Part shown: positions 1 through 5,028 of the stretch, piece by piece
Layout: the number at the start of each line of letters is the position of its first letter
Numbering within the stretch: the first letter of the stretch is position 1
Position numbers and translations under genes: made by a program
Source of the DNA: a virus
Lineage: Duplodnaviria > Heunggongvirae > Uroviricota > Caudoviricetes
Length of the DNA: 5,028 bases
Virus record (IMG/VR): IMGVR_UViG_2802429242_000002
Span: 1-5,028 of that record
Direction: 5' to 3' (one strand)
Notes under the pieces: model-generated
The model's input: only the letters and a program-made list of their open reading frames with translations
What the model was told of the DNA's origin: nothing
Database searches by the model: none

Positions 1-120
1 TCTGACATTCACGGTCAACCAGGCTAACACGTAGAACATGCCCTGCAGGCGTGGTGTACCACTGACCCGGACGAGGACAACGGAAAGTCTGATTGGTAAA
101 ACGTTTGAAAATATTCCGGA

Positions 121-1269
121 TCATTTGCGCCCCCTTACCTCTGAAGGGTTCAGCGACAAATTTATGAGGCAGGCCAGCGCCGAAGCATCATTAATATAGT
201 CATATAAGCTAACAGCCAGCGGAGATTCGGCTTTTGCCAACATAGGATAAAGCTGCTGCAGCCAGACCTGATGAATTGATGAAATGTAGGAACAGAGAAC
301 GCTGGCGTTATGTGCAACGTCGCTCGGTACAGCGGGCTTTGAAAGCTGTTTCTCCATCTGGTTAAAGGCATTGATGTATGCCTCTTTGAACTGGGCAGCA
401 CGTTTACCCGTGAAACCCATAGCAAGAAACGCAAAGCCGTCGCGGGTTATTTGATAGCAAGGTAGTTTGCGGCCTGTGCAATCGGTGTAATCACTCACCG
501 AAAAATTGCGGGCAGTGAATGATGCGGAACATTCAAGCGTGCGGATCTTTTTCAGTACATCGTCATGACGTTTGGAGAAGAAGTTGGCAACAGCCAGGGA
601 TGAAGTAACAGCCTGACCATCAACGATGGCAATTTCAGGTTGAGTGAGGGTTGGGATCGTAGCCATGATGACAGCCTCCGATAACAGTGAATTACCTTCA
701 CCACCGGAAACGCCAATTTCGCTGGTGGTGAACTGAACGGGGTTGGCGTAACCGGCGTTATCGGAAACCGGCGCACCTTTCGGTGCCCCCGTCCAGCCCA
801 CCATAATTTGGGTGTGCGCAGACGCAGACGATAAAAAAAACGCTGGCGCGTCATATATCGCCGATAACATTTCCAGGACGCCAATCCCGGCACCCGCTTT
901 ATAAGGTGCCTGAACAGTGTAACGTCCCGGAATGGCAGAATCAATGTGCTGGTGGTCCTTCACACTCAACAAAATCACGCCTGAATTTCCACAAAGGACT
1001 AAAGCACTCATGCGGGTAGTCTTTGCGAAGATAGATAACGCGCTGTGTTTCTGGCTCCCAACGAATAACATGAACATAAAGTCCTCTTCCGTCACGAAAC
1101 CAGCGGTTAAGTTCCTGCACAACTCGCCCCCCACAGTCAGGTAAAGTTCTCTGTGGTTACTTACAGGCAGGTGATTTGGTAATCTGCATTCATGCCGTAA
1201 CAACAGGTGTTCAGCCACGCGGACCACCAGCTGTTGCGACCAACGGTTATTTGCCGTTAAACTGTTCAT
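121..1269 (-). CDS. Rha-family phage regulatory protein (antirepressor-like), with a ~200-aa N-terminal region of unknown function
   Basis: 382-codon ORF. Residues ~205-305 (TLTQPEIAIVDGQAVTSSLAVANFFSKRHDDVLKKIRTLE ... YQITRDGFAFLAMGFTGKRAAQFKEAYINAFNQME) match the Rha-family signature as I recall it (KRHDnVLr ... TRDGF..LvMGFTG..A.qFK.aYI..FN.ME). Start ATG 1267-1269 overlaps the upstream gene's stop as ATGA (stop 1266-1268), with GGAG 10 nt upstream. The N-terminal half uses E. coli-like codons (CCG, GGT, ACC, GAA, AAC) and its other frames look like shadow ORFs. Alternative internal start ATG at 664-666 (M202) has a strong GGAGG SD 8 nt upstream and would give a 181-aa Rha-only protein. 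Confidence 0.6.
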   Translation of the reverse strand: MNSLTANNRWSQQLVVRVAEHLLLRHECRLPNHLPVSNHRELYLTVGGELCRNLTAGFVTEEDFMFMLFVGSQKHSALSIFAKTTRMSALVLCGNSGVILLSVKDHQHIDSAIPGRYTVQAPYKAGAGIGVLEMLSAIYDAPAFFLSSASAHTQIMVGWTGAPKGAPVSDNAGYANPVQFTTSEIGVSGGEGNSLLSEAVIMATIPTLTQPEIAIVDGQAVTSSLAVANFFSKRHDDVLKKIRTLECSASFTARNFSVSDYTDCTGRKLPCYQITRDGFAFLAMGFTGKRAAQFKEAYINAFNQMEKQLSKPAVPSDVAHNASVLCSYISSIHQVWLQQLYPMLAKAESPLAVSLYDYINDASALACLINLSLNPSEVRGRK

Positions 1270-1850
1270 GCGTTAGTTTCTCCACAACCAGAAGCAATCG
1301 ACGCCACGACGCCCGGAGCTGCACACTCGCGGGCGTTACTCTTTTCCGGCGCACAAAAAACACGAAATAACAGTGTTAAATGCTCCTGCCACTTCGCCAT
1401 TACTTGGTAGCTGTTCTCTTCGATTTGCTCACGCTCAGCCTGATCAATAACTCCATCAGCAGTTGCCTTGCGTAAGTACTGGGAATGCTTGCCAATCCAT
1501 TCTATTGACTCCATCAGCCGCTGATTAATGTCACCATTGTCAATGTCATCAATGACCACCAGCGGCACAAACACCCCATTACTACGACGGGCTATTGCAT
1601 CCGTTACATGCCTGGTACCACTGGCATCCTGTAAAACCATGGCCCACTCGAGTGGAAAAATTTGATCCCCACCGCTACGCAGTCTGTTATGCAATTGATC
1701 TTTTGCTGGGGTGATATCATCAGATTTATACAAACCAAGAATTTCTGCTGCTTCCTCATAGCCATGAGGTAAATCAGCAATCGTTCTTCGTATTGCTGCC
1801 ACCAGCCATGCTGGTTGTTTATCAACTTTCCATTCAGGTTCTTTACCCAC
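1266..1850 (-). CDS. CII-like / YdaT-like early regulatory protein
   Basis: Follows the Cro-like gene on the same strand, the position of lambda cII and Rac ydaT. I favour a GTG start at 1848-1850, with GAGGAA SD 6 nt upstream and a 28-nt gap after the Cro-like stop. The track ORF extends to ATG 1961, but that start and the in-frame ATGs at 1928/1925 lack an SD and would overlap the Cro-like gene by 47-83 nt. The DQLHNRLRSGG stretch loosely resembles what I recall of YdaT-family proteins; family assignment is from memory and position only. Confidence 0.55.
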   Translation of the reverse strand: MGKEPEWKVDKQPAWLVAAIRRTIADLPHGYEEAAEILGLYKSDDITPAKDQLHNRLRSGGDQIFPLEWAMVLQDASGTRHVTDAIARRSNGVFVPLVVIDDIDNGDINQRLMESIEWIGKHSQYLRKATADGVIDQAEREQIEENSYQVMAKWQEHLTLLFRVFCAPEKSNARECAAPGVVASIASGCGETNA

Positions 1851-1878
1851 GGTTAATTCCTCATTTCTGTGGTTACGT

Positions 1879-2142
1879 TTACGCAGCTGAACCGCTAACT
1901 TTTGAATAGCACTCAGGTAATCCATCATTTGGATTGGGGTAAATATCAGGACGCAATTCATGAGGGGTCACGGACCAGTTTCCCAACTCACAAAGTTGTA
2001 AAACCCGTTCTGACGGGACTTGATTGTTAATTACCCAATTAGCGACGGATTGAGTGGACTTAAAACCAAAGCGACGGGCTACTTCAGATAAAGATTTTCC
2101 CGCAGCTTTTACTGCTTTCTCTGTGTAGTTTTGAGATGACAT
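1879..2142 (-). CDS. Cro/YdaS-like helix-turn-helix regulator
   Basis: 87 aa. Sequence SLSEVARRFGFKSTQSVANWVINNQVPSERVLQLCELGNWSVTPHELRPDIY fits the YdaS/Cro-like pattern (HTH followed by a conserved HELRPD motif). Divergent from the repressor gene. GAGGAG SD 6 nt upstream of ATG 2140-2142. Confidence 0.85.
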   Translation of the reverse strand: MSSQNYTEKAVKAAGKSLSEVARRFGFKSTQSVANWVINNQVPSERVLQLCELGNWSVTPHELRPDIYPNPNDGLPECYSKVSGSAA

Positions 2143-2150
2143 ACCTTTCT

Positions 2151-2167
2151 CCTCTGAAATTCAGAGG
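2151..2167. promoter_or_regulatory. Perfect 17-bp palindrome CCTCTGAAATTCAGAGG overlapping the Cro-like gene's SD and predicted transcript start
   Basis: Read directly: 8-bp perfect inverted arms around a single central base. Lies between the predicted PR-like -10 (2169-2174) and the Cro-like start codon. Its sequence differs from the CTAC-N5-GTAG operator family. Confidence 0.4.
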
Positions 2168-2168
2168 G

Positions 2169-2197
2169 ATAATGCTACTTAAAATAGCAAAATGCAA
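2169..2197 (-). promoter_or_regulatory. PR-like promoter for the Cro-like operon (-35 TTGCAT, 17-bp spacer containing operator, -10 CATTAT)
   Basis: Minus-strand sequence TTGCATTTTGCTATTTTAAGTAGCATTAT. It matches the plus-strand element at 4129-4157 (TTGATTTTTGCTACTTTTGGTAGCAGAAT) at 22 of 29 positions with identical layout, supporting paired early promoters. Hexamers are moderate matches to sigma70 consensus. Confidence 0.45.
2173..2189. promoter_or_regulatory. Operator O_R1-like 17-mer TGCTACTTAAAATAGCA
   Basis: Inverted arms TGCTA/TAGCA. Shares the CTAC ... (G/A)TAG half-site pattern with sites at 2196-2212, 2241-2257, 4114-4130 and 4137-4153. Sits in the spacer of the PR-like promoter. 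Confidence 0.5.
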
Positions 2198-2212
2198 CTA
2201 CTTAAAATAGAA
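2196..2212. promoter_or_regulatory. Operator O_R2-like 17-mer AACTACTTAAAATAGAA
   Basis: Exact direct repeat of the 13-nt core CTACTTAAAATAG from O_R1, centre-to-centre spacing 23 bp, comparable to lambda operator spacing. Overlaps the -35 of the PR-like promoter. Confidence 0.45.
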
Positions 2213-2240
2213 ATGACTAGCGTATGTGATGTGAGTAATC

Positions 2241-2257
2241 TTCTACCTATGGTAGAA
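2241..2257. promoter_or_regulatory. Operator O_R3-like 17-mer TTCTACCTATGGTAGAA overlapping the favoured repressor start codon
   Basis: 7-bp perfect inverted arms (TTCTACC/GGTAGAA) with CTAC and GTAG at the same positions as in the other operators. Contains ATG 2249-2251. Confidence 0.45.
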
Positions 2258-2953
2258 GAACAGAAGTATCCAGATTTCGCCAAGAGACTAAACGAGCTAA
2301 TGACAAACAAGGGAATTTCTGTCACCCAACTCAAAAGTCTTGTGGGCGTTACATATGAAATGGCGCGGCGATACACAATCGGCGCTGCGAAGCCTCGTGC
2401 CTCTGTCATGAATAAACTTGCATTGGCTCTGGGGGTATCAGCTTCATATTTAGAATATGGTGTTGGCGAGAGAGAAGGATGTAAGGAAATGACAAGCATC
2501 CCCAATCCAACAAAACCCGATGTATACAGGATAGAAGTTTTGGATCTTAGCGTTAGCGCAGGACCTGGGACCTATATGCTTTCAGACTATGTTGATGTGC
2601 TCTACGCCATTGAGTTCACAACAGAACATGCCCGTTCTCTTTTCGGCAACCGTTCTCAGGATGATATTAAGGTTATGACTGTAAATGGCGATAGTATGTC
2701 CCCTACTCTCGTTTCCGGAGACCGACTGTTTGTCGACATTTCTGTTCGTCACTTCCAGACTGATGGAGTTTACTCTTTCGTTTACGGTAAGACTTTTCAT
2801 GTCAAACGTCTTCAAATGCAAGGTGACAAGCTAGCCGTTCTTTCGGATAACCCCGCCTATGAGAAATGGTATATCGATGAAAAATCGCAGGATCAGCTTT
2901 ATGTAATGGGCAAGGCGTTGATTCACGAATCTATAAAATACAACCGATTGTAA
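2249..2953 (+). CDS. cI/LexA-type prophage repressor (N-terminal XRE-family HTH, C-terminal S24 self-cleaving peptidase domain)
   Basis: HTH region FAKRLNELMTNKGISVTQLKSLVGVTYEMARRYTIGAAKPRASVMNKLALALGVSASYLEYG. Candidate Ala-Gly cleavage site in LSVSAGPG. Serine nucleophile in the GDSMSPT motif and lysine in FHVKRL, as in LexA/lambda cI. Start is uncertain: the track ORF begins at ATG 2192 (253 aa), but 2192 and the ATG at 2213 lie inside the PR-like -35/operator region. ATG 2249 (234 aa) leaves ~9 residues before helix 1 and may be leaderless. None of the three has an SD. Confidence 0.85.
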   Translation: MVEEQKYPDFAKRLNELMTNKGISVTQLKSLVGVTYEMARRYTIGAAKPRASVMNKLALALGVSASYLEYGVGEREGCKEMTSIPNPTKPDVYRIEVLDLSVSAGPGTYMLSDYVDVLYAIEFTTEHARSLFGNRSQDDIKVMTVNGDSMSPTLVSGDRLFVDISVRHFQTDGVYSFVYGKTFHVKRLQMQGDKLAVLSDNPAYEKWYIDEKSQDQLYVMGKALIHESIKYNRL

Positions 2954-2997
2954 AACTCAATCCTTTCAGGATTAAAAGATCTAAAAGGATAATAATA

Positions 2998-3360
2998 ATG
3001 AAATCTGAACTATTTCATAGCGAAGCAAATTCAGAAATTATCACCGCAGATGAGTTTATTGATTTCATAAACTCTTTCAAAAAGCCTTTAATTTGCCAAA
3101 TTTGCGGAAATCAATCATGGAGTGTAGTCGGTACTCTAGAACTTGAAGTTGAAGACAATCAGCCAAAACATCACGTAATCGAAGTTCTCAGCTATGCCCA
3201 ATACAAACCTGAAACTGATAGCGCTATAAATTATCCTGGTGGTATGCCGCTGTTTCGAATCACCTGTGATCACTGTGCACATGTACTTCTTTTTTCTTAT
3301 AAAAAAGCTAGATCATTGATCCAAAAAAGAAAAAATGAAAAAGAAGAGGATGGGAAATGA
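2998..3360 (+). CDS. Hypothetical small zinc-ribbon protein (two CxxC pairs), cargo gene downstream of repressor
   Basis: 120 aa with Cys33/Cys36 (CQIC) and Cys90/Cys93 (CDHC). AAAGGA SD 8 nt upstream of ATG 2998. Lysine-rich acidic tail. Markedly AT-rich (about one third G+C by hand count of 3001-3060, against about half in 601-660). I recognise no family. Confidence 0.7.
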   Translation: MKSELFHSEANSEIITADEFIDFINSFKKPLICQICGNQSWSVVGTLELEVEDNQPKHHVIEVLSYAQYKPETDSAINYPGGMPLFRITCDHCAHVLLFSYKKARSLIQKRKNEKEEDGK

Positions 3361-3989
3361 CGCGACCTTATCTCAGAGCAGTACCAAACTGTGGATCTGG
3401 TATTGATAAGTGTGACCTTTACCCCAATGTTAAGAACAGGCTGCGCGTCGGTATAGAAGAAATGTATACTGATTTTATCGAATCCGCAGATGAAACTTAC
3501 AAAACTGATGGGGGAAATAAAATGTCATCAGTTAGTCGAGAAGAAATTCAAGCACTTTTAGCTGCCAATAAAGCAGAAATGGAGTCCATTGCATCCTCTA
3601 TTAGAGTTGAAATGGCTTTATCTCGCGAGAACACAAACGTTCAGCTAGCATCTCTAAATTCAGCCATCAATTCTATCTCTTCGAAAATCGAAGGCAAAAT
3701 GGACAGTGTTGACGGGGATGTGAAGGCCATCAATGGTAGATTCGAAGGTATACAAGGCCAAATTACTGGAATAAATACAGCCATTAGTGGTATTCAATCT
3801 GGAATTTCTACCAGACTTGCTATTTTTGGAGTTATCATTGCGGTCATAGTTGCATTACCTAGCATAATTTCTGCTTTTAAAGATACTTCGCCAGTAGTTC
3901 AACCAGTTACACAACAACCAAGTGTTAAACATCTCAACCAAGAACCAATTACTCCACAAGTATTACCTCCGCAGGGAAAAGCAAACTAA
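3357..3989 (+). CDS. Hypothetical coiled-coil protein with single C-terminal transmembrane helix and proline-rich tail
   Basis: ATG 3357 overlaps the upstream stop as ATGA, with GAGGA 6 nt upstream. Alternative start ATG 3522 (M56) has GGGGGA 6 nt upstream. Residues ~60-150 are heptad-like and Ser/Ile/Gly-rich; hydrophobic segment LAIFGVIIAVIVALPSIISAF (~154-174); tail rich in P, Q and V. Architecture resembles small phage membrane proteins such as XhlA-like or exclusion proteins, by resemblance only. Confidence 0.65.
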   Translation: MTRPYLRAVPNCGSGIDKCDLYPNVKNRLRVGIEEMYTDFIESADETYKTDGGNKMSSVSREEIQALLAANKAEMESIASSIRVEMALSRENTNVQLASLNSAINSISSKIEGKMDSVDGDVKAINGRFEGIQGQITGINTAISGIQSGISTRLAIFGVIIAVIVALPSIISAFKDTSPVVQPVTQQPSVKHLNQEPITPQVLPPQGKAN

Positions 3990-4012
3990 ACCGGCTTTAT
4001 GCCGGTTTTTTT
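3989..4012 (+). terminator. Rho-independent terminator after the cargo cassette
   Basis: AACCGGC-TTTAT-GCCGGTT hairpin immediately after the TAA stop (3987-3989), followed by a run of seven T (4006-4012). Confidence 0.8.
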
Positions 4013-4113
4013 CTATACAAACGCCCCCTCTTTGTCTTGAATCACATCACAACACATTTAAAAAACATTTTAAATTCAAAGCATTAAACGCATCAACGCA
4101 TATCAAACAAATT

Positions 4114-4130
4114 ATCTACTTTTAGTTGTT
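4114..4130. promoter_or_regulatory. Operator O_L2-like 17-mer ATCTACTTTTAGTTGTT (weaker half-site)
   Basis: CTAC half-site at the conserved position, second half GTTG instead of GTAG. Centre lies 23 bp from O_L1, the same spacing as O_R1 to O_R2. Overlaps the -35 of the PL-like promoter. Confidence 0.35.
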
Positions 4131-4157
4131 GATTTTTGCTACTTTTGGTAGCAGAAT
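4129..4157 (+). promoter_or_regulatory. PL-like early promoter (-35 TTGATT, 17-bp spacer containing operator, -10 CAGAAT)
   Basis: Matches the PR-like element at 2169-2197 at 22 of 29 positions in the same promoter orientation. Located downstream of the repressor cassette terminator and upstream of plus-strand small ORFs, as for lambda PL/OL. Confidence 0.45.
4137..4153. promoter_or_regulatory. Operator O_L1-like 17-mer TGCTACTTTTGGTAGCA
   Basis: 6-bp perfect inverted arms TGCTAC/GTAGCA. Same family as the O_R sites. Lies in the spacer and -10 of the PL-like promoter. Confidence 0.5.
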
Positions 4158-4361
4158 TGTTTTAACAACAACGAACAGGCAGGACGCCCACGAAGTAGCC
4201 GCCTGGGGCATATGAAGTCCAGGATGATTCGTTGAGTCATGTTGTGCCACTAGGCACTCATGTTAAAGCAGGTGTATGAAATGAAAGTCCAGATTTTAAA
4301 CAATAACTGTGAAGTCGTTTAGGCGTAAAACATGACCGCGCGTAGACCAAGGGAGGAAAAA

Positions 4362-4538
4362 GTGGGAATAGTTAGAAATCAAGCAGATATATTGAAAATC
4401 AGCTCTGAATTGCTTGGAGTTTTGAAAAGTGAGCTCACCGCACATGGCATCGAGCCCACTGACGAAAATTTAAGTTGGGTTTTGTCGATTATTCAACAAT
4501 CACTCAAGCCCAGCCTCAGCAAACTTTTTATCGAGTAG
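4362..4538 (+). CDS. Hypothetical small protein, first ORF of the putative PL-like transcript
   Basis: Strong SD AAGGGAGG with a 5-nt spacer to GTG 4362 (58 codons). The track ORF starts at ATG 4332 (68 aa) with only a weak AGG upstream. I see no arginine-rich N-type motif and recognise no family. Confidence 0.4.
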   Translation: MGIVRNQADILKISSELLGVLKSELTAHGIEPTDENLSWVLSIIQQSLKPSLSKLFIE

Positions 4539-4691
4539 TGCTTCGAACTTATCGTAAAGCTTGCTTATGTCGTCTATCGGGTTTTCTGACGTACTGTAAT
4601 TTTTATCTGATGTCATGGCAGCAGTCTGATATGCAGTGTGAGTCTTAACCGATAGTTGGAATAAATAAAGAATTTTTTCTTCTTTGGTCAT
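4500..4691 (-). CDS. Hypothetical small protein (63 aa), convergent with the 4362..4538 ORF
   Basis: ATG at 4689-4691 with AAGGA 8 nt upstream; the track ORF extends to 4733. Sequence MTKEEKILYLFQLSVKTHTAYQ...KFAEAGLE. Overlaps the 3' end of the plus-strand ORF by 39 nt, so one of the two may be spurious. Confidence 0.4.
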   Translation of the reverse strand: MTKEEKILYLFQLSVKTHTAYQTAAMTSDKNYSTSENPIDDISKLYDKFEALLDKKFAEAGLE

Positions 4692-4930
4692 GACTATTTC
4701 CTTCTTGGCTATATGAAAACACCAAGATACCACCGAGCCTGAAGTGGTGAAAAGACAGGCACATAACAGCTAAGTATTTTCAACCAGAGAGAATCCTTAG
4801 CGTTGTGGTGAATGCGCAGGCTGATGCGCGAAAGACATTGCAGCTATTGCGGAAAAGAGCTGTTCGGCGGGGCAATTAAACGCCCGTGAGAGTCTGAAAT
4901 AACCGCAAGCCGGAGATCAGCACCGGTCAC

Positions 4931-4995
4931 CACAACAGCCACTGCTTTGGCGGTACCAGTTTGTACACTTGCCTCCGGCTGGTACCGCTCTTTTT
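4931..4995 (+). ncRNA. Candidate DicF-like small RNA ending in an intrinsic terminator
   Basis: The stretch CTTTGGCGGTACCAGTTTGTAC resembles the DicF segment UUUGGCGGUAUCAGUUUUAC as I recall it from the E. coli Qin prophage, and a terminator hairpin follows as in DicF. Lies downstream of the repressor in the early-left direction, as dicF does relative to dicA. Based on memory, not a search; 5' boundary is approximate. Confidence 0.3.
4949..4995 (+). terminator. Rho-independent terminator (10-bp perfect stem GCGGTACCAG / CTGGTACCGC, then TCTTTTT)
   Basis: Read directly: arms at 4950-4959 and 4979-4988, 19-nt loop, T-run 4991-4995. Confidence 0.7.
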
Positions 4996-5028
4996 ACAAA
5001 ACAGAGAAGAGCATCACCGGACGACGGG

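Follow-up and report, generated by a model that had tools for sequence, protein, structure and literature searches.

A 382-codon frame ending in a Rha-domain gene is probably a composite of a ymfM-like gene, a nested DUF4222 gene and an RNA-controlled Rha module

In immI of phages P1 and P7 (c4-icd-ant), Citron and Schuster reportedly found in 1990 that the C4 RNA carries two short sequences, a' and b', which are complementary to a1/b1 upstream and to a2/b2 downstream. The a2/b2 sequences lie over the downstream gene's ribosome-binding site, and specificity types are formed by co-variation of the short sequences. The isrK-orf45-anrP module of Salmonella Gifsy-1 has been experimentally characterised (Hershko-Shalev et al. 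2016, PMC4825925); there, orf45 is translated from the C4 AUG, and this translation is required for that of anrP (PMC4825925). The CI RNA of P4 acts through premature transcription termination (literature cited in PMC4825925). In the Eru6, Eru7 and Eru9 Stx phages, Rha/Ash proteins are found beside cI, and Ash has been taken as a protein domain of unknown function (PMC8951638). Furthermore, ymfM DNA has been reported, for e14 only, as the SfiC cell-division inhibitor, which blocks FtsZ-ring formation when expressed (bioRxiv 10.1101/2020.11.19.390815, Ansari et al.).

The window analysed here (the whole stretch of 5,028 nucleotides) carries a 382-codon ORF, present as the original prediction described it, whose ATG (1269-1267) overlaps the TGA of a ymfL-like ORF as ATGA, the coupled start that had also been predicted. 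In E. coli, Salmonella and Citrobacter, ~90 related loci keep this frame unbroken. The region matches, in part, 2465 of 5426 complete E. coli genomes, Stx-converting prophages included, and the window shares 95-99% identity with parts of Stx2c phages. The public records inspected name the locus as a ‘Rha family regulator’, ‘antirepressor’ or ‘Rha/Ash’ protein, of 380-385 aa or 287-296 aa; they leave both RNAs described below (IsrK-like and C4-like) unannotated, and often the DUF4222 gene too. We consider it probable that the ORF is a composite frame which runs over separate elements, namely a ymfM-like gene, a nested DUF4222 gene and an RNA-controlled Rha module. Selection along the frame changes from segment to segment (pN/pS per frame), and the elements are as follows.

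121..1269, minus strand: 382-codon stop-free frame from the ORF list, probably a composite of several elements
1121..1269, minus strand: 5' coding part (codons 1-50) of a ymfM-like gene of the SfiC/YmfM family, from hhalign and polymorphisms
941..1120, minus strand: DUF4222 gene, 59 aa, in the -1 frame relative to the long ORF, under its codons 50-110
916..944, minus strand: putative IsrK promoter, -35 TTGATT (944..939), N17, -10 TACACT (921..916), N6, start G909
833..909, minus strand: IsrK-like sRNA, Rfam RF01394, the family of the Hfq-binding sRNA IsrK
721..808, minus strand: C4-type antisense RNA (P1/P7 c4, P4 CI family), Rfam RF01695
716..710, minus strand: b2 target on the Rha mRNA, UUGGCGU, complementary to b', within the target region 675..716
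685..677, minus strand: a2 target on the Rha mRNA, GUUAUCGGA, overlapping the Shine-Dalgarno (SD) sequence GGAGG (679..675)
121..666, minus strand: Rha-family regulator gene proper, 181 aa from M202, from Pfam, selection and a conserved SD-ATG

To judge from sequence, the Rha module has an architecture already known from P1/P7 c4-ant, P4 seqA-CI-seqC and Gifsy-1 isrK-orf45-anrP, except that its effector is a Rha protein. The pair of isrK and C4 is intergenic in Stx2 II, phiV10, APSE-7 and Gifsy-1, where it lies upstream of Ant, Bro-N or ORF6N antirepressor genes with stops between. With Gifsy-1 the window shares, behind a promoter that is putative in the window, a terminated IsrK, and 3' of it a C4 element whose 5' end carries an AUG, a2/b2 with the SD, and a regulator gene; order and spacing match, and in both a sequence complementary to the C4 loop precedes the regulator SD. 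The Gifsy-1 effector is the ORF6N-domain antirepressor AnrP, whereas that of the window is a Rha-domain protein. Moreover, the orf45 stop overlaps the anrP ATG in another frame, whereas the window equivalent continues in frame into Rha, and the Gifsy-1 module adjoins antQ in the late region, whereas that of the window apparently belongs to an early-right operon, after ymfL, ymfM and DUF4222.

The comparison with P1/P7 immI, which also draws on Rfam RF01695 and RF03163, returns the same placement of a'/b' against a1/b1 upstream and a2/b2 downstream at the ribosome-binding site, again in co-varying types. P1/P7 has Ant and, coupled to it, a separate icd-like ORF that ends in a stop, whereas the window has a Rha-type protein and a frame that runs from the C4 AUG without a stop before Rha, and its upstream a1/b1 segment is, unlike that of P1/P7, a terminated IsrK-type sRNA. 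P4 gives the same isrK-like and C4 Rfam matches, and the CDS of its ‘cI gene product’ corresponds to the Ash match of the window. The genes downstream differ, and the placement of a2 on the SD suggests translational control in the window, unlike P4 CI.

Two structured RNAs and their target sites

The IsrK-like RNA scores 61.7 bits against RF01394 (gathering score 50, E 7e-12) over model positions 1-77 of 77. It is laid out as two 5' hairpins, with a1 (868..861) left single-stranded and hairpin 2 carrying b1 in its loop (884..878), followed by an intrinsic terminator at 852..833 which both a terminator scan and the Rfam model place as a hairpin (852..839) with a U8 tail. A weak c4-a1b1 Rfam match also lies at 922..870 (21.4 bits, E 0.006). 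We infer a promoter for this RNA from its sequence and by analogy; the candidate agrees with the consensus at 8 of 12 positions, is below the threshold of the sigma-70 scan and hence not listed there, and is conserved in relatives, with the same geometry as upstream of the characterised Gifsy-1 isrK (PMC4825925).

The U-tail of this terminator had drawn attention before, as a run of eight A at 833-840. That run is confirmed as T8 on the coding strand, and from its position we read it as the U-tail of the IsrK-like intrinsic terminator. It had been proposed as a slippage site, and a homopolymer of 8 within an ORF could suggest programmed slippage, phase variation or the junction of a frameshifted pseudogene. 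This is highly improbable given that the run has varied in length among 89 relatives (T6 in 65, T7 in 23, T8 in the window alone) with the frame never changed, that it lies directly 3' of a G+C hairpin at the 3' end of the IsrK model, and that the eighth T of the window results from a single TCT-to-TTT substitution. The slippage site was rejected on the run lengths.

The C4 element is matched over model positions 1-87 of 87 with 82.8 bits against RF01695 (gathering score 45, E 7e-16). Its minimum free energy (MFE) fold is the Rfam structure, a long closing stem with two internal hairpins (z = -5.1). In an alignment of 12 sequences, including Gifsy-1, P4 and APSE-7, all 324 cells of the 27 pairs are paired (100%); compensatory changes occur at 12 of the 27 pairs, which 0 of 500 shuffles reach, and slid controls gave 33-48%. 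The same outcome was obtained with 25 variants.

The recognition sequences a' (764..757, CCGAUAAC) and b' (749..743, ACGCCAA) each have two complementary copies, on either side of the C4 element. For a' these are two GUUAUCGG sites, 868..861 and 685..678, the second of which overlaps GGAGG, and for b' they are UUGGCGU at 884..878 and at 716..710. Relatives fall into eight a' types, each matched by a1/a2 (8-10 nt), and at least three b' types, each matched by b1/b2 (7 nt); complementarity averages 9.2 nt in cognate pairs vs 5.1 nt in non-cognate pairs. Across types a2 abuts or overlaps the SD and ends 9-12 nt ahead of the ATG. When the read-through RNA is folded to its MFE structure, a' is paired with a2 and the SD (GUUAUCGGAGG) and b' with b2.

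Codons 121-183 of the long frame hold the IsrK-like sRNA and the C4-type RNA, without a coding signature in any frame; across the isrK-C4 stretch (codons 121-196), pN/pS is 0.92, 0.91 and 0.98 in the three frames (9 types). The original prediction had taken the 200 upstream codons as genuinely coding, but they are not supported as one N-terminal protein region: codons 121-196 are without frame-specific selection and contain two structured RNAs. The frame is open over the RNA genes largely because G+C-rich structured sequences contain few stop triplets. Indeed, a second frame (552..944, 130 codons in the ORF list) is also open across both RNAs, and since neither this nor any other frame is under selection, we discounted the openness of the long frame as evidence of translation. 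Two of the simulations used an approximate E. coli codon-usage table; a simulation with codon usage derived from the window gave similar probabilities (5-8%).

This stretch is also where a named protein family is matched. Phage_ASH (PF10554) covers residues 117-212 with 67.3 bits (cut-off 26), so that a domain match for residues 1-200, which had been left to a database search, does exist in name, but it falls on a stretch which is not evolving as a protein and coincides with the two Rfam RNA genes. In P4, the type member of the family, the CDS of the ‘cI protein’ is likewise an Ash match and sits on the CI/C4 RNA. Phage_ASH appears to be what results when RNA genes are translated conceptually, and it is unfit to be taken as a protein domain. 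The Eru6, Eru7 and Eru9 phages resemble the window in carrying Phage_pRha and PF10554 in the regulatory region of Stx-converting phages; their Ash stretch has been read as a protein domain (PMC8951638), whereas in the window it is assigned to two RNA genes. We also considered, and rejected, an ordinary start codon further upstream from which an ‘Ash-Rha’ protein would be made: the DUF4222 protein sequence dictates every candidate (V59, M65, M67, M87, V103), and in two relatives (L053 and L052) the conserved module starts exactly at ATTGATTC, at the putative -35 hexamer and not at a start codon.

The DUF4222 gene and the ymfM-like start

Upstream of the RNAs, the long frame runs over a gene in another frame. 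The DUF4222 ORF matches Pfam PF13973 (51.1 bits, gathering score 27, E 9.5e-14) and, over its full length, phrog_1343 (E 1e-36), and in E. coli UTME-3 it is annotated by PGAP as a gene of its own. Across 941-1120, pN/pS is 0.11-0.12 in the DUF4222 frame vs 3.1-3.3 in the long-ORF frame, and over two sets of comparisons the own-frame values are 0.11-0.21. Codons 51-109 of the long frame are the shadow of this gene, and selection acts here in the DUF4222 frame. The gene starts in the window with a GTG behind a G-rich SD-like run, where most other genera use ATG. We rejected a -1 frameshift that would fuse the YmfM N-domain to DUF4222 at the G6 run (GUGGGGGGC): in Salmonella-type relatives a stop in the DUF4222 frame separates the G-run from the GTG start, and in most genera DUF4222 has its own ATG and SD.

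Codons 1-50 are the only part of the upstream 200 with a coding signal in the long frame, and it is weak to moderate: within-type polymorphisms are synonymous to non-synonymous at 13:14, vs 5:21 and 7:20 in the other frames, and the same segment in e14-type relatives has a pN/pS of 0.33 in the ymfM frame vs 1.1 and 1.4. Residues 1-100 align to an 18-member YmfM alignment with E 2.8e-17 (hhalign) and residues 1-48 with E 1.8e-6, although without the first 8 residues (the MNSLT start) the latter match is weak (E 0.003, probability 10%). In the comparison with the conserved N-terminal domain of the YmfM family (~55 aa), the motif LRHECRLxN..NH is similar to FRYERRVSN..NH. The placement is also that of YmfM; as in e14, the gene begins with MNSLT, follows ymfL directly through an ATGA overlap, and has DUF4222 nested in its -1 frame. 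We had considered codons 1-110 to be a pure DUF4222 shadow, but this was dropped for codons 1-50, as the +1 (YmfM) frame is open at all of 37 DUF4222 loci from other genera, and its N-terminal peptide is conserved, with the pN/pS of 0.33 given above. Across many Enterobacterales genera, and also in E. coli K-12 e14, ymfM and DUF4222 overlap out of frame as a conserved pair. Nothing relevant was found in the literature on a gene overlapping ymfM or on DUF4222 function.

In e14-type phages the ymfM frame ends ~20 nt before the DUF4222 stop, at 95-118 aa, whereas the window frame runs on to position 121. The ymfM-frame stop lies at +157 to +163 in 36 of 37 unique genome loci, and the one exception (L089) is itself window-type; by this comparison the window lineage has evidently lost the ymfM stop that e14-type phages have. 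Homologues with a stop at the equivalent position, one of the outcomes named beforehand as speaking for two genes or a pseudogene, do exist, but the long frame is nevertheless open in the ~90 relatives. The suggestion that separate ancestral elements have merged is borne out both by the stop in the e14-type ymfM frame and by L053, in which the Rha module stands alone.

It could still be argued that the ORF is a single 382-aa multidomain protein, with an N-terminal extension, Ash and Rha, made from the ymfL-coupled ATG, and that the RNA matches are incidental or secondary. The ATGA start, the frame unbroken in ~90 relatives, the annotation as 382-385 aa in C311, mEp460, cdtI and ST64B, the Ash match of 67 bits and the indels in multiples of 3 (all of the three found between the DUF4222 stop and the Rha ATG in the relatives compared) would agree with this. 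We nonetheless regard it as improbable: selection acts in a different frame over codons 51-109 and leaves no coding signature over codons 121-196, an intrinsic terminator and a co-varying RNA structure with its target sites lie within the ORF, another frame is open over the region as well, the same RNAs are intergenic in other phages, and the type member of Ash in P4 is an RNA gene. Solved structures, searched by sequence, yielded no match.

The Rha gene proper and possible longer products

Phage_pRha (PF09669) covers residues 222-307 of the 382-codon ORF (105.9 bits, cut-off 29.9, E 1.7e-30), which agrees with the original placement of the Rha domain in the C-terminal half, and TIGR02681 is matched with 102.9 bits (cut-off 45.95). 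The 181-aa product from M202 matches Phage_pRha with E 5e-31, and position 17 of the standalone Rha family phrog_518 aligns to residue 14 of the Rha gene proper. Codons 202-382 have a pN/pS of 0.21-0.37 in frame vs ~1 and ~2 out of frame. The internal ATG (666-664, M202) that had been noticed behind GGAGG (679-675, 8-nt spacer) is real, the SD-like motif and the ATG being kept in 89 of 89 relatives, and a conserved block of DNA starts again at the Rha SD. This ATG most likely marks the true Rha start, as far as conservation and alignment indicate.

Longer in-frame products, of 227 aa (AUG 804) or 382 aa (AUG 1269), may also be made. The long frame is unbroken in relatives of eight specificity types and its indels are multiples of 3, so longer in-frame isoforms are possible; furthermore, translation of the Gifsy-1 ORF from the C4 AUG means that the RNA region is not necessarily ribosome-free. 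The main product might then be a 227-aa N-terminally extended Rha from AUG 804..802 (M156), that is, a fused equivalent of orf45, with the 181-aa form minor or absent. This AUG belongs to the conserved 5' end of C4 (AAUUAUGG) and is the counterpart of the orf45 start in Gifsy-1, where anrP translation needs that of orf45; in the window M156 is in frame with Rha with zero stops between, and two indels between this AUG and the Rha ATG are multiples of 3. Nevertheless, M156-M202 is without a coding signature, AUG 804 is buried in the long C4 stem while a strong conserved GGAGG precedes M202, related modules hit a stop after 15-35 codons, and standalone Rha proteins begin at the equivalent of M202, which makes the extended form a possible but doubtful main product.

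A further, rather unlikely thought is that selection keeps the 382-codon frame open, with read-in ribosomes from ymfL/ymfM overriding the RNA switch and yielding a YmfM-Rha fusion. Ribosomes re-initiating at the ymfL/ymfM ATGA during lytic transcription would cross DUF4222, the IsrK terminator hairpin and C4; termination would thereby be suppressed and C4 unfolded in cis, and ribosomes would reach Rha despite the antisense control. Hints of this are the loss in the window lineage of the otherwise universal ymfM stop, the fact that all three indels are multiples of 3, and a frame that outlasts a ~680-nt antisense toxin-antitoxin insertion in two relatives (L052 and L054), where it is still open at 626 codons.

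Proposed working of the Rha module and its meaning

In the composite reading, which we prefer, the locus would be part of the early-right operon of a lambdoid (e14/SfV/ST64B-type) prophage, on the minus strand, with a ymfM-like gene coupled to ymfL, DUF4222 nested in the 3' half of that gene, and an RNA-controlled Rha module following in 5'-to-3' order. The Rha module would be autonomous, comprising a promoter, the IsrK-like sRNA with its own terminator, the C4 RNA, b2 and a2, and the Rha gene. The production of the C4 RNA, its processing and its repression of the downstream gene are proposed by analogy: a' and b' would pair with a2 and b2 and mask the Rha SD, turning Rha off; this could happen in cis, on read-through transcripts, or in trans once the RNA has been processed. 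The short IsrK-like RNA, which has the target sequences a1/b1, would titrate C4, leaving the SD free and Rha on. Rha could then act as an antirepressor-like regulator of the lysis-lysogeny decision, a role suggested by its gene position, the place of the antirepressor in other C4/IsrK modules. This working, with the direction in which regulation would run, is modelled on P1/P7 c4-icd-ant and Gifsy-1 isrK-orf45-anrP.

The published experiments on e14 ymfM do not separate the ymfM frame from the DUF4222 frame, hence the active SfiC product may come from either frame; the reported e14 inhibitor overlaps, in another frame, a conserved and strongly selected DUF4222 gene found in many Enterobacterales genera. 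With the two RNAs left out of annotation, a switch made of RNA, acting at the ribosome-binding site of Rha and existing in at least eight specificity types, would be invisible, and such a hidden switch bears on studies of prophage induction and Shiga-toxin release.

Prophage setting and annotation of the long ORF

The window corresponds to the immunity and early-right region of a lambdoid E. coli prophage of the e14/SfV/ST64B type, which has the following genes:

2192-2953, plus strand, CI-like S24 repressor
1879-2142, minus strand, Cro/YdaS-like gene
1266-1961, minus strand, YmfL/CII-like gene (ORF)
121-1269, minus strand, 382-codon ORF (the long ORF)

Many E. coli chromosomes carry nearly identical DNA, as do Stx-converting, cdtI, mEp460 and ST64B phages, and public labels for the long ORF disagree. 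C311, mEp460, cdtI and ST64B list it as 'Rha' or 'antirepressor' of 382-385 aa; in UTME-3 and phage 1720a-02 it is shortened to 296 or 287 aa, with a 59-aa gene annotated separately. The features on which the original prediction was built were all present, namely the 382-codon ORF, residues 222-307 matching Phage_pRha, an ATGA shared with ymfL, GGAGG ahead of the internal ATG (666-664) and the A8 run at 833-840. The observation is thus confirmed and its interpretation partly right: the suggested merger of separate elements into one frame was borne out, these being a ymfM-like start, DUF4222, RNA genes and a Rha gene.

The 231-codon ymfL ORF probably begins at GTG 1850-1848 (GAGGA Shine-Dalgarno motif, SD, ~8 nt upstream), not at ATG 1961, which would put 83 nt of it inside the cro-like gene; the model for YmfL in NCBIfam spans residues 54-202 and RefSeq homologues are ~192 aa. 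Operator-like direct repeats CTACTTAAAATAG occur twice between cro and cI (2175-2213). After cI, the plus strand (2998-3989) encodes two proteins: the first (phrog_4293) is 120 aa long and bears CxxC...CxxC motifs, and the second (phrog_5820) is a coiled-coil protein of 210 aa whose C-terminus includes a hydrophobic segment. A hairpin and T-run follow at ~3990-4012. The place these two genes hold is a frequent prophage site of exclusion or defence genes. The similar motifs CTACTTTTAG and CTACTTTTGGTAG (~4119-4150), ~130 nt past the terminator behind the 3357-3989 gene, may be a second operator set.

The ymfM-like start and a nested DUF4222 gene

Codons 51-109 of the long ORF are a hidden gene in another frame, for which e14 of E. 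coli K-12 (locus L088) provides the annotated counterpart of the surrounding ORF:

1120..941, minus strand, DUF4222 ORF, 59 codons, GTG start, -1 frame relative to the long ORF
L088 4823-5181 (NC_000913.3 1203822-1204180), annotated e14 ymfM

The nested ORF scored 51 bits against Pfam DUF4222 (gathering score 27) and gave a full-length match to phrog_1343. Of the ~20 substitutions that separate the window from Salmonella-type relatives, 13-14 were synonymous in the DUF4222 frame (pN/pS 0.11-0.12), and the same substitutions were mostly non-synonymous in the long frame (17.5-18.5, pN/pS 3.1-3.3). Within-type polymorphisms gave synonymous to non-synonymous counts of 17:12 in the DUF4222 frame versus 1:28 in the long frame.

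The e14 ymfM gene likewise follows ymfL with the same ATGA overlap and an MNSLT start, and encodes a 112-aa 'cell division inhibitor YmfM'. In the -1 frame it holds a DUF4222 ORF without annotation (L088 5002-5181; AAGGAG-N8-TTG start; 67 bits against Pfam DUF4222), the stop of which overlaps the ymfN ATG. Of 40 DUF4222 loci taken from genomes across many genera of Enterobacterales, 37 were unique. In all 37 the +1 (YmfM) frame was open, starting 150-300 nt ahead of DUF4222, and in none was the +2 frame open across the gene. An open +1 frame is expected by chance in 2-17% of sequences given the DUF4222 proteins and codon usage, the E. coli codon table in these simulations being approximate and the window's own usage giving similar probabilities (5-8%). 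It was open in 19/19 representatives (<85% nucleotide identity), and P was ~4e-4 when distinct codon states at stop-sensitive positions were counted conservatively. Ahead of DUF4222 the YmfM frame shows protein-level conservation (pN/pS 0.33 versus 1.1 and 1.4 in the other frames), and within the overlap its amino acids are unconstrained (1.66). Since the +1 frame is open beyond chance and its upstream part is conserved as protein, ymfM and DUF4222 overlap out of frame as a conserved gene pair.

In 36 of the 37 loci the stop of the YmfM frame lies at +157 to +163 of DUF4222, the exception being the window-type Citrobacter braakii locus L089, where the frame continues into Rha. The +157 stop is absent there and in the window lineage, hence the YmfM-like frame of the latter runs on. 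Residues 1-100 of the long ORF matched the YmfM profile at E 2.8e-17, a similarity largely imposed by DUF4222 homology; residues 1-48 alone gave E 1.8e-6, and only 0.003 without the shared first eight residues. In codons 1-50, synonymous polymorphisms were enriched in the long frame (13:14 versus 7:20 and 5:21 in the other two).

The published SfiC experiments on e14 ymfM (pBAD-ymfM and deletions; bioRxiv 10.1101/2020.11.19.390815) cloned or deleted DNA carrying both frames, the cloned ORF shortening DUF4222 by just ~7 codons, so that the cell-division inhibitor may be encoded by either ymfM or DUF4222.

A 25-nt direct repeat (1150-1174 and 1866-1890, 80% identical; minus-strand core GTAACCACAGA) has one copy ~30 nt ahead of the DUF4222 GTG and the other ~16 nt ahead of the probable GTG start of ymfL. 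The core is also kept in Salmonella-type and e14-type ymfM, encoding ..NHS/R.., and may be a protein motif or a nucleic-acid site.

IsrK-like and C4-type RNAs within the frame

An Rfam scan of the window at gathering threshold found two RNAs, both at full model length, the first with a putative promoter, within codons ~109-201 of the long ORF:

909..833, minus strand, isrK (RF01394), 61.7 bits (gathering score 50)
808..721, minus strand, C4 antisense RNA (RF01695), 82.8 bits (gathering score 45)
Upstream of 909, minus strand, putative isrK promoter TTGATT-N17-TACACT-N6-G909, -35 hexamer in ATTGATTC

Together they span the Pfam Phage_ASH match (residues 117-212) and a block that is hypervariable among otherwise near-identical relatives. 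The minimum free energy (MFE) fold of C4 was identical to the Rfam structure (z = -5.1). Across 12 sequences including Gifsy-1, P4 and APSE-7, 324/324 cells were paired and 12 of 27 pairs had changed on both sides, with no shuffle of 500 as good and 33-48% pairing in slid controls; the 25 window-type C4 variants gave the same picture. At its 3' end the IsrK model has a G+C hairpin (852..839) and then U8, so the T8/A8 run proposed as a slippage site is the terminator tail; relatives carry T6 (65), T7 (23) or T8 (1, the window), with the frame always kept.

Homology to the module starts exactly at ATTGATTC, not at a start codon, in locus L053, which lacks ymfM and DUF4222, and again exactly there in loci L052 and L054, where an antisense HigB/HigA-like pair is inserted upstream. 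This toxin-antitoxin-like pair (121 aa and 102 aa; L052 840-1503, also in L054) lies on the opposite strand between DUF4222 and the isrK promoter, and the long frame stays open through it for 626 codons.

Over isrK-C4, protein-level selection was found in none of the three frames among nine types (pN/pS 0.92, 0.91 and 0.98). With codons 51-109 selected in the DUF4222 frame, the upstream 200 codons do not form the single coding region originally proposed. Longer in-frame isoforms may nevertheless be made, either 227 aa long with AUG 804 as start or 382 aa long with AUG 1269, given that the long frame is unbroken in all relatives and that 3/3 observed indels are multiples of three. A second frame is likewise open across the RNAs (552..944, 130 codons), hence the lack of stops is a property of the RNA sequence and not evidence of translation.

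The Rha gene, its proposed control and related modules

The internal start that had been singled out is the important one, and the Rha gene proper most likely begins there:

Codons 202-382, minus strand, Rha gene from ATG 666-664 (M202), 181 aa
764..757, minus strand, a', C4 loop CCGAUAAC
749..743, minus strand, b', single-stranded ACGCCAA

GGAGG (679-675) lies 8 nt from this ATG, and the SD-like motif and ATG are kept in 89/89 relatives, even where the encoded residues differ. The 181-aa product contains the whole Rha domain, standalone Rha proteins (phrog_518) begin at the M202-equivalent position, and pN/pS over the Rha part was 0.21-0.37 in frame versus ~1 and ~2 out of frame. Phage Ayreon (L129 1182-2018) has the composite frame too, there labelled a 278-aa 'immunity region' CDS; past the C4 element and internal ATG, a different, shorter sequence stands in place of the full Rha gene.

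The C4 recognition sequence a' is complementary to a1 in the IsrK-like RNA (GUUAUCGG, 868..861) and to a2 in the Rha mRNA (GUUAUCGGA, 685..677), which overlaps GGAGG. Similarly, b' is complementary to UUGGCGU at b1 (884..878, loop of IsrK hairpin 2) and b2 (716..710). The sites co-vary three ways, with 8 a' types and at least 3 b' types among 25 unique variants, each with cognate a1/a2 and b1/b2 sites; mean complementarity was 9.2 nt for cognate versus 5.1 nt for non-cognate pairs, and a2 always ended 9-12 nt ahead of the Rha ATG. The read-through RNA (909..650) has a predicted MFE fold of -113 kcal/mol (z = -5.4) that occludes the Rha SD, a' being paired with a2 and the SD, and b' with b2.

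In the studied Gifsy-1 locus (isrK 34316..34240, C4 34214..34131), a 45-codon ORF from the C4 AUG has a stop overlapping the ATG of anrP, which encodes an ORF6N-domain protein. There, read-through of the IsrK terminator yields a translationally silent mRNA, and short IsrK activates orf45, and hence anrP, translation in trans; IsrK has been likened to P4 seqA and the downstream RNA to P4 CI (Hershko-Shalev et al., PMC4825925). By analogy, C4 would hide the Rha ribosome-binding site, and the IsrK-like RNA, carrying the target's sequences, would titrate C4 and switch on Rha, presumably an antirepressor-like regulator. In Stx2 II, phiV10 and APSE-7 (the last with RNAs already annotated), isrK and C4 are instead intergenic, with stop codons between the RNAs and the downstream antirepressor-type gene, which is P22 Ant-like in Stx2 II and Bro-N in the other two.

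In P4 (L133 8168-8692), the old 'cI gene product' CDS is a Pfam Ash match sitting on the C4/CI RNA, with an isrK/seqA-like element upstream. As Phage_ASH (PF10554) coincides with C4/CI and isrK/seqA-like RNAs in both P4 and the window (634-921), and pN/pS is ~0.9 in all frames at window-type loci, the family seems to consist of conceptually translated RNA genes. An Ash 'domain' is reported beside Rha in Eru-type Stx phages (PMC8951638) and, given the position of the P4 match on the C4/CI RNA, is best read as isrK/C4 RNA genes. The N-terminal region that had been called unusual is mostly explained by known kinds of element, here a regulator module under IsrK/C4 control with Rha as its effector; Pfam Ash as translated RNA and the conserved ymfM/DUF4222 overlap are worth following up.

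What the first reader, a model, noticed from the sequence alone, without database searches (positions are those of the whole stretch)
2151..2167. Perfect 17-bp palindrome of a different sequence class covering the Cro-like gene's ribosome-binding site
CCTCTGAAATTCAGAGG has 8-bp perfect arms and is unrelated to the CTAC-N5-GTAG operators. It sits between the PR-like -10 and the Cro-like start and includes the complement of the SD. It could be a binding site for a second regulator (the Cro-like or CII/YdaT-like protein, or a host factor), or a structure affecting translation of the Cro-like mRNA.
Basis: seen in the sequence. Interest (0 to 1): 0.4.

Follow-up and report, generated by a model that had tools for sequence, protein, structure and literature searches.

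The report
Hairpin hiding the cro ribosome site
The palindrome is real and selection keeps its two arms complementary, but it most likely acts as an RNA hairpin that hides the ribosome-binding site of a prophage cro-like gene, probably only in transcripts that start upstream of the gene's own promoter, rather than as a protein-binding site.

Summary
CCTCTGAAATTCAGAGG (2151-2167) is a perfect palindrome in the cI/cro intergenic region of an E. coli lambdoid prophage. It lies between the conserved PR-like -10 (CATTAT, 2174..2169) and the cro-like start codon (2142).

On the cro-sense strand its 3' arm holds GAGG of the Shine-Dalgarno GAGGAG. In about 12 related prophage lineages the sequence changes but the pairing persists, with compensatory changes, G.U wobbles and loops of 3-12 nt. 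Native arm pairs fold at -9.8 kcal/mol against -5.4 for chimeras (0 of 20000 permutations as good).

The Cro helix-turn-helix stays constant while the stem changes, and the site occurs once per prophage. It is therefore a selected hairpin, not a second operator.

The anti-SD arm sits in the promoter discriminator, upstream of the predicted start G2162. A PR transcript would lack that arm and leave the SD open, whereas longer transcripts fold at -10 kcal/mol.

Best reading (confidence about 0.5): fold-back inhibition as in IS10/IS50, silencing cro translation from read-through transcripts. No transcription start has been mapped, and no read-through source has been shown.

The parts
2151..2167 (-). 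Inverted repeat that forms a hairpin on the cro-sense (minus) strand: 5' arm CCUCUGAA 2167..2160, centre U 2159, 3' arm UUCAGAGG 2158..2151. As RNA it folds into a 7-bp stem with a 3-nt loop.
   Evidence: -10.7 kcal/mol. Pairing is kept by covariation in relatives.
2149..2154 (-). Shine-Dalgarno GAGGAG of the cro-like gene. Its first four bases form the end of the 3' arm.
   Evidence: Sequence. GGAG is invariant in 25 relatives. SD unpaired probability is 0.2 in long transcripts and 0.75 in a transcript starting at 2162.
2169..2174 (-). Predicted PR -10 hexamer CATTAT. A2, T3, A5 and T6 are invariant in 25 relatives.
   Evidence: PL at 4152-4157 has the same layout.
2192..2197 (-). Predicted PR -35 hexamer TTGCAT, 17 bp from the -10.
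   Evidence: TTG is conserved at 16-17 bp in all lineages.
2162..2162 (-). Predicted PR transcription start: the 7th base after the -10, a purine after a pyrimidine run. It lies inside the 5' arm. This is a prediction, not a mapped start.
2175..2187 (.). Operator O1, CTACTTAAAATAG, filling the PR spacer.
   Evidence: Sequence. Conserved CTA(C/T)-N5-(G/A)TAG in relatives.
2198..2210 (.). Operator O2, an identical 13-mer that abuts the PR -35.
2243..2255 (.). Operator O3, CTACCTATGGTAG, centred on the cI-like start codon ATG 2249-2251.
   Evidence: annotated start in L001.
1879..2142 (-). Cro-like gene (YdaS family HTH, 87 aa), whose translation start the hairpin controls.
2249..2953 (+). cI-like repressor (HTH plus peptidase S24), divergent from cro.

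Best explanation
The palindrome is the DNA image of an RNA hairpin on the cro-sense strand. An anti-Shine-Dalgarno arm (CCUCUGAA) pairs with UUCAGAGG, which includes the start of the cro-like gene's SD. The anti-SD arm is built into the PR promoter itself, in the discriminator from -5 to +3. Transcripts started by PR at about G2162 therefore lack the arm and have an open SD, so they are translated after induction. Any transcript that enters from upstream carries both arms, folds at about -10 kcal/mol and hides the SD. Such transcripts could come from read-through or spurious antisense transcription across cI, a candidate promoter at 2292..2265, or circular-genome late read-through. An untranslated leader would also leave such RNA open to Rho-dependent polarity. 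This is the logic of IS10/IS50 'fold-back inhibition' applied to a prophage switch: it keeps stray transcription from making Cro in a lysogen. What is shown: the palindrome, its position, selection for pairing, and the absence of operator-like properties. What is inferred: the start site, the existence of upstream transcripts, and the translational effect.
For: The pairing is under selection.
- In 12 stem-type lineages that share the same operator/promoter layout, native 5'+3' halves fold at -9.8 kcal/mol against -5.4 for chimeras. None of 20000 permutations did as well.
- On a plain MAFFT alignment, 78% of cells are paired against 69% when shuffled (0/500). There are 20 double-sided changes against 8.8 (0/500), and the covariation score is 0.33 against 0.08-0.12 for slid controls.
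- RNAalifold on the window's own clade gives a 6-bp consensus stem. One pair reads CG 8 / GC 3 / AU 1 with none broken, and another reads GC 7 / AU 3 / GU 1.
- An alignment made with a covariance model gives the same picture.

The signature is RNA-like and strand-specific.
- 40 of 292 stem pairs are G.U on the cro-sense strand.
- The sense strand folds better than the antisense strand in 22 of 28 leaders.
- Loop length varies from 3 to 12 nt.

The promoter assignment is well supported.
- TTGCAT-17-CATTAT is the best minus-strand match.
- The key -10 positions are invariant in 25 leaders.
- PL (TTGATT-17-CAGAAT, 4129-4157) has the same operator/promoter layout.
- In a sister clade the -35 and the -10 move together by 3 bp relative to the operator.

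The start site falls inside the arm.
- The bases that pair with the SD lie 0-6 nt after the -10 in all 12 lineages, which is upstream of a position-7 start.
- RNAs starting at or above 2167 fold at -9.6 to -10.7 kcal/mol with SD unpaired probability 0.2-0.33. An RNA starting at 2162 folds at -0.6 kcal/mol with 0.75.

The precedent is Davis, Simons and Kleckner 1985, Cell 43:379 (listed in the references of PMC13181058). My description of that mechanism comes from my own knowledge.
Against: - No transcription start has been mapped for this or any close relative. No characterised phage carries this immunity region.
- No source of upstream, cro-direction transcripts has been demonstrated. The promoter-like sites on that strand are no more frequent than in shuffled sequence (8 found against 6.5 expected).
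- A bidirectional terminator at 3988-4008 and repressor bound at O1-O3 would already limit read-through.
- The sister clade, whose -10 is TAGTAT overlapping the operator, mostly lacks the hairpin. The feature is therefore dispensable, and it tracks promoter architecture, which could point to a promoter-level role instead.
- RNAalifold on the full, partly mis-registered alignment found no consensus structure.
Confidence: 0.5

Rival explanations
1. The hairpin lies within the ordinary PR mRNA. Transcription would start at or upstream of 2167, and the stem would act as a constitutive translational attenuator, a 5'-terminal stabiliser or an RNA thermometer for cro.
For: The same covariation and G.U evidence for an SD-pairing RNA stem applies. 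The hairpin is stable at -10.7 kcal/mol. SD-sequestering 5'-UTR stems are common, for example in IS200 tnpA (PMC4513863).
Against: The 5' arm begins 1-2 nt after the conserved -10 in every lineage, and in some it extends into the -10 itself. RNA polymerase using that -10 cannot start there. Alternative -10 candidates score lower or lack a -35. A perfect GC-rich 7-9 bp stem is unlike the weak, mismatched stems of RNA thermometers (own knowledge).
Confidence: 0.15
2. The palindrome is a DNA operator for a second dimeric regulator, which could be the Cro-like protein, the YmfL/CII-like protein or a host factor. It would be centred near +4 of PR.
For: It is a perfect dyad overlapping the predicted start site, which is a classic repressor position. 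As DNA the window's copy is perfectly symmetric.
Against: Arm sequences differ between lineages while the Cro recognition region is unchanged. The distance between arms varies, with loops of 3-12 nt. G.U-type mismatches occur on one strand only. No second copy or half-site cluster appears in the window or in a 24.7-kb prophage. The covariance model finds only this one site.
Confidence: 0.07
3. The element acts at the promoter as single-stranded DNA. During initial transcription the scrunched non-template strand (-5 to +12) would fold into the hairpin and change promoter escape or open-complex lifetime.
For: The stem spans exactly the discriminator plus the initially transcribed region. The strand bias fits the non-template strand as well as it fits RNA. 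Presence of the stem tracks promoter architecture.
Against: I know of no precedent. The 3' arm always ends on the SD, which a purely transcriptional element has no reason to do, although the leader is only about 20 nt long. PL has the same promoter layout but no such dyad.
Confidence: 0.05
4. The palindrome has no function. The complementarity would be a by-product of a pyrimidine-rich discriminator facing a purine-rich SD, or a chance palindrome.
For: The window's palindrome alone is not very improbable. The outer pairs (CC/GG) hardly vary. One sister clade manages without the stem.
Against: Inner pairs covary: CG/GC/AU at one pair and GC/AU at another. Chimeras of equally pyrimidine-rich and purine-rich halves fold 4.4 kcal/mol worse, with 0 of 20000 permutations as good.
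Confidence: 0.08

Closest known systems
IS10/Tn10 and IS50/Tn5 'fold-back inhibition': protection of transposase from external promoters (Davis, Simons and Kleckner 1985; Krebs and Reznikoff 1986). Mechanism recalled from my own knowledge; the first citation was seen.
   Same: An inverted repeat whose distal arm covers the translation start signals. The element's own promoter fires inside or after the proximal arm, so only transcripts from outside fold and are silenced.
   Different: Here the gene is the cro-like switch gene of a prophage, not a transposase. The proximal arm coincides with the promoter discriminator of a repressor-controlled PR. The start site and the effect on translation are predicted, not measured. 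There is no antisense RNA partner like RNA-OUT.
SD-sequestering 5'-UTR stem-loops, for example IS200 tnpA (PMC4513863)
   Same: A stable cis stem pairs an anti-SD with a near-consensus SD.
   Different: In IS200 the whole stem lies inside the mapped 5' UTR. Here the anti-SD arm lies upstream of the predicted start.
Lambda-type OR/OL operators
   Same: A dyad-symmetric DNA element in the cI/cro intergenic region, overlapping a promoter.
   Different: It is a single copy of a different sequence class, with variable arm spacing. It varies while the Cro helix-turn-helix does not. The true operators here are the CTAC-N5-GTAG sites.
Promoter-dependent translation of lambda cI: the PRM transcript is leaderless and the PRE transcript carries an SD (own knowledge)
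   Same: Which promoter makes the RNA decides how well a switch gene is translated.
   Different: In lambda the difference is the presence or absence of a leader and SD. Here it would be the presence or absence of an anti-SD arm.

Membership tests
Fold-back inhibition of read-through transcripts (IS10/IS50 type) | An inverted repeat whose 3' arm covers the ribosome-binding site or start codon | tested here: met
   The 3' arm UUCAGAGG includes GAGG of the SD GAGGAG. In the L164 lineage the stem also covers the AUG.
Fold-back inhibition of read-through transcripts (IS10/IS50 type) | The element's own promoter starts transcription within or downstream of the 5' arm | tested here: inconclusive
   Met by prediction only. 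The conserved TTGCAT-17-CATTAT places +1 at about 2162, inside the arm. SD partners lie 0-6 nt after the -10 in 12 lineages. No start site has been mapped.
Fold-back inhibition of read-through transcripts (IS10/IS50 type) | Pairing is maintained by selection | tested here: met
   Chimera test 0/20000. Covariation counts. RNAalifold on the clade.
Fold-back inhibition of read-through transcripts (IS10/IS50 type) | Externally initiated transcripts exist and are poorly translated, while own-promoter transcripts are translated | not testable with these tools
   Only folding predictions are available: -10.7 against -0.6 kcal/mol, and SD unpaired probability 0.2 against 0.75.
5'-UTR translational attenuator or RNA thermometer | The whole stem-loop lies inside the mRNA made from the gene's own promoter | tested here: not met
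   Not met by prediction. The 5' arm starts 1-2 nt after the -10 hexamer.
5'-UTR translational attenuator or RNA thermometer | A weak stem, rich in mismatches or U.G pairs, that melts in the physiological range | tested here: not met
   A perfect 7-bp stem plus 2 extra pairs, folding at -10.7 kcal/mol.
Lambdoid operator (repressor or Cro site) | Shares the operator consensus and occurs in several copies at OR and OL | tested here: not met
   No other copy with up to 3 mismatches in the window or in L001. It is unlike CTAC-N5-GTAG.
Lambdoid operator (repressor or Cro site) | Fixed half-site spacing, with sequence changes that track changes in the DNA-binding protein | tested here: not met
   Loops of 3-12 nt. 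The Cro helix-turn-helix is constant across different stems.
Intrinsic terminator | A GC-rich hairpin followed by a U run | tested here: not met
   No T run follows on either strand, and the scan did not call it.
Any Rfam family | A match to a curated covariance model | tested here: not met
   No hit at 2100-2260, even at E-value up to 1.

The most novel reading that the evidence does not exclude
The hairpin would act as single-stranded non-template DNA rather than as RNA. It would fold inside the scrunched initial transcribing complex of PR (-5 to +12) and tune promoter escape or open-complex lifetime. That would be a promoter-embedded DNA hairpin maintained by covariation. The evidence cannot separate this from the RNA reading: the strand bias, the position, and the link to one promoter architecture fit both.
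Probability: 0.05. Interest if true: 0.8.

Novelty: new member of a known kind. Interest (0 to 1): 0.45.

Why it matters
If the best reading holds, a family of enterobacterial prophages protects its lysis-lysogeny switch at the level of translation. Cro can be made only from RNA that PR itself starts, so stray transcription across the immunity region cannot flip the switch. That would carry a trick known from transposons (IS10/IS50) over to phage genetic switches. It would also add a third control layer, beside operators and promoters, to a module present in about 4% of complete E. coli genomes (207 of 5426). The case also shows that an element with no sequence conservation can still be under clear selection. 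It gives a simple test: map one 5' end.

Tried and rejected
- **Metagenome scan.** A scan for TTTAAGTAGCATTAT returned 120 loci, but only three showed the operator-plus--10 pattern and none carried a cro-like gene, so I treat them as chance matches and found no new lineages.
- **Viral-contig pattern scans.** Two scans recovered only lineages already in hand, so sampling of this layout in that collection seems saturated.
- **RNAalifold on all 25 leaders.** It gave no consensus structure, because MAFFT put several lineages one column out of register. The subset from the window's clade and the covariance-model alignment worked.
- **Generality across other operator types.** A test on cro-like genes with other operator types was inconclusive. 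Two other families (L151, L143) show similar stems and most do not. I do not claim generality.
- **Literature searches.** Searches on e14, cohE, croE, operators and cro hairpins found no description of this element.
- **Phage collection.** It holds no characterised phage with this immunity region, so no mapped start site could be borrowed.
- **Whole-window search.** The whole window has no full-length match among complete E. coli genomes.
- **Mahillon and Chandler IS review.** The review (PMC98933) is not held.
- **Terminator reading.** Rejected because there is no U run.
- **e14 itself.** Rejected as the source. The YmfL annotation suggested it, but only 207 of the 5426 complete E. coli genomes match this DNA, and the species-representative scan returned no E. 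coli locus. I did not check a K-12 record directly.

Full report
**Observation.** The window reads CCTCTGAAATTCAGAGG at 2151-2167, a perfect dyad with 8-bp arms around one central base. Alone it is only mildly unusual. Sixteen percent of simulated 5-kb windows contain such a palindrome, although only 0.6% of 107-bp stretches do.

**Context.**
- The window is the immunity region of an E. coli lambdoid prophage with a P27-type terminase, Q, a lysis cassette and an integrase.
- On the minus strand lie a YdaS-family Cro-like gene (2142..1879) and a YmfL/CII-like gene. On the plus strand lies an HTH plus S24-peptidase cI-like repressor that starts at ATG 2249.
- The module is present in 207 of 5426 complete E. 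coli genomes. It is a mosaic unit: only window 1233-4233 matches prophage L001, at 99.5% identity.
- The operators are CTAC-N5-(G/A)TAG at 2175-2187, 2198-2210 and 2243-2255, with two more at 4116-4128 and 4139-4151.

**Promoter.**
- The best minus-strand sigma-70 match in the intergenic region is TTGCAT (2197..2192) -17- CATTAT (2174..2169). The PWM I used rests on consensus frequencies recalled from memory.
- Three independent observations support this assignment:
  - A2, T3, A5 and T6 of the -10 are invariant in 25 otherwise divergent leaders.
  - The PL-like promoter TTGATT-17-CAGAAT (4129-4157) has the same arrangement of two operators around the -35 and the spacer.
  - In a sister clade the -35 and the -10 (TAGTAT) shift together by 3 bp relative to the operator.
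- The seventh base after the -10 is G2162, a purine after the run CCCTCT. The same 'six mostly pyrimidine bases then a purine' pattern recurs in the related lineages.

**What the palindrome is on the cro-sense strand.** That strand reads CAUUAU-C-CCUCUGAA-U-UUCAGAGG-AGAAAGGU-AUG. The 3' arm carries GAGG of the SD GAGGAG (2154..2149). The stem folds at -10.7 kcal/mol.

**Comparative evidence.** I fetched relatives of the Cro-like protein from one-genome-per-species contigs and from viral contigs and extracted the leaders.
- Among elements that share the operators and the layout GTAG|(C/T)AT(T/C)AT, the leader sequence changes freely, yet a stem between the bases just after the -10 and the SD region persists.
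- Examples of paired arms are CCTCTGAA/TTCAGAGG, CCTCTGGA/TTCAGAGG (G.U), CCTCTGAA/TTCGGAGG (U.G), CTTCTA/TAGAGG, CTCTAC/GTAGAG, CCTGTGAA/TTCACAGG, CCTGTGAG/CTCACAGG, CCTATGA/TCATAGG, CCTTGG/CCAAGG, CCTTCTG/CAGGAGG and CTCTTGG/CCAGGAG. The L164 lineage has a 17-bp stem running from the -10 to the AUG.

**Tests of selection for pairing.**
- Chimera test: for 12 stem types, native halves fold at -9.8 kcal/mol and chimeric halves at -5.4. None of 20000 permutations reached the native value.
- On an unsupervised MAFFT alignment, 78% of cells pair against 69% in shuffles (0/500). There are 20 cells with changes on both sides against 8.8 (0/500). The covariation score is 0.33, against 0.19 shuffled and 0.08-0.12 when the partner is slid.
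- RNAalifold on the window's own clade predicts the 6-bp stem. One pair reads CG 8 / GC 3 / AU 1 with none broken, and another reads GC 7 / AU 3 / GU 1 / AC 1.
- A covariance-model alignment gives 90% paired, 9 double-sided cells against 3.4 (0/500), and slid controls of at most 0.078.
- RNAalifold on the full 25-sequence MAFFT alignment found nothing. I attribute that to register shifts in the more distant lineages.

**RNA or protein site?**
- Loop length ranges from 3 to 12 nt.
- Forty of 292 stem pairs are G.U on the cro-sense strand, and that strand folds better than its complement in 22 of 28 leaders.
- The Cro region FGFKS(T/P)QSVANW is constant across lineages whose stems differ by compensatory changes.
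- The motif occurs once in the window and once in 24.7 kb of prophage.
- These points argue against a second operator and for a hairpin in a single strand of cro-sense polarity. Rfam has no family here.

**The twist.**
- In all 12 lineages the bases that pair with the SD lie 0-6 nt after the -10, and in some the stem runs into the -10 itself.
- Covarying position 2164 sits at -2 of the predicted promoter.
- A transcript from G2162 keeps only GAA of the 5' arm. It folds at -0.6 kcal/mol with the SD 75% unpaired. RNAs starting at or above 2167 fold at -9.6 to -10.7 kcal/mol with the SD 20-33% unpaired.
- So the RNA on which selection acts cannot be the ordinary PR transcript, unless the promoter assignment is wrong.

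**Mechanism proposed.**
- The arrangement has an anti-SD arm upstream of the gene's own start site and an SD arm downstream. This is what I recall for IS10 and IS50, where it silences translation of transcripts that enter from outside promoters. The references are Davis, Simons and Kleckner 1985 (citation seen) and Krebs and Reznikoff 1986 (own knowledge).
- Applied here, it would keep stray cro-direction transcripts from producing Cro in a lysogen. Because the leader would be untranslated, downstream lytic genes would also stay exposed to Rho polarity (inference).
- Possible sources of such transcripts:
  - spurious antisense initiation in the AT-rich cI operon;
  - a promoter-like site at 2292..2265 that recurs about 122-128 nt upstream of cro in several lineages;
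  - late transcripts running round a circular genome.
- None of these sources has been shown to exist. Promoter-like sites on that strand are no more common than in shuffles.

**Weak points.**
- There is no mapped start site and no characterised relative.
- The sister clade with the overlapping -10 mostly lacks the stem. The element is therefore dispensable, and its presence tracks promoter architecture.
- That leaves room for a promoter-level role of the same strand as single-stranded non-template DNA, which I rate unlikely but cannot exclude.

**Verdict.** The 'second regulator' reading is not supported. The 'structure affecting cro translation' reading is supported, with the qualification that it probably acts only on transcripts that start upstream of PR. 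I class it as a new member of a known kind, SD sequestration by fold-back inhibition, in a new setting.

Noticed in passing
window 721-808 (-) and 833-909 (-): Rfam matches to C4 antisense RNA (82.8 bits, E 7e-16) and to the isrK Hfq-binding RNA (61.7 bits, E 7e-12), plus a weak c4-a1b1 target match. They lie inside the mechanical 382-aa ORF 121..1269, which matches Pfam Ash and Phage_pRha. That ORF is probably not one gene. It looks like a P1/P7 immI-type c4/antirepressor module downstream of the ymfL-like gene.
   Followed up: no
window 2243-2255 and 2249-2251: The cI-like start codon ATG sits at the exact centre of operator O3 (CTACCT-ATG-GTAG). The same is true in the relative L003 (CTACTTATGGTGG). 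A plus-strand promoter match, ATGACT-17-TAATCT, would start transcription at 2248/2249. That suggests a leaderless, autoregulated cI mRNA as at lambda PRM.
   Followed up: partly
window 4116-4157: A PL-like promoter, TTGATT-17-CAGAAT, has two operators laid out exactly as at PR. It is preceded by a bidirectional terminator-like hairpin at 3988-4008.
   Followed up: partly
relatives L003, L215-L233, L183-L200 compared with the window: There are two promoter architectures in one operator family. In the window's clade the operator is followed immediately by the -10 (C/T)AT(T/C)AT, and the SD hairpin is present. In the sister clade the -10 is TAGTAT overlapping the operator, the -35 is shifted by the same 3 bp, and the hairpin is usually absent.
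   Followed up: partly
window 2265-2292 (-): A promoter-like site, TTTAGT-16-GATACT, lies antisense in the first codons of cI and reads towards cro, with a predicted start at 2258 just before O3. Similar sites (TTCAGT-16-TATATT and others) recur 122-128 nt upstream of cro in several lineages. It may simply reflect conserved coding sequence.
   Followed up: partly
L002 (E. coli O157:H7 strain 146N4), locus 1549-3125: In this strain the cro-like gene is split by an IS3-family insertion, while the intergenic region and the cI-like gene stay intact. The prophage switch is presumably locked.
   Followed up: no
window 1233 and 4233; L001 12400-13105: Only window 1233-4233 matches prophage L001, at 99.5% identity, and the flanks differ, so the immunity module is a mosaic unit. 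In L001 the cI-like gene is annotated as a frameshifted pseudogene. No complete E. coli genome contains the whole window.
   Followed up: partly

What the first reader, a model, noticed from the sequence alone, without database searches (positions are those of the whole stretch)
2169..4157. Duplicated promoter-operator modules about 2 kb apart built on a 17-bp CTAC-N5-GTAG palindrome
Five related 17-mers occur in two clusters (2173-2189, 2196-2212, 2241-2257 and 4114-4130, 4137-4153). Each cluster has two sites spaced 23 bp centre to centre. The promoter-like stretch 2169-2197 (minus strand) and 4129-4157 (plus strand) match at 22 of 29 positions with the operator embedded between the -35 and -10. 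This is a lambda-like OR/OL layout and would allow repressor-mediated looping across the repressor and cargo genes. It also defines the immunity specificity of this prophage.
Basis: seen in the sequence. Interest (0 to 1): 0.55.

Follow-up and report, generated by a model that had tools for sequence, protein, structure and literature searches.

The report
Prophage repressor operators flanking immunity region
The five 17-bp palindromes are almost certainly the binding sites through which this E. coli prophage's CI-type repressor shuts off its two early promoters, an ordinary lambda/HK022-style switch with a so far uncharacterised DNA specificity.

Summary
CTAC-N5-GTAG with at most 1 mismatch occurs exactly five times, all at the stated coordinates (chance expectation 0.88; 0/200 shuffles reach 5). 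A matrix built only from other loci scores these five at 17-21.5 bits and the next best site at 4.4.

The window is the immunity region of an E. coli prophage. An S24/HTH repressor gene (2249-2953) faces a cro-like gene. Two cargo genes and a terminator follow, then a second promoter.

Every relative with the recognition helix (S/T)YEM(A/I/V)RRYT keeps the layout: OR1 in the pR spacer, OR2 at about +23 bp, OR3 at about +45 bp, and OL sites downstream. This holds in Citrobacter, Klebsiella, Gibbsiella, Providencia, Acinetobacter, Aggregatibacter and Moraxella. Relatives with a swapped N-terminal domain lack the motif.

The repressor is 42% identical to HK022 CI, whose oR3 also sits on the cI start codon and which loops OL-OR in vivo.

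Verdict: a new member of a known kind. Binding, transcription starts and looping are inferred, not shown.

Side finding: a conserved, covarying 62-nt RNA starts just after pL. It occurs in more than 120 viral contigs of many immunity types and has no Rfam match.

The parts
2173..2189 (.). OR1: operator lying in the 17-bp spacer of pR
   Evidence: One mismatch to CTAC-N5-GTAG and 20.3 bits on a matrix built from other loci. Present at the same place in all 14 related loci, as a perfect palindrome in most.
2196..2212 (.). OR2: operator 23 bp from OR1. It overlaps the -35 of pR by 2 bp and abuts the putative -35 of pRM.
   Evidence: 19.7 bits. Its right half plus the adjoining bases, ATAGAAATGAC, is invariant in 10 enterobacterial loci. 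The ATAG half is also kept in Acinetobacter, Aggregatibacter and Moraxella phages.
2241..2257 (.). OR3: perfect palindrome centred on the repressor start codon (ATG 2249-2251), 45 bp from OR2
   Evidence: 21.5 bits, the best site. Conserved in all relatives. It is the positional equivalent of the annotated HK022/HK75 oR3, TTGAACTTATGGTTCAA.
4114..4130 (.). OL2: promoter-distal left operator. Its last two bases are the first two of the pL -35.
   Evidence: 17.3 bits. Conserved 23 bp from OL1 in 11 loci.
4137..4153 (.). OL1: perfect palindrome in the spacer of pL
   Evidence: 20.8 bits. Conserved in relatives.
2169..2197 (-). Putative pR: -35 TTGCAT (2197-2192), 17-bp spacer, -10 CATTAT (2174-2169). 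Predicted start near G2162. It drives cro.
   Evidence: Sequence. The TTG of the -35 and the A2/T6 of the -10 are conserved in relatives. It matches pL at 22/29. Only 7/12 to consensus and not listed.
4129..4157 (+). Putative pL: -35 TTGATT (4129-4134), 17-bp spacer, -10 CAGAAT (4152-4157). Predicted start near 4164.
   Evidence: Sequence. Geometry conserved in relatives. Promoters of other immunity types sit at the same distance upstream of the shared leader RNA. Only 8/12 to consensus.
2213..2241 (+). Putative maintenance promoter pRM: -35 ATGACT (2213-2218) abutting OR2, 17-bp spacer, -10 TAATCT (2236-2241). Predicted start at or next to A2249, giving a leaderless repressor mRNA.
   Evidence: Both hexamers are conserved while the spacer varies in sequence but not in length. 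The same geometry is seen in PSTCR8lys (ATGACA-17-TAAACT), AbTJ (TTGGTG-17-TAAAAT) and Aaphi23 (TTGAAT-17-TATCTT). No Shine-Dalgarno precedes the ATG. This is an inference.
2249..2953 (+). CI-type repressor gene, 234 aa: N-terminal HTH with recognition helix TYEMARRY, C-terminal S24 autopeptidase
   Evidence: Pfam Peptidase_S24 1.8e-16 and HTH_3 1.8e-05. phrog_4 transcriptional repressor 6.8e-50. 42% identical to HK75/HK022 CI over the full length. RefSeq WP_001343338.1 uses the same start.
1879..2142 (-). cro-like gene (YdaS-family HTH, 87 aa), transcribed divergently from the repressor gene
   Evidence: Pfam YdaS_toxin 4.6e-11. phrog_35. Conserved at this place in all relatives.
2998..3989 (+). 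Two cargo genes (2998-3360 and 3357-3989) in the rexAB-like slot between the repressor gene and OL
   Evidence: phrog_4293 and phrog_5820, both of unknown function. This slot holds different genes in each relative.
3988..4008 (+). Intrinsic terminator ending the repressor-cargo transcription unit, upstream of OL
   Evidence: Eight pairs (5 G-C) followed by a T run.
4171..4232 (+). Conserved structured leader RNA at the 5' end of the pL transcript (adjacent feature; function unknown)
   Evidence: Two helices with covariation. Covariance model score 96.9 bits. Exact 23-nt core in more than 120 viral contigs. No Rfam match.
4332..4538 (+). First gene of the pL operon (68 aa)
   Evidence: Full-length match to phrog_15476, E 7.4e-50.

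Best explanation
The five palindromes are the operators of the CI-type repressor encoded at 2249-2953, in an HK022/lambda-style immunity region of an E. coli prophage. In a lysogen, repressor dimers would bind the pairs OR1+OR2 and OL1+OL2, whose members are 23 bp apart. The stronger site of each pair lies in the promoter spacer and the weaker one touches the -35, so RNA polymerase would be excluded from pR (cro, the cII-like gene, replication genes) and from pL (leader RNA, then the left operon). Repressor at OR2 abuts the -35 of a weak rightward promoter (ATGACT-17-TAATCT). This promoter would start the repressor mRNA at or next to the A of its own ATG, giving a leaderless message as at lambda pRM, and OR2-bound repressor may activate it. 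OR3 is centred on that ATG and start point, so it would shut the promoter off at high repressor levels. RecA-stimulated self-cleavage (Ala104-Gly105, Ser149, Lys186) would release all the sites. The pairs at OR and OL, 1964 bp apart, may also contact each other by looping, as HK022 CI does. What is shown: the motif, its statistics, its conservation, its co-variation with the recognition helix, and the gene context. What is inferred: binding, cooperativity, transcription start sites, activation, autoregulation and looping.
For: Statistics: 5 hits against 0.88 expected, 0/200 shuffles. Cross-validated matrix: 17-21.5 bits against 4.4 for the next site, and no other site in 20.5 kb of the prophage. 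Context: an S24/HTH repressor facing a YdaS-type cro, then a cII-like gene, cargo genes, a terminator and the left operon. Conservation: 10 enterobacterial loci with 45-85% identical repressors keep all five sites at 22-23, 45 and 23 bp. The OR-OL distance varies from 872 to 2731 bp with cargo content. Phages of Providencia, Acinetobacter, Aggregatibacter and Moraxella with the helix (S/T)YEM(A/I)RRYT keep the same motif and the three-site OR. Specificity: proteins that share the C-terminal domain but have other N-terminal domains come from loci without the motif (L006-L008). HK022-type proteins have TTGAAC-N5-GTTCAA at the same OR3 position. The operators follow the cI helix, not the Cro helix, which reads QSVANW in enterics and PWAVSKW in the distant phages. 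Promoter elements (the TTG of both -35s, A2/T6 of the -10s, the cro Shine-Dalgarno, ATGAC and TAATCT) are conserved between variable spacers. Homology: 42% identity to HK022/HK75 CI. In that phage oR2 lies in the pR spacer and oR3 on the cI ATG, and its CI loops OL-OR in vivo (PMC8053113).
Against: No experimental binding, footprint or start-site data exist for this repressor in the searched literature. pR and pL match the consensus only at 7/12 and 8/12 and were not picked by the promoter scan. That scan instead listed a plus-strand TTAAAA-18-TAAAAT made of the AT-rich operator centres. pRM matches at 7/12. OL has two sites, so the lambda-type OL3-OR3 contact cannot exist. OR2-OR3 spacing is 45 bp, not about 23 bp, so lambda's alternate pairwise cooperativity is not transferable. 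933W repressor does not bind adjacent sites cooperatively (PMC5977221), so cooperativity cannot be assumed for every CI. A conserved palindrome at the predicted pR start (2151-2167) is not explained by the model.
Confidence: 0.87

Rival explanations
1. The sites are real operators, but OR and OL act independently. Only short-range binding occurs, with no OL-OR loop and possibly no pairwise cooperativity, as reported for 933W repressor.
For: 933W repressor does not bind adjacent sites cooperatively, and 933W lacks OL3 (PMC5977221). This OL also has only two sites. The OR-OL distance is not conserved: 872-2731 bp among the enterobacterial loci, 835 bp in PSTCR8lys.
Against: The C-terminal domain is homologous to that of HK022 CI, which binds adjacent sites cooperatively and loops OL-OR in vivo. 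All three lambdoid repressors tested in the loopometer looped (PMC8053113). The strict 22-23 bp spacing within each pair in the enterobacterial and Providencia loci suggests a pairwise contact.
Confidence: 0.3
2. The palindromes are bound mainly or only by the Cro-like YdaS-family protein (1879-2142), not by the S24 repressor.
For: In lambda-type switches Cro uses the same operators, so Cro binding here is expected as well. The Cro-like gene is always adjacent.
Against: The motif is unchanged in phages whose Cro recognition helix differs (PWAVSKW against QSVANW) while the cI helix YEMxRRY is constant. Loci with the same cI C-terminal domain but another N-terminal domain lose the motif. OL lies far from cro.
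Confidence: 0.04
3. The repeats are chance or compositional features of AT-rich promoter DNA, or the OL1 palindrome is an RNA hairpin or terminator rather than a protein site.
For: The terminator scan lists 4134-4156 as a weak stem (3 G-C pairs) followed by a T-rich tail. The operator centres are AT-rich.
Against: 0/200 shuffles reach 5 sites. There is a gap of about 13 bits to the next site. Half-site bases C-6 and A-4 are invariant in 138 half-sites from 8 genera while flanks diverge. A strong terminator already lies at 3988-4008.
Confidence: 0.01

Closest known systems
Coliphage HK022 (and HK75) CI repressor with OR1-3, OL1-3 and OFR
   Same: The repressor is homologous over its full length (42% identity, E 4e-67). 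Operators are 17 bp with a 5-bp centre. One operator lies in the pR spacer. OR3 is a palindrome centred on the cI ATG, so residues 2-3 of the protein are encoded by the operator half-site: MVE here, MVQ in HK022. HK022 CI binds adjacent sites cooperatively and loops OL-OR (PMC8053113).
   Different: The half-site is CTAC(T/C)T here and TGAACT in HK022. The recognition helix is TYEMARRY against PKAISKWF. HK022 has an operator at the pR start point (oR1), whereas here that slot holds an unrelated palindrome and the pair is shifted one slot upstream. HK022 has three OL sites and an OFR site beyond cro; here there are two OL sites and no extra site in 20.5 kb. HK022's OL-OR distance is about 0.7 kb against 1.96 kb here. 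No put RNA homologue was found.
Phage lambda CI with OR1-3 and OL1-3 (pR, pL, pRM)
   Same: An S24/HTH repressor is transcribed divergently from cro. Tandem 17-bp operators lie about 23 bp apart and overlap pR and pL. A weak maintenance promoter has its -35 next to OR2 and makes a leaderless cI mRNA (established for lambda, inferred here). Accessory genes sit between cI and OL. OL and OR are about 2 kb apart.
   Different: There is no detectable sequence relationship in the DNA-binding domain or the operators. OR3 is 45 bp from OR2 and lies on the start codon rather than over the pRM core. OL has only two sites, so no OL3-OR3 contact is possible. No N gene or nut site is evident downstream of pL.
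Stx phage 933W repressor and operators
   Same: Three operators at OR and no OL3 (PMC5977221).
   Different: The repressor NTD and the operator sequence are unrelated. 933W repressor is reported to be non-cooperative, which is not known for this protein.
cI regions of Aaphi23 (Aggregatibacter), AbTJ (Acinetobacter), Mcat4 (Moraxella) and PSTCR8lys (Providencia)
   Same: The same recognition helix, (S/T)YEM(A/I)RRYT, with 48-54% NTD identity. The same CTAC-N5-GTAG operators, a three-site OR at 20-24 and 44-55 bp, and a promoter between OR2 and OR3.
   Different: In AbTJ, Aaphi23 and Mcat4, OR3 lies upstream of the start codon. In Aaphi23 and Mcat4 a GGAG Shine-Dalgarno lies between OR3 and the start codon. 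Their OL sites are 45-55 bp apart, or only one was found. Their Cro recognition helices differ. I found no paper describing operators for any of them.

Membership tests
Lambdoid CI/Cro immunity switch (OR/OL type) | Repressor with an N-terminal HTH and a C-terminal LexA-like S24 self-cleaving domain (Ala-Gly site, Ser/Lys dyad) | tested here: met
   Pfam S24 1.8e-16 and HTH_3 1.8e-05. AG at 104-105, GDSM Ser149 and VKRL Lys186 align with HK75 CI.
Lambdoid CI/Cro immunity switch (OR/OL type) | A cro-like gene transcribed divergently from the repressor gene across a short intergenic region | tested here: met
   ORF 1879-2142 on the minus strand is a YdaS-type HTH. The intergenic region spans 2143-2248.
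Lambdoid CI/Cro immunity switch (OR/OL type) | Several related, partly symmetric ~17-bp operators overlapping the early promoters on both sides of the repressor gene | tested here: met
   Sites lie in the spacers of pR and pL and touch both -35 hexamers.
Lambdoid CI/Cro immunity switch (OR/OL type) | Operator sequence co-varies with the repressor's DNA-binding domain (immunity specificity) | tested here: met
   The motif is present in 14 loci with the YEMxRRY helix. It is absent in L006-L008, which have other NTDs. HK022-type NTDs go with GAAC-type sites.
Lambdoid CI/Cro immunity switch (OR/OL type) | The repressor physically binds the operators and represses pR and pL | not testable with these tools
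   Needs EMSA, footprinting or reporter assays. No publication was found.
Lambda-type long-range switch | Three operators at OL, including an OL3 that pairs with OR3 | tested here: not met
   Only two sites at OL, and nothing above 5.9 bits elsewhere in 20.5 kb.
Lambda-type long-range switch | Repressor octamer bridging OL and OR (DNA loop) | not testable with these tools
   Only by analogy with the HK022 CI homologue, which loops in vivo.
HK022-type immunity region | Repressor homologous to HK022 CI over its full length | tested here: met
   42% identity over 234 aa, E 4e-67.
HK022-type immunity region | OR3 palindrome centred on the cI start codon | tested here: met
   TTCTACCTATGGTAGAA here against TTGAACTTATGGTTCAA, annotated as oR3 in HK75.
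HK022-type immunity region | HK022 immunity specificity (TGAAC half-sites) | tested here: not met
   The half-site is CTAC, and the recognition helix differs.
HK022-type immunity region | An extra operator (OFR) in or beyond cro | tested here: not met
   The candidate at 2079-2091 has 2 mismatches, and its synonymous positions vary freely among relatives. The matrix finds no site there.
HK022-type immunity region | put antiterminator RNAs downstream of pL and pR | tested here: not met
   HK75 putL/putR and HK639 putL share no significant similarity with the window. The leader-RNA model does not hit HK75 or HK639. A functional analogy is not excluded.

The most novel reading that the evidence does not exclude
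The structured RNA that begins about 7 nt after the predicted pL start (4171-4232) may be an undescribed class of cis-acting leader RNA. It would act on RNA polymerase or a host factor without a phage-specific protein, for example as a put-like anti-pausing or antitermination element, in the early-left operons of a large group of N-less temperate phages. It is exchanged as a module independently of the immunity region. Separately, the CTACTT-A-AAGTAG operator and the YEMxRRY helix would be an unusually old recognition pair, kept unchanged from Enterobacteriaceae to Pasteurellaceae and Moraxellaceae.
Probability: 0.25. Interest if true: 0.65.

Novelty: new member of a known kind. Interest (0 to 1): 0.3.

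Why it matters
The result gives a concrete and testable operator map (five sites, three promoters) for an immunity type carried by about 4% of complete E. coli genomes (207 of 5426). No sequenced phage in the collection searched and no paper found describes this type. Because the repressor is an HK022 CI homologue with a different half-site (CTAC against GAAC) in the same architecture, the pair is a natural system for asking how lambdoid repressors change specificity while keeping cooperativity and looping. The operator sequence can also be used to assign prophages to immunity groups from sequence alone, across several genera. In itself the switch is ordinary.

Tried and rejected
1. A fourth operator inside cro (2079-2091, CTACTTCAGATAA; one mismatch in some relatives). 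Rejected: third-codon positions across the site vary as elsewhere in the gene, several relatives break the half-site, and the matrix does not score it.

2. Other promoter registers for pR, namely -10 TAGCAT, -10 TATTTT inside OR1, or an HK022-like register with OR1 at the start point. All give poor -35 hexamers or 14-15 bp spacers (reading).

3. The plus-strand TTAAAA-18-TAAAAT listed. It is built from the AT-rich centres of OR1 and OR2 and is probably an artefact, though this is not excluded.

4. The longer open reading frames starting at ATG 2192 or 2213, which some gene callers use (253 and 246 aa). The 12 extra codons are variable and not conserved as protein. They have a fixed length that fits a promoter spacer, and RefSeq uses 2249.

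5. Homology of the pL leader to HK022/HK639 put RNA: none. A second, putR-like copy in the pR operon: none in 189 kb of loci.

6. Identity of the leader RNA with the K-12 Rac sRNA KilS: the model does not hit Rac.

7. Intrinsic terminators in the pL operon that an antiterminator would need: none convincing on the plus strand.

8. PDB sequence search with the repressor: no hit at E 0.01.

9. PADLOC on the cargo genes: only a marginal PbeC hit, E 0.0014.

10. The genome-contig scan with the single protein gave only 3 loci, all with other N-terminal domains. They served as negative controls.

11. Literature searches for the operator and RNA core sequences and for Aaphi23 operators found nothing relevant. 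King et al. 2011 on put-like RNAs is not held.


Full report
**What the window is.** The 5028 bases are 99.8% identical over 1850-4350 to a prophage in E. coli strain 181.1 that lies next to zur/dinF/lexA. Parts of the window also match SfV, mEp460, cdtI, ST64B and several Stx phages.

On the minus strand, reading leftward, the window holds:
- a cro-like gene at 1879-2142 (Pfam YdaS_toxin, phrog_35);
- a cII/YmfL-like gene at 1266-1850/1961 (Phage_CP76, phrog_101);
- a long ORF at 121-1269 with a Rha/antirepressor domain.

On the plus strand it holds:
- a 234-aa repressor gene at 2249-2953, with HTH_3 and Peptidase_S24 domains;
- two genes of unknown function at 2998-3360 and 3357-3989;
- a strong terminator at 3988-4008;
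- after a 100-bp AT-rich gap, the second operator cluster;
- a 68-aa gene at 4332-4538 that matches phrog_15476 over its full length.

This is the gene order of a lambdoid immunity region.

**Check of the observation.** The five 17-mers are at the stated coordinates.
- CTAC-N5-GTAG with at most one mismatch occurs exactly five times, against 0.88 expected. None of 200 shuffles reaches five.
- At two mismatches the pattern is not enriched, with 18 hits against 14 expected. The signal therefore lies in the near-perfect sites.
- Spacings are 23 bp within each pair and 45 bp from the second to the third right-hand site.
- The 22/29 promoter identity is correct, and it extends to 34/46 over the whole two-site module. 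The repeat finder reports the same modules as a 39-nt inverted repeat.
- A weight matrix built only from sites in other loci scores the five sites at 17.3-21.5 bits and the next window position at 4.4. The same five are the only strong sites in 20.5 kb of the near-identical prophage.

**Comparative evidence.** The repressor has many relatives. Sorting them by N-terminal sequence shows domain shuffling. Proteins P0002-P0042 (66-85% identical) share the helix GVTYEM(A/V)RRYT. Others keep the C-terminal domain but carry quite different HTH regions.

I fetched DNA for eight of the first group, from Citrobacter, Klebsiella, Gibbsiella and metagenomes. I also used phage Phi06_2987 S, whose repressor is 45% identical and carries the helix SYEMARRYT.
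- Every one has a site in the pR spacer, a second site 22-23 bp away, a third 45 bp further on and centred on the repressor ATG, and a pair 23 bp apart downstream of the cargo genes.
- The OR-OL distance ranges from 872 to 2731 bp.
- Three loci whose repressors have other N-terminal domains (L006-L008) have no such sites.
- In the alignment of the right-hand region, the conserved blocks are the half-sites, the TTG of the -35, the -10, the cro Shine-Dalgarno, ATAGAAATGAC and TAATCT. The DNA between them is free to vary.
- E. coli variants at 93-96% identity keep the layout. Only 2 of 11 variable intergenic positions fall in the 17-mers, and one of them makes OR1 a perfect palindrome.

The same recognition helix occurs in the cI proteins of Providencia phage PSTCR8lys, Acinetobacter phage AbTJ, Aggregatibacter phage Aaphi23 and Moraxella phage Mcat4, with 48-54% identity in the domain. 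All four have CTAC-N5-GTAG sites in a three-site right operator with spacings of 20-24 and 44-55 bp, plus one or two sites to the left.

Their Cro proteins carry a different recognition helix (PWAVSKW rather than QSVANW). The operator therefore follows the cI domain, not Cro.

Pooling 69 sites gives the consensus CTACTT-A-AAGTAG, with C-6 and A-4 invariant. The sites were found partly by matching the motif, so the invariance of the core is somewhat circular. The OR2 sites with two mismatches were taken by position, however, and they still keep C and A.

**Relation to known systems.** The repressor is 42% identical to HK022/HK75 CI over its whole length, mostly in the C-terminal part. In the HK75 record, oR2 lies in the pR spacer and oR3 (TTGAACTTATGGTTCAA) is centred on the cI ATG. 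That is the same unusual arrangement as here.

One consequence is that the right half of OR3 encodes residues 2-3 of the repressor. ATG GTA GAA gives MVE here, and ATG GTT CAA gives MVQ in HK022.

There are four differences from HK022:
- the half-site is CTAC rather than GAAC;
- the pair is shifted one slot upstream, whereas HK022 has oR1 at the pR start;
- OL has two sites rather than three;
- there is no OFR-like site.

A two-site OL has a precedent in 933W (PMC5977221).

HK022 CI is reported to bind adjacent sites cooperatively and was shown to loop HK022 OL-OR in vivo. Lambda CI and phiKO2 CB also looped in the same assay (PMC8053113).

**Mechanism proposed.** The shown and inferred steps are separated in the Best explanation section.

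pR is TTGCAT-17-CATTAT on the minus strand, and pL is TTGATT-17-CAGAAT on the plus strand. Each has the better operator in its spacer and the weaker one touching its -35. Both are weak by consensus (7/12 and 8/12) and were not listed by the scan. This is the main weakness of the promoter assignment.

Between OR2 and OR3 lies a conserved ATGACT-17-TAATCT. Its -35 abuts OR2, and its predicted start is at or next to the A of the repressor ATG, which has no Shine-Dalgarno. The same geometry, with better hexamers, is seen in AbTJ (TTGGTG-17-TAAAAT) and Aaphi23 (TTGAAT-17-TATCTT). I read this as a pRM that makes a leaderless mRNA, with OR3 as its autoregulatory site.

**Things around the finding.**
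1. Just after pL lies a 62-nt element (4171-4232) conserved in SfV, SfII, ST64B, mEp460, mEp237, SPN3UB, SEN34, Yersinia, Klebsiella and Pantoea phages, in DNA that is mostly annotated as non-coding.
   - It has a 25-nt invariant core and two helices with clear covariation. In 18 sequences, 96.7% of cells are paired and 39 cells carry double changes, with 0/500 shuffles as high. In 62 distinct sequences there are 172 double changes. Slid controls give 17-43% pairing.
   - More than 120 viral contigs carry the exact core, with one strong covariance-model match in nearly all of the 80 loci searched, plus two weak hits. It sits 10-15 nt downstream of a TTGAC-17-TAnnnT promoter that holds palindromes of at least ten different kinds.
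   - The element therefore marks the boundary where immunity modules are exchanged, and it independently supports the position and direction of pL.
   - It has no Rfam match, although Rfam has no put family either. It does not resemble HK022 or HK639 put.
   - Its function is unknown. The left operons of mEp237 and SPN3UB have no annotated N gene, which allows an antitermination role. However, I found no convincing terminators downstream in this prophage.
2. Rfam finds a C4 antisense RNA (721-808, 82.8 bits) and an isrK-like RNA (833-909, 61.7 bits) on the minus strand, inside the 'Ash' half of the long ORF and upstream of the Rha/antirepressor domain. This points to a P1-type c4/ant layer of control.
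3. A perfect 17-bp palindrome at 2151-2167 spans the predicted pR start and the cro Shine-Dalgarno. Its arms covary among relatives. I cannot explain it.

**Verdict.** The interpretation as OR/OL operators of the adjacent repressor is well supported by comparative evidence. The system is an HK022-like member of the lambdoid switches with a distinct and widespread specificity that has not, as far as I could find, been characterised. It is not surprising to a specialist. The neighbouring leader RNA is the more unusual object.

Noticed in passing
window 4171-4232 (+), with flanks 4164-4240: A conserved structured RNA lies at the 5' end of the pL transcript. It has a 25-nt invariant core (GGCAGGACGCCCACGAAGUAGCC plus neighbours) and two covarying helices. 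It is present downstream of repressor-controlled promoters of many different immunity types in more than 120 viral contigs. It has no Rfam match and no similarity to HK022/HK639 put. Function unknown.
   Followed up: partly
window 721-808 (-) and 833-909 (-): Rfam C4 antisense RNA (82.8 bits, gathering score 45) and isrK (61.7 bits, gathering score 50) lie inside the Pfam 'Ash' part of the long ORF 121-1269, just upstream of its Rha/antirepressor domain. This looks like a P1 immI-like c4/ant module downstream of cro and the cII-like gene. The 'Ash' reading frame may be partly a translation of RNA genes.
   Followed up: no
window 2151-2167: A perfect 17-bp palindrome, CCTCTGAAATTCAGAGG, lies between the pR -10 and the cro ATG. 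One arm is the cro Shine-Dalgarno. The arms are kept, and position 6 covaries (G:C, A:T, T:A) in 9 of 10 relatives. However, the predicted pR start falls inside the 5' arm, so a pR transcript could not form the full hairpin. Unexplained.
   Followed up: partly
window 2998-3989 and the same slot in L009-L020, L157-L159: The slot between the repressor gene and OL is hypervariable. Here it holds phrog_4293 (a Cys-rich 120-aa protein) and phrog_5820 (210 aa, coiled coil plus a membrane segment). In relatives it holds HigB, HicAB, ParA-like and other genes. It resembles the rexAB or moron position and may hold exclusion or defence genes.
   Followed up: partly
window 2249-2257: The right half-site of OR3 doubles as codons 2-3 of the repressor: GTA GAA gives Val-Glu here, and GTT CAA gives Val-Gln in HK022. 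Operator specificity and the protein's N-terminus are therefore coupled. Gene callers often extend the ORF upstream through the promoter spacer to give 246- or 253-aa versions.
   Followed up: partly
L157 (E. coli O157:H7 146N4) 1427-3003: In this relative an IS3-family element has split the cro-like gene while the repressor and all five operators are intact. The prophage is probably locked in lysogeny. L157 and L158 also carry a different leader after pL instead of the conserved RNA.
   Followed up: no

What the first reader, a model, noticed from the sequence alone, without database searches (positions are those of the whole stretch)
2192..2257. Repressor start codon ambiguity: probable leaderless start at 2249 embedded in an operator palindrome
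The ATGs at 2192 and 2213 lie within the -35 and operator of the divergent PR-like promoter, while ATG 2249 sits at the centre of the O_R3-like palindrome and has no SD. This fits a leaderless repressor transcript as for lambda cI from PRM, with autoregulation through an operator over the start site.
Basis: inference. Interest (0 to 1): 0.4.

Follow-up and report, generated by a model that had tools for sequence, protein, structure and literature searches.

The report
HK022-type repressor start inside its operator
The prophage repressor gene most likely starts at the ATG at 2249, which sits at the exact centre of a repressor-binding palindrome and has no ribosome-binding site; phage HK022 is already annotated with the same layout, so the finding is correct but ordinary.

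Summary
Three in-frame ATGs (2192, 2213, 2249) precede the conserved repressor coding sequence, and none has a Shine-Dalgarno. A2249 is the exact centre of a 21-bp palindrome (2239-2259) whose core CTAC-N5-GTAG matches four other operator-like sites (O_R1, O_R2, O_L1, O_L2).

Across 34 unique relatives:
- ATG2192 is not conserved; only the TTG of the divergent P_R -35 is.
- ATGAC[T/G] (2213-2218) is invariant.
- The next 17 nt vary at all three codon positions.
- TAAnCT (2236-2241) and the palindrome are invariant even at third positions.
- Codon periodicity begins only at 2258.

This is the footprint of a promoter (-35, 17 nt, -10, 7 nt, ATG), not of coding sequence.

Two sister immunity types place their own operator (GAAC-N5-GTTC, TTAAC-N5-GTTAA) on the same "ATG GTn" start. 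One has an in-frame stop two codons upstream. The GAAC type is phage HK022, whose GenBank records centre oR3 on the cI ATG. Published dRNA-seq gives 0-nt leaders for the e14 (ymfK) and Rac (racR) prophage repressors.

NCBI already annotates 2249; ENA and Logan gene calls (253 and 246 aa) look over-extended. No transcript start was mapped here, so "leaderless" remains an inference. A minor 246-aa isoform is not excluded.

The parts
1879..2142 (-). Cro-like gene (87 aa, YdaS-family HTH) with a strong SD, divergent from the repressor
   Evidence: ORF list. Pfam YdaS_toxin E 4.6e-11. Anti-SD dG -9.1. PGAP annotates the same CDS in an identical prophage. Not related to HK022 Cro.
2169..2174 (-). 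P_R -10-like hexamer CATTAT (TATTAT or CATCAT in relatives)
   Evidence: Sequence; alignment of relatives. The promoter assignment is an inference: it scores 7/12 to consensus, below the scan threshold.
2175..2187 (.). O_R1: CTACTTAAAATAG, in the P_R spacer
   Evidence: Direct repeat with O_R2 at 23-bp spacing. Motif enrichment. Reads CTACTTAAAGTAG in most relatives.
2192..2197 (-). P_R -35 TTGCAT; its complement supplies the non-conserved ATG2192
   Evidence: In relatives the triplet is TTG, ATA, GAT and others; only CAA (the TTG of the -35) is invariant.
2198..2210 (.). O_R2: CTACTTAAAATAG, abutting the -35 of the repressor promoter; centre at -45 from A2249
   Evidence: nearly invariant among relatives.
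2213..2218 (+). -35-like hexamer ATGACT of the repressor (P_RM-like) promoter; it contains ATG2213
   Evidence: ATGAC is invariant in 20 promoter variants. The position-equivalent hexamers in sister families are CTGATA (HK022 type) and CTGACA, which are not start codons.
2219..2235 (+). 17-nt promoter spacer, hypervariable
   Evidence: Mean column entropy 1.17/0.83/1.07 at codon positions 1/2/3, so no periodicity. No length variation was seen. Pairwise amino-acid identity of the 5 free codons is 0.22.
2236..2241 (+). -10-like hexamer TAATCT, 7 nt before A2249
   Evidence: Variants are TAACCT, TAAGCT and TAACAT: hexamer positions 1, 2, 3 and 6 never vary. The same geometry is seen in HK022 (TATAGT+7), family C (GATATT+6) and e14 ymfK (TTTAAT+6).
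2239..2259 (.). O_R3-like palindrome TCTTCTACC-TAT-GGTAGAAGA (core CTAC-N5-GTAG at 2243-2255), centred on A2249
   Evidence: The 17-bp TTCTACCTATGGTAGAA is exact in 57 fetched loci, always centred on the start. It is invariant even at third codon positions.
2249..2953 (+). Repressor CDS, 234 aa: HTH_3 N-domain plus S24 self-cleaving C-domain
   Evidence: PGAP start in an identical prophage (WP_001343338.1). Pfam. Codon periodicity begins at 2258. 42% identity over the full length to HK022 cI, with M1-V2 aligned. The Ala-Gly site, Ser of GDSM and Lys of VKRL are invariant.
2998..3989 (+). Two overlapping cargo ORFs downstream of the repressor (2998-3360 and 3357-3989), probably co-transcribed
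   Evidence: ORF list. SDs of -5.4 and -8.7. PGAP annotates both. No confident family match.
3988..4015 (+). Intrinsic terminator ending the repressor operon
   Evidence: 8-bp stem with 5 GC pairs, followed by a T-run.
4116..4157 (+). O_L2 (4116-4128), P_L -35 TTGATT (4129-4134), O_L1 (4139-4151), P_L -10 CAGAAT (4152-4157); pointing rightward
   Evidence: The unit TTGATT-tttgCTACTTTTGGTAG-CAGAAT mirrors P_R, TTGCAT-tttgCTATTTTAAGTAG-CATTAT. The promoter assignment is an inference.

Best explanation
The window carries an HK022-type lambdoid immunity switch with its own operator specificity (CTAC-N5-GTAG).

The repressor is a 234-aa HTH plus S24 self-cleaving protein. It is translated from ATG2249 on a transcript that begins at, or within 1-2 nt of, that ATG. 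The promoter is ATGACT (2213-2218), 17 nt, TAATCT (2236-2241), 7 nt, then A2249. Because there is no leader and no SD, the 5'-terminal AUG itself recruits the ribosome, as for lambda cI from P_RM.

Repressor dimers at O_R1 and O_R2 shut off the divergent cro promoter. O_R2 abuts the -35 of the repressor promoter, so it may also help RNA polymerase there. The third site, O_R3, is centred on +1 and the start codon, so at high concentration the repressor blocks its own promoter (negative autoregulation).

The upstream ATGs are by-products of promoter hexamers. ATG2192 is the complement of the P_R -35 TTGCAT, and ATG2213 is part of the P_RM-like -35.

Shown here: sequence anatomy, conservation footprint, homology to HK022 cI, and absence of an SD. 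Inferred: the transcript start, repressor binding to the five sites, and activation from O_R2.
For: 1. None of the candidate starts has an SD, while cro and the neighbouring genes do.

2. Conservation footprint in 34 unique relatives (66-100% protein identity):
- 2198-2217 is nearly invariant.
- 2219-2235 varies at all codon positions.
- 2236-2257 is invariant, including third codon positions.
- 3-periodicity appears only from 2258: entropy 0.66/0.41/1.12 at codon positions 1/2/3.

3. ATG2192 is replaced by TTG, ATA, GAT and others in relatives.

4. The -10-like hexamer keeps positions 1, 2, 3 and 6 in all 20 variants. The spacer is always 17 nt and the distance to the ATG is always 7 nt.

5. 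The motif CTAC-N5-GTAG occurs 5 times against 0.88 expected, and only at O_R and O_L positions.

6. Sister families with the same C-domain centre their own operator on the same ATG-GTn start. Family B has tGAACtcATGGTTCa with TATTAT+7 nt. Family C has TTAACtaATGGTTAA with CTGACA-17-GATATT+6 nt and an in-frame TAA at -6, which forbids any extension.

7. HK022 cI is 42% identical over residues 1-234. GenBank X16093.1 and HM173637.1 annotate oR3 centred on the A of the cI ATG.

8. Romero et al. 2014 (PMC4681348, Table S3) mapped 0-nt leaders for ymfK (e14) and racR by dRNA-seq. e14 ymfK has TTTAAT+6 nt+ATG. A leaderless PracR3 was mapped by primer extension (PMC9638921).

9. PGAP independently calls 2249.

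10. In the AF2 model of the 253-aa form, residues 1-20 have pLDDT 34-37 and no secondary structure. The HTH domain (pLDDT 78-91) follows directly.
Against: - No transcript 5' end or protein N-terminus was measured for this element or, as far as I could read, for HK022 P_RM.
- The proposed promoter matches the sigma-70 consensus only 7/12. The generic scan did not report it and instead found TTAAAA-18-TAAAAT (2179-2208) on the same strand.
- ATG2213 is invariant and its frame is open in all 20 variants: 0 stops against 10 and 19 in the other two frames. A shuffle test puts this at p ~0.05 at best, and higher given shared ancestry.
- O_R2 is centred at -45, 3 bp further upstream than lambda O_R2. 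Activation is therefore only conjecture.
Confidence: 0.7

Rival explanations
1. The repressor is a 246-aa protein translated from ATG2213, as Logan/ENA gene callers predict for relatives. The 12 extra residues form a variable N-terminal arm.
For: ATG2213 is invariant, and the frame to 2249 is open in all 20 promoter variants (about 8 lineages), with 0 stops against 10 and 19 in the other frames. Many database entries carry this form. The A-rich, unstructured upstream sequence could allow SD-independent initiation on a longer transcript (inference).
Against: - There is no SD (dG +1.7).
- The five free codons show no periodicity and only 0.22 pairwise amino-acid identity, against 0.50 just downstream.
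- The open frame is not significant (p ~0.05 or worse).
- The position-equivalent hexamer in sister families is CTGATA or CTGACA, not a start codon, and family C has a stop at -6.
- A -10 placed for a leaderless start at 2213 would leave only 4 nt between TAAAAT and the ATG (sequence).
- The extension is predicted to be disordered.
- PGAP and the HK022 annotation both use the palindrome ATG.
Confidence: 0.1
2. The repressor mRNA is leadered. It starts from an upstream promoter such as TTAAAA-18-TAAAAT (2179-2208, start near 2215) or an establishment-type promoter in or beyond cro, and translation begins at AUG2249 without an SD.
For: This is the only sigma-70 consensus hit in the region (9/12). 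Lambdoid phages generally also make a longer establishment transcript (established knowledge for lambda P_RE; pE is annotated in HK022 and HK75).
Against: - Both hexamers lie inside the operator cores, so their conservation is already explained. The first T of the -10 is G or A in some relatives.
- In any transcript that includes 2239-2248, the palindrome folds into a 9-bp hairpin (-11.6 kcal/mol, z -5.1) that buries AUG2249. A transcript starting at 2249 is unstructured.
- This model does not explain the invariant TAAnCT placed 7 nt before the ATG in three families.
Confidence: 0.12
3. The palindrome at 2239-2259 is not an operator. It is an RNA hairpin that controls translation or stability of a leadered repressor mRNA.
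For: As RNA it is a strong predicted hairpin: -11.6 kcal/mol, with 0 of 200 shuffles folding as well.
Against: - Its core has the same CTAC-N5-GTAG form as four sites at canonical O_R and O_L positions.
- In each sister family the palindrome on the ATG matches that family's own O_R1/O_R2 sequence. In HK022, O_R3 is identical to O_R1.
- The family C version is too AT-rich and short to form a stable hairpin.
- No covariation is available to test the hairpin, because the element is invariant.
Confidence: 0.05
4. The gene starts at ATG2192 (253 aa), as in the ENA-derived cluster P0001.
For: It is the longest ORF. One database cluster of 295 members uses this start.
Against: The ATG is absent in most relatives (TTG, ATA, GAT and others). 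There is no SD. It lies inside the divergent -35, and the ORF would read through O_R2.
Confidence: 0.01

Closest known systems
Phage HK022 (and HK75) immunity region: cI with oR3 centred on its start codon (GenBank X16093.1, HM173637.1)
   Same: - cI is a full-length homolog: 42% identity, E 5e-67, with the Met-Val N-termini aligned.
- The third O_R operator is centred exactly on the A of the ATG.
- The operator has the form nnAC-N5-GTnn.
- The -10-like hexamer is followed by 7 nt and then the ATG, and there is no SD.
- There is an in-frame upstream ATG that is really part of a P_R hexamer.
- O_L operators lie just after the repressor operon.
   Different: - Operator specificity differs: CTAC-N5-GTAG here, TGAAC-N5-GTTCA in HK022.
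- The O_R2-O_R3 centre distance is 45 bp here and 33 bp in HK022. Here O_R2 abuts the -35, whereas in HK022 the -35-like CTGATA lies inside O_R2.
- Here P_R has O_R1 in its spacer and O_R2 upstream of its -35. In HK022, O_R1 lies downstream of the -10 and O_R2 lies in the spacer.
- Cro is a YdaS-family protein unrelated to HK022 Cro.
- Two cargo genes follow the repressor, and there is no nun.
Lambda cI / P_RM / O_R3
   Same: - Divergent P_R and P_RM with three operators.
- A leaderless cI mRNA starting at the A of the ATG, with the -10 (TAGATT) 6 nt upstream (established knowledge; PMC10491246 abstract).
- An S24 self-cleaving repressor.
- Negative autoregulation through the third operator.
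   Different: - Lambda O_R3 lies between the -35 and -10 of P_RM, 23-24 bp from O_R2. Here the third site covers +1 and the start codon, 45 bp from O_R2.
- The N-domains are not detectably similar by sequence, and there were no PDB hits by sequence search.
Leaderless repressor mRNAs of the E. coli K-12 cryptic prophages e14 (ymfK), Rac (racR) and Qin (dicA)
   Same: - The same gene neighbourhood type: repressor, then a divergent YdaS/YmfT-type cro, then ymfL.
- 0-nt leaders mapped by dRNA-seq for ymfK and racR (PMC4681348 Table S3; dicA is listed there as leaderless, <10-nt leader) and by primer extension for racR (PMC9638921).
- e14 has TTTAAT + 6 nt + ATG and no SD.
   Different: - YmfK shares only the S24 domain (33% over 70 residues).
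- The e14 palindromic operator TGTACC-N5-GGTACA lies upstream of the -10, not on the ATG.

Membership tests
LexA / lambda cI-type self-cleaving repressor (HTH + Peptidase S24) | N-terminal helix-turn-helix DNA-binding domain | tested here: met
   Pfam HTH_3 E 2e-5, above its cut-off. The AF2 model has a five-helix domain with pLDDT 78-91.
LexA / lambda cI-type self-cleaving repressor (HTH + Peptidase S24) | C-terminal S24 domain with the Ser/Lys dyad and an Ala-Gly cleavage site | tested here: met
   Peptidase_S24 E 2.1e-16. A104-G105, S149 (in GDSM) and K186 (in VKRL) are invariant in alignments A2 and A3.
LexA / lambda cI-type self-cleaving repressor (HTH + Peptidase S24) | RecA-stimulated autocleavage | not testable with these tools
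   Needs biochemistry or an SOS-induction assay.
HK022-type immunity region | Repressor homologous to HK022 cI over its full length | tested here: met
   BLASTP 42% identity, residues 1-234 against 1-234, E 5e-67.
HK022-type immunity region | Third O_R operator centred on the cI start codon | tested here: met
   Window palindrome centre is A2249. HK022 oR is 487-501 with the CDS from 494. HK75 oR3 is 594-608 with the CDS from 601.
HK022-type immunity region | HK022 operator sequence and immunity specificity (TGAAC-N5-GTTCA) | tested here: not met
   Window operators are CTAC-N5-GTAG, so this is a different immunity type within the same architecture.
HK022-type immunity region | HK022 spacing (O_R2-O_R3 33 bp, -35 inside O_R2) and an HK022-type Cro | tested here: not met
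   Spacing is 45 bp here and the -35 abuts O_R2. Cro is YdaS-family and unrelated to HK022 Cro.
Leaderless mRNA (lambda cI P_RM type) | Transcript 5' end coincides with the A of the AUG | not testable with these tools
   No transcript data are available. The geometry (-10 + 7 nt, T at -1 and A at +1) fits.
Leaderless mRNA (lambda cI P_RM type) | No Shine-Dalgarno and an AUG (not GUG or UUG) start | tested here: met
   dG -2.2 against a background median of -1.9. The ATG is invariant in 57 loci.
Leaderless mRNA (lambda cI P_RM type) | Promoter -10 element 6-8 nt upstream of the start codon, conserved in relatives | tested here: met
   TAAnCT/TAACAT is always 7 nt upstream. The same holds in families B and C, HK022, e14 and most of the more distant families.
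Operator-mediated negative autoregulation (O_R3-like) | Site of the same sequence family as the lytic-promoter operators, overlapping the repressor's own promoter | tested here: met
   The core motif is shared with O_R1, O_R2, O_L1 and O_L2. It covers about -10 to +11 relative to A2249.
Operator-mediated negative autoregulation (O_R3-like) | Repressor binds the site and lowers its own transcription | not testable with these tools
   Needs a footprint or EMSA, and reporter fusions.

The most novel reading that the evidence does not exclude
A two-start design. In lysogens the leaderless P_RM-type transcript gives the 234-aa repressor. On longer transcripts (establishment or read-through), the 9-bp-arm palindrome folds into a hairpin that buries AUG2249. 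The invariant upstream AUG2213, which has an always-open frame and sits in unstructured A-rich RNA, is then used instead and gives a 246-aa isoform with a fast-evolving N-terminal arm. The operator would then double as an RNA switch that selects the start codon according to which promoter made the transcript.
Probability: 0.08. Interest if true: 0.45.

Novelty: new member of a known kind. Interest (0 to 1): 0.2.

Why it matters
Practical value:
- It fixes the repressor start at 2249 (234 aa).
- It shows that the 246- and 253-aa forms common in ENA- and Logan-derived protein sets are probably over-extended calls that read through promoter and operator DNA.

It also defines a previously uncharacterised immunity specificity (operator CTAC-N5-GTAG) of the HK022-type switch. 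This immunity type is present in 206 of 5426 complete E. coli genomes, but no isolated phage in the collection searched matches it at the DNA level.

One general point follows. In at least three specificities of this repressor clade the operator is centred on a leaderless-type start. The right half-site (GTnn) therefore fixes codon 2 as Val, so the DNA-binding target and the repressor's own N-terminus overlap.

None of this changes the understanding of lambdoid switches.

Tried and rejected
- The genome-contig scan gave mostly distant relatives. The viral contig scan and exact-protein look-ups were needed to reach relatives at 66-85% identity.
- The generic promoter scan did not report either P_R or the proposed repressor promoter (both 7/12). 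It found only TTAAAA-18-TAAAAT inside the operators. I keep that as a rival, not as the main promoter.
- "Frame kept open from ATG2213" looked striking (0 stops against 10 and 19). A shuffle test on 8 lineages gives p ~0.05 at best, and the closures of the other frames come partly from the fixed hexamers. I rejected it as positive evidence for the 246-aa form.
- GTG2231 was considered as a start. It is not conserved and has no SD.
- A PDB sequence search found nothing.
- The AF2 model is good only for the N-domain (mean pLDDT 59.7). I used it only for the disorder of residues 1-20 and ran no fold search.
- Carlson & Little 1993 (PMC206910) on HK022 operators is not held, and the HK022 + leaderless search gave nothing relevant. 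What is published on HK022 P_RM could therefore not be checked.
- An HK022-like placement of P_R (with O_R2 in its spacer) was tried on the window sequence by eye and gives no plausible hexamers.

Full report
**What the window is.**
The 5028-bp window is the immunity region of a lambdoid prophage of E. coli.
- On the minus strand lie a Rha/Ash region (121-1269), a YmfL/CII(CP76)-like ORF (1266-1961) and a YdaS-family Cro-like gene (1879-2142).
- On the plus strand lie an HTH + S24 repressor ending at 2953, two cargo ORFs (2998-3360 and 3357-3989), a terminator (3988-4008) and a second operator/promoter cluster near 4116-4157.
- The cro-operator-repressor module occurs at >=80% coverage in 206 of 5426 complete E. 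coli genomes.
- At the DNA level, no isolated phage in the collection carries it. The flanks are mosaic with Stx, mEp460 and SfV-like phages.

**Observation check.**
- ATG2192, ATG2213 and ATG2249 share one frame.
- A2249 is the central base of a 21-bp palindrome, TCTTCTACC-TAT-GGTAGAAGA (2239-2259).
- Its 13-bp core, CTACCTATGGTAG, belongs to a motif CTAC-N5-GTAG. At <=1 mismatch this motif occurs five times in the window: 2175-2187, 2198-2210, 2243-2255, 4116-4128 and 4139-4151. Chance expectation is 0.88, and 0 of 200 shuffles reach five.
- The pairs at 2175/2198 and 4116/4139 are each 23 bp apart.
- None of the candidate starts has an SD. Anti-SD dG ranges from +1.7 to -2.2 kcal/mol against a background median of -1.9. 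Cro scores -9.1 and the other genes -5.4 to -8.7.
- ATG2192 is the complement of TTGCAT. Together with CATTAT 17 nt away, this forms the divergent P_R-like promoter, with O_R1 in its spacer.
The only adjustment is that ATG2213 lies 2 nt outside the O_R2 core.

**Databases disagree on the start.**
- PGAP annotates 2249 (234 aa, WP_001343338.1) in an identical prophage.
- An ENA-derived cluster uses 2192 (253 aa).
- Logan and ENA calls in relatives use the equivalent of 2213 (246 aa).

**Comparative footprint.**
I collected the region around the start from 57 loci with the same N-terminal domain (66-100% protein identity). This gave 34 unique sequences.
- ATG2192 is replaced by TTG, ATA, GAT and others. 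Only CAA, which is the TTG of the P_R -35, is invariant.
- From O_R2 through ATGAC (2198-2217) the DNA is nearly invariant.
- The next 17 nt (2219-2235) are hypervariable at all three codon positions: mean entropy 1.17/0.83/1.07. No length change was seen.
- From 2236 to 2257 the DNA is invariant even at third codon positions (0.03/0.05/0.12). The only variable positions there are hexamer positions 4 and 5.
- From 2258 on the pattern becomes that of a coding sequence (0.66/0.41/1.12).
- In all 20 promoter variants the arrangement is ATGAC[T/G], 17 nt, TA A n [C/A] T, 7 nt, ATG.
- The 17-bp palindrome TTCTACCTATGGTAGAA is exact and centred on the start in 57 loci.

This is what a promoter with a weak -35, a free spacer, a -10 and a protein-binding site at +1 looks like. 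It is not what an N-terminal coding extension looks like.

**Sister immunity types and HK022.**
Repressors with the same C-domain but different N-domains show the same design with their own operators.
- Family B has GAAC-N5-GT(A/T)C three times. The third copy is tGAACtcATGGTTCa on the start, preceded by TATTAT + 7 nt.
- Family C has TTAAC-N5-GTTAA. The copy TTAACtaATGGTTAA sits on the start, preceded by CTGACA-17-GATATT + 6 nt. An in-frame TAA two codons upstream makes any extension impossible there.
- At the position equivalent to ATG2213, families B and C have CTGATA and CTGACA. These are -35-like hexamers, not start codons.

A protein search of isolated phages then showed that family B is phage HK022.
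- HK022 cI is 42% identical to the window protein over residues 1-234, with the Met-Val N-termini aligned.
- GenBank X16093.1 (HK022) and HM173637.1 (HK75) annotate the third oR site centred exactly on the A of the cI ATG: oR 487-501 against a CDS from 494, and oR3 594-608 against a CDS from 601.
- HK022 also has CTGATA-17-TATAGT-7-ATG.
- HK022 also has an in-frame upstream ATG. It is the complement of its annotated pR -10, CATAAT.

In most of the more distant families the start again lacks an SD and follows a -10-like hexamer by 6-7 nt, for example TTGACG-17-TAAATT-7-ATG.

**Experimental precedents.**
- Lambda cI from P_RM is the classic leaderless mRNA (PMC10491246 abstract; established knowledge).
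- Romero et al. 2014 found only five leaderless mRNAs in E. coli K-12. Three of them encode prophage regulators. Table S3 lists ymfK (e14) and racR with the TSS equal to the gene start and a 0-nt leader (PMC4681348).
- e14 has the same ymfK / ymfT / ymfL layout as the window. Its ymfK start reads TTTAAT + 6 nt + ATG.
- For racR, primer extension and -10 mutagenesis identified a leaderless promoter as the strongest of three (PMC9638921).

**The main rival, ATG2213.**
- In its favour: the ATG is invariant and the frame is open in every variant, with 0 stops against 10 and 19 in the other frames.
- However, only five codons per lineage are free to acquire a stop. Shuffling the spacers gives 0.62-0.82 per lineage, so p ~0.05 for eight fully independent lineages and more given their relatedness.
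- The encoded residues are 22% identical between lineages, against 50% for the next 17 codons.
- They are predicted to be disordered (pLDDT 34-37), while the HTH domain starts right after M20.
- A leaderless start at 2213 would leave only 4 nt after the nearest -10-like hexamer.
- One observation keeps a small door open. Any transcript that includes 2239-2248 would fold the palindrome into a -11.6 kcal/mol hairpin that buries AUG2249. A transcript starting at 2249 is unstructured. On longer transcripts AUG2213 might therefore be used.

**Most likely mechanism.**
- Repressor dimers at O_R1 and O_R2 block P_R: O_R1 lies in its spacer and O_R2 against its -35. Dimers at O_L1 and O_L2 block P_L. 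The P_L unit TTGATT-tttgCTACTTTTGGTAG-CAGAAT mirrors P_R.
- The repressor's own weak promoter (7/12 to consensus) starts at A2249 and yields a leaderless mRNA.
- O_R2 abuts its -35 (centre at -45) and may help RNA polymerase there.
- O_R3, the best palindrome of the set, covers about -10 to +11 and shuts the promoter off at high repressor levels.
- SOS induction would act through the S24 domain; the Ala-Gly site, Ser and Lys are invariant.
- Binding, activation and the transcript start are all inferences.

**Comparison and novelty.**
- The architecture is that of HK022, not strictly that of lambda, where O_R3 lies in the P_RM spacer.
- Differences from HK022: operator specificity; an extra 12 bp between O_R2 and O_R3 (45 against 33 bp), which moves O_R2 off the -35; the placement of operators relative to P_R; an unrelated YdaS-type Cro; and cargo genes after the repressor.
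- It is a new member, with a new immunity specificity, of a known kind.
- The start at 2249 is already what NCBI annotates.

**Caveats.**
- No transcript or protein data exist for this element.
- The primary HK022 papers could not be read.
- The promoter assignments rest on geometry and conservation.

Noticed in passing
window 721-909 (-): Rfam finds a C4 antisense RNA (RF01695, 721-808, 82.8 bits) and an isrK Hfq-binding sRNA (RF01394, 833-909, 61.7 bits). Both lie inside the mechanical 382-aa ORF 121-1269, which carries Ash and Rha Pfam hits. This looks like a P1/P7 immI-type or Gifsy isrK/anrP-type antirepressor module. The long ORF is probably not one gene.
   Followed up: no
window 2150-2166: A second palindrome, CCTCTGAA-A-TTCAGAGG, lies between the P_R -10 and the cro ATG. 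In relatives it is conserved as CCTCT-N5-7-AGAGG, with a G..C to A..T double change. One arm is the cro SD (AGAGGAG on the minus strand). It could be an SD-sequestering hairpin, if it is transcribed, or a binding site over P_R +1, for example for the YdaS-type Cro.
   Followed up: partly
window 4116-4157: This is an O_L/P_L unit built like P_R (TTGATT-17-CAGAAT with O_L1 in the spacer, and O_L2 23 bp upstream). The terminator scan flags 4134-4156 as a hairpin, but it is the O_L1 palindrome. No third O_L site was found at <=1 mismatch.
   Followed up: partly
window 2192-2953; proteins P0001-P0042: Public protein sets carry three N-termini for this one gene: 253 aa (an ENA cluster with 295 members), 246 aa (Logan and ENA calls in relatives) and 234 aa (NCBI PGAP). 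The two longer forms read through operator and promoter DNA.
   Followed up: yes
L074-L091, L114 (HK022) against window 2198-2257: In the HK022 type, the -35-like hexamer CTGATA of the presumed cI promoter lies in the centre of O_R2, and O_R2-O_R3 are 33 bp apart. In family C the equivalent is CTGACA at 32 bp. In the window's family O_R2 sits 12 bp further away and only abuts the -35. This may separate repression from possible activation of the repressor promoter.
   Followed up: partly
L061-L070 against window 2187-2198: Some relatives have 22 rather than 23 bp between O_R1 and O_R2, which makes the P_R spacer 16 instead of 17 nt.
   Followed up: no
window 3357-3989 (+): The second cargo ORF overlaps the stop of the first (ATGA at 3357-3360). 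It has a second in-frame ATG at 3522 with an equally strong SD (-8.4 against -8.7). The protein has a coiled, repeat-like middle with weak baculovirus PEP/P10 hits below cut-off, and a C-terminal hydrophobic segment. Its function is unknown.
   Followed up: no
whole window against L001: The immunity module is 99.9% identical in E. coli 181.1, but the genes to its left differ there (PerC, DUF4222, methyltransferase). The window's own left flank is 97-99% identical to Stx2 phages and mEp460. A mosaic junction therefore lies near ymfL/cro.
   Followed up: no

Follow-up and report, generated by a model that had tools for sequence, protein, structure and literature searches.

The immunity region of an E. 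coli prophage carries, downstream of its cI-type repressor gene, a cassette of two overlapping genes, A and B, which behaves as exchangeable cargo under purifying selection and is a good candidate for a new anti-phage system. The product of gene B belongs to a family of putative membrane effectors that pairs with several unrelated upstream partners, and its N-terminus varies with the partner. A lysogen-expressed module made up of a sensor and a membrane effector, acting by exclusion or abortive infection against other phages, is the reading tentatively favoured here, with a confidence that stops a little short of even. The window, that is, the whole stretch of DNA analysed, comprises 5,028 nucleotides (positions 1 to 5,028 of virus record IMGVR_UViG_2802429242_000002), and all coordinates refer to it.

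The immunity region and its cargo

The features of the locus, from left to right, are the following.

2173..2211, no strand assigned: OR-like operator pair, two CTACTTAAAATAG sites 23 bp apart, forming a direct repeat, and an inverted repeat with 4115-4153
2179-2208, plus strand: PRM-like promoter TTAAAA-18-TAAAAT from the promoter scan, overlapped by the OR-like operator pair
2249..2953, plus strand: cI-type repressor gene with HTH_3 and Peptidase_S24 domains
2985..2989, plus strand: Shine-Dalgarno (SD)-like AAGGA, 8 nt before the ATG of A, within the 44-nt spacer between cI and A (2954-2997)
2998..3360, plus strand: gene A, 120 aa, cytoplasmic Cys4 protein with two CxxC knuckles
3357..3989, plus strand: gene B, 210 aa, tail-anchored inner-membrane coiled-coil protein
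3988..4015, plus strand: intrinsic terminator, 8-pair stem at 3988-4008 (5 G-C), loop of 5 nt, then TTTTTTT
4115..4153, no strand assigned: OL-like operator pair, likewise of the CTACTTAAAATAG type, direct repeats, and an inverted repeat with 2173-2211
With the OL-like pair: PL-like promoter, hexamers TTGATT-17-CAGAAT identified by eye, pointing to the right and away from the cassette

The repressor gene, which opens the lysogenic transcription unit, was recognised by its Pfam domains (PF00717, E=2e-16; PF01381, E=2e-5) and as phrog_4, transcriptional repressor (E=3e-50). Its mechanical open reading frame starts at 2192, and RefSeq places the start at 2249 (WP_001343338.1, from an identical locus). 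The open reading frame list and the site scan gave the gene order cI-A-B, all on the plus strand and closed by a strong terminator. The two operator pairs make up a 39-nt inverted repeat, 79% complementary, and the left pair also overlaps a divergent PR-like promoter. The hexamers of the PL-like promoter fell below the promoter-scan threshold; in the HK542 annotation PL occupies the same relative position.

A sequence-only reading of this DNA had assigned the pair to the slot equivalent to that of rexAB, coupled by an ATGA overlap and ended by a strong terminator, and all of this was upheld. The OR-like and OL-like pairs bracket cI-A-B in the way that OR and OL enclose cI-rexA-rexB of lambda, with the terminator lying before OL, and the eight-pair stem is followed by a run of seven T. 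The open reading frames and the junction, which reads GGGAAATGACG, place the TGA stop of A at 3358-3360 and the ATG of B at 3357-3359 (overlap 3357-3360), with GAGGA present 5' of the ATG. The terminator scan of the window found six terminator-like sites against 1.6 expected, none of them between cI and A (2953-2998), and promoter-like sites were not enriched (8 against 6.2 expected), giving no sign of an internal promoter for B alone. The three genes are probably co-transcribed in the lysogen, from PRM to the terminator at 3988-4015.

The base composition of A and B is that of cargo. GC content is 35.5% in A and 39.7% in B, compared with 44.0% in cI, and GC at third codon positions (GC3) is 26% and 28% in A and B compared with 43% in cI. 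The cassette had also been described as more AT-rich than the flanking genes, which is correct for the left side (about 38% GC overall in the cassette against 44-48% leftward, the left flank 1-2142 having 48.3%) but not for the right flank (4013-4740), which is equally AT-rich with 39.4% GC.

A repressor at least 90% identical to this one occurs in 206 of 5,426 E. coli genomes, of which only nine carry this cassette, indicating that the cassette is swappable cargo; the remaining 197 lack the A-B pair. Other occupants of the slot include a ParA-family gene and a different pair composed of a divergent zinc ribbon and a tail-anchored coiled-coil protein. These counts and alternative occupants strengthen the earlier proposal that the cassette is acquired cargo. 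The slot between cI and PL also carries cargo without a known defence role.

At 90% identity the B family resolves into at least 40 clusters across Enterobacterales, and the A and B families occur together across genera. Pairs with B of the HK542 type were found in 51 of the 5,426 E. coli genomes, so that the B family is present in about 1% of complete E. coli genomes (9 of this type plus 51 of the HK542 type). In approximately 70% of the distinct contexts examined the genes lie directly 3' of a prophage repressor, and the repressors are of many immunity types; the pairs of Xenorhabdus and Providencia do not adjoin a repressor. All copies with annotation that were examined are annotated as hypothetical.

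Purifying selection acts on both genes. Synonymous sites were saturated in comparisons with the loci L054, L056, L057 and L058, and the closer homologous locus of Enterobacter cloacae was therefore used. The dN/dS ratio was 0.058 for A and 0.11 for B as a whole, with values of 0.19, 0.028 and 0.19 for residues 1-55, 56-152 and 153-210 of B, respectively. The value for residues 1-55 indicates that this region is coding.

The two proteins and the partner-matched N-terminus of B

Gene A encodes a member of a rare family without a name. The codons of its cysteines lie at 3094-3096 (C33), 3103-3105 (C36), 3265-3267 (C90) and 3274-3276 (C93), and these residues, two conserved CxxC pairs, are the sole invariant columns among 22 members of the A family that range down to 16% identity. 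The zinc-ribbon-type protein with four cysteines anticipated by the sequence-only reading is thus confirmed as a Cys4 architecture. A probably binds zinc; in comparisons with curated zinc-ribbon families and folds it gave no significant match. The hydropathy profile is free of membrane stretches, and the AF2 model is of low confidence (pLDDT 65). A was assigned to phrog_4293, of unknown function, and a tblastn search against phages returned no match. Relatives of A adjoin prophage repressors and are followed 3' by a gene for a small coiled-coil, single-pass membrane protein.

The product of gene B falls into phrog_5820, also of unknown function (E=7e-69), and the gene is divided as follows.

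3357..3521, plus strand: residues 1-55, N-terminal adaptor region with the motif RPYLRAVPNCGSGIDKCDLYPN, variable among family members
3510..3524, plus strand: internal start signal, SD-like GGGGGA at 3510-3515 followed by ATG at 3522-3524 (M56)
3531..3812, plus strand: residues 59-152, conserved cytoplasmic coiled-coil core, opening with VSREEIQALLAANKAE and containing alignment-invariant columns
3813..3881, plus strand: residues 153-175, single transmembrane helix RLAIFGVIIAVIVALPSIISAFK, from hydropathy and AF2
3882..3986, plus strand: residues 176-210, Pro/Gln-rich C-terminal tail of 35 aa, presumed periplasmic and disordered in the AF2 model

The AF2 model, of low confidence overall (pLDDT 60), leaves residues 1-60 disordered and predicts helices at 61-114 (pLDDT about 85) and 129-143 and a transmembrane helix at 151-175. 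There is one hydrophobic stretch only (residues 146-178, mean hydropathy up to 2.73), and hydropathy and model together bear out the earlier description of B as a C-terminally anchored coiled-coil membrane protein. Since B has no signal peptide and a large N-terminal soluble part, its N-terminus is expected in the cytoplasm and its C-terminus in the periplasm. As a cap, VSREEIQALLAANKAE resembles a beta-layer and has the pattern [aliphatic]-S/T-R/K-x-E, and the heptads of the core contain glycine (INGRFEG IQGQITG INTAISG IQSGIST); B is probably oligomeric, possibly trimeric. In the family alignment the tail has the consensus QPIIIQVPQ, with P188 invariant.

Of the checks proposed with the sequence-only reading, the analysis covered profile searches in family libraries, PADLOC and structure models of each protein, the last being the low-confidence models given above. 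In Pfam and NCBIfam neither A nor B gave anything above threshold, with coiled-coil or zinc-ribbon noise below it. In PADLOC-DB v2.0.0 A had no match and B had noise on coiled-coil segments only (PbeC, E=0.0014; PDC-S06, E=0.019), leaving both without a defence-system match; the HK542-type pair and the pair of locus L059 likewise gave noise only in PADLOC v2. A megablast search of 2900-4100 against phage records returned no match, no homology of A or B to a proven defence protein was found, and accession and keyword searches of the literature retrieved neither a mention of the A and B accessions nor a described system with the same architecture. The pair had been put forward as a candidate for an undescribed module, which holds insofar as no named family was found but has to be modified in that PHROG families exist and the B family consists of at least 40 clusters with interchangeable partners.

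Some records name homologues of B after Baculo_PEP_C (PF04513), an assignment rejected here: B scores 23.4 bits against a cut-off of 38, and for NPV_P10 (PF05531) 17.7 bits against 29.8. All 30 of the 30 B-family members examined match Baculo_PEP_C or NPV_P10 weakly, which is attributed to shared coiled-coil composition. For the coil and transmembrane segment of B, similarities to alpha-pore-forming toxins were also seen, all below threshold (MakE, E=1.2e-4; SmhB, 6zz5, E=0.018; AhlB, 6grk, E=1). Those to SmhB and AhlB cover only the Gly-heptad and transmembrane segment, MakE reaches 21 bits where the cut-off is 360, so that no significant match to the ClyA-type toxins was obtained, and Foldseek against the PDB returned no match. 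The toxin-like matches are a weak hint of membrane activity, and like the DUF1640 similarity described below they may reflect coiled-coil or hydrophobic composition.

At least four upstream partners, unrelated to one another, are found with the core of B, namely the zinc-ribbon protein, the HK542 type (143-172 aa), one of about 98 aa and one of 92 aa. Automatic clustering of the partners merged some types, probably owing to a shared upstream extension of the open reading frame in the Xenorhabdus loci, and the types were then assigned by reading the sequences. The table of pairs revealed that the N-terminus of B changes in step with the type of the upstream partner. The N-terminal motif of the B proteins P0016 and P0039 predicted a zinc-ribbon partner, and in both cases (2/2) this was confirmed. 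The adaptor motif recurs in relatives at 31-51% identity, and in locus L056 the same adaptor and A are joined to a different C-terminal half of B. Overlapping stop/start junctions occur in most pairs. Such partner modularity is typical of sensor/effector systems, and A may well contact the N-terminal region of B. As A adjoins the 5' end of B, recombination within the core of B would produce the association of partner and adaptor even without binding.

Translation from M56 would yield a B protein of 155 aa without the adaptor. In each of 27 unique DNA contexts an ATG, or a GTG in the HK542 type, occurs 1-8 codons 5' of the conserved helix, and an SD-like motif precedes it in 22 of them, although the surrounding amino acids vary; the strict form AGGAG/GGAGG was present in 13 of the 27, compared with 2.1% of 12,177 background ATGs. 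Loci L036 and L048 encode the short form of B only. This pattern suggests that two isoforms of B are made from a dual start, although the internal SD-ATG might be an ancestral start that has been kept without being used.

Proposed function and its alternatives

In the favoured defence reading, the cassette would be accessory cargo of the immunity region and share a transcript with the repressor in the lysogen. The conserved effector would be B, whose cytoplasmic coiled-coil stalk is anchored in the inner membrane through the C-terminal helix and followed by a short Pro/Gln-rich periplasmic tail, and A would be an exchangeable specificity or sensor subunit that docks on the partner-matched residues 1-55 of B. 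Initiation at M56 would provide a short B devoid of the docking region, and the mixture of long and short forms in one oligomer would set the strength of control by A. An infecting phage would perturb A or its contact with B, upon which the B assembly would act on the membrane and make the infection fail, through permeabilisation, depolarisation or a block to genome entry. The evidence for a defence or exclusion role is of three kinds: position, architecture and pattern of diversification.

A wider proposal, possible but more doubtful, is that the pair represents an undescribed and widespread class of systems, in which a dual-start, tail-anchored coiled-coil effector with a matched adaptor is served by interchangeable, unrelated sensors (the Cys4 zinc ribbon, the beta-rich HK542 type, the protein of about 98 aa, and others), so that a membrane-killing or entry-blocking device would be retargeted by a swap of about 500 bp beside the repressor.

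An unlikely alternative to abortive infection is superinfection exclusion by blocking entry, where the periplasmic tail of B would disturb genome injection and the cell would survive, with A tuning or stabilising B. Small inner-membrane exclusion proteins are known from prophages and phages, such as HK97 gp15, P22 SieA and T4 Imm, and these precedents count for this alternative. The family-wide tail motif and invariant proline, on the presumed periplasmic side and with a dN/dS of 0.19, together with the single-pass membrane architecture of B and its expected expression from the repressor operon, agree with it as well. However, it leaves unexplained the conserved, large cytoplasmic coiled coil and the exchangeable cytoplasmic partners, B variants that accompany relatives of A in loci L056, L059 and L064 stop at the transmembrane helix, without the tail, and homology to any Sie protein was not found.

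The pair might instead serve the resident prophage itself, by modulating the lysis-lysogeny decision or induction, in line with a proposal made for RexA and RexB, or by timing lysis at the membrane as an XhlA-like or holin/antiholin system. Its location inside the immunity region and its retention beside repressors of many immunity types fit such a role. A coiled coil followed by a C-terminal transmembrane helix resembles lysis accessory proteins of the XhlA type, and a dual-start signal is a hallmark of holin/antiholin genes. The pair is nevertheless dispensable, given the 197 of 206 genomes that have the same repressor without it and unrelated cargo such as the ParA-family gene in its place; no XhlA, holin or Rex match was obtained in Pfam at E<=0.1, and the copies of Xenorhabdus and Providencia are distant from any repressor. 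A function in the prophage's own cycle is thus distinctly unlikely.

Rather improbable, too, is a role apart from phage defence, either in lysogenic conversion, through changed envelope properties or stress tolerance of the host, or in addiction of the toxin-antidote kind, with a membrane toxin B restrained by A and the prophage stabilised as a result. AT-rich cargo with presumed expression in the lysogen would suit this explanation, a small soluble and a small membrane protein in tight translational coupling fit membrane-toxin/antidote pairs, and the weak similarities of B to pore-forming toxins point the same way. On the other hand, the tie to the repressor locus and the many partner types are more like immune systems than conversion genes, and neither Pfam, NCBIfam nor PADLOC returned a match to a toxin-antitoxin family. 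The frameshifted A genes of loci L004 and L005, where B is intact, argue weakly against an essential antidote, although they may be assembly errors.

The notion that there is no functional unit at all, the genes being unrelated neighbours or B truly starting at M56 with an accidental ATGA overlap, draws on the tblastn match to HK542 that starts at residue 55 of B and on the lack of structure in residues 1-60 of the AF2 model, but it appears largely refuted, and hardly credible, in view of the recurrent N-terminal motif, the junction overlaps in most pairs, the joint occurrence of the A and B families across genera, and the dN/dS of residues 1-55, which are 81% identical in Enterobacter cloacae.

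Returning to the defence reading, the modular logic proposed for the pair can be tested by partner and adaptor swaps between natural variants. If the cassette is a defence system, its sensor/effector architecture would be new, as would the use made of a dual-start gene, with relevance to the prediction of host range in phage therapy. Otherwise, the pair would define a conserved membrane complex expressed in the lysogen.

Comparison with known systems

A close counterpart is the gp35 pair of HK542 and HK244 (YP_007151771, YP_007151770; immunity-region records EF120457 and EF120458), the second gene of which is a homologue of B with 77% identity over residues 55-175. The HK542 record contains a lambda-like repressor, lambda-like PR, PRM and PL promoters, and the order cI, two ATGA-coupled hypothetical genes, PL and N; it thus shares with the window the slot after cI, the ATGA coupling, and PL and N thereafter. 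The partner differs, being a protein of 144 aa, predicted to be beta-rich and bearing the motif ERISFITPF...GLKPN, with neither a tblastn match nor an alignment to A. The HK542 homologue of B has other N-terminal 55 residues, RRLKVVGGSDFEAEFDNS, and is equally uncharacterised.

B also resembles the DUF1640/CCDC90-like proteins (PF07798; MCUR1, CCDC90B and prokaryotic relatives) in having a variable N-terminal head, a coiled-coil stalk opened by a motif of the beta-layer type and a single C-terminal transmembrane helix. The beta-layer motif has been described for DUF1640 and for MPN010 (FVTKTEF), and the B-family motif V-S-R-E-E / F-T-K-T-E resembles these patterns (PMC4786415). The B variant of locus L056, which is paired with a homologue of A, has a weak precomputed match to PF07798; B itself scores 14.7 bits against a gathering cut-off of 33.5, and one of 30 family members reaches E<=0.01. 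Neither the B-family alignment profile nor the L056 variant gave a significant match to solved structures; 6h9l, presumably a DUF1640-family structure, had E=0.35. The B family is set apart by its Gly-containing heptads and its Pro/Gln tail, and the link to DUF1640 is one of architectural resemblance only.

Dual-start membrane genes of phages include lambda S, whose products S105 and S107 form a holin-antiholin pair, and sieB-esc of P22 and lambda, sieB being a prophage exclusion gene of lambdoid phages. B is like them in being membrane-anchored and in its conserved, in-frame internal SD and start codon; it has no sequence similarity to S or sieB-esc. The two starts of lambda S are two codons apart, whereas those of B are separated by 55 codons, and the long form of B gains the predicted docking region.

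Pairs of a cytoplasmic and a membrane protein expressed from prophages have also been described in mycobacteriophages and a Gordonia phage (Sbash gp30/31, Butters gp30/31 and CarolAnn gp43/44). These pairs are reported to defend against heterotypic phages and are compared with RexAB by their authors. The proteins, hosts and gene neighbourhoods are unrelated to those of the window, and the phenotypes of those pairs have been demonstrated, whereas that of A and B is a prediction.

Lambda rexAB, a pair of abortive-infection genes co-transcribed with cI, provides the positional model; lysogens carrying it exclude T4 rII and other phages, with loss of membrane potential. RexA has about 279 aa, and RexB crosses the membrane four times. 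Few segments of a lambdoid prophage stay transcribed under repression, and the stretch from the repressor to PL, with rexAB as its classic occupant, is among them. The terminator at 3988-4015 has the same role as that ending the lambda cI-rexA-rexB unit. The cI-N interval is known as a hotspot in which rexAB and bstA reside, and the mechanism of rexAB is still not understood after 60 years (PMC8585504). In its exchangeable cargo of this hotspot the prophage of the window matches lambda, as it does in the slot between cI and OL/PL, the orientation of cI, the terminator before PL, and the combination of a soluble cytoplasmic with an inner-membrane protein encoded by two genes. Neither A nor B showed homology to RexA or RexB (Pfam at E<=0.1, PADLOC). 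Unlike the polytopic RexB, B is a single-pass protein (one segment, 146-178) with a long coiled coil, A is a Cys4 protein of 120 aa, and the genes overlap by ATGA. With 330 aa in total, the cassette is a compact occupant of the same slot, unrelated to rexAB.

Layout of the immunity region

The window corresponds to the immunity region of a lambdoid prophage from E. coli, in which the following features were located.

Features of the window
121-1269, minus strand: ORF for a Rha/Ash-type regulator
1266-1961, minus strand: ORF, cII/YmfL-like gene
1879-2142, minus strand: ORF, cro-like YdaS-family gene
2173-2211 and 4115-4153: pairs of operator sites, CTACTT(A/T)4 type, 23 bp spacing
2192-2953, plus strand (RefSeq start 2249): cI-type repressor, with HTH_3 and Peptidase_S24 domain matches
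2998-3360, plus strand: gene A, ORF of 120 aa
3357-3989, plus strand: gene B, ORF of 210 aa
3988-4015, plus strand: stem-loop of 8 pairs (5 G-C) with a T7 run, directly 3' of the B stop

The two operator pairs form a 39-nt inverted repeat (79% complementary) and overlap PRM/PR-like and PL-like promoters; they are thus read as OR and OL, which places cI-A-B as a unit between both operator regions, reading in the cI direction, and bears out the rexAB-equivalent slot proposed in the sequence-only reading. The translational ATGA overlap of the two genes (junction ...GGG AAA TGA, B ATG at 3357-3359) and the strong terminator at the end of the pair, the stem-loop right after B, were likewise confirmed. 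A purine-rich ribosome-binding sequence precedes each gene, and a terminator scan found no terminator-like site in the 44 nt that separate cI from A. The GC content is 35.5% for gene A (GC3 26%), 39.7% for gene B (GC3 28%), 44.0% for cI (GC3 43%), 48.3% for positions 1-2142 and 39.4% for 4013-4740; the claim that the pair is more AT-rich than its flanks therefore stands for the left flank and fails for the right one, which is equally AT-rich.

Rfam matches inside the Rha/Ash ORF, to the C4 antisense RNA (721-808, minus strand, 82.8 bits) and the Hfq-binding sRNA isrK (833-909, minus strand, 61.7 bits), suggest a P1/P7-type c4-controlled antirepressor module. From where they lie, the 382-aa ORF seems to have been called too long at its 5' end; in a homologous locus the annotated Rha family protein has 321 aa. 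The 83-nt overlap of the cII/YmfL-like and cro-like ORFs (1879-1961) is probably an ORF-calling artefact, since RefSeq ymfL starts further downstream (558-nt gene). Just past PL/OL lie two small convergent overlapping ORFs, 4332-4538 (plus) and 4500-4733 (minus), from PHROG families of unknown function (phrog_15476, E=7e-50; phrog_2605, E=3e-33), only the minus-strand one being annotated in RefSeq; at the position of 4332-4733, comparison locus L003 has other small genes, one with a product containing two CxxC pairs.

The A and B protein families

Gene A falls in phrog_4293, a PHROG of unknown function, and gave no match in Pfam, NCBIfam or PADLOC. A word-indexed search of 5.8 billion proteins returned six clusters only (E. 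coli, Enterobacter, Xenorhabdus), and a profile search run exhaustively against 1.84 billion representatives gave 28 relatives at E<=0.001, mostly of 83-126 aa, with a few far longer proteins matching just locally. Across an alignment of 22 members, with identities as low as 16%, no column other than C33, C36, C90 and C93 is invariant; these four are the signature of a putative Cys4 metal site with two CxxC knuckles some 55 residues from each other. Single members gave scattered sub-threshold matches to assorted zinc-ribbon families, so the earlier description of A as a zinc ribbon is reasonable as a motif label and does not extend to a family assignment. Against the Enterobacter cloacae orthologue, dN/dS of A was 0.058. 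In two IMG/VR copies (L004 4643-5050 and L005 4420-4758) the gene is frameshifted in an A-rich run near its 3' end, equivalent to window 3317-3345 (CCAAAAAAGAAAAAATGAAAAAG), yielding a 135-aa product running into B in one copy and 112 aa with a 19-nt gap before B in the other; either errors of assembly at the homopolymer or natural variation by slippage may account for the frameshifts.

Gene B belongs to phrog_5820, a PHROG also of unknown function, and its homologues across Enterobacterales form at least 40 clusters. In the alignment the N-terminus is variable and 5-115 residues long (the adaptor, residues 1-55 in the window), and next to it is a strongly conserved core, which opens with [aliphatic]-S/T-R/K-x-E-L/I-x-A-x-L-x-A-N-K-A-E, and continues through MAxWRE and Gly-containing heptads (INGRFEG IQGQITG INTAISG IQSGIST); the core is succeeded by a single hydrophobic helix and a Pro/Gln-rich tail with the consensus QPIIIQVPQ. 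The earlier view of B as a C-terminally anchored coiled-coil membrane protein was upheld by an AF2 model (pLDDT 60; residues 1-60 disordered, then helices at 61-114 (confident), 129-143 (weaker) and 151-175 (membrane)) and by hydropathy, with a single segment at 146-178. Pfam matches to Baculo_PEP_C, NPV_P10, DUF1664 and CCDC90-like families all remained below gathering cut-offs and were set aside as coiled-coil composition. The opening motif resembles the beta-layer of DUF1640 proteins, a structure that caps trimeric coiled coils and marks this membrane-protein family (Hartmann et al., 2016, PMC4786415), which suggests a DUF1640-like, possibly trimeric stalk, a resemblance short of family membership. 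Weak matches of the Gly-heptad and transmembrane segment to MakE (E=1.2e-4, 21 bits with a cut-off of 360), SmhB (E=0.018) and AhlB (E=1) give a hint of likeness to alpha-pore-forming toxins. Neither family is represented in PADLOC v2, in agreement with the initial failure to recognise a named defence family, and no description of either was found in the searchable literature.

A start codon occurs 1-8 codons before the conserved B helix in all 27 unique DNA contexts (23 have ATG, the HK542 and Klebsiella types GTG), with an SD-like sequence 3-18 nt upstream in 22 of them. Strict AGGAG or GGAGG was found in 13/27, as compared with 2.1% of 12,177 background ATG contexts taken from these loci; the 27 contexts are mutually related, so that a binomial p-value would overstate their independence. 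The SD is kept in differing amino-acid contexts (KEE, QEE, GGG, LGD, TEEE, DGGN), which points to selection on nucleotides. The window version of the signal is GGGGGA (3510-3515) with ATG at 3522-3524 (M56), and a close Enterobacter relative has GGAGG instead. We infer that B is probably made in long (210 aa) and short (155 aa) forms, a dual-start arrangement known from holin/antiholin genes and sieB/esc. The stretch for residues 1-55 is all the same coding: its dN/dS is 0.19, and it is 81% identical in the Enterobacter orthologue.

Exchange of partners and of slot cargo

The loci examined comprised 39 from viral contigs, 11 from species-representative genomes and those of 13 individual proteins. 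Almost all have a small gene directly 5' of the B homologue, in most cases with its stop overlapping the B start, and these partners are of types mutually unrelated in sequence.

Partner types of B
Cys4 (A): window, L037/L040/L045, L053, L054-56, L057, L058, L067, L070
HK542 type, 143-172 aa, motif ERISFITPF...GLKPN...GLY: L001, L006-L033, L038/39, L042, L044, L049
About 98 aa: L035, L043, L046, L047, L051
92 aa: L034

The 98-99-aa partners of L050 and L052 fall outside the ~98-aa cluster, and two Xenorhabdus loci (L036, L048) have a short B only, without a dedicated partner. No partner type (HK542, ~98 aa, 92 aa, Zn-ribbon) had an above-threshold Pfam match, nor the HK542 type a PADLOC match. 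In Xenorhabdus L037, L040/L045, L042 and L049 a common upstream ORF extension, MVKCEKCLTLGDVM, lies about 40 nt 5' of the partner gene; its presence before different partner types (Zn-ribbon, HK542-like) points to a putative conserved 5' leader or regulatory region where partner cassettes exchange.

The N-terminus of B follows its partner. With close relatives of the window Cys4 protein it carries (R/K)P(Y/L/F)(L/F)(R/K)(A/V)V..G..(I/V)DK.DLYP, with more divergent Cys4 partners (Xenorhabdus, L053, L070) part of this motif at most, and with HK542-type partners the common motif RRLKVVGGSDFEAEFDNS; the 'KPHLQAV' subgroup of B (P0009) also has a divergent Cys4 partner. For protein clusters P0016 and P0039 a Cys4 partner was predicted from the B motif and confirmed on contigs in both cases (118 and 121 aa, all four Cys present). 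In Enterobacter hormaechei (L054-56) the same adaptor and A homologue are joined to a different, DUF1640-like C-terminal half, present too in Buttiauxella L052, which places the module boundary inside B, in the conserved helix. These patterns fit docking of A on the B N-terminus; simple linkage of adjacent DNA would produce the same association without direct binding.

The cassette was found at >=99% identity in 9 of 5,426 complete E. coli genomes, annotated in all nine as two hypothetical proteins, and the repressor and operator region in 206 (>=90% identity in all but two records). Slot occupants were sampled in three genomes with diverged repressor copies. Two of these (L060 3982-5058, L061 4046-5131; repressor 92-95% identical) carry a ParA-family ATPase gene of 358-361 aa (AAA_31, E=2e-29), which, judging from this sample, fills the slot in most of the 206 genomes and is perhaps further lysogen-expressed cargo worth testing; it also matches the PADLOC candidate system PDC-M28B weakly (E=6e-9 over 38 residues). 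The third, E. coli 09-00049 (L059, 3826-4525; repressor 96.7% identical), has a different pair of overlapping genes, for a 115-aa CxxC...CxxC protein and a 126-aa protein with GGDGGGDDMLEARVAKLE, then a coiled coil and a C-terminal TM helix without periplasmic tail, a second, strongly diverged version of the cassette. The slot thus exchanges cargo, and one alternative allele shares the two-part design. Short partners like that of L059, with a Gly-rich DDML/DNML lead-in, also occur in L064 and L066.

Possible function and relation to known systems

By our count, the pair lies immediately 3' of the prophage repressor in about 70% of distinct contexts, beside S24 cI-type repressors of several immunity types or short HTH_3/RacR-like ones, and with PL-side genes, for example N, kilR, ydaE, recE and yfdP, lying 3' of it. 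The arrangement recurs for remote relatives of A (P0055, P0052, P0067), each directly 3' of a repressor and directly 5' of a gene for a small coiled-coil protein. This protein crosses the membrane once, anchored by its C-terminus in L064 and L066 and by its N-terminus in L062; the L065 contig stops short of any membrane segment. In L062/L063 a gene for a 32-aa YoaK-family small membrane protein (2746-2844) stands between the S24 repressor and the A relative. Exceptions in position are the Xenorhabdus and Providencia pairs, located among other small accessory genes, and L066, at a prophage end.

The evidence supports an accessory module expressed in the lysogen, in which an exchangeable, sensor-like subunit is combined with a conserved one anchored in the membrane. 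Position, architecture and diversification pattern make an anti-phage exclusion or abortive-infection system, analogous and not homologous to RexAB, the preferred reading, with a probability somewhat short of even and a smaller additional share for its variant in which phage entry is blocked. Control of the resident prophage's own switch or of lysis is less probable still, and a conversion or addiction function equally so; unrelated or mis-called ORFs are essentially excluded. As a candidate the cassette is clearly delimited and accessible to experiment, and about 1% of E. coli genomes carry it.

This kind of cassette, two genes for a soluble and a membrane protein co-transcribed with a prophage repressor, is familiar; the searchable literature and databases contained no description of the protein families, of partner swapping with a matched adaptor or of the dual-start signal. 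A passage in Owen et al. (2021, PMC8585504), citing Degnan et al. (2007), describes the cI-N interval as a hotspot of mosaic diversity with rexAB and bstA. In phage HK542 (and HK244), for which the record calls both the repressor and the PR/PRM/PL promoters lambda-like, the annotated order is cI, a hypothetical protein of 144 aa, an ATGA-coupled one of 206 aa (77% identical to B over residues 55-175), PL and N, a layout that independently confirms the rexAB slot. As cI-rexA-rexB in lambda, so cI-A-B is placed and transcribed here, and A-B, known here from sequence alone, is a candidate analogue of RexAB, not a homologue.

What the first reader, a model, noticed from the sequence alone, without database searches (positions are those of the whole stretch)
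4332..4691. Convergent, 3'-overlapping pair of small ORFs just downstream of the PL-like promoter
A 58-68 codon plus-strand ORF with a very strong SD and a 63-codon minus-strand ORF with a good SD converge and overlap by 39 bp. Both cannot be fully independent. The arrangement could be a small regulatory or toxin-antitoxin-like pair, or an antisense relationship in which one strand encodes a regulatory RNA.
Basis: seen in the sequence. Interest (0 to 1): 0.45.

Follow-up and report, generated by a model that had tools for sequence, protein, structure and literature searches.

The report
Conserved convergent prophage gene pair
The two small overlapping ORFs are both real, conserved protein-coding genes that always travel together, and they are one version of a swappable two-gene cassette just downstream of the early-left promoter of e14/SfII/SfV-type prophages; the function of the cassette is unknown.

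Summary
A plus-strand ORF (B; 58 codons from GTG 4362 to 4538) and a minus-strand ORF (A; 63 codons, 4691 to 4500) converge and share 39 bp. Both are genes. In relatives down to about 40% identity (Kluyvera, Klebsiella, Edwardsiella phage EPP-1) both ORFs persist, stay convergent and overlap by 15-39 bp. Each shows third-position variation and pN far below pS in its own frame. Only A is annotated in RefSeq and in SfII. B is a two-helix domain that always accompanies A, with or without one of several interchangeable N-terminal modules. Neither protein matches any known family, structure or defence model. E. coli K-12 e14 has the same layout with unrelated genes (ymfJ/ymfI). A conserved ~70-nt block upstream of A precedes at least 23 unrelated small "cargo" families in IMG/VR, 17 of them with their own 3'-overlapping partner. 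My best reading, which is inferred, is an excludon-like cassette: A is expressed from its own promoter in the lysogen, B is made first from PL, and PL transcription and probably B protein switch A off. The idea that one strand is only a regulatory RNA is rejected, and a classical toxin-antitoxin identity is unsupported.

The parts
4116..4159 (+). OL-like operators (4116-4128, 4139-4151) and PL-like promoter region
   Evidence: The operator motif is shared with the OR region, 8 matches against 0.8 expected. The position matches PL of SfV, e14 and a Klebsiella phage relative to the conserved leader. The hexamers themselves are weak and were not called by the scan.
4167..4330 (+). Conserved PL leader; it contains a 20-codon relic (4260-4322) of the N-terminus of SfV orf33
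   Evidence: Similarity to SfII, SfV, SfIV, mEp460 and e14 starts at about 4167, roughly where the PL transcript should start. The stem CCTGG/CCAGG at 4202-4223 becomes CCCGG/CCGGG in Klebsiella and e14. The relic reads MLKQVYEMKVQILNNNCEVV*.
4362..4538 (+). Gene B: 58 aa, GTG start, SD GGGAGG at 4351-4356; a PL-sense two-helix protein not annotated in RefSeq or SfII
   Evidence: Homologues of 58-59 aa go down to 64% identity, and further as a C-terminal domain. Against L084, pS is 0.67 and pN 0.07. Variable sites by codon position are 17/8/27 of 40 each. AF2 gives helices 7-27 and 34-48, pLDDT 80. It matches phrog_15476.
4500..4538 (.). 39-bp stretch coding on both strands (last 12 codons and stop of each gene)
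   Evidence: 6 of 39 sites are variable among 7 diverged modules, against 43-44% in the flanking singly coding parts.
4500..4691 (-). Gene A: 63 aa, ATG 4691, SD AAGGA at 4704-4700; acidic helical hairpin; the 'cargo' gene
   Evidence: It is annotated as WP_215736237.1 and SfII_36 and matches phrog_2605. 50 homologues of 58-63 aa occur across Enterobacterales. Against L084, pS is 0.44 and pN 0.08. Variable sites by codon position are 16/10/41 of 51 each. AF2 gives helices 3-27 and 38-59, pLDDT 82.
4692..4760 (-). Conserved block upstream of A. Candidate promoter: -35 TTCACC 4751-4746 and TGgTATCTT 4732-4724. Three covarying inverted repeats: 4760-4756/4741-4737, 4748-4744/4733-4729 and 4727-4722/4708-4703.
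   Evidence: The block is conserved even in Edwardsiella phage EPP-1, where the proteins are about 40% identical. It precedes at least 23 unrelated cargo families. Hairpin 3 has at least 9 compensatory arm types, and 80% of 64 distinct sequences have a perfect stem of 6 bp or more against 0.8% of shuffles. The block core occurs in at least 854 of 5426 complete E. coli genomes.

Best explanation
A and B form a conserved two-gene accessory cassette in the early-left (PL) operon of an e14/SfII/SfV-type lambdoid prophage, arranged as a convergent overlapping transcription unit (an excludon-like layout). Shown: both are small, acidic, helical proteins under purifying selection. The B domain and A always occur together. 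The same slot, bounded by a conserved PL leader and a conserved ~70-nt block, holds many unrelated gene pairs built the same way, including ymfJ/ymfI of E. coli K-12 e14. Inferred: A is transcribed from a promoter in the block while the prophage is repressed, like a moron expressed in the lysogen. B is the first protein made when PL is derepressed or on infection. PL transcription then runs antisense through A and its promoter, shutting A down by transcriptional interference and RNA duplex formation. B protein, whose only conserved part is the A-associated domain, binds and neutralises the A protein already present. This would make B an early antidote to a lysogeny-specific function, comparable in logic to Esc against SieB. 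What A itself does is not known; exclusion or defence, or another function specific to the lysogen, are both possible.
For: - Coding status and linkage: both ORFs and the convergent overlap are kept in all diverged loci. pN is far below pS and variation is enriched at third positions in each frame outside the overlap.
- Partner specificity: the B domain occurs with no extension, with a KQEP coiled-coil module, with an MEFKDLP module, with a zinc-finger-like module, or behind a YmfJ-type N-terminus (phrog_2982). In every locus I could inspect it faces an A homologue. The same rule holds for ymfI cargo, whose three different partners share only the C-terminal VYH-TMVKALRIELDGLRRKIV module.
- Architecture: at least 23 cargo families sit behind the block, 17 of them with a 3'-overlapping PL-sense ORF, overlaps 4-89 bp.
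- Position: the pair lies directly after the OL/PL region and the leader.
- Promoter motif in the block: the critical -10 positions are conserved across variants. No conserved promoter is available further upstream.
- No convincing terminator lies between the stop of A and PL, so A transcripts should cover B.
- Data from the e14 version: ymfJ RNA and protein are induced late in SOS (log2 fold change 4.8), ymfI much less (2.0) (PMC11002266). ymfI-ymfJ is listed as a convergent excludon in at least half of 58 MG1655 transcriptomes (PMC12288877).
- Both proteins are acidic and soluble, as many phage-encoded protein inhibitors are.
Against: - No transcript, start-site or protein data exist for A or B themselves.
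- A-B binding is inferred only from co-occurrence, which tight physical linkage could also produce.
- The promoter hexamers score 8 of 12 and were not called by the scan.
- The covarying hairpin next to the SD overlaps the proposed -10. If the promoter is real, that hairpin cannot be in the A mRNA, so part of the block is unexplained.
- A has no similarity to any defence or exclusion protein.
- Six of the 23 cargo families showed no overlapping partner ORF.
- The direction of antagonism (B against A, or A against B) is not determined.
Confidence: 0.45

Rival explanations
1. The antagonism runs the other way. B, and the PL-sense partners in general, is an early host-directed or toxic protein. 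A, made constitutively in the lysogen, is its antidote. It would protect the lysogen from leaky PL expression by antisense transcription across B and by binding B. This is a toxin-antitoxin-like safety catch.
For: The same co-occurrence and overlap data apply. With no convincing terminator, A transcripts would run antisense over all of B and the PL leader. First genes of lambdoid PL operons are often toxic to the host; this rests on established knowledge of lambda kil, not on a test here.
Against: In the window B is little more than the A-associated domain (58 aa), which leaves no obvious effector part. The N-terminal modules of partners are exchanged freely between cargo types, which fits a recognition domain with variable add-ons better than a toxin. 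There is no similarity to any toxin or antitoxin family.
Confidence: 0.2
2. A and B are two unrelated accessory genes that happen to be packed tail to tail. The overlap and co-occurrence reflect compaction and linkage only, and they have no functional interplay beyond unavoidable transcriptional collision.
For: Phage genomes are compact. Six cargo families lack an overlapping partner ORF. Cassettes are clearly moved as blocks by recombination in the conserved flanks, as the relic at 4260-4322 shows.
Against: Recombination joints recur inside the partner gene, just upstream of the cargo-associated C-terminal domain. In my sample they never fall between that domain and the cargo, for both the A and the ymfI families. 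Convergent overlaps of 11-89 bp recur in 17 unrelated families at one locus.
Confidence: 0.2
3. The conserved block acts mainly in the PL-sense RNA, as a processing, stabilising or anti-termination structure for an operon that has no N protein. The minus-strand gene is a passenger that uses whatever promoter activity the block has.
For: Three covarying hairpins are present. In many phages the block ends a few bases before the start codon of the next PL-sense gene. A strong terminator-like hairpin lies downstream at 4949-4995. No N gene is annotated in SfII. Three of four single mismatches in hairpin 3 would be G.U pairs in the PL-sense RNA.
Against: No second copy of the block or leader exists elsewhere in SfII, so there is no putL/putR-like pair. 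No Rfam family matches. In the class II and L088/L221 variants the 3' arm of hairpin 3 is the SD of the cargo gene, which points to the minus-strand RNA. Folding energies are unremarkable on both strands. This rival concerns the block only and does not explain the conserved A-B pairing.
Confidence: 0.12
4. Only one strand is a real gene. The other ORF is a by-product, and its transcript acts purely as an antisense RNA.
For: Each annotation keeps only one of the two: PGAP and SfII annotate A only, SfV annotates the PL-sense gene only.
Against: Both frames stay open from E. coli to Edwardsiella. The overlap length changes by whole codons. pN/pS is 0.04-0.27 for relatives at roughly 65-83% protein identity in the non-overlapping parts, with enrichment at third positions in each gene's own frame.
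Confidence: 0.03

Closest known systems
Excludon (convergent overlapping transcription units), including ymfI-ymfJ of E. coli K-12 e14
   Same: Convergent neighbouring genes whose transcripts must overlap. The e14 pair occupies the same slot, with the same PL leader and the same upstream block, and is listed as a convergent excludon from RNA-seq (PMC12288877).
   Different: A and B are not homologous to YmfI and YmfJ. Here the coding regions themselves overlap, not only the UTRs. Mutually exclusive expression has not been measured for A/B.
P22/lambda SieB-Esc-sas superinfection exclusion module
   Same: A gene of the early-left region expressed in the lysogen, a phage-made protein antidote (Esc) and an antisense RNA that switches expression (PMC12197685 and PMC7067206). 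This is the logic I propose for A and B.
   Different: There is no sequence similarity. Esc is an internal product of sieB rather than a convergent gene. No exclusion phenotype is known for A.
BstA/aba and other prophage defence genes with self-immunity next to the repressor
   Same: A variable accessory locus beside the immunity region, with a built-in way to spare the resident phage (paper titles and abstracts listed).
   Different: BstA is a large protein and aba is a DNA element. No PADLOC model matches A, B or the other cargos tested, apart from one weak hit for a zinc-ribbon cargo.
Type I toxin-antitoxin pairs with convergent 3'-overlapping RNAs (txpA/RatA, bsrG/SR4; from my own knowledge)
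   Same: Convergent transcripts that overlap at their 3' ends, and possible SD sequestration in the 5' leader.
   Different: Those toxins are hydrophobic membrane peptides and the partner is non-coding. A and B are both soluble and acidic, and both are coding.
Prophage morons / accessory loci encoded antisense to lytic genes
   Same: A small gene with an apparent promoter of its own, antisense to an early operon, in a highly variable slot. PMC7067206 describes this signature.
   Different: Here the moron-like gene comes with a cargo-specific sense-strand partner and a shared, conserved upstream block across at least 23 families.

Membership tests
Excludon | Neighbouring genes on opposite strands, convergent or divergent | tested here: met
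   B is 4362-4538 on the + strand and A is 4691-4500 on the - strand; they are convergent.
Excludon | Transcripts of the two genes overlap | not testable with these tools
   The coding regions overlap by 39 bp, so any full-length mRNAs must overlap. No RNA data exist for this pair. The e14 counterpart ymfI-ymfJ passes an RNA-seq criterion (PMC12288877).
Excludon | Expression of one unit lowers expression of the other | not testable with these tools
   No expression data. In e14, ymfJ rises 4.8 log2 and ymfI 2.0 log2 in SOS, which is not informative about exclusion.
Type I toxin-antitoxin | Small hydrophobic membrane toxin peptide | tested here: not met
   The highest 19-residue Kyte-Doolittle mean is 0.46 for A and 0.80 for B. 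Both are acidic, pI 5.0 and 5.2.
Type I toxin-antitoxin | Antitoxin is a non-coding antisense RNA | tested here: not met
   Both strands encode proteins under purifying selection.
Type II toxin-antitoxin | Co-transcribed pair with members of known toxin and antitoxin families | tested here: not met
   The genes are convergent, not co-transcribed. There are no Pfam, NCBIfam or PADLOC hits, and no PDB sequence or fold match.
Type II toxin-antitoxin | One product is toxic and the other neutralises it by binding | not testable with these tools
   This needs expression and interaction experiments.
Prophage moron | Variable gene inserted between conserved phage sequences | tested here: met
   The conserved leader and block flank at least 23 alternative cargo families. 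The A/B module is in 63 of 5426 complete E. coli genomes and the block in at least 854.
Prophage moron | Own promoter and terminator; expressed in the lysogen | tested here: inconclusive
   A promoter-like motif with an extended -10 is conserved, but it scores below the scan threshold. No convincing terminator was found. There are no expression data.
Lambda N / HK022 Nun or put-type antitermination at the first PL position | Arginine-rich N-terminal motif, or paired put RNAs downstream of PL and PR | tested here: not met
   The arginine-rich start exists only in the unconserved 68-aa form. There is no second copy of the leader or block in SfII and no Rfam match.

The most novel reading that the evidence does not exclude
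e14/SfII/SfV-type prophages of Enterobacterales carry a previously undescribed hypervariable slot just downstream of PL. In it, dozens of unrelated small genes are each paired with a convergent, 3'-overlapping immediate-early gene whose C-terminal domain is specific for that cargo and whose N-terminal modules (including ClpX-type zinc fingers) are shuffled. This would be a general design in which a lysogen-expressed effector comes with an induction-triggered antidote or adaptor, under one shared regulatory block. It would be directly testable in E. coli K-12 with ymfI/ymfJ.
Probability: 0.3. Interest if true: 0.8.

Novelty: new variant of a known kind. Interest (0 to 1): 0.6.

Why it matters
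Three points follow if this holds.

- **Annotation.** One gene of each pair is systematically missing from annotation: B in RefSeq and SfII, the cargo in SfV and O157. A whole set of small phage proteins is therefore under-counted.
- **Distribution.** The shared block marks a variable slot present in roughly one in six complete E. coli genomes, including K-12, O157:H7 and Shigella phages. The slot is filled with proteins of unknown function, arranged so that the lysogenic and lytic programmes should read opposite strands of the same DNA.
- **Function.** If the partner really neutralises the cargo, this would be a compact and widespread way for a prophage to carry lysogen-specific functions, such as exclusion or defence, and switch them off when it needs to replicate. 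It would also be a ready source of matched inhibitor-target pairs.

Tried and rejected
- **Family searches.** Pfam, NCBIfam and PADLOC found nothing for A or B. PHROGs gave only families of unknown function.
- **Structure searches.** Foldseek against the PDB for both models, and profile searches of PDB sequences, gave nothing significant; the best hits had E of about 1-10. Helical hairpins are in any case uninformative for fold search.
- **B as a ribbon-helix-helix repressor.** I considered this because of its sequence pattern. I rejected it because the model shows a long first helix with no N-terminal strand, the protein is acidic, and the hairpin variants upstream of the cargo are shared between unrelated cassettes, so they are not cassette-specific operators.
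- **B as an N analogue.** Rejected, because the arginine-rich N-terminus is not conserved.
- **RNA families.** Rfam found nothing in 4000-5028 at E up to 1.
- **A put-like RNA pair.** No second copy was found in SfII.
- **A terminator for A transcripts at 4175-4191.** The scan flagged it, but folding shows only a weak 4-bp stem, so I do not count it.
- **Formal pair counting on a MAFFT alignment of the block.** The alignment (A7) put hairpin 3 out of register and one row was mistyped by me. I did not use it and relied on the per-sequence hairpin search with shuffled controls.
- **The e14 genome paper (PMC331406).** It is not held.
- **Literature searches for this slot.** They found no description of it.

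Full report
**What is there**

The window is the immunity region of an e14/SfII/SfV-type lambdoid prophage of E. coli.
- A cro-like gene lies at 2142-1879 on the minus strand.
- A cI-type repressor lies at 2249-2953 on the plus strand.
- Two further plus-strand genes follow, then a bidirectional terminator at 3988-4008.
- The 13-bp operator motif of the OR region recurs at 4116 and 4139, 8 matches against 0.8 expected. A PL-like promoter reading rightwards is therefore a fair description.
- From about 4167 the sequence becomes similar to SfII, SfV, SfIV, mEp460 and e14, whatever their immunity type. This is a shared PL leader.

The + ORF runs 4332/4362-4538 and the - ORF 4691-4500, and they share 4500-4538. 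In one sequence such a pair is only mildly unusual, occurring in 96 of 5000 shuffles.

**Both are genes**

Protein searches found homologues of each ORF. I call the minus-strand gene A and the plus-strand gene B.

Loci from Kluyvera, IMG/VR contigs, Klebsiella and Edwardsiella phage EPP-1 all carry both ORFs. They are convergent and overlapping by 39, 33, 27, 24, 23 or 15 bp, even where the proteins are only about 40% identical.

Outside the overlap each gene evolves like a coding sequence in its own frame.
- Against L084, B has pS 0.67 and pN 0.07; A has pS 0.44 and pN 0.08.
- Among seven modules, variable sites by codon position are 17/8/27 of 40 for B and 16/10/41 of 51 for A.
- Only 6 of the 39 shared bases vary, against 43-44% elsewhere.

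B homologues begin at the position of GTG 4362, behind GGGAGG. The 68-codon form is not conserved.

RefSeq and the SfII record annotate A only. All 63 complete E. coli genomes with the module show a single annotated gene there.

**The proteins**
- A (63 aa, pI 5.0) is predicted as a helical hairpin.
- B (58 aa, pI 5.2) is predicted as two helices.
- Neither has a membrane segment.
- Pfam, NCBIfam, PADLOC, PDB sequences and Foldseek give nothing. PHROGs gives only unknown-function families.

A profile search shows that B is a C-terminal domain of about 45 residues. It occurs alone or behind different N-terminal modules:
- a KQEP coiled-coil module;
- an MEFKDLP module;
- a zinc-finger-like module;
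- in phrog_2982, the N-terminus of YmfJ.

In every locus I could inspect, the B domain faces an A homologue.

**The wider pattern**

E. coli K-12 e14 has the same layout with unrelated proteins.
- PL and the same leader are followed by ymfJ (102 aa).
- ymfJ converges on ymfI (113 aa) with a 63-bp overlap.
- The same ~70-nt block lies upstream of the ymfI start.

- The block is always followed about 25-40 nt later by the start of a small gene.
- These genes fall into at least 23 families unrelated by BLASTP, 55-163 aa.
- 17 of the families have their own PL-sense ORF overlapping the 3' end by 4-89 bp.

Partners are modular.
- The C-terminal part goes with the cargo. For example, three different YmfI partners share only VYH-TMVKALRIELDGLRRKIV.
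- N-terminal modules are shared across cargo types.
- Two partners contain true ClpX C4 zinc fingers.

Other points on the slot:
- The window itself holds a 20-codon relic of the SfV orf33 start at 4260-4322, so cassettes are exchanged by recombination.
- Cassettes can be stacked in tandem.
- The block core is in at least 854 of 5426 complete E. coli genomes.

**The block**

On the minus strand, 4760-4692 contains two kinds of feature.
- A promoter-like motif: TTCACC, a 16-nt spacer, then TGgTATCTT. The key -10 positions are kept in all variants.
- Three inverted repeats that covary. Hairpin 3, next to or including the cargo SD, has at least 9 compensatory arm types. A perfect stem of 6 bp or more is present in 80% of 64 distinct sequences, against 0.8% of shuffles.

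These two readings conflict, because the -10 overlaps the 5' arm of hairpin 3. Sequences upstream of the block are unrelated between phages and are often the start of the next PL-sense gene, so no other conserved promoter is available. Hairpin variants are shared by unrelated cassettes, so they are not cassette-specific operators. I could not decide on which strand's RNA the hairpins act. Folding energies are unremarkable on both strands. There is no Rfam match and no second copy in SfII.

**How it most likely works**

*Shown:* two real genes that always travel together; a doubly coding overlap; their position behind PL; and a shared architecture across many unrelated pairs.

*Inferred:* A is made from the block promoter in the lysogen, and B is the first PL product. 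PL transcription through A and its promoter, together with sense-antisense RNA pairing, silences A. B protein binds the A protein left over from lysogeny.

Evidence that fits, from the e14 version:
- ymfJ RNA and protein rise late in SOS while ymfI changes less (PMC11002266).
- ymfI-ymfJ is classed as a convergent excludon in MG1655 transcriptomes (PMC12288877).
- No convincing terminator separates the stop of A from PL.

I put this model at about 0.45. The rivals are:
- the reverse antagonism, with A as antidote to an early toxic B (0.2);
- no functional link beyond packing (0.2);
- a block that acts mainly in PL RNA (0.12, and this concerns the block only);
- a single real gene with an antisense RNA (0.03), which the codon evidence contradicts.

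**Comparison with known systems**
- The layout is that of an excludon.
- The proposed logic resembles P22 SieB-Esc-sas and the self-immunity of prophage defence genes such as BstA.
- Antisense position and variability are those of morons.
- It is not a type I or type II toxin-antitoxin system by the features I could test, and it is not an N, Nun or put element.

I found no description of this slot or of the A and B families in the literature held.

**Verdict**

The pair is a new variant of a known kind: a prophage accessory locus arranged as an excludon. Two features stand out. One is the cargo-specific partner domain. The other is a shared regulatory block found across a large part of the E. 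coli population. The function remains unknown, but it can be tested directly in K-12. Interest 0.6.

Noticed in passing
window 721-932, minus strand: Rfam finds a C4 antisense RNA (808-721, 82.8 bits), an isrK Hfq-binding RNA (909-833, 61.7 bits), and, below its gathering score (21.4 bits against 46.7, E 0.04), c4-a1b1 target sites (922-870). All lie inside a mechanical 382-aa minus ORF (121-1269) with Ash and Rha domains. This looks like a P1/P7-type c4-icd-ant or Gifsy isrK-type antirepressor module, so that long ORF is probably not one gene.
   Followed up: no
window 4260-4322, plus strand: Twenty codons, MLKQVYEMKVQILNNNCEVV then a stop. They equal the N-terminus of SfV orf33, the PL-sense partner of a different cassette, so this is a relic of cassette replacement.
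   Followed up: yes
window 4167-4258, plus strand: The PL leader is conserved across phages with different immunity, including a Klebsiella phage and e14. The stem CCTGG/CCAGG (4202-4223) changes to CCCGG/CCGGG there. Its function is unknown and it has no Rfam match.
   Followed up: partly
window 4797-5028 and beyond (L001 6797-7085): This stretch is 98-99% identical in Stx2 phages and is unannotated. It contains a 12-bp stem, GGCGGTACCAGC/GCTGGTACCGCT... followed by TCTTTTT (4949-4995), inside the PL operon upstream of yfdP. It also has a boxA-like CGCTCTTTTTACAA and a 15-nt arm (4996-5010) whose inverted copy lies about 60 nt downstream. How PL transcription passes this in phages with no annotated N is unclear.
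   Followed up: partly
L097 1590-1793; partners in IMG/VR loci: ClpX C4-type zinc fingers (PF06689, 37-42 bits) occur as the N-terminal module of several PL-sense partners. One also occurs as a stand-alone gene just upstream of B in some E. coli prophages.
   Followed up: partly
L220 866-1944: Two convergent cassettes lie in tandem: 866-1099(+)/1077-1310(-), then 1501-1779(+)/1765-1944(-). The second is a zinc-finger-like B-domain protein facing an A homologue.
   Followed up: yes
window 2998-3989, plus strand: Two genes sit between cI and the terminator at 3988-4008, in the position of lambda rexAB. They match phrog_4293 (120 aa) and phrog_5820 (210 aa). The second gives weak, below-threshold Pfam matches to coiled-coil-type families, has a hydrophobic stretch near its C-terminal end, and gives a weak MakE-like hit.
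   Followed up: no
L219 (SfV) about 1510-1755; L223 (O157:H7): In SfV and in an O157:H7 prophage only the PL-sense gene of the cassette is annotated and the convergent cargo ORF is missing. In SfII and RefSeq E. coli it is the other way round.
   Followed up: partly

What the first reader, a model, noticed from the sequence alone, without database searches (positions are those of the whole stretch)
4931..4995. Candidate DicF-like sRNA with a perfect 10-bp terminator stem
The sequence resembles the core of E. coli DicF, a Qin-prophage sRNA that represses ftsZ and other host mRNAs, and it sits in the analogous early-left position relative to the repressor. If genuine, this prophage carries a host-targeting sRNA, and a dicB-like inhibitor gene may lie just beyond the window end. 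Upstream, at 4812..4889, is a 25-codon ORF with a CxxC motif (MRRLMRERHCSYCGKELFGGAIKRP) that may be part of the same processed transcript.
Basis: partly seen in the sequence, partly recalled or inferred. Interest (0 to 1): 0.55.

Follow-up and report, generated by a model that had tools for sequence, protein, structure and literature searches.

The report
Terminator hairpin of prophage sRNA-17
The hairpin is real and is the transcription-terminator end of a small prophage RNA already published as sRNA-17; it is only a distant cousin of DicF, and no dicB gene follows it.

Summary
The perfect 10-bp stem (4950-4959/4979-4988) with its U-tract (4991-4995) is real and rare by chance (3 of 300 shuffles). 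Its stem covaries in 18 orthologous copies from several enterobacterial genera.

It is not a new DicF gene. Published RACE primers and the Northern probe for the 193-nt sRNA-17 of E. coli K1 (Sun et al. 2020) map with 0-1 mismatch to the + strand at 4801-4994. The hairpin is therefore that RNA's intrinsic terminator. The 25-codon ORF lies inside the RNA and is not conserved.

The element lies about 800 nt downstream of OL/PL, in the early-left leader of an SfV/mEp460-type lambdoid prophage. The next gene is yfdP, which is unrelated to DicB.

The DicF resemblance is genuine but remote. Rfam DicF gives no hit here, whereas K-12 dicF scores 76.7 bits. Orthologous hairpins elsewhere score 20-28 bits. 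A model built from this hairpin family finds dicF as its best outside hit (E=0.04).

A sister version in the same slot scores 45 bits against Rfam STnc100.

The most likely function is a terminator that gates the yfdP operon and releases a stable RNA. Any trans-acting role is unproven.

The parts
4115..4160 (+). OL operators (CTACTTnnnnTAG-type repeats) and the probable PL promoter of the early-left operon, firing rightward on the + strand
   Evidence: A 39-nt inverted repeat and direct repeats are shared with the OR region at 2173-2213, between the cro-like and cI-like genes. The sequence ttgttgatttttgctacttttggtagcagaat contains -35-like and -10-like hexamers. The promoter itself is inferred, not mapped.
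4801..4994 (+). sRNA-17-type non-coding RNA (the 193-nt RNA of Sun et al. 2020); the finding is its 3' end
   Evidence: The published sense full-length primer maps at 4801-4833 with 0 mismatches. The antisense full-length primer maps at 4963-4994 with 1 mismatch (C4973). The three 5'RACE primers and the 50-nt Northern probe are exact reverse complements of the + strand, and the two 3'RACE primers are exact sense matches. The full length is found in 586 of 5426 complete E. coli genomes, and RefSeq annotates none of the listed copies.
4802..4811 (+). 5' strand of the closing helix (GUUGUGGUGA) of the RNA body; the RACE 5' end sits at its base
   Evidence: It is complementary to 4927-4936 (UCACCACAAC) and paired in the MFE fold. 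Compensatory variants are seen elsewhere: GUUGUGAUGA/UCAUCACAAC in P1-like plasmids and UGUGGCG/CGCCGCA as the acceptor stem of a tRNA-Ile in Phytobacter.
4812..4889 (+). 25-codon ORF (MRRLMRERHCSYCGKELFGGAIKRP), judged non-coding
   Evidence: The ORF exists. Its first codons are part of the conserved hairpin GCGCA-GGCUGA-UGCGC (4814-4829). There is no Pfam hit. The peptide is not conserved in the other variants of this slot, and the open frames upstream of yfdP differ between loci.
4909..4926 (+). Inner hairpin GCCGG-AGAUCAGCA-CCGG just before the 3' strand of the closing helix
   Evidence: Present in the MFE fold. The equivalent hairpin in the SfV type is CCGGG-AGGCA-CCCGG and in Qin CCUGG-AGGCA-CCAGG, which shows compensatory change.
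4927..4936 (+). 3' strand of the closing helix (UCACCACAAC)
   Evidence: See 4802-4811.
4937..4949 (+). Single-stranded linker (AGCCACUGCUUUG) 5' of the terminator, occupying the position of DicF's 5' seed region
   Evidence: Largely unpaired in the folds. It differs from DicF (UUUCUGGUGACGUUU) and from the commoner GCUGUGUGUAGUCUU version found in other loci.
4950..4995 (+). Rho-independent terminator: 10-bp stem (4950-4959/4979-4988), 19-nt loop, UCUUUUU tail
   Evidence: The hairpin folds at -21.2 kcal/mol. The published full-length antisense primer, designed from the RACE result, ends in the U-tract at 4994. Across 18 orthologues, 88% of cells are paired against 32-57% when the partners are slid, 6 of 10 pairs show double changes, and 0 of 500 shuffles reach the covariation score. 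CM R1 scores 60.1 bits here.
4990..5028 (+). 5' strand of a long closing helix of the downstream yfdP leader RNA (a three-way junction); the rest lies beyond the window
   Evidence: In L001 the full leader folds with z=-7.4. In the alignment of 15 loci, 12 of 39 pairs have compensatory changes, and the terminator U-tract is part of the helix. It has no Rfam hit.

Best explanation
The hairpin is the Rho-independent terminator that forms the 3' end of a roughly 193-nt structured, non-coding RNA (window 4801-4994, + strand), already described as sRNA-17 in an mEp460-like prophage of E. coli K1.

The RNA is made from the early-left (PL) side of an SfV/mEp460/CPS-53-type lambdoid prophage. It has three parts: a multi-branched body closed by the helix GUUGUGGUGA/UCACCACAAC, a short linker, and the terminator.

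In the lysogen the terminator stops transcription about 140 nt before yfdP. This keeps the yfdP-yfdQ-yfdR...xis/int operon silent and releases a stable RNA with a 3' hairpin.

Shown or supported by data: the identity with sRNA-17, its strand and ends, the covarying hairpin, and the genomic position.

Inferred:
- The terminator gates the downstream operon.
- The 5' end arises by processing of a longer transcript at the base of the closing helix.
- Read-through transcripts are processed at the long helix that absorbs the U-tract, as RNase III does just downstream of DicF.

In evolutionary terms the hairpin belongs to a family of early-left terminator hairpins built on GGCGGUAYCAG, and the DicF hairpin is a diverged member of that family.
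For: - Primer and probe mapping places sRNA-17 at 4801-4994 on the + strand.
- mEp460, which Sun et al. list among the sRNA-17 homologues and use to name the RS218 prophage, matches 4799-5028 at 99.6%.
- The window has one perfect hairpin plus T-run, seen in 3 of 300 shuffles.
- The stem covaries across genera.
- CM R1 finds one copy per locus and gives no false hits in 73 kb.
- The position is downstream of OL/PL and upstream of yfdP in 25 loci, with the U-tract ending 97-162 nt before the ATG in 24 of them (27 nt in L019).
- In RS218, wild-type yfdP read counts are about 0.5 although sRNA-17 is visible on Northern blots.
- The authors' qPCR amplicon starts about 250 nt upstream of the RACE 5' end, which is consistent with a longer precursor.
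- DicF kinship: Rfam DicF gives sub-threshold, full-length hits exactly on the orthologous hairpins of L017 (28.4 bits), L014 and L018 (22.7 bits each) and L006 (19.8 bits).
- Reciprocal test: R1 finds dicF as its best outside hit, 17.6 bits, E=0.039.
- A sister version of the whole unit in the same slot scores 45.1 bits against STnc100.
Against: - No transcript data exist for this particular prophage. The promoter fragment used by Sun et al. is absent from the window, because the mosaic boundary lies near 4797.
- The loop is long for a canonical terminator (19 nt) and the U-tract has only five U.
- The fold of 4900-5000 alone is not exceptional (z=-1.6).
- In the published deletion the hairpin was left intact, yet yfdP rose 96-fold. 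That result does not show gating by the terminator. It may reflect read-through from the resistance cassette, or a trans effect.
- How the terminator is overcome during lytic growth is unknown. No N-like gene or put-like RNA was identified.
Confidence: 0.75

Rival explanations
1. The element is a functional DicF orthologue: a 55-65-nt Hfq-dependent sRNA processed from the early-left transcript that represses ftsZ (and xylR/pykA) by base pairing.
For: It shares the GGCGGUAYCAGUUU core and a terminator architecture with DicF. It sits in the equivalent operon position. A long helix follows the terminator, as in Qin, where RNase III makes the 72-nt DicF. A GC|UUU RNase E-like motif lies in the linker (seen in the sequence).
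Against: Rfam DicF gives no hit at E<=10, against 76.7 bits for K-12 dicF. DicF's 5' seed for xylR/pykA and its 3'/loop region for ftsZ (PMC5069750) are replaced by unrelated sequence. The CCUCC in the loop depends on a window-specific base (C4973); the RS218, L001 and mEp460 copies have U there. The mapped RNA is 193 nt. There is no dicB. The duplex prediction with ftsZ was uninformative.
Confidence: 0.07
2. The RNA is primarily a trans-acting regulator of host genes (sRNA-17 as proposed by Sun et al.), and the hairpin is merely its terminator and Hfq-binding module. Control of yfdP is incidental.
For: Sun et al. report a Northern-detected RNA that is growth-phase and ArcA dependent. They also report altered expression of about 48 genes and altered blood survival and invasion in the deletion mutant. 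Related prophage RNAs of the same architecture (the PasD/STnc100 group) take part in RIL-seq interactions in EPEC (preprint 10.64898/2026.05.13.724894). Early-terminated phage leaders can act as sRNAs, as StxS does (PMC7547250).
Against: No target pairing has been shown. The mutant keeps a resistance cassette 5' of yfdP, and the two strongest effects are on the adjacent genes yfdP and yfdR, as expected for a cis effect. The linker and loop that would serve as seeds differ between variants of the slot. Hfq binding is untested.
Confidence: 0.3
3. The unit is a decayed tRNA-operon remnant. The RNA body occupies a former tRNA slot, is cut out by tRNA-processing enzymes such as RNase P, and the hairpin is the old operon terminator with no regulatory role of its own.
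For: Phytobacter prophages have a tRNA-Ile(AAT) exactly in this slot (ARAGORN; Rfam tRNA 52.8 bits). Its acceptor stem is homologous to the closing helix, and the same DicF-like terminator and yfdP leader follow. P1-like plasmids carry the same body right after tRNA-Asn and tRNA-Thr. The RACE 5' end lies at the base of the closing helix.
Against: Neither ARAGORN nor Rfam tRNA recognises the window sequence. The hairpin, its distance to yfdP and the downstream leader are conserved with covariation across genera, which argues for selection on the hairpin itself. RNase P cleavage is untested.
Confidence: 0.15
4. The region codes for protein: either the 25-aa CxxC peptide on the + strand, or a small - strand ORF such as mEp460 gp36.
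For: The ORFs exist. mEp460 gp36 is annotated on the - strand across the hairpin.
Against: There are no Pfam hits. The peptide and its frame are not conserved among variants. RefSeq annotates nothing here in L001 or in the genomes listed. Conservation follows RNA pairing, not codons.
Confidence: 0.03

Closest known systems
sRNA-17 of E. coli K1 RS218 (Sun et al. 2020, Front Microbiol 11:574833; PMC7719688)
   Same: Same RNA. All published primers and the probe lying within the RNA map to the + strand at 4801-4994 with 0-1 mismatch. The prophage type (mEp460-like) is the same, and yfdP and yfdR lie downstream.
   Different: One loop base differs (C4973 versus T). The sequence upstream of about 4797, which the authors called the sRNA-17 promoter, is different in this prophage.
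DicF (Rfam RF00039), Qin prophage of E. coli K-12
   Same: Both share the GGCGGUAYCAGUUU 5' arm and core, a terminator hairpin with a U-tract, a location in the early-left operon downstream of the repressor, and a long helix immediately after the terminator. Homology signals are weak but reciprocal. The body of the SfV-type version of this RNA is also homologous to the dicF-dicB spacer (31 of 35 bases, E=7e-7).
   Different: There is no Rfam hit here. The 5' seed, loop and 3' arm differ. The RNA is 193 nt rather than 53/72 nt. The order of modules is swapped: body then hairpin here, hairpin then body in Qin. The next gene is yfdP, not dicB.
STnc100 (Rfam RF02076) and the related PasD sRNAs of lambdoid prophages
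   Same: The architecture is the same: a closing helix around branched hairpins, then a linker, then a terminator. The SfV-type RNA in the very same slot, with identical flanks, scores 45.1 bits full length against a gathering score of 47.
   Different: The window version has a different interior and gives no STnc100 hit at E<=10. According to the literature read here, STnc100/PasD copies mostly lie in late regions, near Q, stx or the lysis genes.
StxS and other leader RNAs released by early termination in lambdoid phages (PMC7547250)
   Same: A phage promoter-proximal terminator that both gates downstream genes and leaves a short, stable RNA.
   Different: StxS comes from PR' and its terminator is overcome by Q. 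Here the operon is the early-left one, and the antitermination route is unknown.

Membership tests
DicF (RF00039) | Covariance-model score at or above the Rfam gathering score (48 bits) | tested here: not met
   No DicF hit at E<=10 in the whole window or in 249-251-nt slices. The K-12 dicF control scores 76.7 bits. Orthologous hairpins in other loci score 19.8-28.4 bits.
DicF (RF00039) | Terminator hairpin on a GGCGGUAUCAG 5' arm followed by a U-tract | tested here: met
   GGCGGUACCAG at 4949-4959, a perfect stem, and U5.
DicF (RF00039) | 5' single-stranded seed (UUUCUGGUGAC...) that pairs with xylR/pykA, and a 3'/loop region that pairs with the ftsZ RBS | tested here: not met
   The global alignment shows the 5' region and loop replaced; only CAGUUU is shared. 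The roles of these regions are taken from PMC5069750.
DicF (RF00039) | Encoded in the dicB operon, followed by dicB | tested here: not met
   The genes downstream are yfdP, yfdQ and yfdR. YfdP against DicB gives no BLASTP alignment.
DicF (RF00039) | Mature size of 53 nt (72 nt), with the 5' end made by RNase E | not testable with these tools
   The literature reports a 193-nt species. A shorter processed form has not been sought.
sRNA-17 (Sun et al. 2020) | Sequence, strand and RACE-defined ends | tested here: met
   Eight oligonucleotides lying within the RNA (two full-length primers, three 5'RACE, two 3'RACE, the Northern probe) map with 0-1 mismatch in the expected orientation, at 4801-4994 on the + strand. 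The two deletion homology arms map consistently, allowing for the RS218-specific upstream bases in one of them.
sRNA-17 (Sun et al. 2020) | mEp460-like prophage context with yfdP/yfdR downstream | tested here: met
   mEp460 matches 4799-5028 at 99.6%. L001 shows yfdP, yfdQ and yfdR downstream.
sRNA-17 (Sun et al. 2020) | ArcA-bound promoter fragment immediately upstream | tested here: not met
   The promoter-fragment primers do not map in the window (9-10 mismatches). The window diverges from mEp460 upstream of about 4797.
STnc100 (RF02076) | Covariance-model score at or above the gathering score (47 bits) | tested here: not met
   No hit for the window. The sister variant L006 scores 45.1 bits.
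STnc100 (RF02076) | Architecture: closing helix, inner hairpins, linker, terminator | tested here: met
   The MFE fold of 4801-4995 compared with the STnc100 consensus structure line. The flanking blocks are shared with L006.
Intrinsic (Rho-independent) terminator | G+C-rich stem directly followed by a U-tract, with RNA 3' ends in the tract | tested here: met
   The stem and U5 are in the sequence. The 3' end at 4994 comes from the published primer designed on the RACE result. Termination efficiency was not measured.

The most novel reading that the evidence does not exclude
DicF, sRNA-17 and STnc100/PasD are diverged members of one modular superfamily of lambdoid-phage leader RNAs. Each has a body derived from a tRNA slot and closed by an acceptor-like helix, a GGCGGUAYCAG-type terminator hairpin, and a long RNase III-type helix. 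These modules have been shuffled among early-left and late operons. In this reading the terminator and the undescribed ~125-nt three-way-junction leader that absorbs its U-tract form a cis switch controlling entry into the yfdP...xis/int operon in N-less lambdoid phages. The released RNA additionally acts in trans on the host.
Probability: 0.3. Interest if true: 0.6.

Novelty: already known. Interest (0 to 1): 0.38.

Why it matters
The element is common. The full RNA is present in 586 of 5426 complete E. coli genomes, part of it in 1590, and the surrounding leader in 2895. It also occurs in SfV, SfII, mEp460 and Stx2 phages, yet no Rfam hit covers this version and none of the RefSeq copies listed carries an annotation.

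Knowing that the published sRNA-17 ends at a terminator just upstream of yfdP changes how its deletion phenotype should be read. The strongest "targets", yfdP and yfdR, are the adjacent genes.

The weak but reciprocal link to DicF, and the link to STnc100, suggest where DicF came from. They also suggest that several separately named prophage sRNAs are versions of one modular leader.

Tried and rejected
- HK022 put-like antiterminator RNA: BLAST of the leader against the HK022 PL/PR region found nothing above chance.
- nutL (boxA/boxB) reading of the GUGCUCUUUCC-GUUGUGG motif: dropped. In P1-like plasmids and Phytobacter the "boxA" is the 3' strand of an upstream tRNA-like helix. It is absent from the window, and no N-like protein was found.
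- N-terminal extension of YfdP through the leader: the open frame seen in the SfV type is not conserved in other loci.
- ftsZ pairing by RNAduplex: uninformative, because even DicF is not significant with this crude method.
- A second body module upstream of dicF in Qin: the motif is similar, but the MFE fold does not support it.
- PasB identity: rejected, because PasB lies among structural genes.
- Full-text searches for the hairpin and motif sequences found no relevant paper.
- Faubladier & Bouche 1994 (dicF-like prophage sequences) could not be read.
- K-12 CPS-53 lacks the element.

Full report
**Observation**

The window reads GCGGTACCAG (4950-4959), a 19-nt loop, CTGGTACCGC (4979-4988), then TCTTTTT. 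It is the only perfect hairpin of at least 10 bp followed by a T-run on either strand. Such a site appeared in 3 of 300 dinucleotide shuffles of the window.

The resemblance to DicF is real. TTTGGCGGTACCAGTTT matches K-12 dicF at 16 of 17 positions. The local alignment scores 31 against 20.3 +/- 2.2 for shuffles, and 1 of 300 shuffles reaches it. BLAST of the leader against 5 kb of Qin places the hit exactly on dicF (E=0.004). The 25-codon ORF at 4812-4889 exists.

**Context**

The window is the immunity region of a lambdoid E. coli prophage:
- a Rha/Ash antirepressor ORF with C4 and isrK RNAs (721-909, - strand);
- a CII-like gene and a cro-like gene on the - strand;
- an S24/HTH repressor at 2192-2953 on the + strand;
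- two cargo ORFs of unknown function.

Operator repeats are shared between 2173-2213 (OR) and 4115-4157 (OL), so PL fires rightward from about 4160. The candidate lies about 800 nt downstream, on the repressor's strand.

Near-identical DNA (99.5%) in E. coli UPEC_U013 continues 105 nt past the window end into yfdP, then yfdQ and yfdR. The same leader precedes the yfdP homologues of mEp460 and SfV. K-12's CPS-53 has lost it. YfdP has no similarity to DicB, so there is no dicB.

**Identity**

A search for yfdP plus "small RNA" led to Sun et al. 2020 (PMC7719688). They mapped a 193-nt "sRNA-17" by 5'/3' RACE and Northern blot in an mEp460-like prophage of E. coli K1 RS218.

I mapped their oligonucleotides onto the window:
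- the sense full-length primer lies at 4801-4833 with 0 mismatches;
- the antisense full-length primer lies at 4963-4994 with 1 mismatch (C4973);
- the three 5'RACE primers and the 50-nt Northern probe are exact reverse complements of the + strand;
- the two 3'RACE primers are exact sense matches.

So sRNA-17 is window 4801-4994 on the + strand, and the hairpin in the finding is its terminator. The ORF lies inside the RNA.

The full RNA is present in 586 of 5426 complete E. coli genomes, and part of it in 1590. None of the copies listed carries an annotation.

**Is the hairpin under selection?**

I fetched 31 loci encoding YfdP relatives from Escherichia, Shigella, Mangrovibacter, Enterobacter, Atlantibacter, Leclercia, Superficieibacter, Kosakonia, Phytobacter, Scandinavium, Pseudocitrobacter and Providencia.

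Twenty-five loci (L001, mEp460, SfV and 22 of the fetched set) carry a hairpin plus U-tract upstream of the start codon, ending 97-162 nt before it in 24 of them (27 nt in L019). The arms differ (GGCGGUACCAG, GGCGGCGUC, AGCGGCACC, GGUGGCGACCUGA...) but remain complementary.

On an 18-sequence alignment:
- 88% of cells are paired, against 32-57% when the partners are slid;
- 6 of 10 pairs have changes on both sides;
- 0 of 500 shuffles reach the covariation score.

A covariance model of this family (R1) scores 60 bits on the window. It finds exactly one copy in L001, mEp460 and SfV, and nothing else at E<=1 in 73 kb.

**Relation to DicF**

Rfam's DicF model gives no hit on the window at E<=10, even on 250-nt slices. 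K-12 dicF scores 76.7 bits in an equal-sized search. The window copy is therefore not a member of RF00039.

The model does give full-length, sub-threshold hits exactly on the orthologous hairpins of other loci:
- Leclercia, 28.4 bits (E=0.04 in 63 kb);
- two other genera, 22.7 bits each;
- the SfV-type E. coli copy, 19.8 bits.

Conversely, R1 was built without DicF, yet it finds dicF as its best outside hit (17.6 bits, E=0.039 in 24 kb).

The neighbourhoods are related too. The first 35 nt of the SfV-type RNA body match the start of the dicF-dicB spacer at 31 of 35 positions (E=7e-7). The hairpin CACCGGGAGGCACCCGGCAC matches CACCUGGAGGCACCAGGCAC with a compensatory change. In Qin that body follows dicF, whereas here it precedes the hairpin.

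I conclude that the hairpin and DicF are remote relatives built from shared phage modules. DicF's functional parts are not conserved here. These are the 5' seed for xylR/pykA and the 3' region for ftsZ (PMC5069750).

**Relation to STnc100 and to tRNA**

The SfV-type RNA occupying the same slot has identical flanks and a different interior. It scores 45.1 bits, full length, against Rfam STnc100, whose gathering score is 47. The window type gives no hit.

STnc100 is a prophage sRNA recently linked to PasD (preprint 10.64898/2026.05.13.724894). Its function is unknown.

In Phytobacter prophages the slot holds a tRNA-Ile(AAT), recognised by ARAGORN and by Rfam tRNA at 52.8 bits. Its acceptor stem UGUGGCG/CGCCGCA aligns with the closing helix UGUGGUG/CACCACA of sRNA-17. 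The same terminator and yfdP leader follow it.

P1-like plasmids carry the sRNA-17 body directly after tRNA-Asn and tRNA-Thr, with the compensatory helix GUUGUGAUGA/UCAUCACAAC.

The RACE 5' end lies at the base of this helix. The authors' qPCR amplicon also begins about 250 nt further upstream. Processing of a longer transcript, possibly by a tRNA-type or double-strand-specific nuclease, is therefore plausible but untested.

**Downstream**

From the U-tract to the yfdP start lies a conserved RNA of about 125 nt. A helix of about 25 bp, which includes the terminator's U-tract, closes a three-way junction with an invariant GACGGGCUCAUAACCCAAUCC loop. The fold has z=-7.4, 12 of 39 pairs show compensatory changes, and there is no Rfam hit. 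Only its 5' strand (4990-5028) is in the window.

A comparable long helix follows dicF in Qin, where RNase III makes the 72-nt DicF.

**Coding potential**

The leader does not code for protein. The frame open upstream of the yfdP ATG changes from locus to locus. The 25-aa peptide is not conserved, and its first codons are a conserved hairpin. Pfam finds nothing.

**Mechanism**

The best-supported reading is a Rho-independent terminator in the early-left leader. In the lysogen it ends a structured RNA of about 193 nt and keeps yfdP...xis/int off. Wild-type yfdP read counts are about 0.5 in RS218.

The 96-fold rise of yfdP in the published mutant cannot be credited to loss of the terminator. The deletion (4827-4944) leaves the hairpin intact and inserts a resistance cassette. 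A cis or polar effect is the simplest explanation, and a trans effect is not excluded.

How lytic transcription passes the terminator is unknown. I found no put-like RNA or N-like gene.

**Verdict**

The feature is real and already described as sRNA-17. It is DicF-like only in remote ancestry and architecture. The added value lies in three points: placing it as a terminator upstream of yfdP, linking it to DicF, STnc100 and a tRNA slot, and pointing out the undescribed leader that follows it.

Noticed in passing
window 721-909 (- strand), with ORF 121-1269 (-): C4 antisense RNA (82.8 bits) and isrK (61.7 bits) lie upstream of and within an Ash/Rha-type antirepressor ORF. This is a P1/P7-type immI module sitting inside a lambdoid immunity region.
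   Followed up: no
window 4990-5028, continuing to L001 9391-9536: The stretch between the terminator U-tract and the yfdP start codon is a conserved RNA of about 125 nt. It is a three-way junction closed by a helix of about 25 bp that includes the U-tract. It has z=-7.4, 12 of 39 compensatory pairs, an invariant GACGGGCUCAUAACCCAAUCC loop and no Rfam hit. It may be an RNase III site or a cis-regulatory leader.
   Followed up: partly
window 4802-4936; L021 2723-2796; L039 3001-3137: The body of sRNA-17 sits where Phytobacter prophages have a tRNA-Ile(AAT), whose acceptor stem is homologous to the closing helix. The same body follows tRNA-Asn and tRNA-Thr in P1-like phage-plasmids of about 95 kb, with compensatory changes in the helix.
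   Followed up: partly
L006 2643-2865 (same slot as window 4780-4995): The SfV-type RNA in this slot scores 45.1 bits against Rfam STnc100 (gathering score 47), and its hairpin scores 19.8 bits against DicF. The window type, with identical flanks but a different interior, has no Rfam hit.
   Followed up: yes
L002 2946-3095 (Qin, between dicF and dicB): The dicF-dicB spacer is homologous to the body of the STnc100/sRNA-17-type RNAs. It is closed by a helix of about 21 bp that starts right after the dicF terminator, where the RNase III-made end of the 72-nt DicF would lie.
   Followed up: partly
window 2173-2213 and 4115-4157: Operator repeats (TGCTACTTnnnnTAGCA type) mark OR and OL. The terminator-like hit at 4134-4156 in the pattern scan is really an operator palindrome.
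   Followed up: partly
window 2998-3989 (+), terminator 3988-4012: Two cargo ORFs (120 aa and 210 aa) directly follow the repressor gene and have their own terminator. Neither passes any Pfam threshold. They occupy the position that rexAB-like exclusion genes hold in lambda.
   Followed up: no
window 4332-4538 (+) and 4500-4733 (-): Two small ORFs converge and overlap at their 3' ends between PL and the sRNA. The + strand ORF has an internal GTG at 4362 preceded by a strong GGGAGG Shine-Dalgarno sequence. RefSeq annotates only the - strand ORF. Neither has a Pfam hit.
   Followed up: no
L003 4119-4262 (mEp460 gp36, - strand); window equivalent about 4917-5060: A hypothetical protein is annotated on the - strand across the terminator hairpin and the leader helix. 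It is probably a spurious call over structured RNA.
   Followed up: no
window 4973: The window has C where the RS218, L001 and mEp460 copies have T. This creates a CCUCC (anti-Shine-Dalgarno-like) motif in the terminator loop that is specific to this copy.
   Followed up: partly
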